A stretch of 42,783 nt of DNA from a virus (taxonomy: Duplodnaviria > Heunggongvirae > Uroviricota > Caudoviricetes), in IMG/VR virus record IMGVR_UViG_2630968543_000005. One strand, written 5' to 3'. Both the position numbers and the translations under genes were made by a program. Numbering within the stretch: position 1 is the stretch's first letter; the number at the start of each line of letters is the position of its first letter. The notes under the pieces were generated by a model, which saw only the letters and a program-made list of their open reading frames with translations, was not told the origin of the DNA and searched no databases. Of this stretch, positions 1 through 42,783 are shown one piece after another.

Positions 1-2946
1 TTAGTGCTTCCCTTCTATTAAGTCTAACCTAGCTTTTATCTTATCCATTTCTCTGCGCTGCCATGCCGCCTCGATATAGAATAAGAGATCAGGTCTGACC
101 CCCCATCTAGATCCTGCTGGCGTTATTTCAACGCGCTCAATGATGTCTTCCATTACCATCACTGGATTATCATCCTCATCAACAATGATGCTCCCGTCAT
201 TATCAGTCAGCGGCATTTCCCTTTGGCCAGTAATGACGTCATCATATACTGCGGGATAATCGTCATAGCAAAGAAAGGCATAGCAGCATGTTGTGCTTTC
301 TTCTTCCATGAGTCCGTGAGAAATAAGAACATCACGAAGTTGCTGCGCGATTACACCATGATGTATCCTCGCCCCTTCTTCCCCCTTTATAGCGACAGCG
401 TTCAGCCATTTATAAGCGATATACCTGACGTCACCCCAGGCATCCAGCAATGCTTCGTCAGGAGAGACCGGCTCTGTCTTTAATGTTCCGTCACTGGTAA
501 CCACAGGATTGGAGCCAAGATAAACTATCGAGAACCTGTTTCCCGGACCACCAAGAGCATTTACATTATCAAGATAAGGTTTAACATCTCCGTTCTCAAA
601 AAGATGTTCGAGTGCGTTATATACCGCGCGACGTGGAGTACTGCTTCTGGAACCATGCAACGTTATCATTGCACCATCTGCTGAAGACGTTGTTTCACCG
701 CCGCTAACGATTAATCTCTGAGCGGTAACATCATCAGACGGTACTTTCTTCGCAATAATGGCGTAATTACCCTCAAGTTTGACTTCCGCGCGAACTTGTC
801 CTGATGTACCTGCATGGACAGTCAGTGACTGGACGGCAACATCATCTGTGAAATCAACGGGTACAGGAACCGTCCTCACGCCTGACGTCGACATAAAAGT
901 AGGAAGCGTTCTGTTAGGAGTGGCTCCGTAGACAAAATCCCTTGAAACAAATTCTTCCTGTTTAATTTTCACCCTGAAACAATACAAATCAGCCGGGTGA
1001 CCATCGTGAACATAAGGATATTTTCTGTTGTTATCCCCTATGCTCCATGGGTTTAGAAAATCTTCCCCACCGAAAATGTAGTACAGCCAGTTGTCTTTGA
1101 TACAAACTGAACCAACACCAACCGCAGAGTTAACTATTCCGCCCTGATAAATCTGATCAGTAACATTAACCCACTCTACATTATCCAGACTCCACTCATT
1201 GACGTTAACTCTGGTCATAAATGTTCTTGGATAATTTCCTGCATAACGGTTATCAGGTTCTCCTCCTTCCCACTCACCAAATGCGCGCTCACTGCCAAAA
1301 ATAACCAGCTCATCGCCAACTTTGGCAAAAGGAAGGTTTGAGTGATGAACATTATTTGGGAAGCGAAGAGAATTCCATGATGTACCTAAATCAGAGCTTC
1401 TGTGCAATGAACTACCGGGTTGAGTACTTAATGTCCCCCTGGTCGTCAGATACAGAATGCCATCATAATATTTTACACATGGCTCAGATGCATTCGCCTC
1501 ATATTCTGCAGGTATGCGTCTGCGAACAAAGCTACCAGGAGAACCGAAAGCATCAGAGAAATAGAGTATCCCAAGCTCGCGTGGACCAATATCACCATTA
1601 TGGTAGCCAACAGCAAAACTGTTATCGCTAATCGTCGCAAAACTGTGAATCTCAGTAACAGGAGTGCTTCCGTCAACAAAAGAAGGAATAGTTCCAAGAC
1701 TGGTTTTTCTCCATGGTGACGAGTGAAATGATGTGCCAAAACTCCAGTATCTACCCTCGTTATTCTGATCCACATCCTGGGTATTTTGCGTCGTAACTGT
1801 AAAGGTATTTTTATCAATAACAGTAGTCACCGTCATATTCCCGGTAACATCTGTAACACCAGAGTTTGAGAAGTTGACAAAATCACCAGCAAATAATCCG
1901 TGATCAGTAATGCGAATATAAGCGACTTGCTGATTTGCTGCTTTCGTTATACCACCATAAACGCGAAGGCTGCGACTCATTGGGCGATCCCACAACTCTG
2001 CAACCTGCAGTTTATTTCCTCTCACGGTCCGCGTCTCAATTACAGCAAAAAGGCGATTTCTGACAACCCCCATACTCATGCAGTGATAGTTAACTGTGGG
2101 ATAGTTTTCATGTAAATCTGTAAGCCATTCCGGCGTTGTCCAGGTCTTCCCGTCATCTCCTGAGCGAACCCATGCAACATGGAGGTTATTTACACCATGG
2201 CGGTCTCCAGCCATAAAAGGCGCATAGATGACATTGTCATATACAAACGTTTTATCCTGCGTCCAAGCGTTGTACCACGGTGTATCTGTAATTTTAAATA
2301 ACTCTCCCTGGATAAAATCTTCAGAAGCATAAAAAAGAGGCTGACCCGGTATTCTCTCAAATAAAAAACGAGCATTTTTAAATCGACTGACATCTGGAAG
2401 AGTTGATACTTTAAAAGTAAGCCCTCGCCCATCTATCTTTTCACCACCTGTTGCAACAGAAAGTAATTCTGATAGAGCTGATGTATCATCATGAACACCA
2501 TCACCAATAGCCCCCCAACCTCTTACATCATAACTGTCTCTCCATCTTGCTATCTGAAGTTTTGGGTATTTATTCGCTCCATCTGGGTCTTCTAATTGCT
2601 GCCGTAGTTGATCAGGGTCATACTTCAGCACATTAGGAAAATAGAACTGCTGCGCACCATACGCATCATAAACAGCCATAGAATGGCCTTGCACGGTAAC
2701 GAACTTGGCAATCTGTCCGTTATATACCGGATATCCAGCAGCGTTAATGATGATTGGTTGCGAAACAGGAACGTGAGAGCCGTCTTCGTTCTCCACATAA
2801 GCCTGAATCTGGTTTTCAGGATTTACCGGGTCAGTGTCAATTTTACCGATATAAATTTTGCCATTGGCTACAGCTTTAAAAGAACGCGCCATAGTGAAGA
2901 GTTGCGAAGGCATGCTTACCACAACATTTGCGGTGATATCTGTCAT
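1..2946 (-). CDS. Tailspike protein: P22 gp9-type head-binding N-terminal domain, putative endosialidase catalytic region, C-terminal intramolecular chaperone domain
   Basis: 981-aa ORF; N-terminus [10 protein letters not shown]...[21 protein letters not shown] resembles P22 tailspike head-binding domain; two Asp-box motifs ([16 protein letters not shown]) typical of sialidase beta-propellers; C-terminal ~150 aa ([11 protein letters not shown]...) resembles autocleaving chaperone domain of endosialidases/tail fibres; TAA stop at 1-3; GGAG RBS upstream of ATG at 2946. Confidence 0.8.
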
Positions 2947-3004
2947 TTAATTTGCTCCAGATACAAGGAATCGCCGCAGCGTAGCTACGGTGAATTTTGG
3001 GCAT

Positions 3005-3027
3005 AAAAAAACCCAGCCGAAGCTGGG
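3005..3027 (-). terminator. Rho-independent terminator candidate downstream of ant
   Basis: Minus-strand hairpin CCCAGC-TTCG-GCTGGG followed by 7 T. Confidence 0.5.
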
Positions 3028-3046
3028 TCGTTGCGTTGGTTATCTG

Positions 3047-3949
3047 TCAGTAGTTATGTACTGAAGGAGGTAATTTTTTATTCTTAAGTCTCATCCATGC
3101 GGAAAGATTCGTTGGTCCGTCTGGCTCATTGATATCAACATCTCGTGAGTGATTGATTAAAACGTCTCTCGCTATATCGATAATACGGGAGAACTCATAA
3201 CCGCAATCATGACATCTGCCGGAATAGTTCGATTGAATTTGTTTCAGCGCCGGATACAGTTCGCGGAATAATGCCTGTGAACGGTTGGCATAATCCCATA
3301 GCCATACAAGGCTGTTTGCTTCTTTTGCAGAAAGCTCGTTGGTTTTCTTCTCTTGTTTGCCGATGAACTCACCTTCAAGCACTACCCTGTGGATGTACTC
3401 TACGGCTTGCGGTATCTGAGATGCATCAAGCTCTTCAATACTTTCCACATTGAAACGCTGATGAATCATTGCATAAGCTTCTGGGTACATTAGATGCTTT
3501 TTGCTGACTAGCATATTTACAGCATCACGAAGCGGAGTCCTGTCATCAACAGATGTTTTCTTACGTGCATTTTCTGCCTTTCCCTTTGTCCAGTAGTCAT
3601 GCAGTACAGTAAAGCATTCTTCCTGGTACTGAATCAGTTTATCGCGGATGTCAGCTCGAACTTTCTCAGGGTTGATGCTGAACAGCCATCCATTTAACTT
3701 CTTCAAAGGAAGGCAGAGTAGCTTACGAAGCTTCCCATCAGCGGCAACCATATTCATATGAATACAGTTGAACTTATCTAGTTGTTTCATAAGTTTTTGT
3801 TGCTGAGTACCCCAACTCATTCCAAGGTTTTCAACGATTGGCTTCATCGCAACGTATGCAACTCCGGCAGCCATGGCGGTGATAATTTGCTGACCGTTGA
3901 ATGGTACGTAAGAGGTGTTCACTGCTTCTAAAATTGCTATACTATTCAT
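3047..3949 (-). CDS. ant: Antirepressor Ant (P22 immI type)
   Basis: ORF 3047-4015 trimmed to ATG at 3949 ([21 protein letters not shown]..., 300 aa) with GGAG RBS; position downstream of arc-like gene and upstream of tailspike as in P22. Confidence 0.7.
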
Positions 3950-4011
3950 GTTGGTTTTTCTCCACGGATTTACTGACAACCGAAGCCCTGACTGTTCCCG
4001 CAGTTGGGGCT

Positions 4012-4233
4012 TCACTGTTTTTGTAAGTCACTGTAGCTATAAAGCCACTGACCACTCATTTTTGATTTGATTGACTCTACTGAATCACGGCAAGGAATAA
4101 TTCCACCTGACATCATTCTGATCTCCGTAAATTCACCACTCCTTATCGACTCAATGCCATTAACGTTAACTAAAGATTTACCTCTACCAAGTGCATTCTC
4201 ATAGCCAATCTCATCAACCTCGATAAACTTCAT
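4012..4233 (-). CDS. Hypothetical small protein between arc and ant
   Basis: 73-aa ORF, ATG overlaps arc stop (ATGA), GAGGGGA RBS; no recognisable family. Confidence 0.35.
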
Positions 4234-4382
4234 ACCGTTATCCCCTCTCTCTTCAGGCTGTCCAGCAATCGCTTAATCACTTCCGAGTTAAACGACCGGC
4301 ATTCTTCTTTGGCCTTTCCTGTAATCGCATCTTTTAGCGACTGAGGCATTCTCACCAAAATTCTGCTAACTTCTTTTTCCAT
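4230..4382 (-). CDS. arc: Arc-like ribbon-helix-helix repressor
   Basis: MEKEVSRILVRMPQSLKDAITGKAKEECRSFNSEVIKRLLDSLKREG resembles P22 Arc RHH fold (..GRSVNSEIYQRVMESFKKEG); alternative upstream ATG at 4418. Confidence 0.6.
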   Translation of the reverse strand: MEKEVSRILVRMPQSLKDAITGKAKEECRSFNSEVIKRLLDSLKREGITV

Positions 4383-4491
4383 ATCGCCACCACGTGAGTT
4401 ATTGTGAATCACAAACATATCACCGTGACTATATCAAGTCAAAATTTTTTTGAATACACTGTGATATCAATGTGATTATCACGGTGTAAGT
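4383..4491. promoter_or_regulatory. immI divergent promoter/operator region (Pant/Pmnt-like)
   Basis: Palindromes TGTGAATCACA (4404-4414), TATCACCGTGA (4418-4428), ACACTGTGATA..TATCACGGTGT (4456-4487) between divergent arc and mnt starts. Confidence 0.5.
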
Positions 4492-4746
4492 ATGACGAAG
4501 GTTAGAGACATAGCCCCATATAGCGTAAGAATGCCAGATAGCCTCAAGCGCGACCTGACCATAAGAGCATCGAAAAACGGACGCTCATTAAATTCAGAAA
4601 TAGTTATGATCTTGCAAGCTGCTATTGATGAAGAAAAATCACCAAGATCAATAGAAGGTTTTGCTCAACAAGAATCTGAAAAATTTAGGGAGGCTCTTCT
4701 TAAGACTCTCAGCAGCATGTACGGAGAAGATAAAAAACCCACCTGA
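4492..4746 (+). CDS. mnt: Mnt-like ribbon-helix-helix repressor
   Basis: 84 aa; ..RMPDSLKRDLTIRASKNGRSLNSEIVMILQAAI.. resembles P22 Mnt N-terminal RHH; divergent from arc as in P22. Confidence 0.6.
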   Translation: MTKVRDIAPYSVRMPDSLKRDLTIRASKNGRSLNSEIVMILQAAIDEEKSPRSIEGFAQQESEKFREALLKTLSSMYGEDKKPT

Positions 4747-4756
4747 CGGTGGGTTT
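4735..4756. terminator. Bidirectional rho-independent terminator between mnt and the 322-aa gene
   Basis: AAACCCACC-TGAC-GGTGGGTTT hairpin flanked by A-run upstream and T-rich tract downstream; mnt stop codon lies in the loop. Confidence 0.5.
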
Positions 4757-4761
4757 CATAA

Positions 4762-5730
4762 TTAGATTTCTGGTTTCATTCTTCCAAAAACCTTTTCTAT
4801 TCCTTTTTCGTATTCTTCTCTTGTCTCACTCATCGCTGCGACCCCAAGAAGCTTACCGATATGCTGACGCAAAGCCTTGACACCAATTTCAGAAAGGAAC
4901 AGATGCAACTTATCAGATTGTTTTCCGTTCTCGTCTCGGCTGGCTCGAATCTGTTCAAGGATTTTACCTTTACTCTTTGCTAGCGGGGTGTATATCTGCA
5001 TGTTGGTTAGCTGCCCAAAACGAATAGGCCGTCCTTTCTCTGGCCTATTCAGGCCGTACAATCGATACCACTCCTCGTATAACTCATCTGGAAATTCCTT
5101 TTCATATTGACGAGCCTCTTCACGAACAAACGCTTTGAACTCGTCAATGACAGCCTGAACTTCTGGACGATAACCAGCAAGCGCATACGCAACCCCCTTA
5201 ATTCCCGCCTTAGCGGAGGCATTAATAAGTCTCTGCGCTGCAGCCGCGGCCTTTAACCGTGATTGTGGTAGGTCGTCATTATCTTTTGCTTCTATTAGTG
5301 CCCTACCAATATCAACAATTGCTGTAATGTCATAACCTAACGCTTGATGAACGGTTTTAGACTTCGAAGTAAGTTGAAATTTATAGGGATTTTCCATTTT
5401 TCGCTGCAATTCTAGATCTCGGTATTTGCTCATATACTGAGCGCCAAGCAGTTGATCTAAATCCCTGGCATGTTCACCAATCCCTAACAACTGAGATAAT
5501 CCAGTTTTCGTAACAACAACAGTTTTCGACTCGTCATCCAGTACATAACATTCAGCATCAATGCCAAAATCATCTAAAAAGTTACCACGATGAGTTGCCC
5601 TGAGAATCTTACTTTTCCATCTTGCAGCCGCTGCTTTCTTTGCTATTTCAGAACGCTGCTCTTTAGTCAGCGACTTTGCGCGAGCGATCCCGCCCTTAGC
5701 TTTCCCTTCGCCACTTTTCTTTTCAGTCAT
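4762..5730 (-). CDS. Hypothetical 322-aa protein with basic N-terminal motif; accessory gene at the P22 sieA-equivalent position
   Basis: ORF 4762-5793 trimmed to ATG 5730 (MTEKKSGEGKAKGGIARAKSLTKEQRSEIAKKAAAARW...) with AAGGTG RBS; no transmembrane segment; not a recognisable virion protein. Confidence 0.55.
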   Translation of the reverse strand: MTEKKSGEGKAKGGIARAKSLTKEQRSEIAKKAAAARWKSKILRATHRGNFLDDFGIDAECYVLDDESKTVVVTKTGLSQLLGIGEHARDLDQLLGAQYMSKYRDLELQRKMENPYKFQLTSKSKTVHQALGYDITAIVDIGRALIEAKDNDDLPQSRLKAAAAAQRLINASAKAGIKGVAYALAGYRPEVQAVIDEFKAFVREEARQYEKEFPDELYEEWYRLYGLNRPEKGRPIRFGQLTNMQIYTPLAKSKGKILEQIRASRDENGKQSDKLHLFLSEIGVKALRQHIGKLLGVAAMSETREEYEKGIEKVFGRMKPEI

Positions 5731-5886
5731 AATGCAAGCACCTTTATTGTGTTGTATGCTTGCATTATATACACTGTACACACATACAAGCAAGCATAAA
5801 ACTAAAACAAAATGCTTGCATTACAACCGCGCTACTCCAACTACACATTATCATCTGGTATCCTGCTCAAAACTAAGGAGGTTGGT
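5731..5886. promoter_or_regulatory. Divergent intergenic region with four ATGC-N2-GCAT type palindromic repeats
   Basis: ATGCAAGCA 5732-5740, ATGCTTGCAT 5756-5765, AAGCAAGCAT 5788-5797, ATGCTTGCAT 5812-5821; RBS TAAGGAGG at 5874-5881. Confidence 0.4.
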
Positions 5887-6216
5887 GTGCTTGAATGGTT
5901 TCTGTTGGCTGCATTAGTCGTTTCTGGTTTGGTGTATGAGTATCGAATGCACTCTCTAACAAAAAAAATAGGAATTCTAGAAAACGAATATTGTGCTCTC
6001 AAATCCTCACTGGAACGTGAGCAAGGGGACTTAAAAATCTCTCTGTCTAGCATTGAGCGTTCTATAGAGAGCTTAGAGGATAAGGTTGATCGTATAAAGA
6101 ATGAGGATATTCATGATATTAAGGACGACATATCCTTCTTAAAATCTTGGTTGAAAAATGTTGGGAAAATTGCCACATCAACACGAGATAAGCTCAATCC
6201 ATCCATGGATGACTAA
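5887..6216 (+). CDS. Hypothetical membrane-anchored coiled-coil protein (109 aa)
   Basis: In-frame GTG at 5887 five nt after TAAGGAGG; N-terminal hydrophobic helix LEWFLLAALVVSGLVY then heptad-like charged region; stop abuts gp16-like stop back to back (TAATTA). Confidence 0.5.
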   Translation: MLEWFLLAALVVSGLVYEYRMHSLTKKIGILENEYCALKSSLEREQGDLKISLSSIERSIESLEDKVDRIKNEDIHDIKDDISFLKSWLKNVGKIATSTRDKLNPSMDD

Positions 6217-8385
6217 TTACTCCTGTGCCATTCCGCTTAGCGATGCCACAATTCCAGCTCTTGCTAAACGCTGGAACTCTTCGTTTCCTAGTGCCTCGCG
6301 TATTGCTTTTACGGCGGCCTTATTTGCCATAAATCTGCGTTCCGCCGCCGCTAATGCGCCATCACTTGCCCCAACCTTAACTGCCTTTGTTGCCTCTTGA
6401 ACAGCCTTTTCAATAGCGTAACGACCGCTTCTAGTTGCGGATAATTTCGCTATCGCTCCTTTTGCCATTGCATCAATTGCCCCACCTGCAGCGCCACCCG
6501 CTATTGCTCCAATAACGCCTCCTCCAGAGAACCCTGCGATAGTGCCAGTAGTTCTAAAAGCGCCAGACAATGCGCTCTCTAAAACTGGATGAAGGCCATT
6601 CTCAAGAGTGCTAATGGCTGGCATAGATCGCCCTGTCTGTTCAACATATCGAAGTGGCTTTGTTGCTGCTCGTGCAAGTTCTCCGTATGAACTTGTAATC
6701 CTGCCAAGTTCTGGAGAATATCGACTAATTGCCTTCACGTTTTGTGGGGTAAGAATAGTCGCGATATGCTTAATTCCAGCCTCTTCAGACTTACCTCCGC
6801 GTACCCCTTGCGACATTGCATCTTGTAATATTGATGCAATTGCTGGCGCGCGTTCCGACTCAGGTAGGGCGCTTATTATTTTATGGAACTGACCTGTTCC
6901 ACTTTTTGCTGAACCCTGTAACGCCTTAGATCCATTAGTTACCAACTGATCAGTTGCAAGGTCTCTACCAAACGCTGCTTCAGCCTGTTCTTGTGCTGTA
7001 AATCTTGCCTTTGACAGATCATTAGCTTTTTGCCAGTCATCAAGAAAACCGCCATTTTGAGCCATTATGCGCATATCTTCCGTTGCTGCATCACGAAGCT
7101 CAGCCATGCGCCTTGCCGTATTTGCCTCACCAGACCTTATATACTTCTGCTCTGCGTCAGCAAGTTTACTTCGCCATGCCTTCATGGCATCAAACGTGAT
7201 TCCTTTTTTACCAGTTTTAGCATAAGCAGATGCGAATTGTTTCATCTCAGGAGTTAGCGGCATGCCAGCCAAAATATCACCCTGAATTGTAGCGTTCAGG
7301 TTTGACATTCTGGCCTTTGCGTCAGGCATCGTGGAGCGGACGCTATCCCATGCGGCCTTTTCTGAATTTTTCATTTTATCAATACTTGCCAAAACCCTTT
7401 GTTTTATGGCTGCACTTTTTTCTGATGCAGTTCCTGCTTCAGCCCCAAATTCATCCAATGCTGAGTTAAATTTCGACTCTATTTCACTGAATGCTTTGGT
7501 GTGTGCATCCTGTGTAATTCCGGGCTTTGACGCCAGAATCCCCTCCGCCTGAGCAAGACCACGACTACCTGATCTCATGCCAGGAGTTAATGCGTTGATA
7601 TCTATTCCAGCAGTATCTGCTGCTTTTGCTATTTCGTCTGACACATTAGCTGACTGTCTGGCAATAATCTCTCTTCCTGTACCAGACTTTGCCATTTTCG
7701 AAACATCAGCAGCGGAATTTATTGCCCCGCCACCAAGAACTTGAGGTGATTTAGAGGTTAAGATCCTTCCAGCCCCAGAAAGTATCCCCTGAGCACCAAT
7801 ATTGATACCACCGTTAATGGCAGCATTTTGTGCAAAGTCGCCCTCCTGATTTGCAGCATCAGCAAGAGAACCTGCAATCATGTTTCCTGCGGAACCGATA
7901 TCTCCAGCGAGCTTTGCTGGCGCTCCAGCAGCTTTTGCCGCTGTGCCAATTGGCAGGAGATACCCACCAATTGTTTCACCGGCTTGCGCGTAAGGGTCTG
8001 TCGGTCGATCGACTGGACGATAGACATCATCCAAAACCTTGGGGCCACCAAGCCCCTGGCTGATTGCATTAATCAGACTTGCGCCACCCTGCAATACGTC
8101 AAATGGTATGTTTACCAGACCACGACCAGCCTGCTCTGCAATTTGCCCTGCACTTTGACCACCAGTGAGCCAATCGCCAGCTTGTTGCATCAATGATGGT
8201 TCTTCTTTCTGCTGCTGAGGTGGAGGGTATGCTGCATAAAACTGATCTCTTGCTTCAGCCCATTTGTCACCAGCCTTAGGGGCAACAACCTCATCAAAAT
8301 ATTGCGCTTGAGCCTGTGCTTTCTGTTCTTCAGTTAACGCCTGATACTGTGGAGAGGCGATAACATCTTTCCATGCTTTAGCCAT
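6217..8385 (-). CDS. Ejection/injection protein (P22 gp16-like, positional)
   Basis: 722-aa Ala/Gly/Gln-rich ORF last in the gp7-gp20-gp16 ejection-protein series. Confidence 0.6.
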
Positions 8386-9734
8386 TAATCACCCCATAAA
8401 GACGAGAAACCGGACTTATTGCTGTCGCTTCCTGATTTTCGCTCACTAACATATGTGTCATAACCTGATGAACTATATCCCATTGATTCAGCCTCCCTTG
8501 CTGCAACCTTTTGAAATACAGAATATTGCGATCGGATTTCAGATAACTGTTTTCTGACGACCTCTTCAGGCTGTGTTATATCGAGTTTCGCGATCAGGTT
8601 TTCCAGTTTTTGGCCTTCAGCATTGGAGAGGCTACCCATACCTCGCATAGTCTGCACGTTCTGGACAAACGCCCCCGACTTTAATTCTTCTATCGCATTA
8701 CGGTTTGCAAGCCCTTCAGCACTTGTGAAGCCATCTATATTTCTTCCTTCGAAGCGACCAATACCTTCAAGCTCCTTCTTACCAAGCAAAGAATCAATTT
8801 TCTCTATCCCTCGCTCACCAGTAATTAACGCATTGTTGTAATTATTGTTGCCATCAAGCCATCTCTTAGCCTGAGACATTCTGGCTGACGTTGCAGCTTT
8901 ACCGGTTAGCGGATCAATTCCCGTCGCTGCTATCTGTGAGTTAAGAGACAAAACATCCATATCCTGAAGTTGTCCTGCTCTTTCAAGGGCCGCCTGTGAC
9001 TGCTTAAACACATACTTGTCGTGATTCAGTCTTGCCATTTGAGCCTTATAGGAAAGATCCTGACCCCTAATAGCCCTCGCATTCGTCATGTCATTATTGC
9101 GAATGGTTTCGTTAATTCTTTGCTGCTCCTGCTGGCGACCAACCATCTTGTCCTGAACAGCAAACGCCTTTTCTGGCCCAAGCGCACCGAGAGACATCGT
9201 AGTCAGCATGTGTGATAGCTGCTCTGGATTCTGGATACCTGTCTGAATCATCCAGTCAGCATTCGTCCCCACGCGATTTAACCTGTCCTTGTTGTCAGTA
9301 ATGAATTTACTGTAGGCTTCCGGTCCCTGAGAAAGAGCGACGTTAGCCCTCATGGCTAAATCGCCCATATCGTTGCGTTGCTGCTCATTAAGACCGGAAA
9401 ACGCCTGTTGTGCCTGTGCAACAAACGCTGGATTTTCCTGGGCAAACTTAAATAGTCCCGATGGATCACCAGAAGCCCATGCATCAGCGTGAACCTTATT
9501 GAACGCACTAATCGCTTTCTGTTGCTGCTCCTGCTTATAAATATCAGCAACTCCAGCCAGACCACGTAACGCGGTCAGACCAACGTTATTTGCACCTGAT
9601 CGAGCCAGTTCATTGTTTTCGCGGATCAGACCAAGCGTTGCGTTAATGTCGCTTGCCTTTGGCGCATTCTCATTTTGCGTACCGATGCCAGCCAGAAAAC
9701 CACCAGAATTAATACCCTGTTGCCAAGTAGCCAT
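8385..9734 (-). CDS. Ejection protein (P22 gp20-like)
   Basis: 449-aa ORF, position and size consistent with P22 gene 20. Confidence 0.6.
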
Positions 9735-9744
9735 TGATTACCCC

Positions 9745-10434
9745 TTAAAACAGTGAACCAAGCAGACCAAGACCAGCACCAATACCAGCCCCCCACGGAG
9801 TTGATAGCTCGAGAGCACTGGCTATGCCACCACCCAAAAGCGCACCGGATGCAGCACCACTAACACCCTGCCGCAATGCTGACGGTCGGTTGGCGTTTGC
9901 CGCTGCAAGAGCCGCGCTTTGCTGTGAAATCTGGCTCATGTTGTTGGCATATGTCTGCCCGGCGTTTGCCTGCCCCTGAAGAGCGCCAAGACCGATATTT
10001 GCCAGGTTGTTGTAATTGTTCATTTGTCCAGATAGCCATTGCTGACCAAGCGTTGGTGCGATTGTTGCTAACTGATTACTGGTTGCGGTGGAACCCAATC
10101 CACCTGTTGCTTCCGCTGCCGCCAGACTCTGATAGCGAGCCTGACCAGCAAGATCTTTGTACTGCTGAGAGTTGTAATACTGGTTAAGTGCCTGACCTTG
10201 CCCTTCCAGAGACGATAAGTTCTCAAGGCTGCCGACATACTTCCCAGCCAGAGGAGTAAACGGCTTCAGGTTGTTCATGATGGTATTGAACTGCTGATTT
10301 TGCAGGTCTGCGGCATACTTCTGAGCTTCTGCGGCATACTTTGCACTTTTATCAGAGCCACCTTTCCCGCCTTTTTCAGGGCAATAAGGTTCCTCGCCGC
10401 GCAGTTTTCTGCCCAGCTTAAATGCATATAACAT
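9745..10434 (-). CDS. Ejection protein (P22 gp7-like)
   Basis: 229 aa, same length as P22 gp7, Gly/Ala-rich hydrophobic C-terminus, position. Confidence 0.6.
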   Translation of the reverse strand: MLYAFKLGRKLRGEEPYCPEKGGKGGSDKSAKYAAEAQKYAADLQNQQFNTIMNNLKPFTPLAGKYVGSLENLSSLEGQGQALNQYYNSQQYKDLAGQARYQSLAAAEATGGLGSTATSNQLATIAPTLGQQWLSGQMNNYNNLANIGLGALQGQANAGQTYANNMSQISQQSAALAAANANRPSALRQGVSGAASGALLGGGIASALELSTPWGAGIGAGLGLLGSLF

Positions 10435-10436
10435 GG

Positions 10437-10892
10437 CTATCTCCCGTGATTCAGGAAGTCGATTAGTTCTTCGCGTGTGGCGCTGTAAAAAGTCACGTCA
10501 TCCACGCCTTTGAAGTATTTCTTGATGGTTCCTACACGCTTAAGGCCAATAATTGCGCAGTACATCTGCCCGTGGCGGAATTTGCGTGCAGCGAACGATG
10601 TGACGCACTGAACGGTGGTGTTAGTCAGAATGTATCGCCAGAACGCCAGCCCGATTTCCTTGCTGAAGCCGCGAATCTCTGGCAGGTACATGGCGTGGCA
10701 ATCGAATGTCAGCGGCTGAATTTCCTGATAGTAAACAATGCCGCCGAACTGCCCGTGCACGTTCACCTCAAAGTAACGGCAATCATGTTTATAGTCGTAT
10801 CCATCACCGTTGTTGCTTCCGGCAATAATGTCAGGGTGATTTCCGACAGCTTCTATCAGGTCGATGTTTCGCGTTGGTTTGAATGTAATCAT
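10437..10892 (-). CDS. Virion-associated protein (P22 gp14-like, positional)
   Basis: 151-aa ORF between tail needle and gp7-like genes. Confidence 0.45.
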   Translation of the reverse strand: MITFKPTRNIDLIEAVGNHPDIIAGSNNGDGYDYKHDCRYFEVNVHGQFGGIVYYQEIQPLTFDCHAMYLPEIRGFSKEIGLAFWRYILTNTTVQCVTSFAARKFRHGQMYCAIIGLKRVGTIKKYFKGVDDVTFYSATREELIDFLNHGR

Positions 10893-11593
10893 CAGTCAAT
10901 CAGCCCATGTAATCTAAGTGCTGTTTCAAGCGCCAGAATACGCTGCCGCGCCTGCTCCAAACCTGTAGCGATAGCTGCGACTTCGGATTGTGTGTACGTA
11001 GTGCCGACCGTGTATGACTGGTTAGCGTTGAATGAGCCAAGAAGAGGTGTACCTGTGGCTGCAGTCCATCCGGTATTTCTTGCTCCAACAACCTGAATTC
11101 CATCAACTGAATATGATGTTTTTACATCCAGTGGTGACGCAAGAGACTGCGATTCTGTTACGGTTTTCGATACGTAATCACTCTTAATGTCAGATACATC
11201 GCTTTCTACGCCATCCAGTCTTTGGTCAACAGTGACCAGATGCGCCTGAATATCGATAACCTCATCCAGCAAGTAATCAACATCGCTACGCAGTACGACT
11301 ATCTTCCCTTCGGCGGTTGTTAACCTGACCTCAAGGAGATTTATCGCTTTTGTGTTTGCGGTGATTCTTGCATCGTGGTCAGCCAGTTCGACATCCTGTT
11401 CATCGTTTTTCACCTGAGCATCGTAAGCGCCCTGACCAGCCTGATTTGCCTTCCCGGCAATTGCGCCGACATCAGCCCCCTGATTAATGACATACAGCAG
11501 GTAAGACTGGCTGAATATATTGCGTGGAAGGATTGATGTATCGAGCCGCGTCGCCTGCACAATAACAGGGGTGTTGAGATTCGAATCAGCCAT
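10892..11593 (-). CDS. Tail needle / portal plug protein (P22 gp26-like)
   Basis: Trimmed to ATG 11593 ([25 protein letters not shown]..., 233 aa); N- and C-termini (..[13 protein letters not shown]) match P22 gp26; ATGA overlap with gp10 stop. Confidence 0.8.
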
Positions 11594-13011
11594 TACTCGA
11601 TCCTTATCTGAGCGCCAGACAGAGTGACAGGTGACTTCGTGATAACGCGCAATTTGAAGCCGACATTTTTCCTGATGCGCCCTACTCGCTTCCACAAAAC
11701 GCGTTTGTCGTAAACGAACGGTTCATTCTGCTCAATCATCTGCTCTTTTCCCCAATTGATGCCGTCAGTGGTTGCAGAGAGGAACAGGCGGTCAGCGTAC
11801 TGAGCGACACCAGTCGATGATTCAACTTCCAGATCAAAACATCTGGCGTTCTCAGCTTTGAAGAGTGGTGTAAACAACAGGTGTTCTTGCTGTAGCCCAT
11901 ACTGGCTGCTGATATCGAACTGCAATTTGCCGATAACCGATTCCAGCTTATCTCCGCACGTTATCTGATTGCCTTCGTAAATGAAGTCGATAGCGCGGTA
12001 CACATCGTCATACAAGCCTGTTTTCAGCACACACCATTGCGGACCATTAGCGCTTGAAGATGCGTCATATACTAGGACGTGGCGCGGAAGGTGGATAATC
12101 AGCAACTCATGAGCATCAAAGCGCAACGATTCCATCACGCCATCAGCCAGTTCATCAGCAGTGTAGGAGCGGAGGATTTTCTCAATGCTCGCGCTGGCGA
12201 TTGGTGACACCTGACCGGAACCGATGATGTACACAGACGGCGCACCCGTTGCCGGATTGCTGATGAACGCATACGAATCAGCAAACGGCGTTTTGCAGTA
12301 GGTTCCGGCAATTCCTTTCTGCACCATCAGTGATGGCTGTGCGACATACAACGCGGCACCAACGGTGGTTGCGCCAGTCAGGGAGAAATATTCAATCGTT
12401 GATGAACCAAAGCATACGATGAAGTCTCGCCATGTTCCGATGCCGATGATGCCGTCAGGCTGCGATTCTGCGCGATATTGTGCGCTGTAGCGGTCAGGAT
12501 GAGATTCGTCTTCAAGGTCAGTGATAAACCATGAATCAGTACCGTCTTTTGACCACGCATAACGCCCACGTAATCGCGTAATGTCGCGGACTGAGCCTAA
12601 CTCATACTGCGTGAATCCGCTGTCTGTAGGCCAGTTTGAGACGGTTTTAACCGTACCATCATAGCGATACTCGACCAGTTGACCATTAACGCCTACAGCC
12701 TGAGATGTTCGACCATGCGCCATTGATACGCGACCACTTCCGGCGACGTCACCGACTTCACTTTCTCCTTTGTACAGCTTACCACCACATACGCGATAAA
12801 CAGCATTCTGCGCCATGTTGTACTCGACGCCCCGCGATACGCCGTTCACATCAGAACGTTTGGCAATGCCCGGGAATGAGCGAAGATATCCGCTGCTGTT
12901 GAGTATTTCTTTGGGCGTAGCCAGCATATTCACTGGCAGATAGTCGATATAGTCGGCGTTTCGAAAGTCTTTGCCGACACCTTTCATAAGCGGAAGTTGC
13001 TGAATCGGCAT
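11593..13011 (-). CDS. Tail accessory factor (P22 gp10-like)
   Basis: 472 aa, same size and position as P22 gp10. Confidence 0.7.
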
Positions 13012-13020
13012 TTATTCACC

Positions 13021-13482
13021 TCACGTACTCGGTTCATCTTTCTCGATGTAAAACCGATTCCACGTAAACGCGCTTTTGTTACCACTACCGCGAGGCATGT
13101 CATTTCGCCGCTCAAGTGGTGGTATTTTGGTTAAAGCGATGCAGATTGTCTGATATGCGCTGTCAGCAGCGGTAAGGAGAGCATCCGACGGCTGAATGAC
13201 GTTATCCATGCACACTTGCACAGCGAGTTTCAAAGCGACGCCATCATTTGCCCATGCAGGGATACCTGAATCATCGTCAGGTAACGGCATGATGCCGTTT
13301 TCTGTATCAGCAAACTGATATCCAAGCTCGATACCTTTCGCCTGCCATGCTGCCATCATGTCTTCGAGGTCATTAATGGCATCTTCAATTGCCTGAGGGT
13401 CGGCATCTGTCAACGTGGCATTGGAATACAGCCCGGCTTTTCGTAAAGCCTTTAGAACGAGATCACCCTTCGTTTTCGCCAT
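13021..13482 (-). CDS. Head completion / tail accessory factor (P22 gp4-like)
   Basis: 153 aa, position after coat and before gp10. Confidence 0.65.
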   Translation of the reverse strand: MAKTKGDLVLKALRKAGLYSNATLTDADPQAIEDAINDLEDMMAAWQAKGIELGYQFADTENGIMPLPDDDSGIPAWANDGVALKLAVQVCMDNVIQPSDALLTAADSAYQTICIALTKIPPLERRNDMPRGSGNKSAFTWNRFYIEKDEPST

Positions 13483-13651
13483 CTTCTTCCGCCTTAGCCA
13501 CTTTTTGCTTCGTTGCGGTTTCTTCAGGAGTTTTTACCCAGCCTTTTTTCAGGTGAGATTTAACTTCTTCGTCATCAACGATGATGTAATCCAGCGAGTG
13601 GGGGCCGCAGGTGATCATCGATCCCGGCTTATAAAGCATGATTTGAGACAT
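13463..13651 (-). CDS. Hypothetical small protein between coat and gp4
   Basis: 62-aa ORF (MSQIMLYKPGSMITCGPHS...) with GGAG RBS immediately after the coat terminator. Confidence 0.35.
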   Translation of the reverse strand: MSQIMLYKPGSMITCGPHSLDYIIVDDEEVKSHLKKGWVKTPEETATKQKVAKAEEDGENEG

Positions 13652-13661
13652 TTCGATCTCC

Positions 13662-13687
13662 AAAAAAAAAGAGGGGCCGAAGCCCCT
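13662..13687 (-). terminator. Rho-independent terminator after coat gene
   Basis: Minus-strand AGGGGC-TTCG-GCCCCT hairpin followed by 9 T. Confidence 0.6.
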
Positions 13688-13691
13688 TGGA

Positions 13692-14951
13692 TTACTGGTT
13701 AGCCAATACCAGGCCGGTGAATTCCGGGACCAGTACGCTTGCGCCAGCCAGCGTGGTGAAGCGAGTCCACGTTTTGCCAGATTTAGCGTCGAATTGGTAA
13801 GCCATGATGATGGTCGCACCCTGCTCGGTCGTTGCGGTCATAACCTGCGGACCCTGGCCGGTAGGGAATGCCAACTTGCCATACATCAGCTCAACAGAAC
13901 CCTCAGCGAAGAAGATGTTGGAAGCCGCAGCCTTCTTGTTGAGGATGTTGATCTTCGCGCTATTCTTCGGATTGGCGGTAACGTTCTGGTAAGGAATAGA
14001 CGCCTTATCCGCGTTGTCTGGTGGCAGAATTTTCGGGCTGATGGTAACGGTAGTGCCTTTTACATCCAGGACGCGGAATACCTGCGGCTGACCTGTATCC
14101 ACCTTCTTGATCATGTGGACACTGTTAACGCCTTCGATAGTGAATGCATCACCGACAGCCAGTACGTTCTCAGCGGATACGGTGATATCACCCTGGCGGT
14201 TATCGGTAGGCGCTCCGTTGGAATCCATCGCGGTAACTTTATGTGCTACTGCGCCGCCGAGAGTTACAGCGGTAGCTGAACCAGCCTTCATTGCGCCAGC
14301 ATAATCAACGCGGAAACTGTCGAAGGATGCCACAGGTGGAATCTGAGCTTTCTCATAGGCTGTCAGAGTTGCACCGACCGCATATGCGCGAGAGCCAAGC
14401 TCCTTAGCCAGGTCTTTGTAGTTGAACGGGTTGTAGAACGCCTTGCGCTGACCACCCTGAGGCACACCAATGGACAGCATCATTGCATCAACGTCAGCCG
14501 ATGCGTTCCAGAGTTCTTCGCCGAGAGTGCTACCGGTGGACGCCGATTTAATGGTGACCACGTTGGTGGAGCGAGCGACCACCTCATCGACGATCATGTT
14601 ATCAACCCACGCCGCCAACTGGCGACCCGCCGCCTTGCCAGCCTGCTCTTTGTGCCACGGATCGCGCATTTCTTTTGCGTCCAGTTCGTAGATGACGTTC
14701 TCTGGCTCGCGGAAGCGAGCAGGCACCTGACGCTGAACGAGTGAGTTTGCAGTGGCCGAAGTCAGATCAAGTCCGCTCACGGTTTTCAGGTGGTAGCCCT
14801 GAGGGCGATAAACAACGTCGCCAGCGCGCTGCATTTCAATGTCGCCCGGTCGGAACTTGCTGCACTCGCGGGAAACGACATTGGACGCCTCAAAACTATC
14901 AATGACGCTCTCAAAGAGGATTTCGAGGTCTTTTGTTAACTGGTTAGACAT
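13692..14951 (-). CDS. Major capsid (coat) protein
   Basis: 419-aa ORF downstream of scaffold, size close to P22 coat (430 aa), followed by strong terminator. Confidence 0.7.
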   Translation of the reverse strand: MSNQLTKDLEILFESVIDSFEASNVVSRECSKFRPGDIEMQRAGDVVYRPQGYHLKTVSGLDLTSATANSLVQRQVPARFREPENVIYELDAKEMRDPWHKEQAGKAAGRQLAAWVDNMIVDEVVARSTNVVTIKSASTGSTLGEELWNASADVDAMMLSIGVPQGGQRKAFYNPFNYKDLAKELGSRAYAVGATLTAYEKAQIPPVASFDSFRVDYAGAMKAGSATAVTLGGAVAHKVTAMDSNGAPTDNRQGDITVSAENVLAVGDAFTIEGVNSVHMIKKVDTGQPQVFRVLDVKGTTVTISPKILPPDNADKASIPYQNVTANPKNSAKINILNKKAAASNIFFAEGSVELMYGKLAFPTGQGPQVMTATTEQGATIIMAYQFDAKSGKTWTRFTTLAGASVLVPEFTGLVLANQ

Positions 14952-14971
14952 AGGTATTTAGCTCCGATGGA

Positions 14972-15868
14972 TTATTTTTTAGCTTTGTTCTTCGCCGCCC
15001 GGTATTCGGTGTAATCACCGGTGTCGCGCGCTTTTTCGAGAAGTTTGTCGAGGTTATTGATTACTGCGCCGTTGCTCCCCTTAACTGTCGGGGTTGTGGC
15101 TGCCGTGGTTTTTGCTTTTGGCATGATTCTGGCCTTCGATTCGATACGTTCCAGCAGACGACCAATTGCTACGGGGTTGGTAGCTTCTGCCAGTTGCTTG
15201 CGCAGTTCAGCGTTGCGACCGAGTGCCAGAACAACGATTTCCGGCTTCTCTGACTCAAGAAGGATCATGTCCTGAATGTGAACAGGAACATCTTCGCGTA
15301 CAGCCTGCTCTGCATCCTGGTAACCAGCCACTTTCAGTGCTTTTACTCTATGCATGTAATTGGCTGCTTTCTGCTGAAGCGTTGCGGTACGCGCCTCTTC
15401 CTCTCGTTTCCGCTCTCGTACTTGCTCCTGGTATTTGCCGTTGTCCTCCGCCCACTTAGCCATGCGTTGCTGGTAGATTTCTTCATCGAAACCGATGTCC
15501 TCATCATCCAGTTTTGGCATTCGCGGTGGTTGAGTGATTACCGGCTGCTGCTCGACGGGTTTCTGGGACTGACGCATCAGCTCTTTCAGCTCGCGGTCTT
15601 TCTCTTTAATCGTCTTGCGCAGGTGTTTTACCAGTCCATGCTCAGCGCCATCTTCGCTGGTTGGCGAATCCAGCTTTTCGTCACCAAAGTAGAATTCCTG
15701 TTCTGATTCGTCGTCATCAGTTTCAGTAGCTTCCTCTGCATCATTGCCGGAGGACTCACTGCCATCTTCTGTTTCGACTTCTTCAGCCAGTTCGACATCA
15801 TCAGGAATCTGCTCTGATGTATCGGTTTCTATTTCAACTTCTGGTGTGTTTTCTGCCATCTGGTCCAT
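14972..15868 (-). CDS. Scaffolding protein
   Basis: 298-aa acidic, charged, helix-rich ORF between portal and coat; N-terminal acidic tract. Confidence 0.65.
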   Translation of the reverse strand: MDQMAENTPEVEIETDTSEQIPDDVELAEEVETEDGSESSGNDAEEATETDDDESEQEFYFGDEKLDSPTSEDGAEHGLVKHLRKTIKEKDRELKELMRQSQKPVEQQPVITQPPRMPKLDDEDIGFDEEIYQQRMAKWAEDNGKYQEQVRERKREEEARTATLQQKAANYMHRVKALKVAGYQDAEQAVREDVPVHIQDMILLESEKPEIVVLALGRNAELRKQLAEATNPVAIGRLLERIESKARIMPKAKTTAATTPTVKGSNGAVINNLDKLLEKARDTGDYTEYRAAKNKAKK

Positions 15869-15958
15869 TTGTTACCCCTGTTTACTCGATGTTCAGCCCA
15901 TCGGAAGGCAATAGGGTGCCAGGCCTCATAAAGACAGCCATTGCACGTTATTGGTTAA

Positions 15959-18175
15959 TTACTGCTGTGATTGTTGCTGGGTTGATTTTTGCAGGATGCT
16001 GCTGATGTCCATTCGTTGTGCATGGCCCTGTGCCTGACTTTTCAGGACAAGCTCTGCATCAGCACGGGCGTTATCTCCTTGCTGTTGCTGGAACTGTCCG
16101 AGCAGTTTCAGAGCCTCGCGGATATCAGATTTCTGCTGGCTATCGGCAGATGCGAGGATTTTCACAACATTTGCCGCAGCAACCTGAGCATCCGTCTGTG
16201 CCTGGAATGCTTTAACCTGAATAGCTGCCTGTTCGTTCTGCGCTTTCTGCAATTCAGCCTGACCAGCAAGAAGTTGACCTTGCGCTGCAACCATAGCCGG
16301 ATCTGGCTGACTGGCCTGTTGTTGTTTCGCCTGTTCAACCATCTGCTGTTCTTCAGGCGTTCTCGGCTTGATAACGCCAGACAGAAGCAACTGATTGCGG
16401 TTGTATTCTTTAAGGTCGTCCATCCCTTCGCCGTCCATATTGTCGAGAATCATCGACGATACAAGGTCGTGCTTCTGCGTTCCTGGTGGGATAAGTGCCA
16501 GCATGGAAAGTAACGACTTAACCGTTGCATCACGACGAGTAGCGAACGACTGACCGACATCGACAGTCACTTCATAGTTGCCCTGCGAAAGGTCATTAAG
16601 CGCGATAACCTGCCCTGTCTGACGGTCAACCACTTCACCAGTCATCAGCGCCACGTCATCGCTGCCGTCCTCATTAACGATACGCATCGGCGTATCACTG
16701 CCATAGACCTCACGCGCCATAGAAAGCCACACAACGCCAGCGCGACGCATGGATTTAGCCATGTTGTCCATGTAGATATAGGACTGCGTGTCCATCCGGT
16801 TAAAGATGCTATCAACGGTATCGGTGGCGACGTTGCTCGGCATGTTCTCAAGCTGCGACGCACCTGTAATTTGCTGAATAGCAGTTCCGGTGTACTGCAA
16901 TAGCCCGGCAAGAGCAGGAGGCATTTGTGTTGTAGGTGTATAACTGCTGACCTGAGCCTGCGCAGTAATATCTCCGTTTTTGTTTTTCAGACTGACCATC
17001 GGCAGGAACGCCGGGCGCTTTTTGTTGCGCTCCGCCCAATGAGTGGCAAGAGGACCAGGAATCATGTCAACATCAACTACAGGAATGCCATCGCCGCCAG
17101 CCTGAGTAGCGTTATCTGCAATCATGGAAACCATCAGGTTCTCAAGACGCTGTGCATCCATCGCTTTTGCTGCGTGGCCTTCGATTCGCTCCTGATTATC
17201 AACAAATGAACGACGCCCATATACCGGGATGAGAGGAATATGTTCGCCCGGAATACGCTTCGGTTCTTCCAGCCATTCAGCGCCAGACAGAAGACCGCAA
17301 TAAACTCGGCGTTTCTTCACTGTCCGCTCACCAATCAGTTCGAATGCGCCATCGGTCAGCTCGTCGACAATATCTTTGATTTGATCTTCATCATAGATTG
17401 CCGTTTCTCCGCTAACAGGGTTACGCCATGCTGTGAGCTTCACCTTCTCTACGCGAACTTCGTAGTAGCGTCCAACATAGATGGCGTCAGGCGTTGACCA
17501 GTCATACTGAGTACCAGTGTCATCACGAGAAAGGCTTGCCGCGATGGAATCAGGGTATTCAGCCTCGAACGCTTTAGGCGTCATGGAGAACATTTCCATA
17601 GCCCACATAGCATCAGAGCGGTCATATTGCTTGCTGTCCTGATCGAAGAAAACGCATGTCGCTGGGTCGTAAACAGGAAGAAGGCTGATGCGTCGCTGCT
17701 CGTTACTTGGGTCCATTTCATCTTCGTAATCGGCACACATGCGGAAACAACCGAATCCGCCCGTTACAGCATCATCAAATGCGTTATCACACGCTTCGCC
17801 ACCGGATGTTTCCTGATAGTCAGCGCGGAATTTGCCGTTCATCTTTTCGGCTAACGCTTCCGATGCCTTGTCATCCTTCGGCCTGAATTTAACGCTGATG
17901 CGATTCTGTCGATACTCGCCAATGATGCGATCACATTCACGGGCAATCTTATTCAGTTCAAAGCGCGGGTAATGCTCAAACCTGCCTTCATCAAATGAGT
18001 AACCAGCGTTTGTGCTGCCTTCCCACTGTGCGCCGGACACCCGGACGAAACGTTGAGCCTCAATAATCTGCTCTCGCATATCCTGCGTTGCTGACCAGGC
18101 ATTATCAAAGTTGCACAGCACCTTGCGATGCCAGTCAGTCATCTTTCTATCATCAGCCATCATCCAACTCCGCAA
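15959..18175 (-). CDS. Portal protein (P22 gp1-like)
   Basis: 738 aa; Gln/Ala-rich C-terminal helical region (PEEQQMVEQAKQQQ..AMVAAQGQLLAGQAELQKAQ) resembles P22 portal barrel; 16-nt overlap with terL. Confidence 0.85.
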   Translation of the reverse strand: MRSWMMADDRKMTDWHRKVLCNFDNAWSATQDMREQIIEAQRFVRVSGAQWEGSTNAGYSFDEGRFEHYPRFELNKIARECDRIIGEYRQNRISVKFRPKDDKASEALAEKMNGKFRADYQETSGGEACDNAFDDAVTGGFGCFRMCADYEDEMDPSNEQRRISLLPVYDPATCVFFDQDSKQYDRSDAMWAMEMFSMTPKAFEAEYPDSIAASLSRDDTGTQYDWSTPDAIYVGRYYEVRVEKVKLTAWRNPVSGETAIYDEDQIKDIVDELTDGAFELIGERTVKKRRVYCGLLSGAEWLEEPKRIPGEHIPLIPVYGRRSFVDNQERIEGHAAKAMDAQRLENLMVSMIADNATQAGGDGIPVVDVDMIPGPLATHWAERNKKRPAFLPMVSLKNKNGDITAQAQVSSYTPTTQMPPALAGLLQYTGTAIQQITGASQLENMPSNVATDTVDSIFNRMDTQSYIYMDNMAKSMRRAGVVWLSMAREVYGSDTPMRIVNEDGSDDVALMTGEVVDRQTGQVIALNDLSQGNYEVTVDVGQSFATRRDATVKSLLSMLALIPPGTQKHDLVSSMILDNMDGEGMDDLKEYNRNQLLLSGVIKPRTPEEQQMVEQAKQQQASQPDPAMVAAQGQLLAGQAELQKAQNEQAAIQVKAFQAQTDAQVAAANVVKILASADSQQKSDIREALKLLGQFQQQQGDNARADAELVLKSQAQGHAQRMDISSILQKSTQQQSQQ

Positions 18176-19656
18176 GGTATGTTGTAGCTTGAGTAATCAA
18201 TCTCTTTAGGATCTTTGATGTCTCGCATCTGTATTGCAAAACGCCTCATCATGTAGCCATAGCGAACAGCAGAAAGGATGTCGTCATTTAGCTTGACGAT
18301 CTTCCCGTTCTCATCGCGGTGATACAGGCGAAACTCTTCAAAGAATGGCTCGCAGGTGTTAAATACCTTGAAACGACCGTCGAGCATCATGTCGCGTATC
18401 TCTGCTATCCCGGGTTCGACCGCATTACCTCCATCAGGCCATGTTGCATGATCTGGCAACATGTCGAACCCAGCGTCGGCGTATTGTTCCTTGAGCTGAG
18501 CGCCGCCTCCCTTTTCGTGCTGATGCCCGTCATGAGGCCAAGCCGTAGGGGTGTTTTTGCTCCATGCTTTAACAGCACTCCATGCCTCTGTCGCCTTCTT
18601 CTGTTTGGCCTTCCAGACGCGAGAAAGATAAATCACGTCCTCGTCTTTATCCCACCAAAGCTGGATATGTGCCTGTGGGTGATCCCATCCGAAGTCCATT
18701 GCATTGATGACGTAGAAGTGATCAGGACACTCGAACGGCTGACACTTAATCGTCTCTTCCGGTATCTGGAAGATTCGACCGCTACCCATCGTAGGAATAC
18801 CGCGAGCACGCGCCTCTCTCTCATGCTCAGGATAAGATGCGATGATTTGCTCTTTCTGCTCGTCGGTGTAGTGCTCAGCGTCATAGATGGTCATGTTGAC
18901 CACTTTCTGCGACTTGCTGGGATTCTTCAGGAACTTGGTAACAACGTCAGACATCCCCATCAGCGGGGTAAACGTCAGAATTGAGAATTGCCCGTATTTG
19001 TTGGTACGGGTAAGCCCTTCGCCATAAATGCTGTATGGTGGCTCTTCGTCAAACCACACGCCGTGGATTGTGTCACCCTGCCAGCGAGCGCGTCCTTGCG
19101 AGTATGGTTTGAAGTAGCAGATTGAAATGCCATCTTCAACGCCATCAGCCGTGTGATGCTTAACCAGAAGATGATCAACAAGGTTCGGAAAGAAAGGAGA
19201 CTTCTTCCAGCTAATGATGTCTTCTTTCGGTATGGAACCGTAGCCTGGCTCGTCATTCTCTTCAATACGACCGCACAGGATGCGTTGAGTCGTTTTGGTT
19301 ACAGTCTCGTTTGTCTCGCCGCCAATCCAGAAGACAACAGGCTCATAGAAACGCTTACCTTTCCACTCACCGCCATATTTACCATCAGCAGGATAGCCTT
19401 TTGTGCCCGGATAACGCCCGGTAAGGTGAAACGCGACTTCAGCAGCACCAGTAAATGACTTACCAAGCTGGTTACCAGCCATAAAACAGCGCTCTGGATA
19501 GTCATGCCCGGCGTCGATGAACTCACGCTGTTTGCTGTATGGCGTAAATTCATATAGCAGGTGTGTGTTCCGGTAGTTCTCTTCTTCTTCGAGTAGCTCG
19601 AGCAACTCGATTTGCTCTTCGTCGCTCAGGTTATCAAGAATCGCGTCCAGTTCCAC
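18160..19656 (-). CDS. terL: Terminase large subunit (P22 gp2-like)
   Basis: 498 aa; Walker A-like MAGNQLGKS; size equals P22 gp2. Confidence 0.9.
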
Positions 19657-20128
19657 GGTTGAATAGCTCCTTGATACGAGAGCGTCGCTTATCGCGATCT
19701 CCCTTATCAGGTGTCACGTCTTCAACTTGCGACTGCTCTTTGAGGCCCAAATCACGGGCGATGATGTTAGCGTTGAGAAGGTCAGCGGCTGCGCCAGAGA
19801 ATTTCTGGTCGTAGATGATGTCTTCCGCTCGTGATGTGACGTCAGAAAAACCTTCCATTGACCGGAAGGTTCCCCATGTTTGCCTGGTGATATCAAGGAA
19901 GGTACACAATCCTGAAATAGTCATGGCTCGCATCTTAGGAAGATTAGCCTTAATTATTTCTCCCTGATATGAAAATACCTTACCCTCCCATAGCGGGTTA
20001 TCATCAGCCCACTCGAAGTATTCACAACAAGCAGCCCACAGCGCCTCAGGCGATTCGAATTTAGGGTTTCGCCCATGACTACTGCGGGCCTCCCAGAATC
20101 GGTTGCCCTTTGGTGCTGCCATATTCAT
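19634..20128 (-). CDS. terS: Terminase small subunit (P22 gp3-like)
   Basis: 164 aa; ..[63 protein letters not shown].. matches P22 gp3. Confidence 0.85.
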
Positions 20129-20157
20129 CTCACTTAATCGTTATTTCAGGTTGAGCA

Positions 20158-20400
20158 TCATGCTCCGGTGGTGAACAGGTCTAACGCTTCCTTCGATTTA
20201 CGCACCGCTTCGATAGTGCGGGTCGTGATATCTGAATTAGCGCCACCTGACTGGAAGTGAATTTTGAATAGCTCAAGCTTCAGCTCGTCAGTGCCAATGA
20301 ACTGAAATGCTTCTTCTGCGGCTGCGTTCTGGTTCATGACCAGCTTGTAAATCTCTAACTGGAATTTCTGTTCTTCAGTCATGGGAATAATCTCTGCCAT
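20158..20400 (-). CDS. Hypothetical protein (moron upstream of terS)
   Basis: 80-aa ORF with GGAG RBS. Confidence 0.45.
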   Translation of the reverse strand: MAEIIPMTEEQKFQLEIYKLVMNQNAAAEEAFQFIGTDELKLELFKIHFQSGGANSDITTRTIEAVRKSKEALDLFTTGA

Positions 20401-20752
20401 TGTTGGCTCCGTTTATCCGTTAAAAGGGATATCAGTTAAGTTATCCCGTGTAGGGTATAAGTCATTGTCGAGACCACTCATTGAATGGTCTCTGCAATAA
20501 CCGATGTCTTTCCATCAGTCCGCCACCACAAAGAATCTTTTTTGCCATAAGGCAGGAGGTTCATCTTTCAGTGGCTGCCAGTGTTATTTCCCCACTTTCT
20601 GGCTTGGGTTGTTTCGCTGTATTGCCGCAACTGGTGGTGCACAGATTTAGTTAAATCTGTTCTCGCCTGAACTATCTTTTACATACCCGGATTGTGGGGA
20701 TGTAAATCACGGTTTCATTATCAAGCCCACCCGTAGATGGGCTTTGGAATGG

Positions 20753-21010
20753 CTACTTCGCTTTTGCTTCCGCTCGCTTACGCCGGCGCTCTTCTTTCCT
20801 CTCGGCTTTTGCCATGTCCATGAATGCCTGCATGATCGAGTTCCGCATCATGTAGCTAACAAAGTGATGATTGACACAGCCGTTGAGGCGCAGCTGCTCG
20901 CCAAACTCATCCACCGAGGCCAATGCTTCCATCATGCCCTTCTCGCCTTTCATGAACTCTGAGAAGTCGCGCCCCGCTCTGGAGGCGCATTCAATAACAC
21001 GATCACTCAT
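20753..21010 (-). CDS. Hypothetical protein
   Basis: 85-aa ORF, Lys/Arg/Glu-rich C-terminus, 4-nt overlap with upstream KilA-N gene. Confidence 0.4.
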   Translation of the reverse strand: MSDRVIECASRAGRDFSEFMKGEKGMMEALASVDEFGEQLRLNGCVNHHFVSYMMRNSIMQAFMDMAKAERKEERRRKRAEAKAK

Positions 21011-21504
21011 CCCGGAAGCCCGGGGATCGTAATCTGCAGCTGGTTAGCCAGGGAGTTAATCTCAGCGACCAACACTGGCTTCGTATAGCGCCATGCTGCC
21101 AGCCCTTGTCCGCAGAAGCTCGCCATGTCTTTCTTCTGGTCAAACTCATGACATTTCATGTTGAGCTGCGCACTTAAGCTGTTGCGATGCTGAAGTTCTC
21201 CGGTGAAGTAGTCATCGAGGACTTTATAGGCCGCGTACTTGAACCCGGGGTTTAACCAAGCCGCATAATCGTAAGCAACAAACTTCCCGCCATATGTTCC
21301 ACCGTGTACACCGCGCTCAGTAAAAACCACAGATTCGTGGTTTTTCTCCAGCTCGGCTAAGAACTCTTTGGTCTGCTTGTTTCGCAGGTAGTGGTAAGGC
21401 GATTCAGATTCACTTTTACCACTGGCTTTCCACATATCAGTGAGGCAGATCATGCCATCTTCACCGATACGAATTGGTTGATTGAAGAGGGTTAATGATT
21501 TCAT
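21007..21504 (-). CDS. KilA-N domain protein
   Basis: 165 aa; N-terminal ..IRIGEDGMICLTDMWKASGKS...KEFL.. typical of KilA-N DNA-binding domain. Confidence 0.5.
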   Translation of the reverse strand: MKSLTLFNQPIRIGEDGMICLTDMWKASGKSESESPYHYLRNKQTKEFLAELEKNHESVVFTERGVHGGTYGGKFVAYDYAAWLNPGFKYAAYKVLDDYFTGELQHRNSLSAQLNMKCHEFDQKKDMASFCGQGLAAWRYTKPVLVAEINSLANQLQITIPGLPG

Positions 21505-21620
21505 AGCGTGTACCTACTCTTTGAAATGAACCTTTGCCGCACAGGAAACCAGCCCACCGAGGCTCGCCAGCACTAACTGGTATCCTCAAAGGCCCATTCC
21601 AAAGGGGCAGGTTCGGTGTA

Positions 21621-21673
21621 AAAAACATGCGTTGCGGTACGCATTTATTGCAAAAAGCCCCGCATCGCGAGGC
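21621..21673 (-). terminator. Tandem hairpin/U-run terminator candidates downstream of Rz
   Basis: Minus strand GCCUCGC-GAU-GCGGGGC + UUUUU (21652-21673) and AUGCGU-ACCGCA-ACGCAU + GUUUUUU (21621-21645). Confidence 0.4.
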
Positions 21674-21705
21674 TCATTAAATGGACTTTGTGATTTGCAA
21701 AAAAA

Positions 21706-22155
21706 TTATTTCAGGCATTGCGTCCTGATGTATTCCTGCAGGTAGTTAACCTGCGCGGTTATCCTGTCGATTCCACTTCGGAGACGGTAATAATTGAGTT
21801 CAGCATCTGCTGTAAGTCTTGGGCTTTCTCCATCGCCCATGCTGCTGGCTCCGGTCGTTGACTTTGCACAGGTGGCGGCGACTTGCAGGCGCTTACGACC
21901 AGCAGAAACATCAGCACGGAGACTTTCGATAGTCGCGTTAGCATCAGCAAGCTCCTTTGTGTATCTGGCGTCAAGTTCTGCTACATCACGTTGACGCTTC
22001 TGCATGTCAGCAATTGTGGATGCGGCCTTATCGCGCTGCTCTTTGTAGGCGATTGCGTTATCACGGTAATGATTAACAGCCCATGACAGGCAGACGATGA
22101 TGCAGATAACCAGAGCGGAGATAATCGCAGTTACTCTGCTCATTGCTGCCCCCAC
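21706..22155 (-). CDS. i-spanin Rz
   Basis: 149 aa, N-terminal TM helix then coiled-coil periplasmic domain; immediately after endolysin. Confidence 0.75.
21759..21944 (-). CDS. o-spanin Rz1 (embedded in Rz in another frame)
   Basis: ATG 21944 with AAAGGAG RBS; signal sequence ending lipobox LVVSAC, Pro-rich mature part ([14 protein letters not shown]). Confidence 0.6.
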
Positions 22156-22643
22156 AAACAGACTTCACGCTCAATCTCACGGCGAGTCATCAGCCCTTTC
22201 CATTGCTTACCGCCAGCGTATGTCCAGCGACGTAGCTGGTCACATGCGCCCTTGATATCGCCCTGGTTGATTTTGCGAAGAAGCGTCGATGTTCTGAAAT
22301 TGCCTGCGCCCACGTTATAGACGAACGAATAAAGAGCGCCGCGCGTTGTTTCCGGTATATCGACTTTGATGTACGGGTTAATTTGTCTGGCGACCGTGGC
22401 AAGGTCTTTATTCAGGAGGGCTTTGCATTCTGCTTCGGTATACGTTTTACCGAGCATGATGTCTTTTCCGGTGTGTCCGTGGCATACAGTCCATACACCA
22501 ACAATATCTTTGTATGGTATGTAGCTGACACCTTCCAGGCCATCGTTACCACTTGGTCCAGTGATTAACACAGATGCTATAGCAATAGCCCCGCCACTTA
22601 TCGCCGCTATTACGCTATTTCGTAGTGCCGGTGACATTGCCAT
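22140..22643 (-). CDS. SAR endolysin (phage 21 R-type lysozyme)
   Basis: 167 aa; Gly/Ala-rich SAR domain [19 protein letters not shown] then catalytic ..[24 protein letters not shown].. (Glu-Asp-Thr triad). Confidence 0.85.
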
Positions 22644-22818
22644 TCAATCTGTCCTCGCGCTCTTTGCGCTTGTAGTACCAGTTGATGCCAAATGTGCCGA
22701 CAGTACAAAGAATACCAATGATGACAGCCCAGTCATTCAGGGAGAGAATGCCACCCATCGCAGTCAGTCCTCCGAAGCTGTAACTGAACCATTCTCTGAT
22801 TTTGTCCATACGGTACAT
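22615..22818 (-). CDS. Class II holin / pinholin with dual-start motif
   Basis: 67 aa, two predicted TM segments; N-terminus MYRMDK gives Met1/Met4 dual start like S21 holin-antiholin. Confidence 0.7.
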
Positions 22819-22945
22819 GCTCTACCCCTTCATTGAGGGGATTTGCTCTATTTAATTAGGAATAAGGTCGATTACTGATAGAACAAATCCAGGCTACTGT
22901 GTTTAGTAATCAGATTTGTTCGTGACCGATATGCACGGGCAAAAC

Positions 22946-22975
22946 GGCAGGAGGTTGTTAGCGCAACCTCTTGCC
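22946..22975. other. Strong 12-bp stem-loop in the non-coding leader upstream of the lysis genes
   Basis: GGCAGGAGGTTG-TTAGCG-CAACCTCTTGCC. Confidence 0.4.
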
Positions 22976-23224
22976 ACCCGCTTTCACGAAGGTCATGTGT
23001 AGAAGGCCGCAGCGTAACTATCACTGATGAATTCAGGATAGCCAGTGGCTACGGCTCAGTTTGGGTTGTGCTGTTGCTGGGCGGCGATGACGCCTGTACG
23101 CATTTGGTGATCCGGTTCTGCTTCCGGTATTCGCTTAATTCAGCACAACGGAAAGAGCACTGGCTAACCAGGCGCGCCGACTCTTCACGATTATCGACTC
23201 AATGCTCTTACCTGTTGTGCAAAT

Positions 23225-23267
23225 AAAAAAAGCCACCGTTGCAACTTAAGAGTCACTAACGGCAGCT
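23225..23267 (-). terminator. Terminator candidate downstream of HNH-AP2 gene
   Basis: Minus strand GCUGCCGUU...AACGGUGGC stem (two G-U pairs, 17-nt loop) followed by 7 U. Confidence 0.35.
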
Positions 23268-23274
23268 TACATCT

Positions 23275-23787
23275 TTAAACGGTATGATATTTCATTCTGG
23301 CTGCCTCAAAAGCCGCAGCGGCAAGTTCGGCAGTGTCATGGTATCCAAGGTTAATACACTTTCCAGACGCATTAATTCTTGCTCTCCATTTCCCGTACTT
23401 AGCATCCCAAGACACGCCACGGTATCCAGATTTATTATTCTTCTGAATTTTCCTGTTTTGCATATTTTCGGAATGAGTGACAAGACGAAGATTTGATATC
23501 CGGTTATCTGTTCTTACCCTGTTGATGTGATCAATAAAACCATCGGGCATGGTGCCATAAACAATCAACCATGCCAGTCTGTGAGCAGGGCATGCTTTAC
23601 CATTAATCATAATCATTAAATACCCATCAGAATTTATTGATGAGCATTTCTTGAAAGCAAAACGAGAGTTCCATGTCAAAGTGGTCCTCTCTCTCCCCTG
23701 CCTCCATCTCCAGTGAAAGTCGCCTGATGATGGATTGTAATCAACAACAGAAAGCACCATTTCTGGCGTTAATTTTATTTCTTTCAT
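23275..23787 (-). CDS. HNH homing endonuclease with AP2 DNA-binding domain
   Basis: 170 aa; HRLAWLIVYG..DHINRVRTDNRISNLRLVTHSENMQN (HNH) and GYRGVSWDAKYGKWRARI..LGYHDTAELAAAAFEAA (AP2); paralog of 27543-28154. Confidence 0.7.
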   Translation of the reverse strand: MKEIKLTPEMVLSVVDYNPSSGDFHWRWRQGRERTTLTWNSRFAFKKCSSINSDGYLMIMINGKACPAHRLAWLIVYGTMPDGFIDHINRVRTDNRISNLRLVTHSENMQNRKIQKNNKSGYRGVSWDAKYGKWRARINASGKCINLGYHDTAELAAAAFEAARMKYHTV

Positions 23788-23909
23788 CGCTTTACCTTAG
23801 GGATAGAGCCTGTTCGCGTAGATATGACAGCCAAGAGCGGAGCGATGTTTCCACCACCATATCTCAGGCCCATATCACTAAGACTCTTGTTTTGATTGCA
23901 CGCGAATGC

Positions 23910-23933
23910 AAAAAAGCCCACAGGAGGTGGGCT
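23910..23933 (-). terminator. tR'-like terminator of short late leader RNA
   Basis: Minus strand AGCCCAC-CUCCU-GUGGGCU followed by 6 U, about 60 nt downstream of PR' candidate. Confidence 0.6.
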
Positions 23934-23974
23934 TGTGATGGTTGCTGAATGCAAAAGCAGCAGCATATGTGAAT

Positions 23975-24004
23975 ATTATGACTAAATGGCTAATTGCATG
24001 TCAA
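23975..24004 (-). promoter_or_regulatory. PR'-like late promoter candidate (qut region expected here)
   Basis: Minus strand TTGACA (23999-24004), 18-nt spacer, CATAAT (23975-23980) at the 3' end of Q. Confidence 0.45.
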
Positions 24005-24500
24005 GACTTTTAACAGCAACATGCTTAACTTTCTCAACACGTTTACGCATTTTGAAAGCATTTTGCATTGGTTGGTACAAAACAAATAACGACGCTTTCA
24101 GGATGTCGTCAATTTCGTTTCTACAGGTTGCCATTGAAGGTTTTCTCCATCCCTCGCCACCACGTCCACACATCTTGCGTGGCTTTGCAGTCGCGTGATA
24201 GTAGGATGCAATTGCTCGCTTAGATGAACCATGAGCGTAGTAGCTGAGGAGGATGCCAAAGGCTTTCTTGTCAATGTACATGACGGAATCGACGACCTGA
24301 GAAATCAACATTCCATCATCATCATTACACATTGGCCTTGTCATAACTCTTCCCGGCTCTACGCTCTCCATGAACTTCGCTATTACGCTGCTCATGCGCT
24401 TTTCCAGACGACCTGAATAAACCCATGCGCCCCACAGTTCAAGCCAGCCATTCAGCCACTCGTGCTGCTCTTTGGTGAGGTTTAGTTCTCTTATGCCCAT
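23982..24500 (-). CDS. Q: Late antiterminator Q
   Basis: 172 aa, position between nin region and PR'/tR'; Cys/His-containing region. Confidence 0.65.
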
Positions 24501-25162
24501 GCGCCTTCTCCCTGTACCTGAATCAATGTGAGGTTTCCGCAGAACACTGCGCCGGTATCGATATACATCTGGTTGGCAAATTTAAGTGGTTTCACTGCTG
24601 GCGTATGACCAAAGATGAACGTGTCCGCGCCTTTGATTTCTTTCACGATCCCGTCTTGTGAGTTGCTGATTCGTTCGCGGTTCCAGATTACCTGCTGATG
24701 ATCAACTGGCTTTCCAAACTCGTATTCGTCACAAGGATAATCGGCGTGGCAGATGACATATTTTTTTCCTTTACTCACCAGTTCGATGATTAACGGAAGT
24801 TCATCTGCTTTATGGGAAAGAGCTTTAGCCAGAATTTCTTTGTCGTAATCGAGATTAAAGAACCAGCCACCGCCATTAAGTAGCCAGTGATTGACATTTC
24901 CACGCTCTGATAAGCCATCAATCATCATTTGCTCATGGTTTCCACGTACAGCTCTGAACCAGGGGAATGTGATTAATTCCAGGCATTCGACGTTCTCTGC
25001 ACCGCGATCGACCAAATCGCCAACCGAGATAAGCAGGTCTTTTTGGGTGTCGAATCCTATCGTCTCCAGTTTTTTCATCAGGTTCGTGTAGCATCCGTGC
25101 AGATCGCCAACTACCCAAATATTTCGGTATTTGCTGCCATCAATTCTTTCGTAATAGCGCAT
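24491..25162 (-). CDS. ninI: Ser/Thr protein phosphatase NinI (lambda PPase-like)
   Basis: [51 protein letters not shown] metallophosphatase motifs; near-identical to lambda PPase as recalled. Confidence 0.85.
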
Positions 25163-25346
25163 CTCTTTCACTCCATCCGCGATGAACCATGAGAACGTCG
25201 TTGACGATGGCGTGCATTTTCCCGTCTTTATCATCAACGTATTTTCTGACCGTACCGCGACTACATTTCAGTCTGCGTGCTACTTCTGTCTGGTTTCCGT
25301 ATGCTTCAACAAGCATGTCTGGAATGGTTTTTACTGAGAACGTCAT
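25140..25346 (-). CDS. ninH: NinH
   Basis: 68 aa, [37 protein letters not shown].. matches lambda NinH. Confidence 0.8.
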
Positions 25347-25954
25347 GCGGCCTCACTTCTGCTATTTCGCAGGTCTTTGAGTTTCTGCTGATACTCCGCC
25401 TTGATGGCCCTGCACTCTTCGACAGTCCAGCGATGGCGGTTATGGTTTGATTCGATTTCGTCTACTGCTTCCTGCCCGATGCGGATAATCAGTTCGACGC
25501 GATACGGAACGAGATTTCCGCTTTTGTGCTGGTTGCACACCACGCATTGCTTGTGAATATTGCGTTCATCAAATCGGAGTTGAGGTGCCGCAGCAGTTGT
25601 CCGGTAATGGCCGGCATCCCACTGAGCAGACGTGAGCGTTCCGCACGAGATACATGGTAAGTCGCGGTCTCTTTCTCTGATGAAGGCGTTTACGGCTTGT
25701 TGGGCTTGTTTAATCCAGTAACTGCGGGGCTTTAAGGCGAGTTTTCGAATCTTCAGTTTATCTTTCTGTTTCTGCTCCTCTCGTCGTCGTTTCTTCTCTG
25801 CTGCTTTTTCCGCTTTTTCGCGTTCTTTACTTCGTCGTTCGAGTGCTATCTTGGTTCCACACTCTGGAGAGCACCACCACTGATTAGCGAATGCAGGGTG
25901 AAACCATTCCCGACATTCATCGTTTTTACATCGTCTTCGCGCTGGTTTAGCCAT
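25343..25954 (-). CDS. ninG: NinG (Rap/recombination-associated endonuclease family)
   Basis: 203 aa, Cys-rich N-terminus [18 protein letters not shown].., lambda NinG-like. Confidence 0.8.
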
Positions 25955-26123
25955 CGTCTTCTTCCTCGTACATTGAGCTATTCGGATCGCTCATCAGTTC
26001 TGCGCAGCAATCGGAGCACACGTGAACTTCCAGCACATGCAGCTTCTGACCGCAGTTAGCGCACGTTAAAGCTCGCTCGACGCTTTCTTTCTGGTATTGA
26101 AGGGATTGGGATGGGCTAAGCAT
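25947..26123 (-). CDS. ninF: NinF
   Basis: 58 aa, [36 protein letters not shown]..; below the 60-aa ORF track cutoff; overlaps ninG start. Confidence 0.7.
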
Positions 26124-26488
26124 TATTGGATTCTCTGCATCATGAGAAAGACAATCATGGCGGCGCGGAGGGGATTTTCATGTATAGCTCGCTTAGATTT
26201 ACAGTAGGCCACACCGCGTGCACCCCACTCGTCTTCATCGAGATTGATAATGCTAATCCTGTATTTTTCAATAATCGGCCATGCGTCTGCTGGGTTTGCG
26301 CATGGGTTAAAGGAACCGCGCTCAACTTCTACTTCAACTGCGTCTCCGTTTACAATGTCTCCCTCAAATGAGACAAACACCATATCGCCATTCTCACCTT
26401 CTTTGTAATCCGGTGATCCGTTATGAATGGCTTCGAATACCGCCACGTTAATTTCAAAATCACTTAACTGTGAATAATCCATTGTCAT
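26123..26488 (-). CDS. Nin-region hypothetical protein (NinX/DUF2591-like)
   Basis: 121 aa, [21 protein letters not shown].., position in nin region. Confidence 0.45.
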
Positions 26489-26661
26489 TTCCTCGCACGT
26501 TCTCTAAGCCACCGGATATCCCACAGGTGAGCCGTGTAGTTGAAGGTTTTTACGTCAGATTCTTTTGGGATTGGCTTGCGTTTATTTCTGGAGCGTTTCG
26601 TTGGAAGGTATTTGCAGTTTTCGCAGATGATGTCGGTGATACTTCGTCGCTGTCGTCTCAT
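26485..26661 (-). CDS. ninE: NinE
   Basis: Trimmed to ATG 26661; [52 protein letters not shown] matches lambda NinE. Confidence 0.75.
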
Positions 26662-27068
26662 TCGTACCTCCTGTCGGTAAATCTGACACCCTGACCAATA
26701 GCCCATGCTGTCGTGTACTCGATCAGACTTGCCATGCGCTTCACGCTCATCTGCGCACTGCTTTCGCGAATGTTGACGTATTCGCCTTCAAGGCCGGGCA
26801 AAACATCAGCTTCCTGCTTTGTTGCCACTGCATGACCGCTAATCAACAAAACCTTCCATTGTTCTGGTTTTAACCACTTATCGCACCATTGAACCTGACG
26901 TGCGATATCCGCCAGCATCGCGTGAAATTTTGCGTTCTGGTCAAGGTTGCGCTTGTAGTCAGTAATGCGGATGGTGACTGGCTTGTCTTTATCGAGTGGT
27001 GTTGCGAGGATGGCATTTATTGCAGCTTGCTGTTGTTGCTTAGTTCGGAGGAAGATTGTTTGCTTCAT
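26658..27068 (-). CDS. ninB: NinB-like recombination protein
   Basis: Trimmed to ATG 27068 with GAGGTGA RBS; ~136 aa; ..[22 protein letters not shown].. NinB family pattern. Confidence 0.6.
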
Positions 27069-27100
27069 TGTCACCTCAACTAACAAAACGCCACGCCATT

Positions 27101-27256
27101 TTATAGGCTCCATCCATCCCATTTTCTCTCACCAAAAATATGCCTGTGCCATTCTTCCCGCTGCCGTCTCCATAGTTCCATCATGTCTGGCTGGTTCTTT
27201 TCTCGCATTTTTCGAATCTGCTCAAGGATGAACTCTATTTGCTGCTGATTTGTCAT
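27101..27256 (-). CDS. Hypothetical small protein
   Basis: 51-aa ORF with AAGGAG RBS, below ORF track cutoff. Confidence 0.3.
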   Translation of the reverse strand: MTNQQQIEFILEQIRKMREKNQPDMMELWRRQREEWHRHIFGERKWDGWSL

Positions 27257-27266
27257 GCTCACTCCT

Positions 27267-27482
27267 TTACTTTAAATCCAGACTCCGAATAATTCTGTTG
27301 CGCTGAAACTCATTGTTGAGTTTGGACAACCGTCGAAGAACACGGTCACGCGGATAGCGTCGTGCGGCAGGTGAATGCTCATACAACTCATCAAGCGGCA
27401 AACTGGACGATGAACGATACCGATACCAACGCGCCAACTCTTCACGAAAATTAGCCCTGACAAGCTCAGCTATCGTACTCAT
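27267..27482 (-). CDS. Hypothetical protein
   Basis: 71-aa Arg-rich ORF. Confidence 0.4.
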   Translation of the reverse strand: MSTIAELVRANFREELARWYRYRSSSSLPLDELYEHSPAARRYPRDRVLRRLSKLNNEFQRNRIIRSLDLK

Positions 27483-27519
27483 TTCTTAAATCCTCCAATT
27501 ACTCTCCCCCAAATAAAAA

Positions 27520-27554
27520 GGCCTGCGATTACCAGCAGGCCTTTATCTTTTTTT
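27520..27554. terminator. Bidirectional terminator (tR2-like) after HNH-AP2 gene
   Basis: GGCCTGC-GATTACCA-GCAGGCC hairpin flanked by A-run and T-run. Confidence 0.55.
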
Positions 27555-28154
27555 AACACGCTTTCGAGTCCTTTTAGATTTTTCCTTAAGATATTCCGCA
27601 AGTTTATCCTCATCATTATTAAATTGAGATAAAAGCTCATGCTCGCAATTAAGTGCTTTACTCGCATAAGTTCCATATAGTTTCTTTCTTGCTAGTGCTG
27701 CTATGAATGCTGCATCTTCTTTGCTATCGAAATACCCTAACGATATTGTCTTATTTTTATAACCAACATAAGACTTCCACCTGCCAGTTGTCTTATCCCA
27801 AGACACTCCAATCGCACCGGATGTGTTTAACCTATTCCCTACAATGTTTCTTGCATTCTGCTCCTCTGTTGCCAGTCTTAGATTTGAAATCCTATTGTCA
27901 AGTCTGTTCCCATTTACATGATCAATAAACTTAGGAGGCCATTTTTTGTATACATAGAACCAAGCAAGTCTATGCGCATAATACAAAACATTATTTATGC
28001 TAATGCATATATAACCACCACTAACACCTCCAGCAATACTACCTTTTACTCTTACTACTGAATTTGTTTTTAGCCATTTAAATATTCCTGTTTCTGAGTC
28101 ATATGATAATGTTGACAGAAGCTCATCGTGATCAATTAGTTTTTTTATTCGCAT
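27543..28154 (-). CDS. HNH homing endonuclease with AP2 domain (paralog of 23275-23787)
   Basis: 203 aa; HRLAWFYVYKKWPPKFIDHVNGNRLDNRISNLRLATEEQN and GVSWDKTTGRWKSYV..LGYFDSKEDAAFIAALA. Confidence 0.7.
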   Translation of the reverse strand: MRIKKLIDHDELLSTLSYDSETGIFKWLKTNSVVRVKGSIAGGVSGGYICISINNVLYYAHRLAWFYVYKKWPPKFIDHVNGNRLDNRISNLRLATEEQNARNIVGNRLNTSGAIGVSWDKTTGRWKSYVGYKNKTISLGYFDSKEDAAFIAALARKKLYGTYASKALNCEHELLSQFNNDEDKLAEYLKEKSKRTRKRVKKR

Positions 28155-28215
28155 AAAGAATATACTTAATAATATATACAGTAAGAACCATTAGTAACGA
28201 TAACTGGATTTGCCC

Positions 28216-29121
28216 CTATATTTCCAGACACCTGTTATCACTTAACCCATTACTGGCTTGCTGCCGTAGATATTCCCGTGGCGAGCGATAACCCAGTGCA
28301 CTATGCGGATGCCATTCGTTATAATGCTCGAACGCCTCTGCAAGGTTCTTTGCTGCCGTTAACCCGTCTGGTTTGGGCATGACACTGATGTAGTCACGCT
28401 TTATCGTTTTCACGAAGCTCTCTGCTATGCCGTTACTCTCCGGACTCCGCACCGCCGTGCTCTTCGGTTCAAGCCCCAACATCCGGGCAAACTGCCGTGT
28501 TTCATTAGCCCGGTAGCATGAACCATTATCCGTCAGCCACTCTACTGGAGACGCCGGAAGCTCGTTGCCGAAGCGGCGTTCCACCGCTCCCAGCATGACG
28601 TCCTGTACTGTTTCACTGTTGAAGCCGCCCGTAGTGACCGCCCAGTGCAGTGCCTCACGGTCACAGCAGTCCAGCGCGAACGTGACTCGCAGTTTTTCTC
28701 CGTTATCACAGCGGAACTCGAACCCGTCAGAGCACCATCGCTGATTACTTTCTTTCACAGCCACTCTGCCTGTATGTGCCCGTTTCGATGGCGGTACAGC
28801 AGGTTTTCGCTCAAGCAACAGCGCATTCTGGCGCATGATCCGGTAAACACGTTTGGCATTGATCGCAGGCATACCATCAAGTTCTGCCTGTCTGCGAAGC
28901 AGCGCCCATACCCGACGATAACCATACGTGGGCAGCTCTCCGATAACATGGTGTATACGGAGAAGCACATCCGTATCATCAGTGTGACGACTGCGGCGGC
29001 CATCCATCCAGTCATCGGTTCGTCTGAGAATGACGTGCAACTGCGCACGCGACACCCGGAGACAACGGCTGACTAAGCTTACTCCCCATCCCCGGGCAAT
29101 AAGGGCGCGTGCGCTATCCAC
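28216..29121 (-). CDS. insD: IS2 transposase OrfB (InsD)
   Basis: 301 aa, DDE integrase core, matches IS2 InsD. Confidence 0.9.
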
Positions 29122-29444
29122 TTTTTTGCCCGTCCATATTCAACGGCTTCTTTGAGGAGTTCATTTTCCATCGTTTTCTTGCCGAGCAGGCGCTGGAGTT
29201 CTTTAATCTGCTTCATGGCGGCAGCAAGTTCAGAGGCAGGAACAACCTGTTCTCCGGCGGCGACAGCAGTAAGACTTCCTTCCTGGTATTGCTTACGCCA
29301 GAGAAATAACTGGCTGGCTGCTACACCATGTTGCCGGGCAACGAGGGAGACCGTCATCCCTGGTTCAAAGCTCTGCTGAACAATTGCGATCTTTTCCTGT
29401 GTGGTACGCCGTCTGCGTTTCTCCGGTCCTAAGACATCAATCAT
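29079..29444 (-). CDS. insC: IS2 transposase OrfA (InsC)
   Basis: Trimmed to ATG 29444; [47 protein letters not shown]..; overlaps insD for -1 frameshift. Confidence 0.85.
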
Positions 29445-29572
29445 CTGCTCTCCAATGACTAGTCTAAAAACTAGTATTAAGACTATCACTTAAATAAGTG
29501 ATATTGGTTGTCTGGTGATTCAGGGGGCCAGTCTAATAACCCTGCTATCAGCTCAGTGATGTAGATGGCCAT

Positions 29573-31453
29573 TTAATACTCCGTCACGTTTTCCTGTCGC
29601 CACGCCTCGTCATATTCCGATTTCGGCATATTGGCGATGTAGCTATATGGCGATCCTGATTCAAGTTGCAGGAACTGGTGCGATTGCTCGTCAAGGAACA
29701 ACGGGATACCACCTTCCCAACCTTCACCGTTACGTTGTTTTTCAAGCAACAAAACAGATGCCGGAGACACCAGTAGCTGTTCGTCCTTCTCTGACATCTG
29801 TTCACCGCTTTGAACTCTCTGTAACGCTCTCTCGCGAGCCTTGTTACGCCAGATGATAAAAAGGTTGTCTGTCAGGTCTGTTATCGCTCCAGAGCCTTTT
29901 ACGTCCATTTTCCCGGTTGGTTTTTCTTCGCTGTCTCCTTTTCGCGAGTGAGTAACGAGAATGACGTGGGAGTTTGTTTTGTTTTTGAAGTCGCAAATCG
30001 AGTCAACAAACGCCTTCTGCCCGTTATAGTCATCGTCGCCTATGCCACATTTCATCAGGCTGTCGATGATGAATAACTGGATCCCGTATCGGCGGCGAGC
30101 GTAGTCGAATATTTCGATCAGCCTGTCGGCTTTCGCCGTTCCGGTCAGGCCAAACACCCAAAGTCTTTCGTCATAAAATTTAAATGCAGAGTCAATTTCC
30201 AGCACTGGCGGCATCTTGCAGCACGTCGCCTGACGGGTAAGTCGCTTAAGGAGAATGCCTGGCTTCAGCTCAAGTGACGCGATGCACGTCTTCACACCCT
30301 GACGCATTGCCTCAAGTGCCATATGCCCGACAACCTCCGTTTTTCCGTGACCGTTCACACCATTGACCAGCGTAAACTCTGCCTCACGGAACTGGAATTT
30401 ATCTGCCAGAGATTCCCACGGTGGATTAAACAGATACTGCTGCTTGCCGTAGAAAGCGTTGATAGTGTCCTGGTAAAACTCGCGCGCGCTGTAGAGTTCT
30501 TCAGGATCGAAGTAGGATGCCGTGCCGATGTACTGCCAGATTTCATCCTCGGTAACACCGTTCATCAGGCATTCGTTGATGTCTTTGTACGGCAGAGTAA
30601 CAAGACGGCAACGATGTTCACCGAGTCGGCTTGCGATTTCCCTTGCGGCTTCACGACCAACATCATCAACATCCATCGAGATGAATATTTCCTCAAACCT
30701 GTCGAGGTTGTGATACTCAAACTCAATCCACTGTTGCTTAGCGCCTTTCCCGCCACCAAACGGCACGGATAACGCCGAGATGCCGTATTGCGCATAGCTC
30801 ATACAATCAATTTCGCCTTCGCAAAGTACAACCGCCCTCACGCCAGCGTCCAGAGCCTGCCATCCGAACAGACAAGGTTCGCAATCACCTTCTGCCATAA
30901 TGACTTTCTTCCCGTCCGGGCGCTCAGTGCTGATTCGCTTGACCTGCAACAACTCACCATCGCGTTTGTACGGAATCACCAGAGCATCCAGTTCCCGTTC
31001 TCCATTCCACACCTTGCCGCTGACAACCTCGTAGCGCTTTACGACTTCTGGCGATATGCCACGCGATTGCAGGTACTCAAGATGGGATTCTGTTCTGGTA
31101 ACGTAGCGGGCGATTTTCTTGCGGTCAGGTCTGGAGAATTTCTTCTCACGTTTGGCATCGAAATGGTGATCGTCATCCTTGATTCCGAGAAAGGCTTTCG
31201 CTTCCTGCATAGCCTGATGCAGGTTAATTCCACGACATGCCATCCACAAATCAAGCATGTCACCGCCGTCTCCCTCAGCGAAATCAGCCCATTTTTTCTT
31301 GCCGCTAAGGTTGACCTTAAGGCTGTTTCCCTTGTCACCGTTGACGTTACCGGCAACCCACTCATGCCCCTCTTTTTTGCCGTTTGGCAACAGGTGCGGA
31401 GCCACCCTGTCAACCTGCGACCAAAGCAGGTCACTGAGTTCACTTGGCGTCAT
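29573..31453 (-). CDS. Replicative primase-helicase (primase-like N-terminal region + DnaB/RepA-like ATPase)
   Basis: 626 aa downstream of O-like gene; Walker A VNGVNGHGKT, Walker B LFIIDSLMK. Confidence 0.65.
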   Translation of the reverse strand: MTPSELSDLLWSQVDRVAPHLLPNGKKEGHEWVAGNVNGDKGNSLKVNLSGKKKWADFAEGDGGDMLDLWMACRGINLHQAMQEAKAFLGIKDDDHHFDAKREKKFSRPDRKKIARYVTRTESHLEYLQSRGISPEVVKRYEVVSGKVWNGERELDALVIPYKRDGELLQVKRISTERPDGKKVIMAEGDCEPCLFGWQALDAGVRAVVLCEGEIDCMSYAQYGISALSVPFGGGKGAKQQWIEFEYHNLDRFEEIFISMDVDDVGREAAREIASRLGEHRCRLVTLPYKDINECLMNGVTEDEIWQYIGTASYFDPEELYSAREFYQDTINAFYGKQQYLFNPPWESLADKFQFREAEFTLVNGVNGHGKTEVVGHMALEAMRQGVKTCIASLELKPGILLKRLTRQATCCKMPPVLEIDSAFKFYDERLWVFGLTGTAKADRLIEIFDYARRRYGIQLFIIDSLMKCGIGDDDYNGQKAFVDSICDFKNKTNSHVILVTHSRKGDSEEKPTGKMDVKGSGAITDLTDNLFIIWRNKARERALQRVQSGEQMSEKDEQLLVSPASVLLLEKQRNGEGWEGGIPLFLDEQSHQFLQLESGSPYSYIANMPKSEYDEAWRQENVTEY

Positions 31454-31560
31454 GATTCCCTCAGATTGAGATTTTTAAACCAGAAATCGACAAACGAAAT
31501 ACTTAACCAGCCGTGGTTATAACCAGCGACCAGTAGCGATTTGATTTTTGATTTCATGGT

Positions 31561-32421
31561 TCACCTGTCGAAAAACACGTAGCCAGTTTTCGATACGGTG
31601 ATTGCGGATGATGGTTTGGATTGTGGTTGAATAGTTTCTGGCTTCTCGTCGTTCCAGCGCTGACCGTTCAGGTAGCTCGATGGTAACAACCTGTCGAATC
31701 CGAACTGCTTACCATTCCTGCATGCGATGTCTTCTGCCAGCATCGTGGCAAACTCGCTTGCCGTACCCCTGGTAGTTTTACGCCATTCCCTGAACTGTGT
31801 TCTGAATGCCGAAGCTGCGTTTTTCTTCCCGGCTTTCCGCATGCCTGCACACCAGAATATTTCCTCGAATGCCTTGTCGGTTTCTTCGTGACGGTCAGGT
31901 GATTTTTCACACTCCGTCCGAACACTTTCGGACATAGTGTTTTTATTATTTCTTTTTTCTTTTGTAATAGTTTCTTTTGTGTGTCCCTGTTTTGGTGACA
32001 GCGCTGTCACCGTTTTGGTGACACTTTTTGTCACCAATGCAGTGACATTATCACCAGAGTAGTGACACCCTTCGATTTGCCATTCCTCGATGTTCTTGTT
32101 AGGCCCGATTTGCTGGCCTTCGCGAAGGATAACCTTCATCGCGATAAGCTCATTCTTGGCCTTGTTTACCTTCTGTCTTGGCAGCCTGGTAATTTGAGCT
32201 AACTGACTATCAGAGATGCGATCCATCTTTTTACCGTAGCCGTATGTTTTACGGCATATGGCGTGGGCAACCTTGCTCTGATTTTTCGTTAAATCTGCGC
32301 CGATAAGCTCTTCATACAGGGCATTTGCAAGACGGGTATAACCATCTTCAACTTCTGCCACACGACGCTCCACAGGCCGTTGTGAAGGCCTTAAATGTGT
32401 TACGGTTGCAATATTACTCAT
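31561..32421 (-). CDS. O: Replication initiator, lambda O-like N-terminal domain
   Basis: 286 aa; ..[65 protein letters not shown] resembles lambda O N-terminal domain; C-terminal part differs. Confidence 0.8.
31941..32070. repeat. Replication origin candidate: AT-rich tract plus GGTGACA/TGTCACC iterons inside O gene
   Basis: AT-rich 31941-31980; GGTGACAGCGCTGTCACC (31994-32011), GGTGACACTTTTTGTCACC (32017-32035), GTGACATTATCAC (32042-32054), GTGACA (32062-32067) at ~23-bp spacing. Confidence 0.55.
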
Positions 32422-32560
32422 GACCTTTCTCCTTCTGCATCAGCTTCACTTTTTCCAACTCAGCCCGGAATCGACCAGGCTGCTTGAAGCTGGACAGGAA
32501 GCGATCACGTAGTATGTGTTTGTGAATTTTGTCCTGGTAAGGACTGAGTTGTTTTGTCAT
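32414..32560 (-). CDS. Hypothetical small protein between cII and O
   Basis: 48-aa ORF with AGGAG RBS, stop overlaps O start. Confidence 0.3.
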
Positions 32561-32592
32561 AATTACTCCTGTGGATTGATCCAGTAATGACC

Positions 32593-32889
32593 TCAGAATT
32601 CCATCTGGATTTGTTCAGAACGCTCGGTTGCCGCCGGGCGTTTTTTATTGGTGAGTCCATCAAGCGCATACTTAAAAGCCCTGCTAATCGGACTGATGTC
32701 TGATGCCATTCCGAAAGCACACAAGACCGAAGCAATAAATCTCCAGTCCGTTCTGCTTATCTTCGATTCATGACAGCCAATCATCTTTGCCAGACCGCGC
32801 TGGGTAAGCGTTGACAGGTTGATGAGTAAATCTGTTTCTGCGCGATCAACGTCGCGCTGTGATAGTTTGCTGTAACTTGTTTGTTCCAT
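32593..32889 (-). CDS. cII: CII transcriptional activator
   Basis: 98 aa; C-terminus ..[20 protein letters not shown] as in lambda CII; HTH ..[14 protein letters not shown].. Confidence 0.85.
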
Positions 32890-32923
32890 TTCTTACTATT
32901 TCCATAGGTAAATAATCACTAAT

Positions 32924-32941
32924 ACTCATCTTTCGATGAGT
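32924..32941 (-). terminator. tR1-like hairpin between nutR and cII (weak)
   Basis: ACTCATC-N4-GATGAGT hairpin, only a weak U tract. Confidence 0.3.
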
Positions 32942-32953
32942 GATTAATTAGTT

Positions 32954-32990
32954 ACCGCGTTGTCGGCGGTGCAGATTGATAAAGAGCTGA
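32954..32990 (-). promoter_or_regulatory. nutR (boxA + boxB)
   Basis: Minus strand boxA-like GCTCTTTAT (32981-32989) and boxB hairpin ACCGCCGACAACGCGGT (32954-32970), P22-type, just after cro stop. Confidence 0.65.
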
Positions 32991-32998
32991 TCCGCTTA

Positions 32999-33214
32999 TT
33001 AAGCGGCTTTGTGTTCCGGCGGGAACACGTCATCAAGACTGACTTTTGCGCCTAACTTGTTTAGGCACGCAACAAGAGCACGGCATGTTTTAAGGTCTGG
33101 GAAGCGACGACCAGATTCCCAATGTCCGATAGCTCCCTGTGTGCATCCAACCGCCTTAGCAAGTGTTGTTTGAGAGATATTCAGTGACTCTCGATATTTT
33201 CGTAGGTTGCTCAT
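32999..33214 (-). CDS. cro: Cro-like repressor
   Basis: ORF 32999-33385 trimmed to ATG 33214 (GGAGGG RBS), 71 aa; HTH ..ISQTTLAKAVGCTQGAIGHWESGRR.. resembles cI HTH in same region. Confidence 0.75.
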   Translation of the reverse strand: MSNLRKYRESLNISQTTLAKAVGCTQGAIGHWESGRRFPDLKTCRALVACLNKLGAKVSLDDVFPPEHKAA

Positions 33215-33325
33215 ATGCCCTCCATAGTAACCATGAAACAATAATACGATATGTACTTTTGGAATGCAAACAAAAAATACATCTTGTGCATGGATGGTTT
33301 TAGTACAGAGCGTAATAATAAGGAT
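33215..33325. promoter_or_regulatory. OR/PR/PRM region between cro and cI
   Basis: Operator-like AAAAGTACATATCGTATTAT (minus strand of 33241-33260) nearly identical to a site in PL; second AGTACA at 33302-33307; PR candidate -35 TTTGCA / -10 TATTAT on minus strand. Confidence 0.5.
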
Positions 33326-33985
33326 ATGAAGATGAAATGGTATGAACTGGCTAGATCCAGAATGAAAGAACTCGGCATAACTCAAGAGAAGTTAGCTGAA
33401 GAGCTTGGTATGACGCAGGGTGGAATTGGTCACTGGTTGCGCGGATCTCGTCATCCATCTCTTGACGAGATTGGTGTGGTGTTTAAATACCTTGGTATTG
33501 ATAACGTCTCATTCAACCACGACGGTACATTTTCACCTGTTGGCGAATACTCATCTGCCCCCGTTAAAAAACAATATGAGTACCCTGTTTTTTCTCATGT
33601 TCAGGCCGGGATGTTCTCGCCTGAGCTTAGAACCTTTACCAAAGGTGATGCGGAGAGATGGGTCAGCACAACCAAAAAAGCCAGTGATTGTGCGTTTTGG
33701 CTTGAAGTTGAAGGTAATTCCATGACCGCACCAACAGGTTCCAAGCCAAGCTTTCCTGACGGGATGTTAATTCTCGTTGACCCTGAGCAGGCTGTTGAGC
33801 CAGGTGATTTCTGCATAGCCAGACTTGGTGGTGACGAGTTTACCTTCAAGAAACTGATCAGGGATAGCGGTCAGGTGTTCCTACAACCACTAAACCCGCA
33901 ATATCCAATGATCCCATGCAATGATAGCTGTTCCGTAGTAGGGAAAGTTATCGCCAGCCAGTGGCCTGAAGAGACATTTAGTTAA
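33326..33985 (+). CDS. cI: CI repressor (HTH N-terminal domain, S24 LexA-like C-terminal domain near-identical to lambda CI)
   Basis: ORF 33251-33985 trimmed to ATG 33326 (alternative 33332); C-terminal ..[93 protein letters not shown] matches lambda CI. Confidence 0.85.
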
Positions 33986-34015
33986 CAGCCTCACCACTCT
34001 AAAACACACAACAAT

Positions 34016-34045
34016 AACCCGACCTTAGCGTCGGGTTTTCTTTTT
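34016..34045 (+). terminator. Rho-independent terminator after cI
   Basis: AACCCGAC-CTTAGC-GTCGGGTT followed by TTCTTTTT. Confidence 0.55.
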
Positions 34046-34110
34046 CCAAAATATAAATCAATAAAATACAAAGTGTTATAAAAAACTAACCACATTTAGA
34101 ACATTTTGTA

Positions 34111-34139
34111 TTGACTCAATAAAGTACACATCGTACTAT
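34111..34139 (+). promoter_or_regulatory. PL promoter with overlapping operator
   Basis: -35 TTGACT (34111-34116), 17-nt spacer, -10 TACTAT (34134-34139); operator AAAGTACACATCGTACTATT (34121-34140) shared with OR. Confidence 0.55.
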
Positions 34140-34185
34140 TTAGCCATCAGCAGGAAGCTGGAAGCCAAACGGAACAGATTGGCAG

Positions 34186-34219
34186 GCTCTTTAACTTCGA
34201 TGGGGCGCTGACAAAGCGC
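34186..34219 (+). promoter_or_regulatory. nutL (boxA + boxB)
   Basis: boxA-like GCTCTTTAA (34186-34194) and boxB hairpin GCGCTGACAAAGCGC (34205-34219), P22-type. Confidence 0.7.
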
Positions 34220-34338
34220 AAACAGATACCAAACGAGATGGGTTTGGCGGTGATGTGAATTGCAGCTGCAACGACAGCAACCAGAAGATCAGCACCTGGC
34301 GCATCACCACCAAAGCCATTTCACATGAGGAAAATATC

Positions 34339-34647
34339 ATGACGGTAATCGTGTACGGGAAATCAACATTTGCAGGAAATGCCAAAACTCGCCGTCATGA
34401 GCGGCGCAGAAAGCTGGCTATCGAGCGTGATGCTATATGCAACATCATCGATTCGATCTTCGGCACAGACAGTGAGGAACCTGTTCAGGAAGCCCCGAGA
34501 AAACGTTTAATCCTTTCTGAAAAAGCAATATCACTCGGCAACATTCGTAACCAAAATACCGACGAATGCAGTGGAAGTATTTGCCTGCCAAACGTAGCCA
34601 TTTACGCGGCAGGCTACCGGAAATCAAAACAACTGACAGCCAGGTAA
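34339..34647 (+). CDS. N: Antiterminator N (P22 gene 24 type)
   Basis: ORF 34255-34647 trimmed to ATG 34339; arginine-rich motif GNAKTRRHERRRKLAIERD matches P22 N. Confidence 0.85.
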   Translation: MTVIVYGKSTFAGNAKTRRHERRRKLAIERDAICNIIDSIFGTDSEEPVQEAPRKRLILSEKAISLGNIRNQNTDECSGSICLPNVAIYAAGYRKSKQLTAR

Positions 34648-34650
34648 GTG

Positions 34651-34875
34651 ATGAATCAGACATACATTCCATCATGCTTGAGAAATCTGCCAAAGCAGAA
34701 AGCAAAGCCCCGCAAGCAAGCCATAAAGGACGCTAAGGCAGAGGTTATTGATCAAGCAATACAATTGCTCAGGGAGGAGTTAAGAAGTGGCAAGCTCGAA
34801 GGAATGATGATGCCTTATCAGCGCGGATATCTATCGGCGATTAGTAAGTTGGAAGTATTGAAGAGTGAATTATGA
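34651..34875 (+). CDS. Hypothetical basic protein directly downstream of N
   Basis: 74 aa, ATG 4 nt after N stop; Lys-rich N-terminus, predicted helical. Confidence 0.4.
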   Translation: MNQTYIPSCLRNLPKQKAKPRKQAIKDAKAEVIDQAIQLLREELRSGKLEGMMMPYQRGYLSAISKLEVLKSEL

Positions 34876-34937
34876 ACTATCTGGAATTTCCGGATGGTTC
34901 ATTGTTTTGGCAGCAAGCCACTTATTTGAGGTGAGAT

Positions 34938-35408
34938 ATGACAAAATCATGGAGCGTACCTTTTCCTGAATCAGAAACTGAACATGATGGAATGCCTGTT
35001 TTCTGGAGATTCCAGGCGACAGTTGAAGAAGATGGAATCAAAATATTCGCACTTCAATATATAGCTTTTCATCAGACAGAGCATTATGCATGGTTGGTTC
35101 CTGCGCATTGGATTGTTAATTTTAAACCAGCACCAAATCAGTGGTTACAGGAATGGAAACAAAAGAGAAATAGATATGCAATTAAGAAAGTAGCAAAAAA
35201 TGCAGAAAGATCTTTTGCATTCCCAACGAAGAAACTTGCCATTGAAAGTTTATTGCGCCGAAAGAAATACCATTTAATGAGAATCAAACAAGATTTGGCT
35301 GTTGTATCAACTCTTGTTGATGGGATGAAGAATATTGATACATCAACACCAGATATTGAATATAACTTTGGGCACAACCAAGAAACAGAAAATTGGGTAT
35401 TTTATTAG
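34938..35408 (+). CDS. Hypothetical 156-aa protein (accessory gene at sieB-equivalent position)
   Basis: GAGGTGAG RBS; no TM segment; no recognisable motif. Confidence 0.5.
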   Translation: MTKSWSVPFPESETEHDGMPVFWRFQATVEEDGIKIFALQYIAFHQTEHYAWLVPAHWIVNFKPAPNQWLQEWKQKRNRYAIKKVAKNAERSFAFPTKKLAIESLLRRKKYHLMRIKQDLAVVSTLVDGMKNIDTSTPDIEYNFGHNQETENWVFY

Positions 35409-35422
35409 TACGAGTAAGCACT

Positions 35423-35450
35423 GTGTATTCATTCCAACGAGTGAATACAC
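35423..35450 (+). other. Perfect 9-bp inverted repeat
   Basis: GTGTATTCA-N10-TGAATACAC with no U tract. Confidence 0.35.
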
Positions 35451-35512
35451 GGAGCAATGTCGCTCGTAACTAAACAGGAGCCGACTTGTTCTGATTATTG
35501 GAAATCTTCTTT

Positions 35513-35537
35513 GCCCTCCAGTGTGAGGGCTTTTTTA
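35513..35537 (+). terminator. Rho-independent terminator (tL1-like) ending the N-proximal cassette
   Basis: GCCCTC-CAGTGT-GAGGGC followed by 6 T. Confidence 0.55.
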
Positions 35538-35602
35538 TATGCATACCAATAACGCTTAACTAGAGGCGTTTTCGTTATGCAATCAAACAGAAGGAGCATC
35601 CT

Positions 35603-35773
35603 ATGCAACAGTTCGCTATTGCAGGGGCGGCATCGGTTCGCCCTTTCAACCCGATTTTATCGGTACAGCATTCACGAAAAAATATTTTAACCGGAGCAGA
35701 CTTTAAACAACCAAGAATGAAAAGTTTGCTCGAAAAGCTTTGGGATATTTTGAAACAACAAGGCCGCCCATGA
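35603..35773 (+). CDS. cIII: CIII-like protease inhibitor
   Basis: 56 aa MQQFAIAGAASVRPF...SLLEKLWDILKQQGRP; resembles lambda CIII (MQYAIAG...WKRLIDIL); AAGGAG RBS; below ORF track cutoff. Confidence 0.65.
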   Translation: MQQFAIAGAASVRPFNPILSVQHSRKNILTGADFKQPRMKSLLEKLWDILKQQGRP

Positions 35774-35928
35774 GTTTTACAGATAACTGGTCAGACGAAG
35801 AATTCATTCGTCAGATGAAAGAATTAATCGGTAACGAAGGAGATATTCATGTCACTTGCAACCACAGTGAAGGAGAGCAAGTTACAGAGGCGCATGTACA
35901 CGCAGAAAGCTCTCTGGTATCGCCATAA
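35770..35928 (+). CDS. Hypothetical small acidic protein at the kil position
   Basis: 52 aa, ATG overlaps cIII stop (ATGA). Confidence 0.3.
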   Translation: MSFTDNWSDEEFIRQMKELIGNEGDIHVTCNHSEGEQVTEAHVHAESSLVSP

Positions 35929-36027
35929 TGGTGACCGCGAAGGAATGCGGGTATGCCTTAATTTGTCCAGAGTCGAAGTATTAAATCAGCGTTATTTCCT
36001 TGGTCCATGTCCATTCTGAGGTGAATT

Positions 36028-36735
36028 ATGGATTTAAATAAATTCGATGAGCCATTCAGCCCTGAAGATATTGAATGGCGAATACAGCAAAGCGGTAAAA
36101 CACGCGATGGCAAGGTGCGGGCTATGGTGCTGGCTTATGTCACGAACCGGGCAATCATGAAACGCCTGGACGATGTTTGCGGCAAAGCAGGATGGCGCAA
36201 TGAATACCGCGATATTCCCAACAACGGCGGCGTTGAATGCGGCATATCAATAAAGATTGATTCCGAATGGGTAACCAAATGGGATGCTGCTGAAAACACG
36301 CAGGTAGAAGCCGTCAAAGGTGGTCGTTCCGGTGCAATGAAGCGTGCTGCCGTTCAGTGGGGAATCGGTCGGTATCTGTATAACCTTGAGGGAGGTTTCG
36401 CACAAACATCTCTCGATAAAAAGCAGGGGTGGCACAGGGCAAAACTGAAGGATGGAACAGGATTTTACTGGCTCCCTCCATCGCTGCCGGGATGGGCAAT
36501 CCCAGCATCAGATAACAAACCATCACCAGAAAATACCAACCAGAAATCTCCATCGGTTGACTGCGAACAAATCCTGAAAGACTTCAGCGATTATGCAGCG
36601 ACAGAAACTGACAAGAAAAAACTCATCGAGCGTTATCAGCGTGACTGGCAATTAATGGCTGGCAACGAGGAGGCGCAGGCTAAATGCGTTCAGGTAATGA
36701 ACATCAGAGTTAACGAACTAAAACAGGCGGCATAA
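36028..36735 (+). CDS. Single-strand annealing recombinase with P22 Erf-type C-terminal domain
   Basis: 235 aa; C-terminal ..ILKDFSDYAATETDKKKLIERYQRDWQLMAGNEEAQAKCVQVMNIRVNELKQAA matches P22 Erf C-terminus as recalled; N-terminal two-thirds differs; GAGGTGA RBS. Confidence 0.65.
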   Translation: MDLNKFDEPFSPEDIEWRIQQSGKTRDGKVRAMVLAYVTNRAIMKRLDDVCGKAGWRNEYRDIPNNGGVECGISIKIDSEWVTKWDAAENTQVEAVKGGRSGAMKRAAVQWGIGRYLYNLEGGFAQTSLDKKQGWHRAKLKDGTGFYWLPPSLPGWAIPASDNKPSPENTNQKSPSVDCEQILKDFSDYAATETDKKKLIERYQRDWQLMAGNEEAQAKCVQVMNIRVNELKQAA

Positions 36736-37203
36736 ATGTCTCACTTGGACGGAATTATTAAAAGATTCGAGTCCAGCTACAAAGTTAATGAAACAACAGG
36801 ATGCTGGGAGTCTACCTATTCAAAAAACAAAGGAGGATACACAAAATTTGTAGCCTTTGGCGTAACAATGCTTTCTCATCGGGTTGCTTTTGAGCTTTAT
36901 CACTCCCCCATTCCATCTGGGAAGATGGTTTGCCACAAATGCGATAACCCATGCTGCGTTAATCCTGAACATCTCTTTTTAGGTAGCGCGCAAGAAAACA
37001 TGGACGACAAGATAGCAAAAGGAAGGCATCGTGGAGCCAAGAAAGGTCATGCTCATCATGGTGCAAAATTAACAGAGTGGCAGGTTATAGAAATTAGGAA
37101 AAGACTCTCTGAAAAAGAGAGTCAGTACAAGATAGCAAAAGACATGGGTGTATCTCAATCAATTATAAGCAACATAAAAACTGGCAAGAGGTGGAGCAAA
37201 TGA
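36736..37203 (+). CDS. HNH endonuclease
   Basis: 155 aa; [30 protein letters not shown] motif; inserted between recombinase and ssb. Confidence 0.7.
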
Positions 37204-37706
37204 GTTCTCGCGGGATAAATAAGGTGATTATCCTTGGTCGGGTAGGACAAGACCCGGAAGTTCGATACTCACCATCAGGAACAGCGTTCGCTAACCTGAC
37301 AATAGCAACGTCAGAACAATGGCGAGATAAAAATACTGGCGAGCAAAAGGAATTGACTGAATGGCATCGTGTTGCTGTATCCGGGAAACTGGCTGAGGTC
37401 GTGGGGCAGTATGTGAAAAAAGGTGATCAGATTTATTTCGAGGGAATGCTGAGAACCAGAAAGTGGAAAGACCAGTCAGGGCAAGACCGTTACACAACCG
37501 AGGTTCATGTCGGAATTAATGGCGTGATGCAAATGCTTGGCGGCATTGGCGACAGCAAACAACAAGCAGCCAGCAGGCAATCACAGAAGCCACAGCAGCA
37601 ATCATCACCAGCACAACACAACGAACCTCCGATGGATTTTGACGACGATATACCCTTTGCGCCAGTAACTCTCCCCTTCCCTCGTCACGCTATTCACGCA
37701 ATTTAA
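37200..37706 (+). CDS. ssb: Single-stranded DNA-binding protein
   Basis: [41 protein letters not shown].. OB-fold and acidic C-terminal tail [11 protein letters not shown] 37200 overlaps HNH stop. Confidence 0.85.
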
Positions 37707-37714
37707 GGACTTAC

Positions 37715-38263
37715 ATGAATCACTTAATGGTTGACCTTGAAACAATGGGCAACGGGCCATACGCGCCAGTTATTTCTATTGGGGCGGTATTCTTTGACCC
37801 GAATACCGGAGAAACAGGAGAAGAGTTCTCGGTAAATATCTCGCTTGAGTCATCAATGCGATATCGGGCGCGTCCTGACGCTTCAACGATTTTATGGTGG
37901 CTGGAACAGAGTGAAGAAGCCAGAAAATCGCTAACCAGCAACACTCAGGAGCTTTCAACGGCTCTTTCATGGTTATCTGAATTCATCATAAAGAACGCTA
38001 ACCACAAATTCGTTCAGGTTTGGGGGAATGGAGCATCATTTGACTGCGTTATTCTCCGCAACAGTTATTCGCTGACAGGGCAGCCAGTTCCGTGGCAGTG
38101 GTGGAATGACCGCGACGTAAGAACAATCGTCGAACTTGGGAAGGTAATAGGATTCGACCCTAAGCGAGATATGCCATTCAAAGGAACTCGCCACAACGCG
38201 CTTGATGATGCCATTCACCAAGCCAAATACGTTTCAGCGATCTGGAAAAAGTTAGCTAAATAA
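37715..38263 (+). CDS. DEDDh-type 3'-5' exonuclease-like protein
   Basis: 182 aa; MVDLETMG.. and ..HNALDDAIHQA.. motifs. Confidence 0.55.
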   Translation: MNHLMVDLETMGNGPYAPVISIGAVFFDPNTGETGEEFSVNISLESSMRYRARPDASTILWWLEQSEEARKSLTSNTQELSTALSWLSEFIIKNANHKFVQVWGNGASFDCVILRNSYSLTGQPVPWQWWNDRDVRTIVELGKVIGFDPKRDMPFKGTRHNALDDAIHQAKYVSAIWKKLAK

Positions 38264-38279
38264 TCAACAGGAGAAAACC

Positions 38280-38576
38280 ATGCCAGCGCCTCTGTATGGT
38301 GCGGATGACGCGCGCCGCTGTTCCGGCAATTCCGTATCGGAGGTGCTGGATAAGTTCAGAAAAAACTACGATCGGATAATGTCGCTACCGCAGGAAACGA
38401 AAGAGGAAAAGGAATTTCGCCACTGTATATGGCTTGCAGAGAAAGAAGAACGAGAGCGAATTTACCAGACATCAATCCGACCATTCCGCAAAGCCACATA
38501 TACCCACTTCCCTGAACATATCGACCCGCGCCTGCGTAATTACCGCTCACGTTATGGTGCTATCAGTAATGACTGA
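38280..38576 (+). CDS. Hypothetical protein
   Basis: 98 aa, AGGAG RBS. Confidence 0.4.
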   Translation: MPAPLYGADDARRCSGNSVSEVLDKFRKNYDRIMSLPQETKEEKEFRHCIWLAEKEERERIYQTSIRPFRKATYTHFPEHIDPRLRNYRSRYGAISND

Positions 38577-38747
38577 GGAATTTACCATGAGAGGACTTGC
38601 ATACAATCCCGGCATTCTTCCGGCATAAATGATTATTCGCCAACGCGTAAAGCCAATGCCATCGAGAGAGGAATTGCTTAAGAGAAATTCTTTTCCGTCA
38701 GTGAATCAAAACAAATATCTGAATGCGATGTTGCGGAGTGGGAAGAA

Positions 38748-39293
38748 ATGAAACAAATGTCACTAATTGAGATGGATGGATTCCTGAAAGGTAAATGCAT
38801 CCCAAGCGATTTAAAGGTTAACGAAACAAACGCTGAATATCTGGTGCGTAAATTTGCTGAAGCGGAGGCCAAGTGCGCGGCGCTGGCGGCGGAGAGTGCG
38901 CTGGCTCGTAAGGCAGTTCAGGCATTCTGCGATGTTGTTGGCGACAACACCGAGGTTATCTGTGAGGCGGTTGGGAGAGATGGCGTTCTGGTTATTTTGG
39001 AGGCCATGAAGGCAACAGGAAATATGTCAGCCACCGACGCTTTCCTGGCTGAAATACGTGCGGAGGCACGCAACGAGGGGATTAACTACACCGCAAGCCG
39101 TCTTGCTGCTGCGTTCAATCACGGATTTATCAATAAGTCTTTGCGTGAAGTTTTCGACGTTACACGCATGATTTTGTCAGCGAAAGAAGAGTTGGCTAAT
39201 GAACCGCATCCGATTGATGGCCTGTCCGGTGAATATGCGGAGAAATCCCTTGAAGAATGGGCGGAACAGATTCGCAAAGGAGGCAACCAGTGA
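38748..39293 (+). CDS. Hypothetical protein
   Basis: 181 aa, Ala-rich helical. Confidence 0.4.
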
Positions 39294-39925
39294 GCAAGAT
39301 TGACTATCAGGCACTGCGTGAGTTAGCAAAACAGGCAACACAGGGCGAATGGGTCGCATTTATTTCGTCTGGTACTGGTACGTATGCGGTGCATACGCCC
39401 GGTGATGAACGATGTGAAGACGTTATCAAATGGACCGGCTTTGATGGACAGAAAAACGCAGAGAACAACGCCCATTATATCGCAGCTTTCAACCCTGAAG
39501 TAGTGCAGGCATTACTGGATGAACTGGAAGCCAAAGACAAAGCATGGTCCGCTCAGGACAACCATATCAACCAGCTGGCTGAACGAATTGAATCGCTGGA
39601 GAAGAAGAATGGCGAGATGGGAAGATCGCTGGAAGCCGCAGAGAAGCGCATAGCAGAACTGGAAGCACGGGAAATAAAACCAGCCAAAGGCGAAGTTCTT
39701 GTCGTTGTATCTGGTTTTACTGGTTGCGGGAAAAGCGCCATTGCCGGGGAAATAGAAATTGCGATGAAAGCTATTGGTGTGCCGGTTCAGTGGACTAATG
39801 GCGATGCGGAAAAGCGCATGACAGGAGCTGACTGGCTGACAGCGATTGAGATGTACAAACCAACTGTGCGCATCGTGGAAGTTAATGTGCCACGCGCCGC
39901 AGGCATTCGCATCAAAGGAGAGTGA
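39290..39925 (+). CDS. Ead/Ea22-like protein
   Basis: GTG start after [31 protein letters not shown].. typical Ea22-family N-terminus; coiled-coil middle. Confidence 0.6.
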   Translation: MSKIDYQALRELAKQATQGEWVAFISSGTGTYAVHTPGDERCEDVIKWTGFDGQKNAENNAHYIAAFNPEVVQALLDELEAKDKAWSAQDNHINQLAERIESLEKKNGEMGRSLEAAEKRIAELEAREIKPAKGEVLVVVSGFTGCGKSAIAGEIEIAMKAIGVPVQWTNGDAEKRMTGADWLTAIEMYKPTVRIVEVNVPRAAGIRIKGE

Positions 39926-39926
39926 T

Positions 39927-40463
39927 ATGACCACTATTACCAAAGAGCGACTGCTGACAATCAGGCAGTGGCGCGAAACATACGGACCTGGTAGCAACGT
40001 TGTACTGCCAGCAGAAGAAGCGGAAGAACTGGCACGAATTGCTCTGGCATCGCTGACAGCAGAGCCGGTGGTTTACATGTGGGATAGCGAAAGAAAAGAT
40101 ATTGATGCCCCTGGGTATTATCGGACTGAGCATTTAGTGTTCGCTGAGAGTAGTGTTAAGCAATGGGGAGGGCGAGTTGTTCCGCTTTACACCGCCCAGC
40201 CAGTGCCGGTAACTCCGGATAGTTGGATAAGCTGTAGTGAGCGAATGCCAGAAATGGGAGAGCGACAATGCTATGTGTTAGCTGCTGACTTTAAAAACAA
40301 CTACCCACCAAGCATCCCCAACACTCAGGTCGGCGTATATGGCGACTGGTTTAATGATGGCAAGCCCACTTGGGATGACGGTGGTGGCGAAGACCTGTAT
40401 CTCAAGGAGGTAACCCACTGGATGCCGCTGCCAGAACCGCCGCAGGAAGTTAACCGTGGCTAA
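39927..40463 (+). CDS. DUF551-type protein
   Basis: 178 aa; C-terminal ..VTHWMPLPEPP typical of DUF551. Confidence 0.55.
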   Translation: MTTITKERLLTIRQWRETYGPGSNVVLPAEEAEELARIALASLTAEPVVYMWDSERKDIDAPGYYRTEHLVFAESSVKQWGGRVVPLYTAQPVPVTPDSWISCSERMPEMGERQCYVLAADFKNNYPPSIPNTQVGVYGDWFNDGKPTWDDGGGEDLYLKEVTHWMPLPEPPQEVNRG

Positions 40464-40622
40464 CCTGCAACTTGCCGTCAAAGGTGAATACTTCGCAGAT
40501 AGTTTTCCCCAAATATGGGGAAAATCCCGAATGGCGCGGCTTACAGCAGGATAAAGGCTACATGATTTGACAAATCCGCCAGAGCTATCGCATACTGACC
40601 GCACTACAACGTCAGCGGTCAA

Positions 40623-40652
40623 CCGCACCCGATAGCTTTGCGGCTTTTTTAT
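40623..40652 (+). terminator. Terminator candidate at end of early-left operon
   Basis: CCGCA-N11-TGCGG followed by CTTTTTT. Confidence 0.4.
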
Positions 40653-40804
40653 GCCTGTTTACAGGTATCGCCATATCTATGGCGGGTCGAGAGAGCCTAA
40701 TAGAACACCCTTTCGGGAAATAAGCTCCGCCGTCTGACGCGGTAGTTGAAGCCCGCCACCCCACTAAGGTGGCAGTCAATACTAAAACGTCAGGAGTCAT
40801 GATT

Positions 40805-41428
40805 ATGGCTATTCAACTCATCCCCGTATTCAACGGCACTATCGCCAACGAAACCACTCTTCTCGTTAATGCTCGCGATTTACATACTTTTCTTGGGGTA
40901 GGTAAACGCTTTGCATCGTGGATTACAGAACGCATTGCTGAATATGGTTTCGTTGAAAATCAGGACTATATTTTGGTTTCCCCAAATCGGGAAATCAAAG
41001 GTCGAGGAGGCGATCGCCGTAGCAAAGACTATCACCTCACCCTCGATACGGCCAAAGAAACTGCGATGGTCGAGCGCAACGAAAAAGGCCGCCAGATACG
41101 CCGATACTTCATCGAGTGCGAAAAGAAACTTCGCAGCATGCAACCAGCGCAGCAATTCACAGACGAGGAAATCATCCTCCTCTGCTACATGCAGGTACAG
41201 ATGGAGAATGCACAGGACATCTGCAAACGCCTGTACCCGATAATGAAGGAACTTAACTCATCATACGCGAGTAAGCTGTATGACATTGCGTTTGAAACCT
41301 TCTATGCGGTGACGAAAAACAGAGATGTACTGCTCAGGGAGGCGACACGACTTGACCAGGCAAGCGCCGTTTTCGAACGGGCAAGACCAATGTTGAAAAG
41401 CCTTCGGGCGAGACAATTCGAATTTTAA
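40805..41428 (+). CDS. AntA/AntB-domain antirepressor-like protein
   Basis: ..LLVNARDLHTFLGVGKRFASWITERIAEYGFVENQDYIL.. AntA-type N-terminal domain; AGGAG RBS; alternative ATG 40799. Confidence 0.55.
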   Translation: MAIQLIPVFNGTIANETTLLVNARDLHTFLGVGKRFASWITERIAEYGFVENQDYILVSPNREIKGRGGDRRSKDYHLTLDTAKETAMVERNEKGRQIRRYFIECEKKLRSMQPAQQFTDEEIILLCYMQVQMENAQDICKRLYPIMKELNSSYASKLYDIAFETFYAVTKNRDVLLREATRLDQASAVFERARPMLKSLRARQFEF

Positions 41429-41433
41429 TCATC

Positions 41434-41457
41434 AAAGGAGCTTCGGCTCCTTTTTTG
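41434..41457 (+). terminator. Rho-independent terminator after antA-like gene
   Basis: AAAGGAGC-TTCG-GCTCCTTT followed by TTTTGTT. Confidence 0.6.
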
Positions 41458-41513
41458 TTGGAGAAAAATCAACCACTACTCGTTCCCTTGCGAGTAATTG
41501 CGGAGACTTTGCG

Positions 41514-41732
41514 ATGTACTTGACACTTCAGGAGTGGAACGCTCGCCAGCGACGCCCAAGAAGCCTTGAAACAGTTCGTCGATGGGTGCGCGAATGCAGG
41601 ATATTCCCTCCTCCGGTTAAGGATGGAAGAGAGTATCTGTTCCACGAATCAGCGGTAAAGGTTGACTTAAATCGACCAGTAACAGGTAGCCTTTTGAAGA
41701 GGATCAGAAATGGGAAGAAGGCGAAGTCATGA
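41514..41732 (+). CDS. xis: Excisionase (lambda Xis-like)
   Basis: 72 aa MYLTLQEWNARQRRPRSLETVRRWVRECRIFPPPVKDGREYLFHESAVKVDL.. essentially lambda Xis as recalled; overlaps int start. Confidence 0.9.
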   Translation: MYLTLQEWNARQRRPRSLETVRRWVRECRIFPPPVKDGREYLFHESAVKVDLNRPVTGSLLKRIRNGKKAKS

Positions 41733-42783
41733 GCGCCGGGATTTACCCCCTAACCTTTATATAAGAAACAATGGATATTACTGCTACAGGGACCCAAGGA
41801 CGGGTAAAGAGTTTGGATTAGGCCGAGACAGGAGGATAGCAATCACTGAAGCAATACAGGCCAATATTGAGTTACTCTCAGACAGCGGACGCAAATCACT
41901 GATAGACAGAATTAAAGGCGGTGACGCAATCACTCTTCATGTGTGGCTTGACCGATATGAAAGAATCCTCACCGAAAGGGGGATCAGGCCGAAAACTCTA
42001 CTCGACTACGCCAGCAAAATCAGGGCAATCCGAAGAAAATTGCCGGACAAACCGCTCACTGACATATCAACGAAAGATGTGGCAGCAATGCTAAACACCT
42101 ACGTAGCGGAAGGTAAAGCAGCTTCCGCAAAATTAATCAGGTCAACCCTTGTTGACGTTTTTCGTGAAGCAATAGCCGAGGGGCATGTGGCAACGAATCC
42201 GGTAACAGCAACCCGTACAGCAAAGTCAGAAGTAAGGCGCTCAAGGCTGACAGCTAATGAGTATGTCGAGATTTACCATGCAGCCGAACCTCTCCCTATC
42301 TGGCTAAGGCTGGCGATGGATTTGGCCGTCGTTACAGGGCAGAGAGTCGGCGATTTGTGCAGAATGAAATGGTCAGACATAAACGACAACCATCTTCACA
42401 TTGAACAGAGTAAAACAGGGGCTAAACTCGCCATTCCGCTAACGCTAACGATTGACGCGCTCAATATCTCATTGGCTGATACACTACAGAAATGCAGGGA
42501 GGCCAGCAGCAGTGAAACTATAATCGCATCAAAGCATCACGATCCGCTTTCCCCGAAAACAGTATCAAAGTATTTTACAAAGGCGAGAAATGCATCTGGA
42601 CTCTCATTTGATGGAAACCCGCCAACATTCCATGAACTGCGTAGCCTGTCAGCGAGGCTATACCGGAACCAGATTGGCGATAAGTTTGCTCAACGTCTTC
42701 TCGGGCATAAATCAGATTCAATGGCGGCGCGGTATAGGGACAGCCGTGGACGGGAATGGGACAAAATTGAAATCGACAAATGA
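41710..42783 (+). CDS. int: Tyrosine integrase (lambda Int family)
   Basis: 357 aa; MGRRRSHERRDLPPNLYIRNNGYYCYRDPRTGKEFGLGRDRRIAITEAIQANIEL.. and C-terminal ..HELRSLSARLY..LLGHKSDSMAARYRDSRGREWDKIEI match lambda Int; divergent segment at aa ~55-135; TGA stop at window end. Confidence 0.9.
   Translation: MGRRRSHERRDLPPNLYIRNNGYYCYRDPRTGKEFGLGRDRRIAITEAIQANIELLSDSGRKSLIDRIKGGDAITLHVWLDRYERILTERGIRPKTLLDYASKIRAIRRKLPDKPLTDISTKDVAAMLNTYVAEGKAASAKLIRSTLVDVFREAIAEGHVATNPVTATRTAKSEVRRSRLTANEYVEIYHAAEPLPIWLRLAMDLAVVTGQRVGDLCRMKWSDINDNHLHIEQSKTGAKLAIPLTLTIDALNISLADTLQKCREASSSETIIASKHHDPLSPKTVSKYFTKARNASGLSFDGNPPTFHELRSLSARLYRNQIGDKFAQRLLGHKSDSMAARYRDSRGREWDKIEIDK

Follow-up and report, generated by a model that had tools for sequence, protein, structure and literature searches.

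The immI (secondary immunity) region of phage P22 is a textbook regulatory circuit composed of Arc, Mnt, sar and Ant. In P22 and epsilon34 this region, the 'ant moron' (mnt, arc, sar, ant), is located between a gene-16-type DNA transfer gene and the tailspike gene. The locus described here lies in a window of 42,783 nucleotides, the whole stretch of viral DNA that was analyzed, which is 100% identical to Escherichia phage vB_EcoP-611R6 (ON470589), a P22-like phage. As in P22, the locus has a gene-16-like DNA transfer gene on one side and the tailspike gene on the other. Gene order and orientation also follow P22 and epsilon34, as does the geometry of the promoter Pant with its 17-nt spacer; Psar and sar are conserved, Ant is 85% identical to P22 Ant, and candidate repressor-type palindromes lie over Pant. 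The original prediction of an immI region with Arc-, Mnt- and Ant-like genes is borne out by Pfam matches for all three proteins, by the presence of sar, and by the placement of the locus. The region is an ordinary variant of immI, already deposited in GenBank, and judged from its sequence it is a functional-looking module of a P22-like phage.

Three differences from P22 are found. Arc' and Mnt' are different alleles from their P22 counterparts, the arc-mnt spacer measures 109 nt rather than 90 nt, and a coupled gene of 73 codons, orf73, separates arc from sar, whereas P22 has no gene there. The segment 4012–4491 thus contains arc' and the 73-codon ORF, both on the minus strand, and the 109-bp arc-mnt control region. 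The claim that the additional ORF has no counterpart in P22 was correct: in both P22 and epsilon34 the arc-ant spacer is only 68 nt long and is occupied by sar. The system as such is known, and its uncharacterized part is the accessory cargo orf73.

Coordinates of the features are collected in Table 1. The arc' and mnt' genes are located on divergent strands, and both products are Arc-family ribbon-helix-helix proteins. Together they form a mosaic module that is found at 99% identity in 732 E. coli genomes and ends at about position 4753, its right edge being marked by the terminator-like hairpin listed in the table. The start codon annotated in GenBank, which would give an Arc of 62 residues, was rejected because its ATG falls within the predicted −10 hexamer of Pant.

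Table 1. Features of the immI locus, with positions in the window, strand, and supporting evidence.
Feature	Position	Strand	Evidence
ant, antirepressor, 300 aa	3047–3949	−	Pfam P22_AR_N 8.6e-45, P22_AR_C 1.1e-27; annotated Ant in ON470589
Psar, promoter of sar, within 5' end of ant	3915–3943	+	Located by homology only
sar antisense RNA	3950–4016	+	Rfam RF00262, 87.7 bits (gathering score 43), E 1.9e-18, full-length model match
sar terminator hairpin, 14 pairs and T-run	3982–4021	+	Terminator scan
orf73, 73-aa accessory protein	4012–4233	−	Conservation, dN/dS, PHROG 11805
arc', Arc-family ribbon-helix-helix repressor, 50 aa	4230–4382	−	Pfam Arc 5.6e-11; RefSeq annotates 50-aa form
Perfect 6-1-6 palindrome TTGTGA(A/T)TCACAA, over predicted Pant start site	4402–4414		
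Pant-like promoter, TTGACT-17 nt-TATGTT, TG before −10 hexamer	4414–4442	−	Promoter scan
CACNGTGATA, three copies, candidate operator half-site	4418–4427, 4457–4466, 4477–4486	−, +, −	Motif count
mnt', Mnt-like ribbon-helix-helix repressor, 84 aa	4492–4746	+	Pfam Arc 7.3e-9, FitA-like RHH 8.5e-8, PHROG 2685 9.6e-38
Terminator-like hairpin, 3' ends of mnt' and convergent P63C gene	4734–4757	−	Terminator scan

The possibility of a sar-like antisense RNA had been raised for this region, and the Rfam match places one directly upstream of ant. This RNA is complementary to the ant leader and ribosome-binding site, and its 3' end overlaps the stop codon of orf73, which abuts the sar terminator hairpin. 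The predicted Psar, GTGTTCACTGCTTCTAAAATTGCTATACT, has a single base difference from Psar as annotated in P22 and matches that of epsilon34 exactly.

In the control region, the Pant-like site matches P22 Pant in position and spacing and is the only sigma-70-like site detected between 3850 and 4800; the scan of this interval returned no convincing Pmnt. A weak candidate for Pmnt, TTGAAT-18-GATTAT, is visible by eye at 4450–4479. The palindromes expected in the arc-mnt spacer are present, with some corrections to their extents: TGTGAATCACA at 4403–4413 is part of the longer 6-1-6 palindrome, only TCACCGTGA (4-1-4) is palindromic within TATCACCGTGA at 4418–4428, and the inverted repeat before the mnt ATG has arms of 12 nt with one mismatch (4455–4466 and 4477–4488) instead of the 11 bp first given. 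The two copies of the 10-mer CACNGTGATA at 4457–4466 and 4477–4486 make up this repeat. The 10-mer occurs exactly three times in the 42.8-kb window, always within 4418–4486, where 0.21 occurrences are expected and none of 100 shuffles reaches three. Inverted repeats with arms of at least 5 and loops of at most 12 number 8 as compared with 2.75 ± 2.1 in dinucleotide shuffles, ∼3% of which reach 8, and GTGA/TCAC is found 8 times as compared with 1.9 ± 1.2, a count reached in 0 of 2000 shuffles.

The 6-1-6 palindrome is kept in the Survcare253, L009 and L010 modules and, with a single mismatch, in the O145 prophage. Allele B, a second allele of the immunity module, has TCTTTTGTATTCGAAAAGA in its place; all three CACNGTGATA sites are changed to CAC(C)TTTGNTA, and the N-terminus of Mnt differs as well. 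The enrichment of the motif and the coordinated change of all sites in allele B support the proposal, already part of the original prediction, of putative operators with a sequence unlike that of P22 (CACNGTGATA and TTGTGATTCACAA here; Oarc ATGATAGAAGCACTCTACTAT and Omnt AGGTCCACGGTGGACCT in P22). The operators would be the three CACNGTGATA sites, one of them inside Pant, in its spacer and −10 region, and the other two flanking the mnt start, together with the perfect palindrome over the Pant start site, roughly where Omnt sits in P22. These palindromes are enriched, covary with the allele and overlap both the core of the predicted Pant and the start of mnt; the pairing of each protein with its site is presumptive.

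The ORF between arc and ant, predicted to have its own ribosome-binding site, is a real and conserved gene. Its ATG overlaps the TGA of arc as ATGA (GGTATGAAG), and the purine-rich GAGAGAGGGG is found 8–10 nt upstream. In every locus inspected orf73 is downstream of arc and overlaps it, with ant next wherever the sequence reaches far enough, and its frame, start overlap and stop position are kept across Escherichia and Salmonella phages and prophages. Comparison with a 68%-identical homolog, which keeps the coupling by means of a GTGA overlap, yields dN/dS values of 0.12–0.24 at dS above 1, indicating purifying selection and answering in the affirmative the question of conservation on which the original prediction had been made to depend. 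An alignment of nine family members has 41 invariant columns and is ungapped except for 11 residues inserted in the most distant member, which is 84 aa long. The gene is not new to databases. Its counterpart in Salmonella phage vB_SemP_Emek, annotated as orf73 (AFM54340.1), is 96% identical, also lies between arc and ant, and overlaps arc through ATGA in the same way. Among 5426 complete E. coli genomes, 50 carry the gene, annotated as encoding a hypothetical protein, and it belongs to PHROG 11805 (unknown function). Literature searches turned up neither a demonstrated function for orf73 nor any description of a gene located at the arc-ant junction.

The family is narrow. A word-indexed search of 5.8 billion proteins, with the single sequence and with a profile, returned close relatives only, in about eight clusters, and an exhaustive phmmer scan of 1.84 billion representatives returned two real matches, the distant homolog P0008 and a fragment. 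A third phmmer match, a 541-aa low-complexity repeat protein (P0009), was judged spurious. This scarcity, together with the lack of a significant curated-family match and the frequent frameshifts in a neighboring type of gene at the same position (see below), is what would be expected if the 73 codons were a chance or decaying frame in an enlarged arc-ant spacer. Such a reading is nevertheless extremely improbable and was rejected because of the dN/dS values; the retention of frame, start overlap and stop in phages and prophages of both genera, an intact frame in all 50 of the E. coli carriers, and the confident predicted fold also stand against it.

In phage accessory regions and morons, the gene content varies and the flanks are conserved (Silas et al., 2023, preprint; Villafane et al., 2008), and the junction between arc and sar resembles them, in that unrelated small genes, some of them decayed, alternate at a single site. 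The left flank is the last ∼35 nt of arc, which is common to three Arc types and carries the Shine-Dalgarno sequence for the cargo, and the right flank is the sar hairpin, TGA|AGCCCCAACTGC being found after every cargo type in the IMG/VR loci. Each of the 47 IMG/VR loci with this arc 3' end contains a coupled ORF, frameshifted and reduced to a remnant in 11 of them, and five types are represented. In a sample of ∼111 classifiable sar-bearing loci, Arc abuts sar directly in 57, and ∼47 (∼40%) are occupied by one of eight cargo types between the arc 3' end and the sar hairpin, so that the number of types is at least eight. At the junctions inspected, one or two loci per cargo type, the start overlap is always (A/G)TGA and the TGA is fused to the hairpin. 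At this conserved junction orf73 is one of many alternatives. The slot differs from known accessory regions in being nested in a regulatory operon and in that the cargo lacks a promoter of its own, since its translation would be tied to the upstream repressor gene by the overlapping stop and start. That orf73 is one of many swappable cargos had gone unnoticed in the original prediction.

The cargo types are unrelated to one another and include ClpX-type zinc fingers, a membrane protein, and a second FlbD-like protein, orf80, which matches Pfam FlbD (1.7e-4, 21.5 bits) and carries the NCBI name FlbD family protein. The AlphaFold2 model of orf80 has a pLDDT of 36, and tblastn searches of the phage collection with orf80 and with an FlbD consensus yielded no useful information on gene context. 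A 67-aa cargo is frameshifted in many prophages, and cargos may therefore be dispensable, or even neutral passengers.

A ribbon-helix-helix gene overlapping a small downstream ORF by 4 nt is the typical layout of a type II toxin-antitoxin system, and the resemblance, which would explain the ATGA coupling, raises the alternative that orf73 works with its operon partners, either modulating or chaperoning Arc or Ant or acting as the toxin-like partner of the ribbon-helix-helix protein. The coupling is kept even in the 68%-identical homolog, and wherever an orf73 locus reaches far enough downstream, it encodes an Ant whose C-terminal domain is conserved (82–92% identity). However, the gene is independent of the arc'-mnt' module: only 50 of the 732 E. 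coli genomes with this module have orf73, so that Arc' is found without it in ∼680. Its partners include at least two unrelated Arc N-terminal types, at least three Mnt types and at least four Ant N-termini; in Emek, for example, it occurs with an Arc whose N-terminus is of the P22 type, and both Mnt and the N-terminal domain of Ant differ from those found here. Moreover, Arc' has only 50 residues and lacks a toxin-neutralizing extension. Unrelated cargos share the same coupling, which is therefore a property of the slot. The toxin-antitoxin reading was rejected because arc' and orf73 do not co-occur obligately, and no match to a toxin or defense family was found; NCBIfam and PADLOC returned nothing for orf73, with no toxin, defense or anti-defense signature. 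A function with operon partners in general is regarded as quite improbable.

The AlphaFold2 model of orf73 has a pLDDT of 83.6 and a pTM of 0.71, two of the five models being poor (pLDDT 49 and 42). The predicted core of five strands and a helix is like that of SwrD/FlbD (PF06289), which form a hexameric ring and are encoded in flagellar operons, and of RemA (DUF370), an octameric DNA-wrapping ring. The order of elements in the monomer model is SwrD-like (β1-β2, a 3-10 turn, β3 to β5, and a C-terminal helix), and unlike SwrD and RemA the model has an extra N-terminal strand and a C-terminal tail. Its structural neighbors are RemA, LytTR domains, and phage proteins annotated as FlbD, the last of these matched in BFVD with TM values of 0.6–0.8. 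Foldseek against the PDB gave no significant match, with RemA at a match probability of 0.6–0.8. Several SspB chains, which appear in the same list at 0.1–0.3, were treated as noise. A sequence search of the PDB returned no relative, the single match, FAIM1, being weak and local.

At the sequence level, the Pfam FlbD profile matches three family members below threshold in one register (E 0.04–0.09); the scores of 12.8 bits for orf73, 13.3 for P0003 and 14.0 for P0008 do not reach the gathering threshold of 24.7 bits. In this register residues 18–59 of orf73 correspond to profile positions 10–51, the profile numbering being that of SwrD, and hhalign and MAFFT give the same register, the former with a probability of only ∼5%. 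The conserved core of SwrD consists of Asn15-xxx-Ile/Leu19, Glu20 and Thr28 (PMC13232269). The invariant orf73 residues N23, I27, E28 and T36 align to SwrD Asn15, Ile19, Glu20 and Thr28, and SwrD positions Pro26 and Asp27 are not conserved. Because of the AlphaFold model and the sub-threshold Pfam matches, orf73 is placed with the SwrD/FlbD-RemA (LytTR-related) small ring proteins. As modeled, it is a small acidic β-protein (pI 5.3, net charge −1.5) that keeps the Asn-xxx-Ile-Glu motif by which the SwrD ring pore is built, and we infer that it forms a ring oligomer. It differs from SwrD/FlbD in falling below the Pfam threshold, in being phage-encoded, and in its position outside a flagellar context; the hosts of orf73 phages are Enterobacteria, which lack SwrD. 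A literature search found nothing on phage FlbD-like proteins, none of which has a demonstrated function.

The position of orf73 within a regulatory operon and the fact that its closest solved structures are DNA-binding proteins suggest a different role, namely that of a third DNA-binding regulator of the RemA/LytTR type that binds or wraps phage or host DNA, with Pant or Pmnt, late read-through into the tailspike gene, or host promoters as possible targets. The paralogous cargo orf80 is basic (pI 9.4), in keeping with such a role, whereas orf73 is acidic. DNA binding by RemA requires Arg50, Arg51 and Arg53 in a helical insertion between β3 and β4 (PMC8481266). This insertion was sought in the orf73 model and is absent, β3 and β4 being linked by a three-residue turn (S32-G33-E34). 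SwrD, the closest sequence family, is likewise without DNA-binding motifs (PMC13232269), and identical arc'/mnt'/operator modules occur without orf73 or with unrelated cargos. We do not think that orf73 binds DNA in the manner of RemA, and a function as a DNA-binding regulator is unlikely.

Taken together, the locus is probably an immI module in which orf73 is the cargo of a fixed slot between arc and sar and encodes a ring-type accessory protein. Under this proposal, the strong promoter Pant would drive a minus-strand operon of arc', orf73 and ant, and mnt' would be transcribed divergently. By analogy with P22, Mnt' would hold Pant off in lysogens, Arc' would close it after a short burst upon infection, and sar, lying over the ant ribosome-binding site, would block translation of Ant from late read-through transcripts. 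The gene orf73 would stand outside this core circuit, in the slot from the arc stop codon to the sar terminator. It appears to be translationally coupled to arc, and would be translated with Arc because its start overlaps the arc stop and its Shine-Dalgarno sequence lies within the last arc codons. From this coupling we infer that it would be made in the immediate-early burst from Pant and again from late-operon read-through, its expression being upstream of the sar block. Cargos might be swapped by homologous recombination between the two conserved flanks, the last ∼35 nt of arc and the sar hairpin. The protein would act early in infection by protein-protein contacts on a target of the host or of a competitor phage, in an accessory, takeover or counter-defense role.

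It is further conceivable, though on balance doubtful, that the arc-sar junction is dedicated to the expression of immediate-early accessory factors whose translation is coupled to the repressor gene, and that its occupants are host-takeover or counter-defense effectors delivered once DNA has entered, in the burst that Arc limits. The zinc-finger cargos point toward ClpX, and some occupants of the slot might target ClpXP/SspB-dependent proteolysis.

An arc-coupled extra gene in about four of ten sampled loci lies outside the textbook picture of immI, and its recurrence at one junction suggests that the operon doubles as a platform for swappable small effectors. The CACNGTGATA sites and their allele-B counterpart may provide a natural immunity-specificity pair for studies of recognition by ribbon-helix-helix repressors. 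The slot offers a compact group of candidate accessory genes that are genetically tractable and suited to screening, and through orf73 and orf80 it appears tied to the SwrD/FlbD-RemA fold, which is widespread in phage genomes without assigned function. If the slot does deliver effectors, orf73 would be the first SwrD-like protein of a phage to have a defined role, and it would provide a handle on many FlbD-like small phage proteins.

Window positions 3000–5900 are 100% identical to Escherichia phage vB_EcoP-611R6 (ON470589.1, genus Lederbergvirus, P22-like), and the region is assigned with high confidence to a P22-type immI (secondary immunity) circuit with its own operator specificity. The Arc-, Mnt-, and Ant-like genes of the original prediction are present, as is the sar-like antisense RNA for which a search had been proposed. 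The locus lies inside the variable "ant moron" between a DNA transfer gene and the tailspike gene, the interval occupied by immI in P22 and epsilon34 (annotations; PMC2629481). The tailspike combines a P22 head-binding domain with a complete endosialidase having an S74 chaperone domain (Pfam End_beta_propel 1.4e-232), and the predicted target is therefore a polysialic-acid (K1-type) capsule, as for CUS-3. The ant moron also includes a P63C-domain protein gene (4762–5730, minus; Pfam 7.7e-14) and a 134-aa predicted membrane/coiled-coil ORF with weak family matches (5812–6216, plus); in other relatives this position holds HicAB, a Panacea-domain protein, or a ClpP-like protease. In GenBank ON470589, Arc is given as 62 aa from ATG 4418, a codon within the predicted Pant −10 hexamer (TATGTT) and upstream of the likely transcript start; this start is less plausible, and the 50-aa form from 4382 (SD GGTGG), as in RefSeq prophages, is preferred.

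Features of the immI locus and its flanks in window coordinates (arc' and mnt' are the Arc- and Mnt-like genes; orf73 is the ORF between arc' and ant)
Feature	Coordinates	Strand	Evidence or description
Tailspike	1–2946	minus	
ant	3047–3949	minus	P22_AR_N 8.6e-45, P22_AR_C 1.1e-27
Psar	3915–3943		P22 Psar sequence kept with one substitution
sar	3950–4016	plus	Rfam RF00262, 87.7 bits (gathering score 43)
sar terminator hairpin	3982–4013	plus	14 pairs (terminator scan)
orf73	4012–4233	minus	73 codons
arc'	4230–4382	minus	Pfam Arc 5.6e-11
TTGTGAATCACAA	4402–4414		Perfect 6-1-6 palindrome
Pant-like promoter	4442–4414	minus	TTGACT-17-TATGTT; sole sigma-70-like site in 3850–4800 (promoter scan)
TCACCGTGA	4420–4428		Inside the originally named TATCACCGTGA
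Inverted repeat	4455–4466 + 4477–4488		12-nt arms, 11/12 complementary; just before mnt ATG
mnt'	4492–4746	plus	Mnt-like RHH, divergent
Gene-16-type DNA transfer gene	6217–8385	minus	

The extra 73-aa ORF with its own RBS proposed between arc and ant was found as described: the arc' TGA is overlapped by the orf73 ATG (…GGGGATAACGGTATGAAG…) and a purine-rich GAGAGAGGGG is located 8–10 nt upstream of this ATG, translational coupling being read from the sequence. The orf73 stop codon (4012–4014) is the TGA of …TGA/AGCCCCAACTGC… and therefore abuts the sar hairpin. Similarity to P22 at the nucleotide level spans ant and sar and ends within a few bases of this stop (window ∼4015–4022). In P22, arc ends at the equivalent point, its stop codon being immediately 5' of the same hairpin. 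The P22 and epsilon34 annotations put the 68-nt spacer encoding sar straight after arc and show no ORF there, so the original prediction was right that P22 has no gene at this position. In P0001, a 90-aa variant from a 75-kb NCBI contig, the stop codon is lost and the frame continues through the sar terminator, which shows that the TGA-hairpin junction is breakable in nature.

Homologs of orf73 are few and close (∼8 clusters in 5.8 billion proteins), and an exhaustive scan of 1.84 billion representatives added only an 84-aa relative with 68% identity, in which the start-stop overlap reads GTGA and the TGA-hairpin junction is retained. In all loci inspected (Salmonella phage Emek, in which orf73 is annotated, E. 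coli prophages, Salmonella contigs, and IMG/VR contigs) orf73 comes directly after an arc gene, with which it overlaps, and is in turn followed by ant in every locus with long enough sequence; the 1.1-kb contig of the 84-aa relative stops only ∼40 nt into the downstream ORF. Between orf73 and this relative dN/dS is 0.12–0.24 with dS > 1 (Nei-Gojobori). The ORF is full-length and annotated in 50 of 5426 complete E. coli genomes and is catalogued as PHROG 11805, function unknown. The original prediction was to fall if the ORF was not conserved; the conserved setting, dN/dS, intact copies, and PHROG entry instead establish orf73 as a real protein-coding gene, already catalogued and uncharacterised, and make it highly improbable that the 73 codons are not a gene.

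The gene is separable from the immI circuit. The arc'-mnt' module (4230–4753) is found at 95–99% identity in 732 E. coli genomes, the majority without orf73. Carriers include O145 and O157 lambdoid prophages, where the module sits amid tail genes; in the O145 RM9872 prophage (NZ_CP028379.1 1417742–1421265), which is lambdoid and long-tailed, a ∼99% identical module lies between tail genes L and K (C40 peptidase), and the immI module is thus mobile between late operons of the podovirus and siphovirus types. The Ant of that prophage has a different N-terminal domain. For its part, orf73 is combined with window-type Arc or with P22-type Arc whose last residues are replaced by a ten-letter stretch, with at least three Mnt types, and with at least four Ant N-terminal regions only 27–47% identical across the first 150 residues; the Ant C-terminal domain is 82–92% identical among these loci. 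Given this variety of neighbors, it is improbable that orf73 works directly with Arc or Ant or as a toxin-like counterpart.

All of the palindromes originally named in the control region are present. This region contains eight inverted repeats, against 2.75 ± 2.1 in shuffles, and eight GTGA/TCAC occurrences, against 1.9 ± 1.2, a count reached in 0 of 2000 shuffles. Across the whole 42.8-kb window there are three copies of the 10-mer CACNGTGATA (expected 0.21), all of them within 4418–4486. The hexamers and 17-nt spacer of P22 Pant align with those of the window's predicted promoter of arc'-orf73-ant. The position of Oarc is filled by the CACNGTGATA site at 4418–4427, covering the spacer and overlapping the −10 hexamer, and the rough position of Omnt by the perfect palindrome over the predicted start site. 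The remaining two CACNGTGATA sites constitute the inverted repeat ahead of mnt, and the window core TCACGGTGA is similar to that of P22 Omnt, CCACGGTGG. In a second immunity allele (allele B; SW070919, EC416, and ten IMG/VR loci) all three sites read CAC(C)TTTGNTA and the palindrome is replaced by TCTTTTGTATTCGAAAAGA; allele B also has a strongly different Mnt N-terminus (MAKGVSISPTTVRIP vs. MTKVRDIAPYSVRMP) and an Arc with only a few, conservative changes. Two further loci (L009 and L010) with the window-type Mnt N-terminus and altered Arc keep the window-type sites. This coordinated change supports the sites as candidate operators and hints that Mnt' may read the CACNGTGATA sites; together with the motif enrichment it favors the predicted operators of a sequence different from P22. 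The promoter scan of 3850–4800 gave no convincing site for Pmnt.

An AlphaFold2 model of orf73 from a six-sequence alignment (pLDDT 83.6, pTM 0.71; of five models three scored above 77 and two were poor) has strands at residues 2–8, 19–23, 27–32, 36–40, and 45–48, a helix at 52–59, and a tail. Foldseek against BFVD returned many small phage proteins (TM 0.6–0.8), several annotated "Flagellar and swarming motility protein" (FlbD). Three family members independently match Pfam FlbD just below significance (E 0.04–0.09) in a common register, residues 18–59 on profile positions 10–51, reproduced by hhalign (with low probability) and MAFFT. An FlbD consensus sequence matches Pfam FlbD at 119 bits, showing that the profile numbering is that of SwrD; N23, I27, E28, and T36, invariant in the orf73 family, therefore fall on SwrD Asn15, Ile19, Glu20, and Thr28. 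In hexameric SwrD rings Asn15-xxx-Ile19 is the pore motif, and SwrD, although similar to RemA and LytTR, has none of their DNA-binding elements (2026 preprint, PMC13232269). DNA binding by RemA needs Arg50, Arg51, and Arg53 of a beta3-beta4 insertion (PMC8481266) that is absent from orf73, which is acidic (pI 5.3). On these grounds orf73 is not classed as a RemA-type DNA binder, and a DNA-binding regulator is unlikely. The FlbD-like fold, missing insertion, and acidity place orf73, with moderate confidence, as a putative SwrD-like ring protein that would act through protein contacts; it is not a demonstrated PF06289 member, because its score is below threshold. Foldseek against PDB placed several SspB (ClpX adaptor) chains among the top matches, non-significantly (probability 0.1–0.3, TM ∼0.3); these are probably noise, noted only because ClpX zinc-finger ORFs occupy the same position as orf73 in other loci.

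That position, between the arc stop codon and the sar hairpin, behaves as a slot for varying cargo ORFs. E. coli Survcare253 has, between the same arc' and ant, a different, unannotated 67-codon CxxC…CxxC ORF (L005:1573–1776, minus) with identical ATGA start overlap and TGA-hairpin end. All 47 IMG/VR loci with the conserved arc 3' end have a coupled downstream ORF or, in 11 of 47, a frameshifted remnant, in each case of one of five types. A sar hairpin scan of IMG/VR gave at least 120 loci, ∼111 of them classifiable; among the matches listed, 57 show the P22 arrangement, with an Arc-type gene directly adjoining sar, and ∼47 carry cargo. The sampled cargos are a 67-aa zinc ribbon (15 intact and 4 frameshifted loci), a 57-aa protein with no family match (10), orf73 (6), an 89-aa transmembrane/coiled-coil protein (5), the 80-aa orf80 (2), a 74-aa zinc ribbon (2), a 60-aa ClpX C4 zinc finger (2), and a 63-aa zinc ribbon (1). 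All inspected cargo starts (one or two loci per type) overlap the arc stop as (A/G)TGA. The apparent conserved flanks are thus the ∼35-nt arc 3' end carrying the cargo's SD and the sar hairpin.

NCBI names orf80 an FlbD family protein, and its match to FlbD is at 1.7e-4. Four different small CxxC...CxxC zinc-ribbon ORFs (67, 74, 63, and 60 aa; L005 and IMG/VR L110, L088, L022, L019) occupy the slot. Its match to PF06689 (43 bits, gathering score 27) makes the 60-aa cargo a genuine zinc finger of the ClpX C4 type, and such a phage-made free ClpX N-domain might serve as a decoy in the recognition of substrates or adaptors by ClpXP. The 67-aa cassette, never annotated in RefSeq, is found in 373 E. 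coli genomes. A 1-nt frameshift in it (giving MSKECCFLRH and a stop) is shared by the O145 RM9872 prophage (L008:1238–1500) and the 11 of 47 IMG/VR loci, and ∼300 E. coli copies (95–99% identity, largely O157/O145) appear to be mostly this 198-nt form, which is decaying cargo of the same slot.

We have good confidence that orf73 is accessory cargo translated with Arc. By analogy with P22 timing, its synthesis would come with the early Pant burst and, upstream of the sar block, from late read-through. The immI system is already known and orf73 is in databases as a hypothetical protein; a literature search found no description of the coupled cargo slot or of the structural assignment of orf73, which is a modest addition. 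The slot qualifies as a phage accessory region or moron, with the difference that it is nested in an operon and has no promoter of its own. The slot scans indicate that P22 relatives commonly have a gene between arc and ant, and a coupled cargo slot, occupied in ∼40% of sampled sar-bearing loci, adds modestly to what is known of them.

What the first reader, a model, noticed from the sequence alone, without database searches (positions are those of the whole stretch)
4762..6216. Two-gene accessory locus at the P22 sieA-equivalent position with four operator-like palindromes
Between the last ejection-protein gene and the immI region, where P22 carries sieA, this prophage has a 322-aa soluble protein (minus strand, basic N-terminal motif KGGIARAKSLTKEQRSEIAKKAAAARW) and a divergent 109-aa membrane-anchored coiled-coil protein with a near-consensus RBS. 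Their 156-bp shared intergenic region holds four evenly spaced ATGC-N2-GCAT-type palindromes (5732, 5756, 5788, 5812). The locus is bracketed by a bidirectional terminator at 4735-4756. Neither protein looks like a virion or known regulatory protein, so this is a self-contained, self-regulated cargo module and a candidate superinfection-exclusion or defence system.
Basis: partly seen in the sequence, partly recalled or inferred. Interest (0 to 1): 0.75.

Follow-up and report, generated by a model that had tools for sequence, protein, structure and literature searches.

The report
Self-regulated P63C gene beside sieA slot
The "two-gene locus" is really two independent accessory cassettes in a known exclusion-gene hotspot of a P22-like E. 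coli prophage: a small membrane protein in the sieA slot, and a protein of unknown function (P63C family) that carries its own promoter inside four deeply conserved binding sites and is a plausible but untested anti-phage gene.

Summary
Both ORFs, the 156-bp spacer, the four sites and the hairpin are at the stated coordinates, and four such sites within 90 bp is far beyond chance.

The 109-aa protein is HkcB. It sits behind the same leader, ribosome-binding site and GTG as P22 sieA. At least 13 unrelated small envelope proteins, SieA included, use that slot.

The 322-aa protein belongs to the P63C family (PF10546, phrog_2384), whose function is unknown. The two genes assort independently, so this is not a two-gene system.

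The four sites belong to the P63C gene. All 29 diverse viral homologues aligned (58-94% identity), plus ST104 ORF23 (31%) and a Burkholderia phage gene (48%), keep GCAAGCA/TGCTTGC sites at fixed positions over the -35, the -10/+1 and the start codon. Spacers vary freely and there is no RNA covariation. Relatives with a diverged N-terminal motif have different repeats; relatives without it have none.

Outside P22-like phages the cassette usually follows the cI repressor, the slot that BstA occupies.

Best reading: an autorepressed, self-contained DNA-binding cassette, possibly also LexA-controlled. A defence role is inferred from context only. PADLOC, PDB and profile comparisons find no known relative.

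The parts
4734..4757 (-). Hairpin terminator directly after the stop codon of the P63C gene
   Evidence: 10-pair stem followed by TTTTTTAT on the minus strand. repeat I7: 9-nt perfect arms. No plus-strand terminator was called.
4762..5730 (-). P63C-family protein gene, 322 aa
   Evidence: PF10546, E 6.8e-14, aa 199-286; phrog_2384, E 1.7e-104, full length. RefSeq names it 'P63C domain-containing protein'.
5617..5706 (-). Codons 9-38: basic two-helix N-terminal motif GKAKGGxARAxxLTxEQRSEIAKKAAxARW, the candidate operator-recognition element
   Evidence: Invariant residues G13, G14, A16, R17, R37, W38. About 68% identical to ST104 ORF23, whose remainder is about 25% identical, and that gene has the same sites. 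The motif is diverged in 933W, which has different repeats. It is absent in two relatives that have no sites.
5341..5490 (-). Codons 81-130: hypervariable, recombining segment of the central alpha/beta domain
   Evidence: for example P0023 is 92% / 42% / 98% identical in the N-terminus / aa 81-130 / C-terminus.
4873..5136 (-). Codons 199-286: the Pfam P63C domain (helical)
5732..5741 (.). Site S1 (gene sense GTGCTTGCAT), between the Shine-Dalgarno sequence and the ATG
5756..5765 (.). Site S2 (gene sense ATGCAAGCAT), abutting the -10 and covering the predicted +1
5764..5769 (-). Predicted -10 hexamer TATAAT of the P63C promoter
   Evidence: TAnnnT is kept in 30 of the 31 aligned promoters. The generic scan missed the promoter because its -35 matches only 3 of 6.
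5772..5791 (-). LexA-box-like element GCTTGTATGTGTGTACAGTG between the -35 and the -10
   Evidence: heterology index 13.0, borderline. The same position scores 8.6-10.9 in eight homologous promoters.
5788..5797 (.). Site S3 (gene sense ATGCTTGCTT), containing the predicted -35 TTGCTT (5788-5793, 18-nt spacer)
5812..5821 (.). Site S4 (gene sense ATGCAAGCAT), upstream of the promoter
5834..5889 (+). Conserved leader of the sieA-type slot: -10-like TATCAT 5849-5854, SD TAAGGAGGT 5874-5882, GTG 5887
   Evidence: short hits H13-H16. (at least 120 viral contigs). (same leader in front of P22 sieA, with the annotated sieA promoter just upstream).
5887..6216 (+). HkcB allele, 109 aa: N-terminal transmembrane segment plus coiled coil, in the sieA slot
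   Evidence: 97.7% nucleotide identity to HK620 hkcB. (phrog_5962, E 1.9e-61). (only weak coiled-coil hits).

Best explanation
The region holds two adjacent, independent accessory cassettes. They lie in the gene 16 / immI hotspot of a P22-like (Lederbergvirus) E. coli prophage.

(1) 5834-6216: the sieA slot. A conserved leader, RBS and GTG drives whichever small envelope protein has recombined in. Here that protein is HkcB, a single-pass membrane coiled-coil protein of unknown function. By position it is most likely an exclusion-type protein.

(2) 4734-5821: a one-gene P63C cassette. Its sigma-70 promoter sits inside an array of four GCAAGCA/TGCTTGC sites, and the gene ends at its own terminator.
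- S4 lies upstream of the promoter.
- S3 lies on the -35 (TTGCTT).
- S2 lies on the -10/+1 (TATAAT).
- S1 lies between the SD and the ATG.

Inferred mechanism. The P63C protein binds the four sites cooperatively as an oligomer, two inverted-repeat pairs around one dyad. It uses its conserved N-terminal basic two-helix motif, probably helped by the Bro-N-like central domain. Binding shuts off its own promoter, which holds the protein at a low set level in the lysogen. In many relatives, and marginally here, a LexA-like box between the -35 and the -10 would add SOS control.

Inferred function (weakest step). The protein is a prophage-expressed DNA-binding accessory factor that acts on incoming or competing phage. 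It would work like BstA without belonging to that family. The hypervariable segment at aa 81-130 would be the specificity determinant.

My sub-confidences:
- independent cassettes: about 0.9
- sites are DNA operators of the P63C promoter: about 0.8
- the binder is the P63C protein itself: about 0.65
- anti-phage function: about 0.35
For: Independence of the two genes.
- The leader is found in at least 120 viral contigs.
- It is followed by at least 13 unrelated ORFs, including P22 SieA.
- P63C sites lie upstream in 22 of 116 such loci, across 8 slot alleles.
- The divergent position also varies: hkcC-like 28, P63C 23, a lipoprotein 17, none 30.

The sites belong to the P63C gene.
- 53 of 55 non-redundant upstream regions keep the four sites at -84..-91, -62..-68, -29..-35 and -7..-11, whatever the flank.
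- The alignment footprint shows sites and -10 nearly invariant and spacers free.
- The same array occurs in ST104 ORF23 (31% identity), Burkholderia phage Bups phi1 and locus L212.

DNA sites, not RNA helices.
- S4 and S3 lie upstream of the predicted promoter.
- Pairing does not exceed shuffled controls, and 8 C.A changes are uncompensated.

The binder is the gene's own product rather than a host factor.
- The array is kept across gamma- and beta-proteobacterial phages.
- 933W (diverged N-motif) has ACGTGCA x3 instead. vB_E192a has GTTAGATAT x2.
- Javan515 and L213 (no N-motif) have no repeats.
- There is no other cluster of sites in the 42.8-kb window.

Context.
- 15 of 24 distinct upstream neighbours outside P22-late contexts are Peptidase_S24 + HTH repressors.
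- ST104 ORF23 lies between cI and gene 24, as bstA does in BTP1.
- Distant members sit beside the integrase or repressor in Gordonia, Burkholderia and Streptococcus phages.
- BstA has the same design: a single gene, a KilA-N-like domain, its own promoter and terminator, and a cognate DNA element over the gene start.

Specificity segment. Intragenic mosaicism is centred on aa 81-130.
Against: - No experiment or database links P63C to defence. PADLOC gives no hit for this protein or for 80 diverse members, apart from matches to extra fused domains. The searchable literature contains nothing functional.
- The same N-terminal motif ends widespread standalone proteins of about 78 aa. Three such loci have no GCAAGCA sites. 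The motif alone therefore does not prove the specificity.
- Near-universal operators would let any P63C-carrying phage titrate a resident P63C. BstA, by contrast, has cognate-specific aba elements. This argues against a self-immunity role for the sites.
- The 933W-type member sits in the nin region, a lytic early operon.
- The promoter and transcription start are predicted only. The generic scan did not call the promoter.
- The LexA matrix was rebuilt from memory, and the window's box is borderline.
Confidence: 0.5

Rival explanations
1. The P63C protein is a phage regulator of the Bro/Ant/Rha kind. It would be an SOS-induced DNA-binding or repressor-binding factor that tunes induction or cross-talk between co-resident prophages, rather than a defence protein. 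The four sites would still be its autoregulatory operators.
For: - From my own knowledge, the P63C domain was defined among domain-shuffled Bro-N/KilA-N phage transcription regulators (Iyer, Koonin and Aravind 2002).
- The model gives weak Bro-N, Ant-N and 'repressor domain' fold hits.
- A LexA-like box sits at a fixed promoter position in 13 of 31 relatives, with heterology index as low as 8.6.
- Here the gene lies next to immI (arc, mnt, ant).
- In 933W it lies next to roi, in the nin region.
Against: - There is no second cluster of sites anywhere in this phage, so no other promoter is an obvious target.
- The neighbouring CI repressors carry S24 autocleavage domains and do not need an antirepressor.
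- hhalign against this window's own Ant protein is insignificant.
- The hypervariable central segment fits a target-recognition arms race better than a housekeeping regulator.
Confidence: 0.25
2. One reading: the 322-aa and 109-aa genes form one divergent two-gene defence or exclusion system, co-regulated through the shared four-palindrome intergenic region.
For: - The two genes are divergent neighbours 156 bp apart.
- S4 is centred about 44 bp upstream of the transcription start inferred for the slot gene by homology to the annotated P22 sieA promoter.
- In this arrangement the P63C cassette has replaced that promoter's -35. P63C bound at S4 could therefore incidentally repress or activate hkcB.
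Against: - Independent assortment: 8 of the 21 loci in the main hkcB cluster have P63C sites, 11 do not, and 2 have too little flank to tell. P63C pairs with at least 8 different slot alleles.
- HK620 has hkcB next to hkcC with a 30-bp spacer and no sites.
- Most P63C cassettes lie after cI with no HkcB-like partner.
Confidence: 0.07
3. The four sites are not operators for the P63C protein. They are either binding sites for a host transcription factor or the arms of two mRNA hairpins (S4:S3 and S2:S1) that control translation.
For: - The arms are highly complementary: a 12-nt perfect inverted repeat for S1/S2.
- S1 lies between the SD and the start codon.
- The small standalone proteins that carry the same basic motif are sometimes named 'RNA-binding protein' by their sources.
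Against: - There is no covariation. Pairing equals the shuffled expectation, and 8 changes are uncompensated.
- The conserved -35 and -10 place S4 and S3 outside the transcript and S2 at +1.
- The array is kept from Enterobacterales to Burkholderia and changes with the protein subfamily. This is unlike a site for a single host factor.
Confidence: 0.06

Closest known systems
BstA / aba (Salmonella prophage BTP1; Owen et al. 2021, PMC8585504)
   Same: - A single prophage gene of about 310 aa with its own promoter and rho-independent terminator.
- An N-terminal half predicted to be a KilA-N/Bro-N-type DNA-binding domain.
- Homologues of the window's gene occupy the same slot directly downstream of cI.
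- A short cognate DNA element overlaps the start of the gene.
   Different: - There is no detectable homology: hhalign probability 5.6% and no PADLOC hit.
- aba is one 63-bp element with CCCGCC direct repeats and is specific to each BstA variant. Here there are four 10-bp sites over a promoter, and they are nearly identical across proteins only 31-48% identical.
- Abortive infection is shown for BstA and untested here.
P63C domain family (Pfam PF10546; phrog_2384), e.g. ST104 ORF23, 933W L0095, Mx8 p63
   Same: - True membership: the domain hit is above the gathering threshold and the PHROG match is full length.
- The roughly 320-aa architecture is conserved down to about 27% identity.
   Different: Nothing about the protein differs; it is an ordinary member. 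What appears undescribed, as far as the searchable literature shows, is the conserved four-site promoter array, its link to the N-terminal motif, and the preference for certain prophage slots.
P22 SieA and the sieA locus
   Same: - HkcB sits in the same position and orientation, convergent with gene 16.
- It sits behind the same leader, SD and GTG as P22 sieA.
- Both are small membrane proteins.
   Different: - There is no sequence similarity: BLASTP finds no alignment, and the PHROGs differ, 5962 against 7745.
- SieA has several transmembrane segments, whereas HkcB has one plus a coiled coil.
- Exclusion by HkcB is untested.
HK620 hkcB/hkcC
   Same: - hkcB is 97.7% identical at the nucleotide level.
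- The layout is the same: terminator, leftward gene, rightward hkcB, gene 16.
   Different: HK620 has hkcC (121 aa, phrog_1365) where this phage has the P63C cassette. HK620 has a 30-bp spacer and none of the four sites.
Phage and satellite hotspots of antiviral systems (P2/P4; Rousset et al. 2022, PMC9122126)
   Same: Conserved flanks bracket interchangeable accessory genes, and many alleles sit at one position.
   Different: - This is a different phage group.
- The exchange point here is a conserved translation-initiation leader.
- Two adjacent divergent variable slots occur together.
- Most of the alleles are untested.

Membership tests
P63C domain family (PF10546) | Pfam P63C domain scoring above the gathering threshold | tested here: met
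   52.7 bits against a cut-off of 26.1, aa 199-286. 79 of 80 diverse relatives also hit it.
P63C domain family (phrog_2384 architecture) | Full-length architecture of about 320 aa: N-terminal basic motif, central alpha/beta domain, P63C domain | tested here: met
   E 1.7e-104 over aa 6-321; full-length alignments.
BstA | Sequence or profile homology to BstA | tested here: not met
   hhalign probability 5.6%; no PADLOC hit.
BstA | KilA-N-like DNA-binding domain in the N-terminal half | tested here: inconclusive
BstA | Location immediately downstream of the prophage cI repressor | tested here: not met
   In this window the gene lies between mnt and the sieA slot. Homologues do meet the feature: 15 of 24 distinct neighbours are S24 repressors, and ST104 ORF23 follows cI.
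BstA | Cognate DNA element (aba) over the gene start that suppresses the protein; abortive-infection phenotype | not testable with these tools
   Four conserved sites span the gene start. Their effect on the protein and any phenotype need experiments.
HkcB (phrog_5962) | Full-length sequence match | tested here: met
   E 1.9e-61; 97.7% nucleotide identity to HK620 hkcB.
SieA (phrog_7745) | Protein homology to P22 SieA | tested here: not met
   no BLASTP alignment; a different PHROG.
sieA-slot cassette | Position convergent with gene 16, behind the conserved leader, SD and GTG | tested here: met
   the P22 leader is the same; many alleles follow it.
Two-gene defence system / operon pair | Consistent co-occurrence of the two genes | tested here: not met
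   independent assortment. HK620 has hkcB without P63C.
LexA (SOS) regulon promoter | CTGT-N8-ACAG box with a low heterology index overlapping the promoter | tested here: inconclusive
   the window has TTGT-N8-ACAG with index 13.0 (background first percentile 12.6). Eight relatives score 8.6-10.9. The matrix was rebuilt from about 20 operators recalled from memory.
Structured cis-regulatory RNA | Covariation that supports helices | tested here: not met
   the covariation score and percentage paired do not exceed the shuffles.
Known defence systems (PADLOC-DB 2.0.0) | HMM match to any catalogued defence protein | tested here: not met
   none for P63C; HkcB gives only a weak DpdH hit (E 0.002, 16 bits), consistent with coiled-coil composition.

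The most novel reading that the evidence does not exclude
P63C proteins are a large, overlooked family of single-gene prophage immunity proteins, with about 1,360 cluster representatives at 50% identity. They would work like BstA: a DNA-binding sensor-effector held at a set level by a four-site autorepressed promoter. The recombining segment at aa 81-130 would recognise the invader. The operator array on the replicating prophage would titrate the protein and spare the carrier. The gene 16 / immI region of P22-like phages would then be a double hotspot where such genes and SieA-type envelope proteins are exchanged through a conserved translation-initiation leader.
Probability: 0.2. Interest if true: 0.8.

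Novelty: new variant of a known kind. Interest (0 to 1): 0.5.

Why it matters
If the P63C cassette is an anti-phage gene, it adds a widespread single-gene family to the prophage immunity repertoire. The family spans gamma- and beta-proteobacterial, actinobacterial and streptococcal phages. It would come with a ready-made handle for experiments: four defined operator sites and a defined N-terminal motif.

Some results stand whatever the function turns out to be:
- The promoter architecture is conserved well beyond the protein sequence.
- The operator motif changes together with the N-terminal motif.
- At least 13 unrelated small envelope proteins, SieA among them, are swapped behind one conserved leader.

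These results explain how the sieA region of P22-like phages diversifies. They also give a rational list of candidate exclusion genes to test.

The analysis also corrects start-codon annotations in public records. ST104 ORF23 is annotated from an ATG inside S2, and the 611R6 slot gene from an ATG inside S4.

Tried and rejected
- PADLOC, NCBIfam and Pfam scans of both proteins, and of aa 1-47 and 44-190 separately. Only the P63C domain and weak coiled-coil hits came back.
- A profile search of the PDB sequences: 0 hits.
- hhalign against BstA and against this phage's own Ant protein: both insignificant.
- A Pfam census of 80 distant members, looking for a recognisable N-terminal domain. It found none. 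The rare extra domains (HTH_3, RelB, ABC ATPase) explain the isolated PADLOC hits to mad3, mad8 and AriA.
- The RNA-hairpin hypothesis for the inverted repeats, rejected for lack of covariation.
- The idea that the motif marks further targets in the phage genome, rejected because there is no other cluster.
- The idea that the N-terminal motif always comes with GCAAGCA sites, rejected for the standalone 78-aa proteins.
- Literature searches for P63C and hkcB. They returned only passing mentions or unrelated uses of the strings. The paper that defined the domain is not held in the library.
- A generic sigma-70 scan found no promoter in the spacer. The promoter call rests on comparative conservation instead.
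- I could not place a convincing -35 for the hkcB promoter in this window.
Full report
**What is there.** The window is a P22-like (Lederbergvirus) E. coli phage or prophage. Over 4400-6500 it is 100% identical to Escherichia phage vB_EcoP-611R6 and to a prophage of E. coli VR50.

On the minus strand the late operon runs gp7 (9745-10434), gp20 (8385-9734) and gp16 (6217-8385). Then come the two genes of the finding. After them lies an immI-like region:
- a Mnt/Arc-like gene, 4492-4746, plus strand
- Arc, 4230-4418, minus strand
- a 73-aa ORF
- Ant, 3047-4015, minus strand
- the tailspike

**Check of the observation.**
- The 322-aa ORF runs from ATG 5730 to 4762 on the minus strand.
- The 109-aa ORF runs from GTG 5887 to 6216, with TAAGGAGGT four bases upstream.
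- The spacer is 156 bp.
- The four ATGC-WW-GCAT sites are at 5732, 5756, 5788 and 5812. Two are perfect and two have one mismatch.

The motif is not enriched in the window overall: 7 hits against 9.8 expected, and the GCAAGCA heptamer gives 8 against 10.7. But four hits within 90 bp has a random-placement probability of 5e-7 to 8e-6.

Two corrections are needed. First, the spacing is 24/32/24 bp, and the central AA/TT alternates. The sites therefore form two inverted-repeat pairs with one dyad axis at 5776/5777. Second, the hairpin at 4734-4757 scores as an intrinsic terminator only for the minus strand, that is, for the 322-aa gene.

**The 109-aa gene is an allele of the sieA slot.**
- It is HkcB: 97.7% nucleotide identity to HK620 hkcB, and phrog_5962 at E 1.9e-61.
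- In P22 the gene convergent with gene 16 is sieA.
- P22 sieA is preceded by the same sequence, TGGTATCCTGCACAAAACTAAGGAGGTTGGTGTG.
- I scanned viral contigs for this leader and found at least 120 loci.
- Behind the identical SD and GTG lie at least 13 unrelated ORFs of 62-164 aa. Nearly all have an N-terminal transmembrane segment or signal peptide.
- They include SieA (164 aa), two HkcB sub-types and members of several other PHROGs.
- HkcB and SieA show no sequence similarity.

The slot is thus a recombination hotspot whose exchange point is a conserved translation-initiation region. The sieA position is already cited in the literature as a recognised immunity hotspot.

**The 322-aa gene is a separate cassette.**
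- It is a P63C-domain protein: PF10546 at aa 199-286, and phrog_2384 over its full length. Its function is unknown, and RefSeq already names it this way.
- This allele occurs in 74 of 5,426 complete E. coli genomes.
- The family is large: 1,363 representatives at E <= 1e-3, with the full-length architecture kept down to about 27% identity.
- In the leader-containing loci, P63C sites lie upstream in only 22 of 116, spread over 8 slot alleles. HkcB frequently occurs without them.
- The divergent position is itself variable: hkcC-like (28), P63C of four different alleles (23), a 143-aa lipoprotein (17), nothing (30).
- HK620 has hkcC with a 30-bp spacer and none of the sites.

The two genes are therefore not one system.

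**The four sites are the P63C gene's own control region.**
- I collected 80 viral loci with homologues of 58-100% identity. Of 55 non-redundant upstream regions, 53 keep GCAAGCA/TGCTTGC sites at -84..-91, -62..-68, -29..-35 and -7..-11 from the ATG.
- This holds whatever lies upstream: a terminator after cI, a tRNA end, or a LexA-regulated umuDC-like operon.
- The two exceptions (L061, L063) look like deletions between the direct repeats S3 and S1.
- In an alignment of 31 diverse promoters, the sites and a TAnnnT hexamer abutting S2 are nearly invariant, while the spacers vary freely.
- With TTGC-- inside S3, 17-18 nt upstream, this defines a sigma-70 promoter. S3 covers the -35 and S2 covers the -10/+1. 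S1 lies between the SD and the ATG, and S4 lies upstream.
- Testing S4:S3 and S2:S1 as RNA helices gave no covariation. Pairing was 92.6% against 93.2% in shuffles, and eight C.A changes were uncompensated.

The complementarity simply reflects four copies of one DNA motif.

**Who binds the sites?**
- The array is identical in ST104 ORF23. That protein is 31% identical overall, but about 68% identical in the N-terminal 40 residues. The array is also identical in Burkholderia phage Bups phi1 and in locus L212.
- It is recognisable in Pseudomonas phage Lodos, Burkholderia phage DC1 and, partly, Gordonia phage Barco.
- The 933W homologue has a diverged N-terminal motif without the ARW ending. It has three ACGTGCA repeats instead. 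vB_E192a has two GTTAGATAT repeats.
- Two homologues that lack the N-terminal motif, Streptococcus phage Javan515 and L213, have no repeats and follow the preceding gene directly.
- No other cluster of sites exists in this 42.8-kb window.

Together this favours autoregulation by the P63C protein, with the invariant GGxARA...RSEIAxKAAxARW motif as the recognition element.

There is a caveat. The same motif forms the C-terminal tail of abundant standalone proteins of about 78 aa that belong to no curated family, and three such loci have no GCAAGCA sites. The assignment of specificity therefore remains an inference.

**A possible second input.** Between the -35 and the -10, 13 of 31 promoters carry (C/T)TGT-N8-ACAG at a fixed position. 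I scored these with a heterology-index matrix rebuilt from about 20 E. coli LexA operators recalled from memory.
- Eight of the 13 promoters score 8.6-10.9. The training sites score 2.1-11.4.
- The window's box (5772-5791) scores 13.0. The first percentile of the background is 12.6.

SOS control is plausible for the family and marginal for this copy.

**The protein.**
- The AF2 model has a confident alpha/beta core at aa 40-190 (pLDDT 85-94), preceded by two basic helices and followed by a helical P63C region.
- Foldseek against viral models gave weak hits enriched for Bro-N, Ant-N-terminal, 'repressor domain' and KilA proteins.
- No Pfam model matches aa 1-198, either here or in 80 diverse relatives.
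- From my own knowledge, PF10546 derives from the 2002 Iyer-Koonin-Aravind survey of domain-shuffled Bro-N/KilA-N phage regulators. I could not retrieve that paper.
- Close relatives are mosaics. The N- and C-termini can be 92-98% identical while aa 81-130 is about 42% identical, and the reverse also occurs. This suggests an exchangeable specificity segment.

**Context and function.**
- Outside the P22-late setting, 15 of 24 distinct upstream neighbours are S24-peptidase + HTH CI-type repressors. The cassette follows the terminator of cI.
- ST104 ORF23 lies between cI and gene 24. That is exactly where bstA lies in BTP1.
- Distant members sit next to the integrase or repressor in Gordonia, Burkholderia and Streptococcus phages. 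The 933W-type member is the exception, in the nin region.
- BstA is the closest functional analogue. It is a single-gene prophage abortive-infection protein with a KilA-N-like domain, its own promoter and terminator, and a cognate DNA element over the gene start.
- It is not a relative: hhalign probability is 5.6% and there is no PADLOC hit.
- No paper in the searchable library assigns a function to P63C.

**Verdict.** The locus is two independent cassettes in a double hotspot. The solid new result is the deeply conserved four-operator promoter of the P63C cassette and its co-variation with the N-terminal motif. The defence role is a reasonable, testable inference from position and design, at about 0.35. 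A Bro/Ant-like regulatory role is the main rival.

Noticed in passing
L083:3417-3455 (ST104 ORF23); window 5812-5889 (as annotated in ON470589): Public start codons look wrong. ST104 ORF23 is annotated from an ATG inside site S2, whereas the conserved SD-S1-ATG context puts the start at L083:3453. The 611R6 slot gene is annotated from the ATG inside S4 (134 aa), whereas the conserved SD and GTG give 109 aa.
   Followed up: partly
L061, L063, L065 (about 90 nt upstream of the P63C start): These variants have only two sites. The sequence between S3 and S1, which includes the -10 and S2, is missing, as expected from recombination between the direct repeats. The cassette may be promoterless there.
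   Followed up: partly
L048, L070, L071 (150-200 nt upstream of the P63C start): Perfect LexA boxes (TACTGTATAnATAAACAGTA) serve a divergent umuD/umuC-like operon placed next to the P63C cassette.
   Followed up: no
L214, L215, L218 (about 50-70 nt upstream of the 78-aa genes): The standalone 78-aa proteins that end in the GGxARA...ARW motif share an upstream element, GGTAGTG(G/T)(C/G)TCAGT(T/C)T, in three unrelated contigs. One of these genes is convergent with, and overlaps the 3' end of, a Bro-N gene. Neither the proteins nor the element belong to any curated family.
   Followed up: no
window 1-2946 (minus strand): The tailspike ORF is 981 aa with a P22-type head-binding N-terminus. The otherwise identical phage 611R6 has a 639-aa tailspike followed by an OafA acetylase. 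The window therefore differs from 611R6 at the receptor-binding module.
   Followed up: no
window 4012-4233 (minus strand): A 73-aa ORF (phrog_11805, unknown function) lies between arc and ant in the immI region and overlaps both neighbours by 4 bases. P22 has the sar antisense RNA in this area.
   Followed up: no
L054 and L017 (neighbours of the P63C cassette): By my reading of their first residues only, some P63C cassettes lie next to other candidate defence or toxin-antitoxin genes. L054 has a divergent 158-aa protein that looks like a DUF4065/SocA-type antitoxin. L017 has a downstream 178-aa Clp-like protease-fold protein.
   Followed up: no
(leader-containing viral loci): One P22-like locus carries a 933W-type P63C allele (MKNDDVSGKAKGGKARAAKMTAEQRKESSRK...) at the same divergent position. 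Very different P63C subfamilies have therefore been recruited repeatedly to this spot.
   Followed up: partly

What the first reader, a model, noticed from the sequence alone, without database searches (positions are those of the whole stretch)
20158..21504. Moron cluster between Rz and terS with a structured 350-bp leader
Three small genes (KilA-N domain protein, 85-aa and 80-aa hypotheticals) lie between the lysis genes and terS, preceded by two terminator-like hairpins at 21621-21673. The 350-bp untranslated gap 20401-20752 holds several perfect palindromes (GAGACCA-N9-TGGTCTC at 20470-20492; GGGATA-N10-TATCCC at 20426-20447; AAGCCCA-N8-TGGGCTT at 20723-20744). This looks like an independently regulated insertion in the late operon.
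Basis: seen in the sequence. Interest (0 to 1): 0.4.

Follow-up and report, generated by a model that had tools for sequence, protein, structure and literature searches.

The report
Conserved RNA hairpins in moron slot
The stretch between the lysis and DNA-packaging genes of this P22/HK620-like E. coli prophage is that phage family's usual slot for optional genes, and its 352-base gene-free spacer is assembled from conserved RNA hairpins that mark the ends of gene cassettes rather than being the private control region of an inserted operon.

Summary
All three ORFs, both terminator hairpins and all three palindromes are at the stated coordinates, and the gap folds far better than shuffles (z = -5.9).

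The gene cluster is already known. It is about 97% identical to HK620 hkbK-hkbL-hkbM, which has the same gap.

I found no promoter above background and no unusual base composition. The 80-aa gene is P22 orf80 (DUF2560), which travels with the packaging genes. So "independently regulated insertion" is not supported.

The gap is not a simple leader. It is a mosaic:
- Two copies (20716-20751 and 20463-20499) of a two-tier hairpin with a conserved base (CATTACA...GATAATG) and a strongly covarying upper stem. There are 42 alleles, 10 of 15 pairs show double changes, and there are 91 G·U cells on the sense strand against 1 on the antisense strand. That pattern points to an RNA element of the late transcript.
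- A conserved 134-nt segment, C.
- A strongly conserved leader, E, upstream of orf80.

The spacer is the empty state of a known insertion hot spot, which holds pid in P22 and gene 66 in Sf6. Parts of the gap occur in 2556 of 5426 complete E. coli genomes.

The function is inferred, not shown: intercistronic RNA processing or stability elements. The hairpin class matches no Rfam family.

The parts
21650..21675 (-). T1, an intrinsic-terminator-like hairpin just after Rz (GAGCCUCGCGAUGCGGGGC followed by U5)
   Evidence: RNA fold. A homologous terminator directly precedes the H hairpin in simple prophage junctions (L217).
21620..21644 (-). T2, a second intrinsic-terminator-like hairpin (AUGCGU...ACGCAU followed by U6)
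   Evidence: Terminator scan; fold.
21007..21504 (-). KilA-N + ORF11CD3 domain protein, 165 aa (equivalent to HK620 hkbK). Accessory cassette gene.
   Evidence: Pfam; PHROG; HK620 annotation.
20753..21010 (-). 85-aa protein of unknown function (equivalent to HK620 hkbL, phrog_875). Second gene of the same cassette.
   Evidence: No Pfam hit and no PDB relative.
20716..20751 (-). H3, a cassette-end two-tier RNA hairpin that starts at the hkbL stop codon. It has a lower stem, a CA/GA internal loop, a 9-bp upper stem and a UACG loop.
   Evidence: Covariance model hit, 56.7 bits, E 9e-13; family covariation; fold.
20637..20709 (-). Segment B, an optional indel block with two inverted repeats (20678-20706 and 20641-20660). 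It is absent from HK97, Dewey and ST160.
20503..20636 (-). Segment C, a conserved non-coding block. All 155 copies are at least 93% identical. Possible reduced relative of the Proteo-phage-1 late-leader RNA.
   Evidence: pi 0.020 against 0.068 at orf80 third codon positions; no codon-phase bias; weak collinear similarity.
20499..20502 (-). Recurrent cargo insertion point, empty in this window. Other phages hold Sf6 gene 66 (Phage_gp49_66) or 62-aa or 72-aa ORF cassettes here.
20463..20499 (-). H1, the second copy of the cassette-end hairpin (AUUG CA GAGACCAUUC aau GAGUGGUCUC GA CAAU). The lower stem extends to 8 bp; dG -24 kcal/mol.
   Evidence: Covariance model hit, 57.7 bits, E 5e-13.
20401..20462 (-). 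Segment E, the conserved leader of orf80. It holds hairpin 2 (20426-20447, GGGAUA-N10-UAUCCC), U4 (20422-20425), GGAUAAA and the Shine-Dalgarno GGAG (20407-20410). The P22 pid moron replaces 20415-20441.
   Evidence: (pi 0.012).
20158..20400 (-). orf80 / hkbM (DUF2560), the conserved small gene that precedes terS in P22-like phages
   Evidence: Pfam 1.1e-43.
19634..20128 (-). terS (P22 gp3 type). Included as context: the start of the packaging module.
   Evidence: Pfam GP3_package 2.4e-30.

Best explanation
This is the ordinary accessory-gene slot at the lysis/packaging junction of a P22-like (HK620-type) E. coli prophage. It is read as part of the Q-antiterminated late operon.

The simplest form of the junction, seen in lambda-like prophages, is Rz - terminator T1 - hairpin H - leader E - packaging genes. 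In this window two cassettes have been added to that scaffold, each ending in its own copy of H:
1. T2 + KilA-N + hkbL + H3.
2. An ORF-less cassette, B + C + H1.
E and orf80-terS follow. The 352-bp 'leader' is therefore H3 + B + C + an empty cargo site + H1 + E.

H is a two-tier RNA stem-loop of the late mRNA: a lower stem of 4-8 bp (4 bp in this window's H3, 8 bp in H1), a conserved CA/GA internal loop, and a 9-10 bp covarying upper stem.

Inferred mechanism. H and hairpin 2 act in the read-through late transcript as intercistronic processing or stability elements. The roughly 20-bp helix with an internal loop has the build of an RNase III-type site. Cleavage there would separate the lysis and cargo mRNA from the packaging mRNA, or the hairpin could simply protect RNA ends. 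The upstream canonical terminators keep non-antiterminated transcription out of the terminase genes. The invariant bases of H and E also provide the homology patches through which cargo such as pid, gene 66, KilA-N or rha is swapped.

Shown: the anatomy, the conservation, the covariation, the strand asymmetry, and the absence of a promoter signal. Inferred: the processing or stability role.
For: Identity of the locus:
- 96.8% identical to HK620 hkbK-hkbM, which has the same 353-bp gap.

Mosaic breakpoints and cargo:
- Breakpoints recur at the same bases in 95 loci.
- Different cargo sits at one exact site, 20502. P22 pid replaces 20415-20441. The pid site is a published moron hot spot (PMC3573128, PMC8835761).

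The H hairpin family:
- 42 alleles share CATTACA...GATAATG. 97.9% of cells are paired against 87.2% in shuffles (0 of 500 reach the observed value) and 35-48% in slid controls. 10 of 15 pairs have double changes.
- There are 91 G·U cells on the sense strand against 1 on the antisense strand, so 97.9% are paired on sense and 83.7% on antisense.
- Every full-length context in a set chosen only by the Orf80 protein folds this way, with dG from -15 to -27 kcal/mol.
- The window holds exactly two copies, both on the late-operon strand, and Sf6 has none outside this junction.
- H always starts at or near a stop codon, or directly after a terminator.

Constraint on the non-coding segments:
- Nucleotide diversity is 0.020 for C and 0.012 for E, against 0.068 at orf80 third codon positions, across 57 haplotypes.

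No independent expression signal:
- No promoter above background.
- BTP1 rha and orf80 are expressed like lytic genes, and none of the STnc60xx ncRNA entries I saw fall between rha and pid.
Against: - No transcript ends or cleavage sites were examined, so the processing or stability role is inference only.
- H lacks a U tract, and it often lies right after a canonical terminator. A plain 3'-protecting hairpin would be redundant there.
- The invariant base and internal loop of H, and the almost invariant loop of hairpin 2, suggest sequence-specific recognition by an unknown factor rather than generic structure.
- Hairpin 2 is deleted in ST160, L020 and a Citrobacter locus without loss of orf80, so E is not essential.
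- Within C the few variants break predicted pairs rather than compensate for them.
- The low diversity of C and E could partly reflect frequent recombination at this junction rather than selection.
- Weak promoters such as P22 Ppid (-10 AATCCT) would escape my scans.
Confidence: 0.55

Rival explanations
1. One reading: KilA-N, the 85-aa gene and the 80-aa gene form an autonomous moron operon with its own promoter. The 350-bp structured region is a regulatory 5' leader controlling the 80-aa gene independently of late transcription.
For: - Two terminators lie upstream of the cluster.
- The gap is strongly structured.
- The KilA-N/hkbL block is present in some related phages and absent from others.
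- The P22 moron pid at this locus has a 174-nt 5' UTR (PMC8835761).
Against: - No promoter-like site above background on the coding strand.
- GC content matches the flanks.
- orf80 stays with terS while the upstream genes vary.
- The 'leader' is itself mosaic, and parts of it occur without orf80 in lambda-like prophages.
- BTP1 rha and orf80 are expressed at lytic-gene level in lysogens, unlike pid.
Confidence: 0.1
2. Segment C, possibly together with H1, is a functional cis-acting RNA related to the Proteo-phage-1 late-leader RNA (RF03044). An example role would be a put-like element that keeps RNA polymerase termination-resistant before the long structural operon.
For: - Rfam's second-ranked weak hit in the gap is RF03044 at 20573-20636 (17.6 bits).
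- A profile of the extended leader from 21 true members gives two collinear hits in C: 20605-20573 and 20525-20461.
- Only 0.5% of 3000 shuffles give any hit, and 4 of 3000 reach the real score.
- The GCCGG/CCGGC pairing predicted in true members becomes GCCAG/CUGGC here, a double change that keeps the pair.
- The least variable parts of C coincide with the two similar blocks.
- C evolves about 3.4 times more slowly than orf80 third codon positions.
Against: - The score is far below the gathering threshold (17.6 against 42 bits), and each nhmmer hit is non-significant genome-wide (E 2.2 and 3.9).
- True members sit between the Q-position gene and the holin, not after the lysis genes.
- Their first hairpin and central helices are missing here.
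- There is no covariation within C.
- C is absent from many lambdoid prophages that keep H-E.
Confidence: 0.15
3. The hairpins act at the DNA level. They would be recombination or boundary signals that let cassettes be captured or exchanged (formally like integron attC sites, or as targets of the homing nucleases seen nearby), and RNA structure would be incidental.
For: - Each cassette ends in its own H copy, with conserved base sequences and a variable stem.
- L105 carries three H copies in a row.
- Mosaic breakpoints cluster at the edges of H.
- HNH and GIY-YIG nuclease genes occur in this slot in Dewey and epsilon34.
Against: - G·U pairs are 91 to 1 in favour of the transcribed sense strand. 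That asymmetry is the signature of selection on RNA, although a single-stranded sense DNA strand would show the same pairing.
- There are no attC-type core sites.
- No dedicated recombinase was identified next to the hairpins (not searched for systematically).
- Different cargo shares the same left junction, which ordinary homologous recombination in the conserved flanks explains just as well.
Confidence: 0.1
4. The gap is non-functional debris: deletion scars and relics of lost genes that look conserved only because the block spread recently.
For: - All copies of C are at least 93% identical, so they are young.
- HK97 carries a frameshifted hkbL and a 28-codon stump of orf80 at this junction.
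- ST64T 'orf118' is a deletion fusion.
- B is a simple presence/absence block.
Against: - C and E are 3.4 and 5.6 times less diverse than the adjacent synonymous-rich codon positions.
- H shows many independent compensatory changes.
- No reading frame in C shows third-position bias.
Confidence: 0.1

Closest known systems
Coliphage HK620 hkbK-hkbL-hkbM region (NC_002730, 18124-19478)
   Same: 96.8% nucleotide identity over window 20156-21509. Same gene order and the same 353-bp unannotated gap.
   Different: HK620 has an extra small gene, hkbN, between hkbM and gene 3, and a different terS. The window has P22 gp3-type terS directly after orf80.
P22 pid moron locus between orf25 and orf80 (Cenens 2013, PMC3573128; Wolput 2022, PMC8835761)
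   Same: Same genomic site. P22 shares window 20442-20627 and 20156-20414, and the pid insert replaces 20415-20441. The site is described as a place where related phages carry no insert or a different insert.
   Different: There is no pid here; the site is empty. pid is transcribed on the opposite strand from its own weak promoter and has its own terminator. Nothing comparable was detected in the window.
Intercistronic RNA stem-loops of polycistronic phage or operon mRNAs (T7-type RNase III sites; REP-like 3' stabilisers)
   Same: - Sits between cistrons of a long late transcript.
- Forms a stable helix of about 20 bp interrupted by an internal loop.
- Sequence is conserved around the internal loop while the distal stem is free to covary.
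- Selection is specific to the sense strand.
   Different: No cleavage or stabilisation data exist. The sequence is unrelated to REP (my recollection of the consensus). H often follows a canonical terminator.
Integron attC sites
   Same: Each cassette ends in a hairpin with a conserved base, a variable stem and unpaired internal bases.
   Different: No RYYYAAC/GTTRRRY cores. G·U asymmetry favours the transcribed strand. This is an analogy of form only.
Rfam RF03044, Proteo-phage-1 RNA
   Same: Collinear sequence blocks (AAGCCRG..AGUG, AACACYGGCAGCC, UCUUUG..GGCGGAC..GGAAAGAC) and a retained loop-tail pairing.
   Different: 17.6 bits against a gathering score of 42. Lacks hairpin 1 and the central helices. 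Lies after the lysis genes instead of between the Q-position gene and the holin.

Membership tests
HK620-type (Lederbergvirus) accessory region hkbK-hkbL-hkbM | Same genes in the same order, with high nucleotide identity to the reference phage | tested here: met
   96.8% identity over 1354 bp with matching annotation.
Moron (autonomous inserted gene, in the sense of Juhala/Hendrix) | Present at a site where close relatives have nothing or something else | tested here: met
   The KilA-N/hkbL block is replaced by rha, a GIY-YIG nuclease or an Acr-annotated gene, or is absent. This does not hold for orf80, which is conserved next to terS.
Moron (autonomous inserted gene, in the sense of Juhala/Hendrix) | Own promoter | tested here: inconclusive
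   No consensus match on the coding strand. The best PWM scores, 7.9 and 7.3, are about the median for random windows. Weak promoters like Ppid would be missed.
Moron (autonomous inserted gene, in the sense of Juhala/Hendrix) | Own factor-independent terminator at the 3' end | tested here: not met
   hkbL is followed by H3, which has no U tract. The canonical terminators T1 and T2 lie upstream of the cluster.
Moron (autonomous inserted gene, in the sense of Juhala/Hendrix) | Base composition different from the neighbours | tested here: not met
   GC is 0.48-0.54 in the cluster and 0.47-0.53 in the flanks.
Intrinsic (Rho-independent) terminator | G+C-rich stem-loop followed immediately by a U run | tested here: met
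   Met for T1 and T2 only. H1 and H3 have no U run. Hairpin 2 is weak (6-bp stem, dG -8.3, U4), and its U run is replaced in a few loci.
RNase III-type intercistronic processing site | Coaxial helix of about two turns with an internal loop | tested here: met
   8 bp + 2x2 loop + 9-10 bp, dG -20 to -27 kcal/mol, for H1 and for the common alleles. This window's H3 has only a 4-bp lower stem, dG -18.4.
RNase III-type intercistronic processing site | Cleavage by RNase III in vivo or in vitro | not testable with these tools
   No transcript-end data are available for this element.
Rfam RF03044 Proteo-phage-1 | Score at or above the curated gathering threshold (42 bits) | tested here: not met
   17.6 bits, E 0.92. 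True members score 71-84 bits.
Rfam RF03044 Proteo-phage-1 | Location in the late leader between the Q-position gene and the holin (as seen in the true members examined) | tested here: not met
   True members lie between NinG/an unknown 225-aa gene and the holin. Segment C lies downstream of Rz.
Integron attC | R''/R' core sites RYYYAAC ... GTTRRRY at the base of the hairpin | tested here: not met
   The base of the hairpin reads CATTACA ... GATAATG in all 42 alleles.
Any curated RNA family (Rfam 15) | Match at the gathering score inside 20100-21800 | tested here: not met
   The only gathering-level hit in the window is sar RNA at 3950-4016. Nothing significant was found in the gap.

The most novel reading that the evidence does not exclude
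The spacer holds two undescribed functional RNAs of lambdoid late operons.
1. H is a cassette-terminal, sequence-specifically recognised stem-loop class. It would be cleaved or bound to uncouple the fate of the lysis and cargo mRNA from that of the packaging mRNA, and it would also define the units in which accessory genes are gained and lost.
2. C is a miniaturised relative of the Proteo-phage-1 late-leader RNA. It would act in cis on the transcription complex, for example through put-like processive antitermination, just before the terminase genes.
Probability: 0.15. Interest if true: 0.65.

Novelty: new member of a known kind. Interest (0 to 1): 0.4.

Why it matters
The gene cluster is ordinary and already on record in HK620. 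The unannotated spacer is the interesting part. It contains a clearly selected, strand-specific RNA hairpin class, and parts of the spacer occur at the lysis/packaging junction in about half of all complete E. coli genomes. The hairpin sits at the exact place where lambdoid phages repeatedly gain and lose accessory genes such as pid, Sf6 gene 66, KilA-N/Rha regulators, nucleases and annotated anti-CRISPRs.

If the hairpins are processing or recognition signals, they give a concrete, testable handle on two questions:
- How expression of lysis, cargo and packaging genes is uncoupled within one 25-kb late transcript.
- Why moron insertions recur at the same nucleotide.

For annotation, the analysis also shows that small ORFs called in this gap lack coding signal: Dewey CDS0073/74 and P22 orf25 overlap segments that show none, and ST64T orf118 is a deletion fusion of a small upstream ORF to orf80.

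Tried and rejected
- tRNA or tmRNA: none in the window.
- Known RNA families: no gathering-level hit in the region. The low-score hits (GlsR20, mir-723, RT-17, MEG3) are noise.
- BTP1 antisense RNA STnc6030: it lies antisense to the tailspike gene, not here.
- Pas, AgvB and AsxR prophage sRNAs: Pas genes lie next to the holin/lysozyme operon, and no Rfam AgvB or AsxR hit was found here.
- Gene remnant of ST64T orf118: rejected. orf118 is itself a fusion created by a 37-bp deletion.
- Small proteins in the gap. This covers the two 28-codon sense ORFs at 20548 and 20564 and the 48-codon antisense ORF at 20504-20650. Segregating sites by codon position are 3/5/1, 5/6/9 and 9/15/13, with no third-position excess. 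Their C-termini change with every insertion allele, and 7 alleles truncate the antisense ORF.
- Promoters on either strand of the gap and upstream of KilA-N: nothing above background.
- PDB relatives of the 80-aa and 85-aa proteins: none.
- My first divergence comparison was biased by how the loci were chosen. I redid it on loci selected only by the Orf80 protein.
- Covariation inside segment C: no informative variation.
- Literature searches for the hairpin, DUF2560, hkbM/orf80 and late-transcript processing found nothing relevant.
Full report
OBSERVATION

All genes in the interval lie on the minus strand, the strand of the late operon. Reading in the direction of transcription, the order is:
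- Q, 23982-24500
- holin, 22615-22818
- lysozyme, 22140-22643
- Rz, 21706-22155, with Rz1 embedded
- two intrinsic-terminator-like hairpins: T1 about 21655-21675 followed by U5, and T2 21627-21644 followed by U6
- a KilA-N + ORF11CD3 protein, 21007-21504
- an 85-aa ORF, 20753-21010
- a 352-bp ORF-free gap, 20401-20752
- an 80-aa ORF, 20158-20400
- terS 19634-20128, then terL and portal

As RNA, the gap folds with z = -5.9 on the minus strand and -4.1 on the plus strand relative to dinucleotide shuffles.

WHAT THE GENES ARE

The interval 20156-21509 is 96.8% identical to coliphage HK620, where the genes are hkbK (KilA-N), hkbL and hkbM (DUF2560). HK620 has the same 353-bp unannotated gap between hkbL and hkbM.

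The 80-aa protein is DUF2560, the same family as P22 Orf80. It stays next to terS in P22, CUS-3, Sf6, epsilon34 and HK620 even though their terS types differ. It therefore belongs with the packaging module and is not an insertion.

The KilA-N/hkbL block is optional:
- P22 and CUS-3 carry Rha-type genes in its place.
- epsilon34 carries a GIY-YIG nuclease.
- Louie carries a gene annotated as an anti-CRISPR.
- Dewey has an additional HNH gene.
- Simple lambda-like prophages have nothing there.

hkbL is phrog_875, of unknown function. Neither small protein has a relative in the PDB.

IS THE CLUSTER INDEPENDENTLY REGULATED?

I found no support for this.
- The consensus scan finds no sigma-70-type site on the coding strand between 19500 and 22300.
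- A position-weight scan gives best scores of 7.9 (Rz to KilA-N) and 7.3 (the gap). The medians for random windows of equal length from this sequence are 6.3 and 7.0, and the 90th percentiles are 8.8 and 9.4.
- GC content is like that of the flanks.
- In published RNA-seq of the BTP1 lysogen, which shares this junction, rha and orf80 run at TPM about 2-36, like Rz. The true moron pid reaches 80-1110.
- The STnc60xx ncRNAs listed for BTP1 lie elsewhere (PMC7067206).

Weak promoters such as P22 Ppid would escape such scans, so this point is not closed (PMC8835761).

ANATOMY OF THE GAP

Comparison with 8 annotated phages and 80 IMG/VR loci chosen by the Orf80 protein shows a mosaic whose breakpoints recur at the same bases. 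On the sense strand the gap reads as follows.

1. H3, 20751-20716. A hairpin that begins at the hkbL stop codon.
2. B, 20709-20637. A presence/absence block, missing in HK97, Dewey and ST160.
3. C, 20636-20503. At least 93% identical in all 155 copies collected.
4. An insertion point at 20502. Other phages carry Sf6 gene 66 (Pfam Phage_gp49_66; 389-413 bp) or 62-aa or 72-aa ORF cassettes with their own terminators, all sharing the same left junction.
5. H1, 20499-20463.
6. E, 20462-20401. It contains hairpin 2 (20447-20426), U4, GGAUAAA and the orf80 Shine-Dalgarno sequence.

The P22 pid moron, which is transcribed in the opposite direction, replaces 20441-20415. Cenens et al. had already described that site as a place where relatives carry no insert or a different insert (PMC3573128). 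The window therefore shows the empty state of a known hot spot.

THE HAIRPIN FAMILY

H1 and H3 are two members of one family. In 215 loci I found 42 distinct alleles, all of the form (C/T)ATT(A/G)CA - stem - loop - stem - GA(T/C)AATG.

On their alignment (A1) the two-tier structure consists of a lower stem, a 2x2 CA/GA internal loop and a 10-bp upper stem. The counts are as follows:
- 97.9% of cells are paired, against 87.2% in column shuffles (0 of 500 reach the observed value) and 35-48% when the partner is slid by 1-3 columns.
- 10 of 15 pairs carry changes on both sides.

At least seven different upper-stem sequences exist: AAGCCCA, GAGRCCA, AAAGCCA, GCAGGCA, GGAGCUC, GCAGCCC and AAGCGUC.

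The allele list had been filtered for at least 6 stem pairs. To check for bias, I examined every context in the set chosen only by Orf80. All full-length ones fold into the same architecture, with dG from -15 to -27 kcal/mol.

G·U pairs are extremely asymmetric: 91 cells on the sense strand against 1 on the antisense strand. That gives 97.9% paired on sense and 83.7% on antisense. This is the signature of selection on the RNA of the late transcript, or formally on that single DNA strand.

With the common GGCU flank the lower stem reaches 8 bp, giving a helix of about 20 bp with a central internal loop. In this window only H1 does this; H3 has a 4-bp lower stem.

A covariance model built from the family finds exactly two copies in the 42.8-kb window, both on the minus strand (57.7 and 56.7 bits). 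It finds two copies in the whole Sf6 genome, both at this junction, and up to three in a row in locus L105, each after a stop codon or terminator. It finds none in the unrelated phage contigs tested.

WIDER DISTRIBUTION AND CONSTRAINT

Parts of the gap occur in 206 phage records and in 2556 of 5426 complete E. coli genomes, with up to five places per genome.

Most of these share only 20479-20412, which is the 3' half of H plus E. In lambda-like prophages the junction reads Rz - 50-aa gene - canonical terminator - H - E, followed by the region upstream of an unrelated terminase. T1-H-E therefore looks like the basic scaffold into which cassettes are inserted.

In 57 haplotypes chosen without reference to the non-coding DNA, nucleotide diversity is:
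- C: 0.020
- E: 0.012
- orf80 third codon positions: 0.068
- orf80 first and second codon positions: 0.0055

These values come from one search, which replaces the biased. Both non-coding blocks thus evolve 3-6 times more slowly than mostly synonymous sites next door. The caveat is that recombination may give the segments different histories.

No reading frame in C shows a third-position excess, and the small ORFs change with each insertion allele. Hairpin 2 is dispensable in ST160, L020 and a Citrobacter locus.

MECHANISM

Shown:
- The elements are transcribed-strand RNA structures.
- They lie between cistrons of the late operon.
- They are conserved beyond neutral expectation.
- They sit at cassette ends.

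Inferred:
- In Q-modified read-through transcripts, H (and hairpin 2) act as processing or stability signals. The helix geometry and the conserved internal-loop region resemble RNase III-type intercistronic sites.
- The canonical terminators insulate the terminase genes from non-antiterminated transcription.
- The invariant H and E sequences serve as homology patches for cargo exchange.

I put about 0.55 on this overall picture. Within it, I split roughly evenly between true processing and simple end protection or recognition by a factor.

A SIDE LEAD

Rfam's second-ranked sub-threshold hit in the gap is Proteo-phage-1 (RF03044; 17.6 bits against a gathering score of 42).

True members were fetched from IMG/VR and score 71-84 bits. 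They lie between NinG plus a gene in the Q position and a lambda-type holin, so they are late-operon leaders. Their conserved structure extends about 175 nt beyond the Rfam model to a terminator.

A profile of that extended region hits C twice, collinearly, at 20605-20573 and 20525-20461 (E 2.2 and 3.9 genome-wide). Only 0.5% of 3000 shuffles of the region give any hit. The GCCGG/CCGGC pairing of true members appears here as GCCAG/CUGGC.

This is suggestive of distant homology, perhaps even odds, but it is not established. The different genomic position and the missing helices mean C is not a member of the family.

VERDICT

However, the cluster is a known HK620-type arrangement with no sign of autonomous regulation, and the 80-aa gene is not part of an insertion.

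The new result is the covarying, strand-specific hairpin class and the conserved C and E blocks of the spacer. None of the phage records I inspected annotates them, and Rfam 15 has no family for them. Their function remains to be tested.

Noticed in passing
window 3950-4016 (+): sar antisense RNA (RF00262), 87.7 bits. It indicates a P22-type immI (ant/arc/mnt) region in this prophage.
   Followed up: no
window 23275-23787 (-): A 170-aa HNH_3 + AP2 protein sits between Q and the holin, with locally low GC (0.40-0.43). It looks like a free-standing homing-endonuclease gene inside the late leader region.
   Followed up: partly
window 21505-21712 (-): Downstream of T1 and T2, the 100-nt leader of the KilA-N gene (about 21512-21612) folds into one long imperfect hairpin. 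The whole interval has z = -3.9.
   Followed up: no
L007 (HK97) 942-1140 and 1496-1579: HK97 carries an unannotated, frameshifted hkbL homolog. It also retains only the first 28 codons of orf80, fused just upstream of the gp74 HNH gene.
   Followed up: partly
L005 (ST160) 1348-1704; L279 (phage L) 1048-1404: The annotated 'orf118' of ST64T-type phages is a small upstream ORF joined in frame to an orf80 homolog. The join results from loss of the 37 bp that hold hairpin 2.
   Followed up: partly
L219-L277 (IMG/VR contigs), e.g. L245 717-971 and L247 2731-2990: True Proteo-phage-1 RNAs lie between NinG plus a gene in the Q position and a lambda-type holin, so they are late-operon leaders. The conserved structure extends about 175 nt past the Rfam model to an intrinsic terminator. 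One subgroup carries tRNA-like inserts inside a long-range stem.
   Followed up: partly
L217 2945-2975 compared with L247/L245 leader ends: The terminator after Rz/gene 65 in E. coli prophages (GCCTCGCATTCGCGGGGC followed by T6) closely resembles the terminator that closes the Proteo-phage-1 leader (GCCTCGCATTAAGCGGGGCC followed by T4).
   Followed up: no
L105 1236-1856 (-): Three H-type hairpins lie in a row on one strand, each after a stop codon or terminator. The next gene's Shine-Dalgarno sequence appears sequestered by an ACCUCC...GGAGGU hairpin.
   Followed up: no
window 20401-20752: The gap is 100% identical to the chromosome of E. coli strain SW070919 (wastewater) and 98.3% identical to phage APC_JM3.2.
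   Followed up: no

Follow-up and report, generated by a model that had tools for sequence, protein, structure and literature searches.

The gap between the gene for an HNH_3+AP2 protein and the holin gene of this virus of the class Caudoviricetes poses the question whether it carries cargo, a new kind of structured RNA or a leader for the lysis genes downstream. In the window, by which we mean the whole stretch of 42,783 nucleotides that was analysed, positions 22819-23274 are the exact gap of 456 bp between two genes:

23787-23275, minus strand: HNH_3+AP2 gene, the 5' neighbour of the gap
22818-22615, minus strand: gene for a class II holin of 67 aa (Pfam PF16080), the 3' neighbour of the gap

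Pfam supports Q, HNH_3+AP2, the class II holin, lysozyme and Rz as flanking genes. The gap thus lies 3' of Q, of a pR'-like promoter and of a terminator, and directly 5' of a holin-endolysin-Rz cassette that shares its strand. At the protein level, Q shares 97% identity with that of HK75. Since the minus strand carries every flanking gene, the relevant RNA is the reverse complement of the strand on which a preliminary description of this DNA was based. Judged from its sequence, the gap represents a late leader of the lambda type, equipped with a terminator, a homologue of LPR2 and a holin control hairpin of the sdi type; it is neither cargo nor a new RNA class.

The assignment rests on a close match to phage lambda. 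Positions 23231-22823 (query positions 44-452, about 90% of the interval) are 96.6% identical over 409 nt to lambda 44775-45181, and two separate alignments agree on homology to lambda 44.78-45.18 kb. In lambda, 44775-45181 runs from the T-run of tR' to 5 nt short of the holin gene S. With a probability of roughly 70%, we read the interval as the untranslated leader of the phage late transcript, which covers lysis and morphogenesis, and as a mosaic copy of the lambda tR'-to-S leader. The leader is genuine and structured, yet as a near-copy of its well-known lambda counterpart it is for the most part not new; what is new is the mosaic in which this known element occurs. It shares with lambda the position between Q, pR' and terminator on one side and the holin gene on the other, and the same hairpins, including the one flagged in the preliminary description. 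In contrast, its first ~43 nt, which form a terminator (T2), are of the HK75/P22 type and not lambda tR'. It lies 3' of an inserted HNH-AP2 gene, whereas the lambda leader lies 3' of the 6S RNA. Furthermore, both its last ~20 nt and the holin belong to the class II type that Salmonella phage Oslo and ST104-type phages carry, and the lambda orf-64 tail is missing.

The preliminary description had called for a check of conservation, and many lambdoid and P22-like phages indeed keep the sequence. Phages that differ in their Q genes, holins and middle modules agree here at 95-99% identity, and the figure drops to only ~75-81% in the clade of P22, ES18 and epsilon34; a 3' module of roughly 170 nt is common to lambda, HK97, P22, ES18 and epsilon34. 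Part of the leader sequence is present in 1483 of 5426 complete E. coli genomes, about one in four. The leader is among the most widely shared non-coding stretches of lambdoid and P22-like prophages, and only its two ends have assigned roles, with tR' and 6S at one and sdi at the other. When genome contigs were scanned with the conserved core, most of what was recovered was contamination with lambda control DNA and not new diversity.

How the leader would be transcribed is suggested by three elements at its 5' side:

24004-23975, minus strand: pR'-like promoter, TTGACA-18-CATAAT, 11/12 matches in the promoter scan, outside the interval
23934-23914 plus U-run, minus strand: terminator T1, found by the terminator scan, outside the interval; the pR'-to-T1 unit spans 24004-23908
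23268-23223, minus strand: intrinsic terminator T2, with its stem at 23268-23230 followed by the run UUUUUAUUU

The promoter position matches the annotated pR' of HK75, and in the alignment T1 and the HNH gene form an insertion that separates the ancestral tR' from the -10 element. T2 has the anatomy of an intrinsic terminator, with a 17-bp stem (fold -20.2 kcal/mol) followed by U7AU3. Its sequence equals the annotated Tr' of HK75 (L003 2504-2545) except for one base in the trailing U-run, and also equals 'bsq4' of CUS-3, whose annotation covers T2. A promoter scan of both strands of 22819-23274 returned no promoter-like site, so leader RNA should arise only late in the lytic cycle, and transcription of the leader would be expected to come entirely from the pR'-like promoter. 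The pR' promoter is constitutively active, with its transcripts being terminated in lysogens (PMC7547250). By analogy with lambda, RNA polymerase would start at the constitutive pR'-like promoter just 3' of Q. In a lysogen it would halt at T1, and any read-through would halt at T2. Only Q-modified polymerase would pass T1, the HNH-AP2 gene, T2 and the leader to reach the holin gene. The pR'-to-T1 unit shares its neighbourhood with the lambda 6S RNA and StxS of Stx phages and should likewise yield a short constitutive RNA. It differs from both in that it lies outside the gap, has no sequence similarity to them and no Rfam match.

Is the leader a structured RNA? The preliminary description had guessed at a structured RNA or regulatory leader and not tRNA cargo. 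In its broad form this guess holds up, given the folding of the sense strand, the conservation and the lambda LPR2; what it overlooked are the identity with the lambda tR'-to-S leader, transcription from the minus strand, the LPR2 site and the sdi-type hairpin. The sense strand is predicted to fold almost wholly into consecutive hairpins, at least seven in number, with z = -6.3 against shuffles (antisense strand, z = -3.3). This makes the leader an outlier among 16 other 456-nt segments of the window, which have a mean z of -0.58 (sd 1.24). A consensus fold was obtained with RNAalifold from 15 leaders of the lambda and P22 clades. Here, 98.6% of cells pair, a level reached by 0 of 500 shuffles, compared with 37-47% when the partners are slid. 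G.U pairs favour the sense strand, with 628/654 canonical cells against 595/654 on the antisense strand. The fold contains 4 covarying pairs, in a structure derived from the same alignment; as the covariation comes from only two sequence clades, independent compensatory events are few (about 4). Structure on the antisense strand was considered and set aside, being weaker by both measures.

The conservation could also have another origin. Near-identity among the phages could owe much to recent recombination and not to selection on the RNA. If so, the leader might have no RNA function of its own, its near-identity being kept as a recombination 'boundary sequence' for module swaps and its hairpins being incidental. 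Precisely these stretches carry a boundary-sequence annotation in CUS-3: bsq4 (L005 1188-1251) aligns with 23268-23215, and bsq3 (L005 1543-1783) with ~23060-22823. In line with this, mosaic junctions fall at module edges, namely at the tR' T-run, at the start of P1 (see below) and inside the sdi loop, and the 95-99% identity persists despite different Q genes, holins and middle modules. The extreme and strand-specific z-score argues against this, as does the P22/ES18/epsilon34 clade, which is only ~75-81% identical yet keeps all helices through compensatory and G.U changes. Moreover, the lambda copy yields a discrete RNA. We therefore consider a purely recombinational role rather unlikely, and note that the boundary-sequence and RNA-function ideas are not mutually exclusive.

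Within the late leader, the 5' half holds two modules:

23212-23150, minus strand: LPR2-like stem-loop of 63 nt, counterpart of lambda 44794-44856
23149-23066, minus strand: 'mid' hairpin, closed by GUUGUGCUG/CAGCACAAC, with two small inner hairpins; -25.2 kcal/mol

In lambda, LPR2 is a discrete, Hfq-bound RNA of the late operon of about 63 nt, made in the lytic cycle and detected by northern blot with probe P844, which served here to place it (Silverman et al.); its only RIL-seq partners were the early sRNA PreS and fliC (bioRxiv 10.1101/2024.10.31.621285). The segment found here is 98.4% identical to lambda 44794-44856 over 63 nt, and P844 matches 23156-23190 (minus strand) in 34 of 35 bases. 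The one mismatch reflects a single substitution (A to C) in the interior of the hairpin. The predicted hairpin is exactly 63 nt long (-21.3 kcal/mol), as compared with the reported lambda band of about 63 nt. The proposed partner is also in the window, where PreS probes match exactly at 35452-35512, and the best complementarity to PreS within the leader is the LPR2-like segment. As in lambda, the stem-loop is probably cut from the leader as a stable, Hfq-binding sRNA. A more speculative reading is that the excised RNA acts in trans as an Hfq-bound sponge for PreS; if true, this would link late transcription back to the control of early genes and replication. The LPR2 counterpart lies ~200 nt upstream of the flagged hairpin.

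The slot taken by these modules is one in which lambdoid phages carry tRNA and toxin cargo between Q and S. The preliminary description had remarked on such cargo in relatives, and Oslo and many E. coli prophages do carry tRNA-Asn and tRNA-Thr genes in place of ~23219-23070. Here, the slot differs in holding no tRNA or cargo gene except for the upstream HNH-AP2 gene. The earlier reading, which had noted no tRNA-like T-arm, likewise stands: ARAGORN found no tRNA or tmRNA gene in the whole window, and an Rfam search (E <=10) of 3.5 kb and of the region alone gave no tRNA match, with a best E value in the region of 3.7. The best Rfam matches scored 12-20 bits, below the gathering thresholds of 35-50. 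They were all at chance level: a CRISPR repeat, a snoRNA and ctRNA_p42d, the last of which merely reflects the terminator.

One alternative is that the LPR2-like and mid modules are a remnant, or a variant form, of a tRNA-array cassette of phages. They would then be structured RNAs that accompany tRNA genes and are excised by tRNA/rRNA processing enzymes, which would explain a stable 63-nt RNA with neither promoter nor terminator of its own. The slot itself points this way, as Oslo, SPN9CC and many E. coli prophages have genes for tRNA-Asn and tRNA-Thr there. Furthermore, phage Lewi and the Klebsiella phages phi_270 and ST147-VIM1phi7.2 carry a conserved LPR2-like block of ~80 nt that is co-oriented with tRNA-Met, tRNA-Ser or tRNA-Gly genes and no more than ~90-190 nt away from them. 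The mid hairpin belongs to the lambda-type variable module, and its 65-nt core recurs with ~96% identity beside tRNA-Ser, which it follows in the tRNA array of the 90-kb E. coli phage-plasmid NZ_CP122828; there, the core is closed by a different stem. T-arm-like hairpins with covarying stems are found at the equivalent place in HK75, CUS-3 and HK629. In contrast, neither ARAGORN nor the Rfam tRNA model detects anything tRNA-like in the window, and phages C1 and Bas77 carry the module between structural genes with no tRNA nearby. An apparent tRNA-like CCA end after the mid stem was rejected, as the register shared with relatives reads N-CCC. On balance, we consider a cassette origin rather unlikely. 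The recurrence of the LPR2 module beside tRNA genes in unrelated phages is nevertheless a testable lead, and the ~80-nt module, which unrelated coliphages, Klebsiella phages and phage-plasmids carry near such genes, might be excised by tRNA/rRNA processing enzymes. Both this lead and that from the covarying fold are incremental to existing lambda biology.

The late leader continues with the 3' module, in which the flagged hairpin lies:

23055-23006, minus strand: P0 hairpin, GAGCCGUAGCC...GCUGCGGC; fold -27.7 kcal/mol
22990-22919, minus strand: P1-P2-P3 extended stem-loop from the RNAalifold consensus; fold -31.8 kcal/mol
22990-22984 paired with 22925-22919, minus strand: P1
22981-22976 paired with 22940-22935, minus strand: P2
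22975-22946, minus strand: P3, the flagged hairpin
22890-22878 and 22851-22839, minus strand: P4, a long-range stem GGAUUUGUUCUAU/AUAGAGCAAAUCC formed by the inverted repeats I1 and I4

The hairpins of the conserved 3' block, annotated as 'bsq3' in CUS-3, begin with P0, which is kept in lambda, HK75, CUS-3, Oslo and HK629, whereas HK97 and P22 types have a different small hairpin there.

The flagged hairpin had been described as a 12-bp stem with one wobble. Its geometry was confirmed, with 12-nt arms at 22946-22957 and 22964-22975 (11/12 complementary) around a 6-nt loop; the wobble exists on the plus strand only, and in the transcribed RNA this odd pair is an A.C mismatch. When the region was shuffled 2000 times with its dinucleotides preserved, an equally good hairpin arose only 16 times. 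Our search of the accessible literature found no mention of its sequence. In the modelled consensus the hairpin is not isolated but is the tip of the longer, conserved P1-P2-P3 stem. This stem is supported by compensatory changes seen when the lambda clade is compared with the P22 clade: C-G gives way to U-A in P2 (6 sequences), and P3 shows the change from U-A to C-G (7 sequences). The fifth pair of the hairpin is Watson-Crick in only 21 of 76 unique lambda-clade sequences, and the other hairpin polymorphisms in this clade are A.C mismatches on the sense strand. Covariation at the odd pair was considered and discarded, as its two sides vary independently (lambda clade, chi-square p = 0.33).

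Could the hairpin be an extra intrinsic terminator, in tandem after tR' and overridden by Q, that helps to silence the lysis genes in the lysogen? On the sense strand, its 12-bp stem is followed by GUUUUGCC, and two tandem terminators, T1 and T2, already lie upstream. Also in favour of this idea, Luk and Szybalski (1983) reported that the late rightward operon of lambda has termination sites arranged in tandem. However, the U-tract is short and its first base is G, and in the P22 clade the tail reads UGAUCUG or UGAUUUG. The hairpin thus does not combine a G+C-rich stem with an immediate, conserved U-run, as an intrinsic terminator does. The bases 3' of the stem instead pair upstream, in P2 and P1, with compensatory changes, which is not the anatomy of a terminator, and the consensus terminator scan made no call at the hairpin. 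We regard an additional terminator as distinctly unlikely.

The preliminary description had also stated that the gap contains no open reading frame above ~25 codons. This is correct for ATG starts only; with GTG and TTG starts, frames of 28-52 aa appear:

22872-23024, minus strand: frame of 50 aa with a GTG start; lambda has GTA at that codon
minus strand: frame of 33 aa with a non-ATG start
23068-23226, plus strand: frame of 52 aa with a non-ATG start
plus strand: frame of 28 aa with a non-ATG start

A small protein encoded here, or a hairpin that functions on the antisense (plus) strand, would draw on these GTG/TTG frames, on the fact that the 28-codon antisense frame across P1-P3 is open in 14 of 15 leaders, and on the hairpin polymorphisms, which are G.U pairs on the plus strand. 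None of the frames has an ATG start or a Shine-Dalgarno sequence. Coding by the sense frames was rejected, since these begin exclusively with GTG and lambda does not preserve them: that of 50 aa lacks its start there, and the lambda leader has no sense-strand frame of at least 25 aa lying wholly inside it. Coding by the antisense frame was rejected too; it lacks a Shine-Dalgarno sequence, is frameshifted in HK97 and is altered in L061. No plus-strand promoter is predicted, and overall the pairing statistics favour the sense strand. Either variant is therefore extremely improbable.

Read as part of the late leader, the ~170-nt module of P1-P2-P3, P4 and sdi would be a structured 5' untranslated region of the holin mRNA, as modelled. 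In P4, 100% of cells pair in both clades, with a change from U.G to U-A. The P4 sequence has an alternative partner, GAACAAAUC, at 22921-22913 (minus strand). In the lambda clade, the energies of the two conformers differ by no more than 1 kcal/mol, and P4 is favoured by ~3-7 kcal/mol in the P22 clade. A conserved bistable switch was hence rejected, as the conformers are iso-energetic in the lambda clade only and one is clearly favoured in the P22 clade. P1-P4 may still be a two-state RNA, in which P1 and P4 compete with the alternative pairing GAACAAAUC/GAUUUGUUC; if true, the balance between the two states would tune the choice of the holin start codon and lysis timing. Going further, the whole leader might be a string of portable RNA cassettes, with an excised LPR2-like PreS sponge and a two-state P1-P4, and not a passive spacer. 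We regard this proposal as doubtful. For the rest of the 3' module, its most likely function, which we infer, is that of a stabilising or insulating scaffold for the holin ribosome-binding site. That its fold is shared by the lambda and P22 clades, with covariation between them, is a second testable lead; the two leads bear on how the lysis clock is set and on how phage sRNAs arise.

The 3' module terminates, directly 5' of the holin start, in the best-understood regulatory element of the interval:

22840-22825, minus strand: sdi-like hairpin CCCCU-CAAUGA-AGGGG, whose 3' arm forms the Shine-Dalgarno sequence of the holin gene

The holin begins M-Y-R-M-D-K. This means that two in-frame starts, Met1 (22818-22816) and Met4 (22809-22807), flank a basic residue, the M-Y-R-M arrangement of a dual-start holin. 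In lambda, the role of sdi (site directing initiation) has been described for S (PMC3359269). As there, a short G-C stem pairs the Shine-Dalgarno sequence ahead of a dual-start holin, and the 5' arm CCCC found here is shared with lambda letter for letter. Another class is represented by the 3' arm, by the loop and by the holin (67 aa, PF16080, M-Y-R-M), and the stem of 5 bp with a 6-nt loop compares with 4-5 bp and a 4-5-nt loop in lambda. By analogy with lambda S, the sdi-like pairing most likely sets the choice between antiholin and holin starts, and through this choice would set the timing of lysis. The computed cost of opening the ribosome-binding site at Met1 is an ordinary 9.2 kcal/mol (other genes of the window, 3.9-12.8 kcal/mol), so that unusually strong occlusion of this site is unsupported. 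The sdi-like stem covaries across phages, as CCCC/GGGG, CCCCU/AGGGG, CCUCACG/CGUGAGG and CCUCC/GGAGG, and is found upstream of both holin classes.

The 456-bp interval examined here runs exactly, as the preliminary description had placed it, from the end of the HNH_3+AP2 gene to the start of the holin gene (22819-23274). All surrounding genes lie on the minus strand, which is the sense strand of the features below.

Genes, promoter, terminators and predicted hairpins around the late leader (folding energies are predictions)
24500-23982 (-), Q-family antiterminator (Pfam PF06530)
24004-23975 (-), strong pR'-like sigma-70 promoter, TTGACA-18-CATAAT, overlapping the end of the Q gene
23934-23908 (-), T1, terminator hairpin with U-run downstream of the pR'-like promoter
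23787-23275 (-), HNH_3+AP2 protein (Pfam)
23274-22819 (-), gap (late leader), 456 bp
23268-23223 (-), T2 terminator, -20.2 kcal/mol
23212-23150 (-), LPR2-like 63-nt stem-loop, -21.3 kcal/mol
23149-23066 (-), 'mid' hairpin, -25.2 kcal/mol
23055-23006 (-), hairpin P0, -27.7 kcal/mol
22990-22919 (-), hairpin P1-P2-P3, -31.8 kcal/mol
22890-22825 (-), P4 and sdi-like hairpin, -19.3 kcal/mol
22818-22615 (-), class II holin, 67 aa (PF16080), N-terminus M-Y-R-M
22643-22140 (-), lysozyme with hydrophobic N-terminus (Pfam)
22155-21706 (-), Rz (Pfam)

The leader RNA is predicted to be almost wholly base-paired. For the sense RNA of the full gap the folding energy is -163 kcal/mol (z = -6.3), compared with z = -3.3 for the antisense strand. 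Across 16 other 456-nt segments of the window, z averaged -0.58 (sd 1.24, minimum -3.3), which makes the leader a clear outlier. Coding capacity is poor. The claim that no ORF exceeds about 25 codons holds for ATG starts; with GTG or TTG starts, ORFs of 28-52 codons do occur. None is credible. They lack ATG and Shine-Dalgarno sequences, and a 50-aa sense ORF loses its start in lambda. An antisense 28-codon ORF with a TTG start (22916-23002, +; opposite P1-P3) is uninterrupted in 14 of the 15 aligned leaders but shifted in frame in HK97; it has no Shine-Dalgarno sequence and probably arises only as a consequence of hairpin conservation. A promoter scan found no internal promoter within 22819-23274. 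The Rfam search that had been proposed matched no family in the gap.

Much of this sequence is already known: the leader is a near-identical copy of one available since the lambda genome was sequenced. BLAST against phage genomes aligned sense positions 44-452 (23231-22823) at 96.6% identity with lambda 44775-45181, which extends from the T-run of tR' (the 6S RNA end) to 5 nt upstream of the S start codon. Three functional parts have been described, namely the terminator, the small RNA LPR2 and sdi, the stem-loop directing initiation at S. In the suggested conservation analysis, 377 phage records and 1483 of the 5426 complete E. coli genomes contained parts of the interval. It is built as a mosaic, and the junctions between its modules are found again in many phages.

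Modules of the leader (sense positions, minus strand)
5-55 (-), module 1, HK75/P22-like terminator, annotated Tr' in HK75 and boundary sequence bsq4 in CUS-3
56 to ~215 (-), module 2, variable middle, lambda version in the window
~215 to 452 (-), module 3, conserved block, annotated bsq3 in CUS-3

Unlike the window, Oslo, SPN9CC and many E. coli prophages carry tRNA-Asn and tRNA-Thr genes as module 2, which agrees with the earlier remark that relatives place cargo between Q and S; HK75, CUS-3 and HK629 carry yet other inserts. Module 3 precedes holins of differing classes. HK97-type and P22-type leaders share it only from CUUCGUGA (22990) onward, where P22, ES18, epsilon34 and one Enterobacter phage are 74-81% identical, a divergence useful for comparing structures.

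One stem-loop in the upstream half of the leader matches a known lambda RNA. According to Silverman et al. (bioRxiv 10.1101/2024.10.31.621285), LPR2 is an Hfq-bound RNA of ~63 nt from the lambda late operon, adjoining 6S RNA and detected by RIL-seq. On northern blots it appears chiefly in the lytic cycle, and its only chimeric partners given there are the early sRNA PreS and fliC; the authors suggest a sponge as a possibility. Their northern probe P844 (Table S5) matches window 23156-23190 (-) at 34 of 35 bases, and the predicted hairpin enclosing this site is exactly 63 nt long, with 98.4% identity to lambda 44794-44856. By sequence, the leader thus contains an LPR2 homologue. PreS (LPR1) is an early lambda sRNA that regulates dnaN. 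Both published PreS probes match the window exactly at 35452-35512 (+), so the prophage carries PreS alongside the LPR2-like element. The plus strand, opposite to that of the leader, is as expected for the early-left operon. A scan for duplexes between PreS and the leader scored highest on the LPR2-like segment. Together, the P844 match, the 63-nt hairpin and the PreS evidence give the proposed structured RNA backing from lambda experiments, for a module ~200 nt upstream of the hairpin originally flagged.

The conserved LPR2-like block (~80 nt, CACAACAGGTAAGAGC...CTCTTTCCGTTGTGGTGAA) also occurs in the non-lambdoid coliphages C1, Bas77 and Lewi and in the Klebsiella phages phi_270 and ST147-VIM1phi7.2. 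In three of five contexts outside lambdoid leaders it lies ~90-190 nt from a co-oriented tRNA gene. In a 90-kb E. coli plasmid (NZ_CP122828), the mid hairpin's 65-nt core lies after tRNA-Ser within a tRNA array; the stem that encloses it there is a different one, with arms similar to those of LPR2. The tRNA genes near these recurring copies are tRNA-Met, tRNA-Ser or tRNA-Gly. Such neighbours, together with the true tRNA genes occupying the same slot in relatives, suggest that the upstream half may descend from, or behave like, a tRNA-array cassette whose RNAs would be excised by processing enzymes. We offer this as a hypothesis because searches of the window itself detected nothing resembling a tRNA; the preliminary description had noted the lack of a T-arm in the gap. 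That the LPR2 module turns up again next to tRNA genes in unrelated phages is not specific to this window and may be new. In HK75 (L003, 2640-2760), CUS-3 and HK629, the last feature of the alternative middle is a T-arm-like hairpin whose stem covaries (GCCGG/CCGGC, GUCGG/CCGAC and ACCGG/CCGGU), followed by CGCCACAA(C/T)CCA. ARAGORN called no tRNA in these three modules, and that of HK75 gave only a weak match to a tmRNA model (E = 0.02, 11 bits).

The flagged inverted repeat at 22946-22975 (P3) exists, with 12-nt arms around a 6-nt loop. Its arms are complementary at 11 of 12 positions; the supposed wobble is an A.C mismatch on the transcribed strand. The hairpin is unlikely to arise by chance, since just 16 of 2000 dinucleotide shuffles of the region gave one as good. 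Among 76 unique lambda-clade sequences, just 21 have a Watson-Crick pair at its odd, fifth position (22971, 22950) (A.C 24, G-C 19, G.A 15, A.A 8, U.C 7, U-A 2, A.G 1). The two sides vary independently and are the most variable sites inside the conserved module, and this position is therefore unconstrained. In this clade the hairpin holds nearly all polymorphism of the module (160 nt examined), a concentration that is not window-specific and may be new.

To compare structures, homologues were drawn from public viral and genome contigs, and 15 representative leaders of the lambda and P22 clades were aligned. In the RNAalifold consensus, P3 caps a longer stem, extended by P2 (GCGGGU/GCCCGU) and P1 (UUCGUGA/UCACGAA). 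Within P2, six sequences have U-A in place of C-G, and U.G intermediates also occur. The tenth pair of P3 changes from U-A to C-G in seven, and its ninth from the P22-type A.C to A-U in one Citrobacter prophage. P4 is paired in all aligned sequences (U.G to U-A), and the stem at the holin ribosome-binding site has four versions, each fully compensated. Pairing holds in 98.6% of cells, against 37-47% with partners slid, for a structure derived from the same alignment and covariation drawn from two clades with few independent events. None of 500 shuffles reached the observed pairing or covariation score. The sense strand has 52 G.U pairs and 628 of 654 canonical cells, the antisense 19 and 595 of 654. 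This P1-P4 architecture, common to both clades and thus not window-specific, may be new. Contamination accounts for most genome-contig matches to the conserved core that come from unrelated taxa (Pseudomonas, Bacillota, Flavobacterium and others). One kind consists of ~48.5-kb contigs, as long as the lambda genome and so taken to be lambda DNA; another consists of 3.5-kb contigs starting in the hairpin loop after T runs, the pattern of the Oxford Nanopore lambda control strand.

Upstream, the Q proteins of the window and HK75 share 97% identity, and the window promoter (11 of 12 consensus positions) lies where HK75 annotates pR'. In the alignment, T1 and the HNH_3+AP2 gene form a ~705-bp insertion (23974-23270, -) that separates the pR' -10 element from the HK75-type tR'. 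The displaced tR' is T2, now at the start of the gap. HK629 and the E. coli fox isolate NZ_LR882493 share the insertion, which looks like a homing-endonuclease-type moron within the short pR' transcript. T1 lies ~35 nt downstream of the promoter (24004-23908, -). This unit predicts a constitutive ~60-nt RNA, an analogue of lambda 6S RNA or StxS; Rfam gave no match for 24004-23908 (-). Early in the transcribed region a -10-like TATGCT is retained (TAAGCT in HK75), possibly the Q-loading pause element.

According to PMC7547250, pR' is constitutive and terminated until Q is made, when polymerase reads through into the late genes. By analogy with lambda, polymerase from the window's pR' would halt at T1, with T2 as back-up. 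Once Q is made, it would pass T1, the HNH gene, T2 and the leader to reach the lysis and morphogenesis genes.

A terminator role for P1-P3 is unlikely: its U-tract is poor and not conserved, and its flanks are paired. A conserved two-state switch of P1-P4 finds no support outside the lambda clade, and the computed opening energy does not bear out an unusual occlusion of the holin ribosome-binding site. We favour a structural role, in which P1-P3 and P4 act as a scaffold stabilising the holin message at its 5' end. The last element of the leader is a predicted sdi-type hairpin that would pair the Shine-Dalgarno sequence of the dual-start holin. Lambda sdi determines how much S107 antiholin is made relative to S105 holin (PMC3359269). 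Its 5' arm, CCCC, is the same before the lambda-type holin and the class II holin of the window, and the use of this one arm with both holin types speaks for maintenance of the sdi-like pairing.

Follow-up and report, generated by a model that had tools for sequence, protein, structure and literature searches.

The window, that is, the whole stretch of 42,783 nucleotides analysed here (IMG/VR record IMGVR_UViG_2630968543_000005), is a P22/lambda-like (lambdoid) E. coli prophage that carries three small HNH cassettes, HNH#1, HNH#2 and HNH#3; a tblastn search of the window found no HNH_3 gene beyond these. Their genes are:

23275..23787, - strand: HNH#1 gene, 170 aa, HNH_3 and AP2
27543..28154, - strand: HNH#2 gene, 203 aa, HNH_3 and AP2
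36736..37203, + strand: HNH#3 gene, 155 aa, HNH_3 and a weak HTH; 464-bp insertion between an erf/Rad52-like gene and ssb

Alignments with empty alleles place each cassette at an exact single-nucleotide position that is uninterrupted in most related phages. GC content is lower in each of the three than in the surroundings (HNH#1, 0.41 against 0.46-0.49 in the flanks; HNH#2, 0.35; HNH#3, 0.41). Moreover, the cassettes are at least 98-99% identical in differing backgrounds and flanking modules, and they assort independently on IMG/VR contigs.

A sequence-only reading had described the ORFs 23275-23787 and 27543-28154 as diverged genes of shared HNH and AP2 architecture. Both are indeed found there on the - strand, with Pfam matches to HNH_3 (E=3.8e-18 for HNH#1, 8.1e-16 for HNH#2) and to AP2 (E=1.6e-8 and 35.1 bits for HNH#1, exceeding the 33.3 cut-off; E=1e-7 and 32.6 bits for HNH#2, slightly under it). 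The alternative raised in that reading, that the proteins are unrelated, fails on alignment, as BLASTP aligns 161 residues at 40% identity (E=5e-33), and by this measure the two are true paralogues in the phage HNH-AP2 family. D86, H87, N99 and N108 of HNH#1 align with D74, H75, N87 and N96 of I-HmuI; among 64 homologues the first three are invariant and N108 is at least 90% conserved, and the four catalytic and structural HNH residues are intact in both HNH#1 and HNH#2. Foldseek of the AlphaFold (AF2) model of HNH#1 (pLDDT 88.8) returns I-HmuI (1u3e) as best match (E=7.5e-4, prob 1.0), and the AP2 part resembles the plant AP2 domains of AtERF1 and TEM1 (rmsd 1.1-1.8 A). Both proteins thus begin with an I-HmuI-like N-terminal part and a beta-beta-alpha-metal nuclease region, after which comes an AP2 domain for DNA binding. 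HNH#1 is under purifying selection, with dN/dS of about 0.3 against a 96% relative, and with pN of 0.19-0.29 and pS saturated at about 0.8 against orthologues of 61-70% identity.

HNH#1 lies within the late leader of a Q21-type operon, where the following features were assigned:

23982..24500, - strand: Q antiterminator, Q21 type (phmmer against PDB 6jnx/6p18 (Q21), E about 1e-92, 162 aa)
23975..24004, - strand: late promoter pR', TTGACA-18-CATAAT, overlapping the Q 3' end; spacer direct repeats TTAGCCAT/TTAGTCAT
23278..23975, - strand: cassette 1, the 698 bp missing from HNH-less (type-B) alleles; leader A, terminator A, spacer and HNH#1
23962..23967, - strand: -10-like hexamer TATGCT of leader A, 7 nt past the -10 hexamer; candidate sigma-dependent pause element
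23906..23934, - strand: terminator A, AAGCCCACCTCCTGTGGGCTT and a T-run, in the inserted segment upstream of HNH#1; -13.7 kcal/mol
23223..23269, - strand: native leader B (TAAGCT), then the tR' hairpin and its T-run, directly after the HNH#1 stop codon; -20.2 kcal/mol

The limits of cassette 1 derive from alignment A1, in which filled HK629 is set against empty HF4s and SPN9CC. In the surveyed set of 5,426 complete E. coli genomes, site 1 is filled in 38 and empty in 360, and the cassette is present as a whole unit at 99% identity or more in 38 of the 40 matching E. coli genomes. The promoter, with 11/12 consensus matches, is kept in filled and empty alleles alike. The Q21 QBE is located between -35 and -10, and downstream of it only a -10-like element is required (PMC6606751); empty alleles have TAAGCT at the spacing of the TATGCT of leader A. 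Leader B and tR' are identical in HNH-less HF4s and SPN9CC, and the records of HK75, L and Sf6 label the hairpin a terminator while that of CUS-3 calls it 'bsq4 boundary sequence', so that the hairpin after HNH#1 is, on alignment, the native tR' of Q21/P22/Sf6-type phages. The earlier placement of HNH#1 after Q/PR'/tR' therefore holds as to an exact optional insertion and requires correction as to position, since the cassette has the pR' -10 hexamer upstream of it and the native tR' downstream. The hairpin at 23934-23914 was considered as the phage tR' and rejected, as alignment with empty alleles makes it part of the inserted segment. In E. coli, Pantoea and a metagenome contig, orthologues of HNH#1 (61-70% identity) occupy the same place with the same hairpin type ahead, which is as compatible with a late gene of long residence as with conserved target specificity. 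HNH#1 occurs in at least four upstream and five downstream contexts, always accompanied by a Q21-type Q gene. In strain WCHEC115106, the HNH of cassette 1 was apparently lost precisely between two GGCTTTTTT runs.

The second cassette is found at the boundary with the nin region:

29536..29572, - strand: 5' part of a ninA-like micro-ORF, MAIYITELIAGL...; homologues are lambda MTIYITELITGLLVIAGLFIWGRGKS and CUS-3 ninA
28205..29535, - strand: IS2, 1331 bp, 100% match to InsC/InsD records; target duplication GTTAT at 29536-29540 and 28200-28204
27540..28204, - strand: cassette 2, 665 bp without IS2, between ...ATA(A/G)CAGG and CCTGCTGG, at the 5' foot of a tR2-type hairpin
27508..27544, - strand: resident tR2-type terminator, AAAGGCCTGC...GCAGGCCTTT and a T-run; doubles as the 3' half of the broken ninA-like micro-ORF

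Here the limits come from alignment of HNH-less vB_EcoP-720R6 with filled HK022 and WGPS6. Cassette 2 is present in 125 of the 5,426 genomes and its site is empty in 1,899, which carry the uninterrupted 66-nt sequence in up to 9 copies per genome. The comparison of junctions proposed in the sequence-only reading thus finds neither HNH-AP2 gene universal (38 filled and 360 empty at site 1, 125 and 1,899 at site 2). Among IMG/VR loci, cassette 2 stands at the same nucleotide behind at least 6 differing upstream genes, and no intermediate relatives of HNH#2 were found at its site, which is consistent with recent spread. The tR2-type terminator matches lambda 40,59x-40,63x exactly, a segment flanked by ren and ninB, and lambda tR2 is positioned after ren (PMC3640518); the hairpin after HNH#2, present in HNH-less alleles, is by this identity the lambda tR2 equivalent. 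The proposal that each gene is followed by its own terminator consequently does not stand, both downstream hairpins being unchanged in HNH-less alleles and representing, on alignment, resident tR' and the tR2 equivalent. Optional insertion at the junction between replication genes and nin region is borne out; adjacency to the replication genes is not, because IS2, inserted 5 bp into cassette 2, stands between HNH#2 and the primase/helicase gene. The ninA-like micro-ORF was broken first by the cassette and later by IS2, and HNH#2 expression in this prophage may be altered as a result of the latter. The IS2 at 28205-29535 had been absent from the sequence-only reading.

At the third site, the HNH gene that had been noted at 36736-37203 exists, belongs to HNH_3 and is optional. 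Adjoining it is:

37200..37223, + strand: recoded ssb 5' end, ATGAGTTCTCGCGGG... as against ATGGCAAGCAGAGGC... in empty alleles

HNH#3 is filled in 33 of the 5,426 complete E. coli genomes, as against roughly 120 empty sites, the latter an estimate from evenly spaced rows; empty alleles include HK75, mEp235, mEpX2 and g341c. Pfam gives HNH_3 (E=1.1e-13) with weak zf-His_Me_endon and HTH_38, and AP2 was not found in this search. Distant from HNH#1 and HNH#2 (24% identity, E about 3e-4), HNH#3 is on these matches an HNH_3 enzyme whose C-terminal DNA-binding region is unlike their AP2. At the ssb 5' end 10/21 nt differ while the flanks on both sides are identical. ATGAGTTCTCGCGG is present in 30/30 filled HNH#3 loci, among them orthologues of 74% identity whose ssb backgrounds have diverged; the recoded codons 2-5 thus occur in 30/30 filled alleles examined and in 0/3 empty alleles, which have the other version in 3/3. 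Judged from these alleles, the recoding is a typical homing-site immunity mark.

Such genes are well represented among known selfish elements. HNH-AP2 is presented as an established homing-endonuclease family in the citation of Magnani et al. 2004 given in PMC10448857. The HNH-AP2 homing endonucleases of phages, cyanobacteria and ciliates (Magnani, Sjolander & Hake 2004) and the ICP1-like 'IPA-HNH' proteins (Barth et al. 2023, PMC10448857) likewise combine an N-terminal HNH with a C-terminal AP2, and their genes are likewise free-standing, sporadic and at boundaries between conserved phage modules. However, canonical Pfam HNH_3 is strongly matched by HNH#1 and HNH#2 and not by the ICP1 IPA-HNH domains (PMC10448857), the hosts are temperate lambdoid phages, unlike the ICP1-like phages, and the sites are the terminators tR' and tR2 rather than places close to structural or replication genes. 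I-HmuI (Bacillus phage SPO1; PDB 1U3E), the best structural match over residues about 1-113, shares the catalytic D-H...N...N, but it is encoded by a group I intron, carries a C-terminal helix-turn-helix in place of AP2 and is only about 20% identical. The T4-type free-standing homing endonucleases (Seg, Mob; I-TevIII-like HNH) likewise occupy intergenic cassettes that leave expression undisturbed, with the target in a neighbouring conserved gene and silent polymorphisms protecting the carrier, a pattern repeated by HNH#3 and ssb. Their DNA-binding domains differ from those in the window, and their cleavage and marker exclusion have been demonstrated, whereas the enzymes of the window are known here from sequence. 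HK629_061 of HK629 lies in a cassette 1 that is 99.9% identical over its whole length and in the same position, and cassette 2 is 98-99% identical and in the same position in HK022 (gp57) and in the Stx2 phages WGPS6 (gp31), PA28 and 1717 ('HNH endonuclease'). Genes identical to HNH#1 and HNH#2 are therefore previously annotated in HK629, HK022 and Stx phages, with no difference in the genes; the records checked name the genes only and leave insertion junctions and empty alleles undescribed. A literature search found no paper on the three enzymes, which are an ordinary, previously annotated kind of selfish element.

Taken together, the window is probably best read as a P22-like lambdoid prophage with three independent, free-standing cassettes of homing-endonuclease type, a homing role that we infer for all three from sequence, a structure model and distribution. 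During lytic growth or co-infection, a related phage or a co-resident prophage with an uninterrupted allele would be nicked or cut by the enzyme close to where the cassette inserts, and recombinational repair off the HNH-bearing genome would copy the cassette into the cut allele. I-HmuI, the nearest solved relative, is a strand-specific nickase, and nicking is assumed for the proteins of the window by analogy. Protection of the carrier would come from the splitting of its site in the case of cassettes 1 and 2, and from the recoding of the neighbouring ssb codons in that of cassette 3. The cassettes are placed so that host operons stay unbroken. Cassette 1, placed after the pR' -10 hexamer and ahead of the native tR', leaves the Q-binding repeats intact and brings a -10-like candidate pause hexamer at native spacing and its own terminator before HNH#1, so that synthesis of HNH#1 would depend on Q-modified polymerase and hence be late. 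Lying where the tR2-type terminator has its foot, cassette 2 would be co-transcribed with the replication genes; it substitutes for the hydrophobic tail of the split ninA-like small ORF, IS2 having landed after its insertion, and cassette 3 is coupled to ssb by stop/start (ATGA). Counting against homing, the operons that contain the three genes should all be off in a lysogen. In addition, comparison of the three empty sites gave no statistically significant common motif, and hence no common recognition sequence backs the paralogy.

Because both HNH-AP2 cassettes sit in conserved inter-module linkers, ordinary homologous recombination could give a patchy distribution without homing. It is conceivable, though unlikely, that these are accessory ('moron'-like) nuclease genes spread solely in this way and kept for phage benefit, such as marker exclusion by cutting the DNA of HNH-less lambdoid competitors or of prophages resident in the same host, without self-copying. 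No short sequences of the region are better conserved than the insertion points (the 66-nt site in 1,899 genomes, up to 9 copies each), the tR' hairpin has been annotated as a boundary sequence, and HNH#1 is under purifying selection, always with a Q21-type Q gene and stably tied to the Q/late-leader position across genera, all of which would suit such a role. Yet it leaves unexplained the multi-nucleotide recoding of ssb codons 2-5 tied to HNH#3 and the fact that cassette 2 is almost unchanged behind six or more unrelated upstream genes; moreover, exclusion and homing are two outcomes of one cleavage, and the difference lies more in emphasis than in mechanism.

Loss of nuclease function, leaving domesticated AP2/HTH DNA binders (for example, regulators at the adjoining terminators) or decaying remnants, is improbable. 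Homing-endonuclease-derived AP2 is a pure DNA binder in plant transcription factors and phage CasPR anti-CRISPRs, and both HNH-AP2 genes adjoin regulatory terminators; but neither protein has lost any of the four catalytic and structural HNH residues, which the family also conserves. Full-length ORFs at 98% identity or more were counted in 38, 125 and 33 genomes, and dN/dS is below 1. Phage HNH genes sometimes serve as terminase cofactors, which would favour packaging-associated proteins of HK97 gp74 type that aid terminase. Such a role has next to no likelihood here, as none of the three genes adjoins terminase genes, and HNH_3 with AP2 or HTH is unlike the short gp74-type HNH. Most close relatives are without these genes, which are thus not essential for packaging, and the presence/absence data effectively refute a packaging role for HNH#1-HNH#3. 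In strain WCHEC115106, the HNH of cassette 1 was apparently lost precisely between two GGCTTTTTT runs.

The window represents a lambdoid prophage of E. coli that is P22-like (Lederbergvirus-type) and has its early-right and late genes on the minus strand, and the three HNH genes in it are best read, from sequence comparison, as three independent, free-standing cassettes of the homing-endonuclease type. Each cassette (1, 2 or 3) is the inserted segment carrying the HNH gene of the same number, and the matching position, or site, is called filled when the cassette is there and empty when it is uninterrupted. The features concerned are the following:

31453-29573, minus strand: primase/helicase gene, first in strand order
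29535-28205, minus strand: complete IS2 of 1331 bp, second, with the primase/helicase stop codon on one side and HNH#2 on the other
28154-27543, minus strand: HNH#2, third, followed by the nin region
between HNH#2 and Q, minus strand: nin region (ninB-like, NinG, NinH, phosphatase)
24500-23982, minus strand: Q, after the nin region
23787-23275, minus strand: HNH#1, after Q and followed by the holin, endolysin and spanin genes
36736-37203, plus strand: HNH#3
3950-4016, plus strand: sar antisense RNA (Rfam RF00262, 87.7 bits)

The sar RNA, which fits as a mark of a P22-type immI (ant) region, was the sole match of the Rfam scan, and nothing was matched at site 1 or site 2.

Both minus-strand genes have the coordinates and the HNH and AP2 architecture assigned to them in an earlier, sequence-only reading, with a Pfam HNH_3 match (HNH#1, E=3.8e-18; HNH#2, E=8.1e-16) followed by AP2, and the third HNH gene proposed there is likewise present (HNH_3, E=1.1e-13); all three exceed the HNH_3 cut-off of 24.8 bits. 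The AP2 match lies over its cut-off of 33.3 bits in HNH#1 (35.1 bits) and slightly under it in HNH#2 (32.6 bits), and phmmer comparison with the AP2 domain of WRI1 (7wq5) gave E=2e-6 and 1.5e-3 for the two proteins. Aligned with each other, as that reading had suggested, HNH#1 and HNH#2 prove to be related (40% identity over 161 residues, E=5e-33) and are paralogues within the known HNH-AP2 family. HNH#3 is only remotely similar to both, with weak zinc-loop and HTH matches beside HNH_3 and no AP2, and no fourth HNH_3 gene or further HNH paralogue was found in the window by tblastn. All three ORFs are AT-richer than their surroundings (GC 0.41, 0.35 and 0.41 for HNH#1, HNH#2 and HNH#3; flanks 0.46-0.51).

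Residues D74/H75/N87/N96 of I-HmuI, reportedly catalytic, metal-binding and structural in that enzyme, align with D86/H87/N99/N108 of HNH#1, four residues that HNH#2 shares; across 64 aligned homologues D86, H87 and N99 never vary and N108 shows at least 90% conservation. The AlphaFold2 model of HNH#1, the one protein modelled, has a pLDDT of 88.8, and its best Foldseek match in the PDB is I-HmuI (1u3e; E=7.5e-4, prob 1.0, 107 columns, rmsd 3.4), while its C-terminal domain fits plant AP2/ERF domains (AtERF1, TEM1) with an rmsd of 1.1-1.8 A. HNH#1 is under purifying selection: dN/dS is ~0.3 against a relative of 96% identity, and against orthologues of 61-70% identity pN is 0.19-0.29 with synonymous change saturated. 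Relatives occur in 3,222 phage records (tblastn), most of them annotated as HNH or homing endonuclease; the HNH-AP2 family is very large in phages, and is established according to Magnani et al. (2004) as cited in PMC10448857.

Cassette 1 is a 698-bp insertion (23975-23278) that, in the junction alignment, lies directly after the pR' -10 hexamer CATAAT. In the empty alleles of HF4s, SPN9CC and many P22/Sf6-type phages, CATAAT runs directly into the TAGAGGGTAAGCTGCCGTT...AACGGTGGCTTTTTT hairpin, to which the annotations of HK75, L and Sf6 give the name of late terminator. In the window, this native tR' hairpin (23223-23269), known as 'boundary sequence bsq4' in CUS-3 (CP000711 25816-25879), is located right after the HNH#1 stop codon. 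The downstream terminator is therefore the resident tR', found in HNH-less alleles too, and not HNH#1's own, as had been supposed, and the element previously taken for tR' (23934-23914) in fact lies inside the inserted segment, so that the filled window allele has two terminators between pR' and the late genes. The same segment is found in HK629 at 99.9% identity, annotated 'HNH endonuclease'. SPN9CC- and BTP1-type phages have tRNA genes at site 1, and a search for tRNA genes in the window found none.

The window's Q is of the Q21 type (E ~1e-92 against Q21 chains in the PDB). For Q21, the binding repeats are situated between -35 and -10 (PMC6606751), and the only downstream need is a correctly placed -10-like pause element. 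The pR' promoter (TTGACA-18-CATAAT, 23975-24004, minus strand) contains in its spacer the direct repeats TTAGCCAT/TTAGTCAT, 8 bp apart, and a pause hexamer stands 7 nt past the -10 hexamer both in cassette 1 (TATGCT) and in the native leader (TAAGCT). With a Q21-family Q, promoter repeats, a -10-like element and a terminator all present, the control region is predicted to be Q21-type. Because TATGCT holds the position of the native TAAGCT, Q can probably still load on the cassette-1 leader, and the extra terminator A, which together with leader A makes up the 5' part of the cassette, would hold HNH#1 silent until Q is present. A consensus scan of the coding strand for cassette-borne promoters picked out nothing other than pR'. 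The repeats are spaced as expected for Q21 binding subsites, and in sequence they are unlike the TGAGCA quoted for phage 21, though the Q is nearly identical to Q21. In addition, a 60-aa ORF (23784-23966, minus strand) begins no more than a few bases from the predicted start point of pR' transcription and covers leader A and terminator A, its stop codon overlapping the start codon of HNH#1 (ATGA). In an HNH#1 orthologue of 70% identity (locus L088, P0010) the 3' part of this leader ORF forms an in-frame fusion with the HNH. The ORF may serve coupling, or be due to chance.

Among 5,426 complete E. coli genomes, cassette 1 is carried by 38, always as a unit and at a minimum of 99% identity, and the uninterrupted type-B site (the native HNH-less leader B with tR') by 360. 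The tR' hairpin lacks an adjoining Q21-type pR' in ~400 further E. coli genomes, O157:H7 strains included, where the query matched in its hairpin half only. In IMG/VR loci a Q21-type Q gene always accompanies cassette 1, in at least four upstream and at least five downstream contexts. Leader A and terminator A occur without HNH in one genome among the 5,426, that of WCHEC115106, where they are joined straight to the shared sequence that precedes the holin gene (L011 1501-1600); this looks like a precise loss of HNH#1 through deletion between the two GGCTTTTTT runs. The possibility that they represent an independent native allele that received the HNH gene was rejected, as the HNH-less state was met only once and has that appearance. 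The first 256 nt of cassette 1 alone are kept in PhiR12 phages and strain NCTC9112. Orthologues of 61-70% identity, from E. coli, Pantoea and a metagenome contig, lie directly after a Q gene, behind a promoter and a terminator of the same kind as terminator A (AAGCCCAC...GTGGGCTT TTTTGCATT). Since these diverged orthologues keep both the place and the terminator type, the link of the HNH#1 lineage with its site is old, and terminator and HNH likewise form an old unit. In some E. coli prophages (loci L083 and L085, 1276-1797 and 2501-3013), two HNH_3+AP2 genes bracket Q, one overlapping the Q start and the other placed after pR'.

At site 2, comparison with the empty allele of the HNH-less phage vB_EcoP-720R6 (720R6), with IS2 removed, defines cassette 2 as a 665-bp insertion between ...CTAATA(A/G)CAGG and CCTGCTGGTAATCGCAGGCCTTTTTATTT. 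In lambda the uninterrupted 66-nt site is found between ren and ninB, and the sole hairpin with a T-run in this interval falls inside it. As tR2 comes after ren in lambda (PMC3640518), the terminator behind HNH#2, also read earlier as the gene's own, is in fact the resident tR2 equivalent, present in the uninterrupted 66-nt sequence. The same 66 nt also code for a small ORF overlapping the tR2 hairpin, which in lambda (NC_001416 40567-40647, where it is unannotated; L008 368-448) reads MTIYITELITGLLVIAGLFIWGRGKS and has ATGA overlaps at both ends, with the upstream and the downstream gene; its homologue in CUS-3 is annotated ninA. In the window this ORF (29572-29536 + 28204-28132, 27539-27479) has a TAAATG coupling upstream and an ATGA overlap downstream, and it is split by cassette 2 after codon 11, with a new hydrophobic C-terminal tail giving MAIYITELIAGLSLLMVLTVYIIKYILYANKKTN. 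The IS2 element, flanked by a 5-bp GTTAT target duplication (29536-29540 and 28200-28204), sits 5 bp inside cassette 2, within the ninA-like micro-ORF, and may have a polar effect on HNH#2, on Q and on the nin genes between them. Ahead of HNH#2 there is a weak candidate promoter, TTACTA-17-TATTAT, with 3/6 matches in the -35 hexamer.

The HNH#2 gene corresponds to HK022 gp57 and to the 'HNH endonuclease' that many Stx2 phages carry beside their replication genes. Cassette 2 was found in 125 of the 5,426 genomes and the uninterrupted site in 1,899, with as many as 9 copies in one genome. Across IMG/VR loci, where at least six different genes lie upstream, the junction is identical to the nucleotide, and all 22 retrievable filled junctions read ATAGCAGG, compared with ATAACAGG in lambda and 720R6. 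Essentially no relatives of the HNH#2 protein fall in the range from 62% to 98% identity, a gap that fits a recent spread of the cassette; the sole 62% match is a chimera with another HNH gene. A chimeric HNH gene on a Logan contig (SRR10380363; L090 2420-3016) has a 5' part and leader identical to cassette 2, joined to a 3' part from a different HNH gene abutting rusA, which suggests recombination of paralogous HNH genes with deletion of the intervening nin genes.

At site 3, in the empty alleles of HK75, mEp235, mEpX2 and g341c, the erf/Rad52-like gene and ssb are joined as ...GGCGGCATAAATGGCAAGCAGAGGCGTAAATAAGG, and the window has 464 bp more, with an ATGA overlap between the HNH#3 stop codon and the start of ssb. 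The window has a recoded version of ssb codons 2-5, reading ATGAGTTCTCGCGGG vs ATGGCAAGCAGAGGC in empty alleles, so that 10/21 nt differ in a stretch whose flanks are identical on both sides. The recoded version (ATGAGTTCTCGCGG) is present in 30/30 filled loci, including 74%-identity orthologues in diverged ssb backgrounds, and in 0/3 empty alleles. The first 14 nt of ssb accompany HNH#3 throughout these backgrounds, an indirect hint of over-transmission with co-conversion. Such multi-nucleotide, largely synonymous recoding beside an insertion is the pattern that would be expected of a homing target made resistant. Cassette 3 is present in 33 of the 5,426 genomes and the exact empty junction in ~120, the latter figure being an estimate from evenly spaced rows. 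Its carriers are prophages, such as one in E. coli E2348/69, and it was found in no isolated phage of the collection searched.

For each of the three cassettes, then, one exact position is filled or empty among otherwise homologous genomes, and the comparison with relatives proposed in the sequence-only reading bears out that the cassettes are optional (filled/empty 38/360, 125/1,899 and 33/~120). The carrier allele differs at the presumed target, sites 1 and 2 being split by the insertion and site 3 altered by the ssb recoding, and the cassettes assort independently: among 39 IMG/VR contigs with HNH#1, 4 also have HNH#2 and 3 HNH#3. Under the homing reading, which draws on architecture, catalytic residues, the fold of HNH#1, exact optional insertion, changed flanking sites and conservation across backgrounds, the enzyme would cleave the empty allele, possibly by nicking as in I-HmuI, and the cassette would be copied in by recombinational repair; its position would imply late or early expression. 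The chief alternative sees the three as resident accessory nuclease genes moving only by ordinary recombination at conserved linkers, as the old association of HNH#1 with Q and the 'boundary sequence' nature of the sites would also suggest, but the ssb recoding is poorly explained in that way. A packaging role of the HK97 gp74 type was rejected, none of the three genes being near terminase genes and most relatives lacking them. No significant recognition motif is shared among the three empty sites: the likeness TAATWASAGG...GCTG between sites 1 and 2 was discarded, being matched by 17,878/20,000 shuffles, and GA[GA]CTAA(T)AACAGGC, between sites 2 and 3, is marginal (220/5,000 shuffles).

The earlier interpretation was thus mostly correct and the finding is real, the cassettes being ordinary members of a known selfish nuclease family. 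Named entries for these genes already exist in the records of HK629, HK022 and Stx phages, and a literature search combining HK629 and HNH found no paper on them. What is new is the exact junctions, the recognition of the flanking terminators as tR' and tR2, the logic of cassette 1 with its duplicated pause element and terminator, the splitting of the ninA-like ORF and the ssb recoding.

Lambda-type phages are a textbook case of modular evolution. It is conceivable, albeit improbable, that HNH-AP2 enzymes cut conserved short linkers which lambdoid modules, unrelated in other respects, have in common (the tR2 hairpin/ninA and the tR' 'boundary sequence') and thereby help to cause lambdoid mosaicism at module borders. 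If so, they would be drivers of mosaicism, beyond mere passengers, and gene conversion would be driven among the several lambdoid prophages resident in many E. coli strains. A comparable idea has been put forward for ICP1 and T4-like phages (Barth et al. 2023, PMC10448857), which the linker-cutting reading would extend to temperate coliphages. Were the enzymes active, lambda-type phages would carry nucleases aimed at module-exchange linkers, including the terminators of N and Q control, which would offer a testable molecular reason for the position of mosaic joints and be relevant to recombination between Stx and other prophages that share a host. The exact filled and empty alleles are now defined for three sites, and as natural empty targets (lambda, Sf6/HF4s, HK75) and natural donors (HK022 for cassette 2, HK629 for cassette 1) exist, homing can be tested with standard phages.

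What the first reader, a model, noticed from the sequence alone, without database searches (positions are those of the whole stretch)
31941..32070. Iteron array and AT-rich tract inside the O-like gene: probable replication origin with non-lambda iteron sequence
Four palindromic GGTGACA-N4/5-TGTCACC units at about 23-bp spacing lie inside the O coding sequence next to a 40-bp AT-rich tract. The arrangement mirrors lambda ori, but the repeat sequence differs from the lambda TCCCTC iteron even though the O N-terminal domain is lambda-like. The encoded linker shows matching VTK repeats.
Basis: partly seen in the sequence, partly recalled or inferred. Interest (0 to 1): 0.4.

Follow-up and report, generated by a model that had tools for sequence, protein, structure and literature searches.

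The report
Lambdoid phage origin with non-lambda iterons
This is almost certainly the phage's DNA replication start site, built exactly like phage lambda's (four protein-binding repeats plus an easily melted AT-rich stretch inside the initiator gene) but with a different repeat sequence that matches a different version of the initiator protein; it is an ordinary, widespread, experimentally untested member of a well-known kind.

Summary
The repeats and the AT-rich tract are real and far beyond chance. They sit inside a Phage_rep_O gene (31561-32421, minus strand), right after its DNA-binding domain.

The correct unit is the 19-bp palindrome TGTCACC-N5-GGTGACA, which occurs four times. Start-to-start spacing on the O strand is 20/24/23 bp, identical to lambda's four iterons. 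The array runs into the same ACACAAAAGA..ACTATTAC AT-rich tract as lambda.

- **DNA-level signal:** the repeats fall in three different codon phases.
- **Conservation:** across 71 distinct related arrays from many Enterobacterales, half-sites are conserved even at wobble positions.
- **Match to the initiator:** all 65 non-redundant initiators with TGTCAC iterons carry LPRQKVN at the predicted recognition helix. Other iteron classes (lambda, P22, HK97, N7, phiEt88) carry other motifs. The non-lambda iteron is therefore expected, since the N-domain is only about 50% identical to lambda's.
- **Modularity:** the N-domain/iteron module recombines at the AT tract with at least four helicase-recruitment modules. 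Here that module is an ES18-type C-domain with a Toprim/DnaB-like primase-helicase.

The same origin is present, unannotated, in Sf101, mEp043, SEN22 and 174 of 5,426 complete E. coli genomes.

Verdict: an ordinary lambdoid origin of an uncharacterised specificity class. No binding or replication test exists.

The parts
31561..32421 (-). O-like replication initiator gene (286 aa) that contains the origin
   Evidence: ORF listing. Pfam Phage_rep_O at aa 20-114, E 1.2e-37. 49% identical to lambda O over aa 1-157. 68% identical to ES18 gp59 overall, with the C-terminal half nearly identical.
32074..32421 (-). Coding region of the N-terminal origin-binding domain (aa 1-116), predicted winged helix
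   Evidence: AlphaFold2 model: pLDDT 77-91 for aa 41-110. Secondary structure is H46-60, H71-78, H82-94 and strands 98-101/104-107. Foldseek against PDB returned only weak matches, best E 9.7e-3. The top-ranked ones were winged-helix regulators such as CRP and MarR.
32140..32184 (-). Codons for aa 80-94 ([15 protein letters not shown]): the turn plus helix 3, the candidate recognition helix that reads the TGTCAC half-site
   Evidence: LPRQKVN is invariant in 63 distinct TGTCAC-type N-domains and differs in every other iteron class. All 65 alignable non-redundant TGTCAC-class proteins carry it, and none of the 45 TGTCTC-class proteins does. It maps to helix 82-94 of the model. Its role in recognition is inferred.
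32049..32067 (.). Iteron 1 (first on the O strand): TGTCACT-ACTCT-GGTGATA, 2 mismatches to the consensus
   Evidence: O-CDS position 355-373, codon phase 0. Aligns with lambda iteron 1.
32029..32047 (.). Iteron 2: TGTCACT-GCATT-GGTGACA
   Evidence: O-CDS position 375-393, codon phase 2.
32005..32023 (.). Iteron 3: TGTCACC-AAAAC-GGTGACA, a perfect palindrome with the same AAAAC centre as lambda iterons
   Evidence: O-CDS position 399-417, codon phase 2.
31982..32000 (.). Iteron 4: TGTCACC-AAAAC-AGGGACA. The outer half-site is degenerate and lies 2 nt from lambda's AGGGGGA at the same position.
   Evidence: O-CDS position 422-440, codon phase 1. Nearly invariant across 71 related arrays, at 1.91 bits per half-site column, although it was not part of the search pattern.
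31940..31979 (.). AT-rich tract (GC 0.15, A-rich on the O strand), the presumed DNA-unwinding element. It also encodes the conserved [10 protein letters not shown] linker and is the recombination joint between modules.
   Evidence: The stretch ACACAAAAGA.ACTATTACAAAAGAAAA is shared with lambda, ES18, PhiR12_1 and Proteus phage BPM-V3. Identity profiles switch at this point.
31909..31940 (.). 14-nt-arm inverted repeat (ACACTCCGTCCGAA / TTCGGACATAGTGT) that abuts the AT tract, at the place where lambda has its palindrome
   Evidence: I5, 86% complementary. The GTCCGAA..TTCGGAC core is also present in ES18. Other C-terminal module types show a GC-rich inverted repeat at the same place. Membership in the origin is inferred by analogy.
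31564..31944 (-). C-terminal domain of O (aa ~160-286), ES18 type, the presumed docking surface for the phage primase-helicase
   Evidence: At least 90% DNA identity to ES18 from CDS position 481 onward. In 37 related loci this C-domain class is followed by the primase-helicase class. It is never followed by the P, DnaB-like or DnaC-like classes.
29573..31453 (-). Primase-helicase (626 aa, Toprim plus a DnaB-like/AAA_25 ATPase), the partner presumably recruited to the origin
   Evidence: Pfam Toprim_2 at 3.2e-12 and AAA_25 at 2e-6. DnaB_C at 1.9e-4 falls below the family cut-off. ES18 gp61 is annotated as a putative primase/helicase similar to T7 gene 4.

Best explanation
The region 31909-32067 is the phage's origin of theta replication. 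It belongs to the lambdoid 'origin inside the initiator gene' kind but to a different specificity class from lambda.

Proposed mechanism:
1. Dimers of the O-like initiator bind the four 19-bp palindromes TGTCACC-N5-GGTGACA through the winged-helix N-terminal domain. Helix 3, beginning LPRQKVN, probably reads the TGTCAC half-site.
2. The resulting nucleoprotein complex (an 'O-some') destabilises the adjacent 40-bp AT-rich tract.
3. The C-terminal domain of O recruits the phage's own Toprim/DnaB-like primase-helicase, encoded just downstream, to the opened DNA. In lambda that step uses P plus host DnaB instead.
4. Transcription of O from the early rightward promoter passes through the origin, as it does in lambda.

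Shown here: the anatomy, the position-for-position correspondence with ori-lambda, DNA-level conservation, the association of iteron class with N-domain class, and the association of C-domain class with the partner gene.

Inferred, not shown: binding, unwinding, helicase recruitment and origin firing.
For: - **Anatomy:** four iterons plus an AT tract lie inside a Phage_rep_O gene, directly after its DNA-binding domain.
- **Geometry:** start-to-start spacing on the O strand is 20/24/23 bp. Lambda's annotated iterons at 39034/39054/39078/39101 have exactly the same spacing. The two arrays align column for column and share the CAAAACAGGG..ACACAAAAGA.ACTATTACAAAAGAAAA junction.
- **Curated precedent:** the ES18 record annotates a rep_origin 'similar to lambda ori' at the equivalent place in gene 59, whose C-terminal half is the same as in this O gene. 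P22 gene 18 likewise carries a rep_origin feature.
- **DNA signal, not peptide repeat:** the iterons start in codon phases 0/2/2/1.
- **Wobble conservation:** in 71 distinct related arrays, third-codon positions inside the half-sites of iterons 1 and 4 carry 1.66 and 1.86 bits. Those two iterons were not part of the search pattern. Third positions in the preceding 240 nt of the N-domain carry 0.61 bits.
- **Context:** 126 of 143 database stretches with two adjacent TGTCAC-N7-GTGACA units lie inside O-like ORFs, all with the same 43-nt geometry.
- **Covariation with the initiator:** each O N-domain type has its own palindrome:
  - lambda/ES18: TCCCTC
  - phiEt88: TGTTAC
  - N7: TGTCTC
  - HK97 type: TTAGCC
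  - P22: TTTACC
  - Gifsy-1: TCCCCG
  - phi80-like: TTCCCG
. The helix-3 motif tracks the iteron class, 65/65 for TGTCAC and 45/45 for TGTCTC, with no crossovers.
- **Modularity:** the same N-domain/iteron module is joined at the AT tract to C-domains that each co-occur with one partner gene:
  - primase-helicase: 37
  - DnaB-like helicase: 31
  - lambda P: 16
  - DnaC/IstB-like: 8+3
.
- **Literature:** lambdoid origins lie in the middle of O and consist of iterons plus an AT-rich region (PMC7466680). O-type proteins vary with origin specificity, and each binds different iterons within its own gene (PMC8022706). The N-terminal 162 aa of lambda O bind the origin (PMC2629481).
Against: - No experiment exists for this iteron class. 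Neither O binding nor origin activity has been shown. Text searches for the repeat sequence together with 'iteron' found nothing relevant.
- The association between helix motif and iteron class could partly reflect common descent of linked modules rather than direct read-out. Omnitron shares ISRSKAN with phiEt88 yet has TGTATCC repeats.
- The structure model is only moderately confident (mean pLDDT 66.5), and no fold match reached E <= 0.001.
- Iterons 1 and 2 of this particular window lack the central A-tract that the class consensus has.
- Recruitment of the primase-helicase by the C-domain rests on co-occurrence only.
Confidence: 0.88

Rival explanations
1. The array does bind O, but its main role is regulatory: titration or handcuffing of the initiator, autoregulation, or exclusion of related phages. 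The origin actually used by the primase-helicase replisome lies elsewhere.
For: Ectopic lambda iterons are known to inhibit replication of rep-lambda phages (PMC3349717). The helicase here is not the lambda P/DnaB system, so the downstream mechanism need not copy lambda's.
Against: The AT-rich tract and flanking palindrome adjoin the array exactly as in ori-lambda. The C-domain class of O co-varies strictly with the helicase or loader gene, which makes sense if O delivers that partner to its own binding sites. No second iteron cluster exists in the window.
Confidence: 0.07
2. The DNA repeat is a by-product of a repetitive, flexible peptide linker (VTK repeats) selected at the protein level.
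For: The linker does read [17 protein letters not shown]. Other O proteins also have repetitive linkers.
Against: - The units sit in codon phases 0/2/2/1 at 20/24/23-nt spacing, so one DNA word is read in three frames.
- Wobble positions within half-sites are far more conserved than wobble positions in the folded domain, 1.66-1.86 against 0.61 bits.
- The linker peptide changes completely between classes, in step with the palindrome.
Confidence: 0.02
3. The palindromes act as RNA hairpins or terminators, for example by attenuating O mRNA or terminating antisense transcripts.
For: The consensus scan flagged 31993-32012, 32005-32023 and 31916-31933 as terminator-like on the + strand.
Against: Those hits are simply the iteron palindromes followed by T-rich spacers, on the strand antisense to O. 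The scan is permissive, finding 8 sites against 2.5 expected in 2.1 kb. The sequence of the arms, not just their pairing, is invariant across 62-100% diverged relatives. No Rfam family matches here.
Confidence: 0.02

Closest known systems
Bacteriophage lambda ori-lambda and O protein
   Same: - The origin lies inside the initiator gene, directly after the Phage_rep_O domain.
- There are four ~19-bp palindromic iterons with identical 20/24/23-bp spacing and an AAAAC centre.
- The adjacent ~40-bp A-rich tract has a near-identical sequence (ACACAAAAGA.ACTATTACAAAAGAAAAAAG).
- An inverted repeat lies beyond the tract.
- The upstream cII, oop and small-ORF context is the same.
   Different: - The half-site is TGTCAC instead of TCCCTC.
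- The N-domain is only 49-53% identical, and the helix-3 motif is LPRQKVN instead of LPVKRCN.
- The C-terminal domain is unrelated.
- The partner is a Toprim/DnaB-like primase-helicase instead of P, which loads host DnaB.
Salmonella phage ES18 gene 59 origin (also epsilon34, g341c)
   Same: The C-terminal half of O is at least 90% identical at the DNA level. The same small ORF and primase-helicase lie downstream. The record annotates a rep_origin inside the gene.
   Different: ES18 carries lambda-type iterons and a lambda-type N-domain. The two phages share only the helicase-recruitment module. The joint between modules falls in the AT tract.
Phages Sf101, mEp043, SEN22, vB_EcoP-720R6 and the PhiR12 series
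   Same: These carry 98-99% identical O N-domains and iterons. This is the same origin.
   Different: None of these records marks an origin; the mEp043 record has no rep_origin feature. The Sf101 paper does not discuss one. The PhiR12 phages join this module to a lambda-type C-domain with P and ren.
Origins in P22 gene 18, the HK97-type O gene and the Stx-phage (933W/P27) O gene
   Same: They have the same architecture, each with its own iteron sequence or number (PMC8022706; PMC7466680).
   Different: The half-sites differ: TTTACC in P22 and TTAGCC in the HK97 type. Stx phages have six lambda-type iterons. Some relatives within the TGTCAC class also have five or more units.
Iteron origins of theta plasmids (R6K, pSC101, F and P1 Rep proteins)
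   Same: The logic is the same: repeated initiator-binding sites next to an AT-rich unwinding element, bound by a winged-helix initiator. This comparison rests on established knowledge.
   Different: Plasmid iterons are direct repeats outside the rep gene and are bound by Rep_3-type proteins. Here the repeats are palindromes inside the gene of a Phage_rep_O protein.

Membership tests
Lambdoid phage origin (ori inside a Phage_rep_O initiator gene) | Lies within the coding sequence of an O-type initiator, immediately after the N-terminal DNA-binding domain | tested here: met
   The iterons occupy O-CDS nt 355-440. Pfam Phage_rep_O covers aa 20-114.
Lambdoid phage origin (ori inside a Phage_rep_O initiator gene) | Array of four or more ~19-bp inverted-repeat iterons at ~20-24-bp spacing | tested here: met
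   Four units with 0-2 mismatches to the consensus. Spacing is 20/24/23 bp, identical to lambda.
Lambdoid phage origin (ori inside a Phage_rep_O initiator gene) | ~40-bp AT-rich region directly downstream of the last iteron on the O strand | tested here: met
   31940-31979 has GC 0.15. The sequence is nearly the same as lambda's AT-rich region.
Lambdoid phage origin (ori inside a Phage_rep_O initiator gene) | Inverted repeat flanking the AT-rich region on the far side | tested here: inconclusive
   Arms 31909-31922 and 31927-31940 are 86% complementary. The core is kept in ES18. Whether this repeat is required is not known.
Lambdoid phage origin (ori inside a Phage_rep_O initiator gene) | Iteron sequence co-varies with the initiator's N-terminal domain | tested here: met
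   Nine classes were seen, each with its own helix-3 motif. TGTCAC pairs with LPRQKVN in 65 of 65 alignable non-redundant proteins, and TGTCTC pairs with L/ISRQNVN in 45 of 45.
Lambdoid phage origin (ori inside a Phage_rep_O initiator gene) | Iterons conserved at the DNA level beyond what coding requires | tested here: met
   Codon phases are 0/2/2/1. Wobble positions in the half-sites carry 1.66-1.86 bits against 0.61 bits in the domain.
Lambdoid phage origin (ori inside a Phage_rep_O initiator gene) | Initiator binds the iterons and the fragment supports initiator-dependent replication | not testable with these tools
   This needs EMSA or footprinting and a plasmid replication assay. No published test of this class was found.
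Lambda specificity group (rep-lambda: lambda, 434, ES18, epsilon34, Stx1 phages) | Iterons of the form TCCCTC-N5/6-GAGGGA recognised by a lambda-type O N-domain | tested here: not met
   The half-sites are TGTCAC/GTGACA. The N-domain is 49-53% identical to lambda's, and helix 3 differs. Only the outer half of iteron 4 resembles lambda's.
Lambda-type helicase delivery (O C-domain, P, host DnaB) | Lambda-type O C-terminal domain followed by a Phage_lambda_P gene | tested here: not met
   The C-domain is unrelated to lambda's. The downstream gene is a Toprim/AAA_25 primase-helicase. Relatives such as PhiR12_1 do have the lambda arrangement.
Theta-plasmid iteron origin (Rep_3/RepA/pi type) | Direct-repeat iterons outside the rep gene, bound by a Rep_3-family initiator | tested here: not met
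   The repeats are palindromes inside the gene. The only Pfam match is Phage_rep_O.

The most novel reading that the evidence does not exclude
The TGTCAC class would be a functionally orthogonal origin/initiator specificity group. It is widespread in Enterobacterales prophages. It would be one step in a natural series (TGTCAC, TGTTAC, TGTATC, TGTCTC) in which one or two bases per half-site change together with a handful of residues around helix 3: N33, L80, P81, Q83 and V85. If so, these residues form a readable specificity code for Phage_rep_O winged-helix initiators. The conserved AT-rich linker would then be the universal recombination joint that lets any origin-specificity module pair with any helicase-recruitment module.
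Probability: 0.5. Interest if true: 0.4.

Novelty: new member of a known kind. Interest (0 to 1): 0.25.

Why it matters
It locates the replication origin of a common group of E. coli, Shigella and Salmonella P22-like and lambda-like prophages. The fragment occurs in 174 of 5,426 complete E. coli genomes and in many other Enterobacterales, where annotation currently says only 'replication protein'.

It also gives a clean natural data set for how winged-helix phage initiators change DNA specificity, and for how origin-recognition and helicase-recruitment modules are shuffled at a conserved AT-rich joint. That is useful for annotation, for predicting replication incompatibility or exclusion between co-resident prophages, and for building orthogonal lambdoid replicons.

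It does not change the understanding of how such origins work.

Tried and rejected
- **PDB sequence search with O:** no meaningful hit. The best was a chance match to a HAUS subunit at E 0.7.
- **Rfam on the whole window:** nothing in the origin region, only sar RNA elsewhere.
- **Promoter/terminator scan:** it flagged the iterons and the flanking palindrome as terminator-like on the antisense strand. I rejected these as artefacts of palindromes next to T-runs.
- **Literature searches:** queries for the repeat sequence, for ES18, Sf101 or epsilon34 with iterons, and for the primase-helicase found general statements but no description of this iteron.
- **The 80 closest IMG/VR relatives:** all are >=99% identical in the N-domain, so they are too similar to say anything about conservation. 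I replaced them with DNA-pattern scans, which reached 62% identity.
- **The search for homologous proteins:** it returned mostly short partial proteins. These sufficed only for a modest alignment, so the structure model has moderate confidence and Foldseek gave no significant match.
- **First iteron-class tabulation:** the first attempt used a wrong DNA segment and is superseded (replaced).
- **Loose scan for TGTTAC arrays:** it returned mostly unrelated environmental contigs. Only five O-like genes were usable.
tested and rejected.

Full report
**What is in the sequence**

The finding lies inside a 286-aa ORF on the minus strand (31561-32421). Residues 20-114 of that ORF match Pfam Phage_rep_O at E 1.2e-37.
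- Upstream on the same strand are a DUF2740 ORF, a cII homologue and a cro-like gene. A divergent S24 repressor completes the lambdoid early-right layout.
- Downstream is a 626-aa Toprim plus DnaB-like/AAA_25 protein at 29573-31453.

Repeat finding and a pattern search give four 19-bp palindromes matching TGTCACC-N5-GGTGACA, at 31982-32000, 32005-32023, 32029-32047 and 32049-32067. They have 2, 0, 1 and 2 mismatches.
- No other site in the 42.8-kb window matches at <=2 mismatches. At <=3 mismatches there are 6 matches against 1.54 expected.
- The hexamer GTGACA is not over-represented overall (19 found, 20.7 expected), yet six copies fall within 73 bp here.

The stretch 31940-31979 has GC 0.15. 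It is one of only three places in the window with a 40-mer at GC <=0.175. A 14-nt-arm inverted repeat (31909-31922 / 31927-31940) abuts it.

Four complete units exist only in the other register.

**Correspondence with lambda**

On the O-coding strand the iterons start at CDS positions 355, 375, 399 and 422, giving spacing of 20/24/23 bp. Lambda's annotated iterons start at 39034, 39054, 39078 and 39101, which is the same 20/24/23 spacing.

A five-way alignment shows the arrays are collinear.
- Unit centres share A-rich spacers. Iterons 3 and 4 have lambda's exact AAAAC.
- From the centre of iteron 4 onward the sequence is nearly identical in the window, lambda, ES18, PhiR12_1 and a Proteus phage (CAAAACAGGG..ACACAAAAGA.ACTATTACAAAAGAAAA).
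- The outer half of iteron 4 (AGGGACA) differs by two bases from lambda's AGGGGGA.

The ES18 GenBank record marks a rep_origin 'similar to lambda ori' at the equivalent place in gene 59. P22 gene 18 carries a similar feature.

**A DNA signal, not a peptide repeat**

The four units begin in codon phases 0, 2, 2 and 1. The VT repeats in the linker ([17 protein letters not shown]) are therefore a consequence of one DNA word being read in different frames.

To obtain diverged relatives I scanned IMG/VR and GTDB genomes for two adjacent TGTCAC-N7-GTGACA units.
- Of 143 stretches, 126 lie inside an O-like ORF, all with the same 43-nt geometry.
- Of the other 17, 16 have 41-, 42- or 44-nt geometry. 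The remaining one (L172) has the 43-nt geometry and looks like a TGTCAC array lying near a contig end.
- The hosts include Xenorhabdus, Photorhabdus, Providencia, Serratia, Pantoea, Erwinia, Rahnella, Tatumella, Trabulsiella, Shimwellia, Arsenophonus and Enterobacter.

This gave 71 distinct canonical arrays whose N-domains are 62-100% identical to the window's, with a median of 73%.
- Iterons 1 and 4 were not part of the search pattern. Their half-site columns carry 1.59 and 1.91 bits, against 0.92 and 1.73 for the centres.
- Third-codon positions within those half-sites carry 1.66 and 1.86 bits. Third positions in the preceding 240 nt of the folded domain carry 0.61 bits.

That is selection on the DNA sequence itself.

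**Why the iteron is not lambda's**

The N-domain is 49% identical to lambda O over the 161-aa BLASTP alignment, and 53% over aa 1-116.

Comparison of O genes across phages shows that each N-domain type has its own palindrome at the same place:

| Phage or type | Half-site |
|---|---|
| lambda, ES18 | TCCCTC |
| phiEt88, Midgardsormr38 | TGTTAC |
| Omnitron | TGTATC |
| N7, Pocitis76 | TGTCTC |
| HK97 type | TTAGCC |
| P22, PhiR26_1 | TTTACC |
| Gifsy-1 | TCCCCG |
| phi80-like HK225 | TTCCCG |

- In 63 distinct TGTCAC-type N-domains, residues 80-86 (LPRQKVN) are invariant.
- Every other class differs there: ISRSKAN, LSRQNVN, LPVKRCN, MAPTKCS and IHHTHVC.
- Among non-redundant proteins, all 65 alignable TGTCAC-class members have LPRQKVN. 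All 45 TGTCTC-class members have L/ISRQNVN. None are crossed.

An AlphaFold2 model has mean pLDDT 66.5, and 77-91 for aa 41-110. It gives a winged-helix layout: H46-60, H71-78, H82-94 and a beta hairpin at 98-107. This places LPRQKVN at the turn and start of helix 3.

The Foldseek matches are weak (best E 9.7e-3); the leading ones are winged-helix regulators such as CRP and MarR.

The identification of the recognition helix is therefore an inference. The class association may also partly reflect co-inheritance: Omnitron shares ISRSKAN with phiEt88 but has different repeats.

Published comparisons already state that O-type proteins vary with origin specificity and bind different iterons within their own genes (PMC8022706; PMC2629481).

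**Modular structure and likely mechanism**

Identity profiles along the O gene show where the modules join.
- PhiR12_1 is 96-100% identical for CDS 1-450 and unrelated afterwards. It has a lambda-type C-domain followed by P and ren.
- ES18 is 36-73% identical up to about position 420 and at least 90% from 481.
- The Proteus phage BPM-V3 is 93-100% identical only across iterons 3-4 and the start of the AT tract.

The joint is therefore the AT-rich tract.

Across 112 complete O genes of the TGTCAC class, C-domain clusters pair with downstream genes:

| C-domain type | Downstream partner | Loci |
|---|---|---|
| ES18 type | primase-helicase | 37 |
| P22/HK97 type | DnaB-like helicase | 31 |
| lambda type | Phage_lambda_P | 16 |
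| two other types | IstB/DnaC-like ATPase | 8 + 3 |

The best-supported mechanism is this. O dimers bind the four palindromes through the N-domain. The complex opens the AT tract. The C-domain then brings in the phage's own primase-helicase.

The anatomy and the associations are shown here. Binding, opening and recruitment are inferred from lambda (PMC7466680; PMC3349717) and from co-occurrence.

**Rivals**

- **Peptide-repeat origin:** contradicted by the phase and wobble data.
- **RNA hairpin or terminator role:** rests only on permissive consensus hits on the antisense strand. It does not explain why the arm sequence is invariant.
- **Purely regulatory O-binding array with the true origin elsewhere:** cannot be excluded without experiments. 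It is disfavoured by the adjoining AT tract, the lambda-identical geometry and the absence of any other iteron cluster.

**Novelty**

The same origin is present at 98-99% identity in Sf101, mEp043, SEN22, vB_EcoP-720R6 and the PhiR12 phages. It is also in 174 of 5,426 complete E. coli genomes, where it is annotated only as 'replication protein'.
- The mEp043 record has no origin feature.
- The Sf101 paper does not discuss one.
- Text searches found no description of this iteron.

It is thus a new, meaning uncharacterised and unannotated, member of a thoroughly known kind. A specialist would not be surprised. The modest extra value lies in the graded series of iteron classes with their matching helix-3 motifs, and in the clear picture of module exchange at the AT tract.

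Noticed in passing
window 3950-4016 (+): Rfam sar RNA (RF00262) at 87.7 bits, the P22 immI antisense RNA. Together with CUS-3/HK620-like virion genes in 1-24513, this marks the window as a P22-like phage or prophage with a mosaic early region.
   Followed up: partly
window ~32553-32650 (+), terminator stem 32617-32644: Homologue of lambda oop antisense RNA and its terminator, 93% identical to the lambda oop region. It lies between the cII and O genes on the opposite strand. Rfam reported no match in this region.
   Followed up: partly
L126 8435-11341 (IMGVR_UViG_2737471865_000001): The primase-helicase orthologue is 968 aa instead of 626. A 342-aa insertion follows the Walker-A GHGK. It starts with Cys, ends with His-Asn, is followed by Thr, and has LAGLIDADG_3 and Hint matches. 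This is an intein in the P-loop.
   Followed up: yes
L118 7643-8137 (and one similar locus): A 164-aa HNH/NUMOD4 homing-endonuclease-like ORF follows directly after O, in the position where related loci have the primase-helicase gene.
   Followed up: partly
window ~28131-28193 and ~34035-34092: These are the only other places in the window with 40-mers at GC <=0.175. The second lies just beyond the repressor gene, toward the N-like region. Not examined further.
   Followed up: no
L122/L147, L124/L163, L185, L229, L233, L235 (match coordinates): Arrays of TGTCAC..GTGACA palindromes with 41-, 42- or 44-nt periodicity lie outside any O-like gene. They come from unrelated viral and bacterial contigs, including a Clostridiales MAG and a Corynebacterium. 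They may be iterons or operators of other elements.
   Followed up: no
L100, L107, L236; L166, L200 (arrays printed): Some members of the TGTCAC class have five or more iterons, or a variant centre (TGTCACC-ACGGT-AGTGACA). This parallels the six-iteron origins of Stx phages.
   Followed up: no
L089 874-1694 (Escherichia phage vB_EcoS_phi330): The HK97-type O gene is split into two annotated CDS. In my translation the reading frame breaks just after the iteron/AT region. This is either a frameshift or a sequencing error.
   Followed up: no
window 32414-32421: The O start codon overlaps the end of the upstream 48-aa DUF2740 ORF by 8 nt, which suggests translational coupling. The same arrangement is annotated in mEp043, P22 (orf48) and others.
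   Followed up: no
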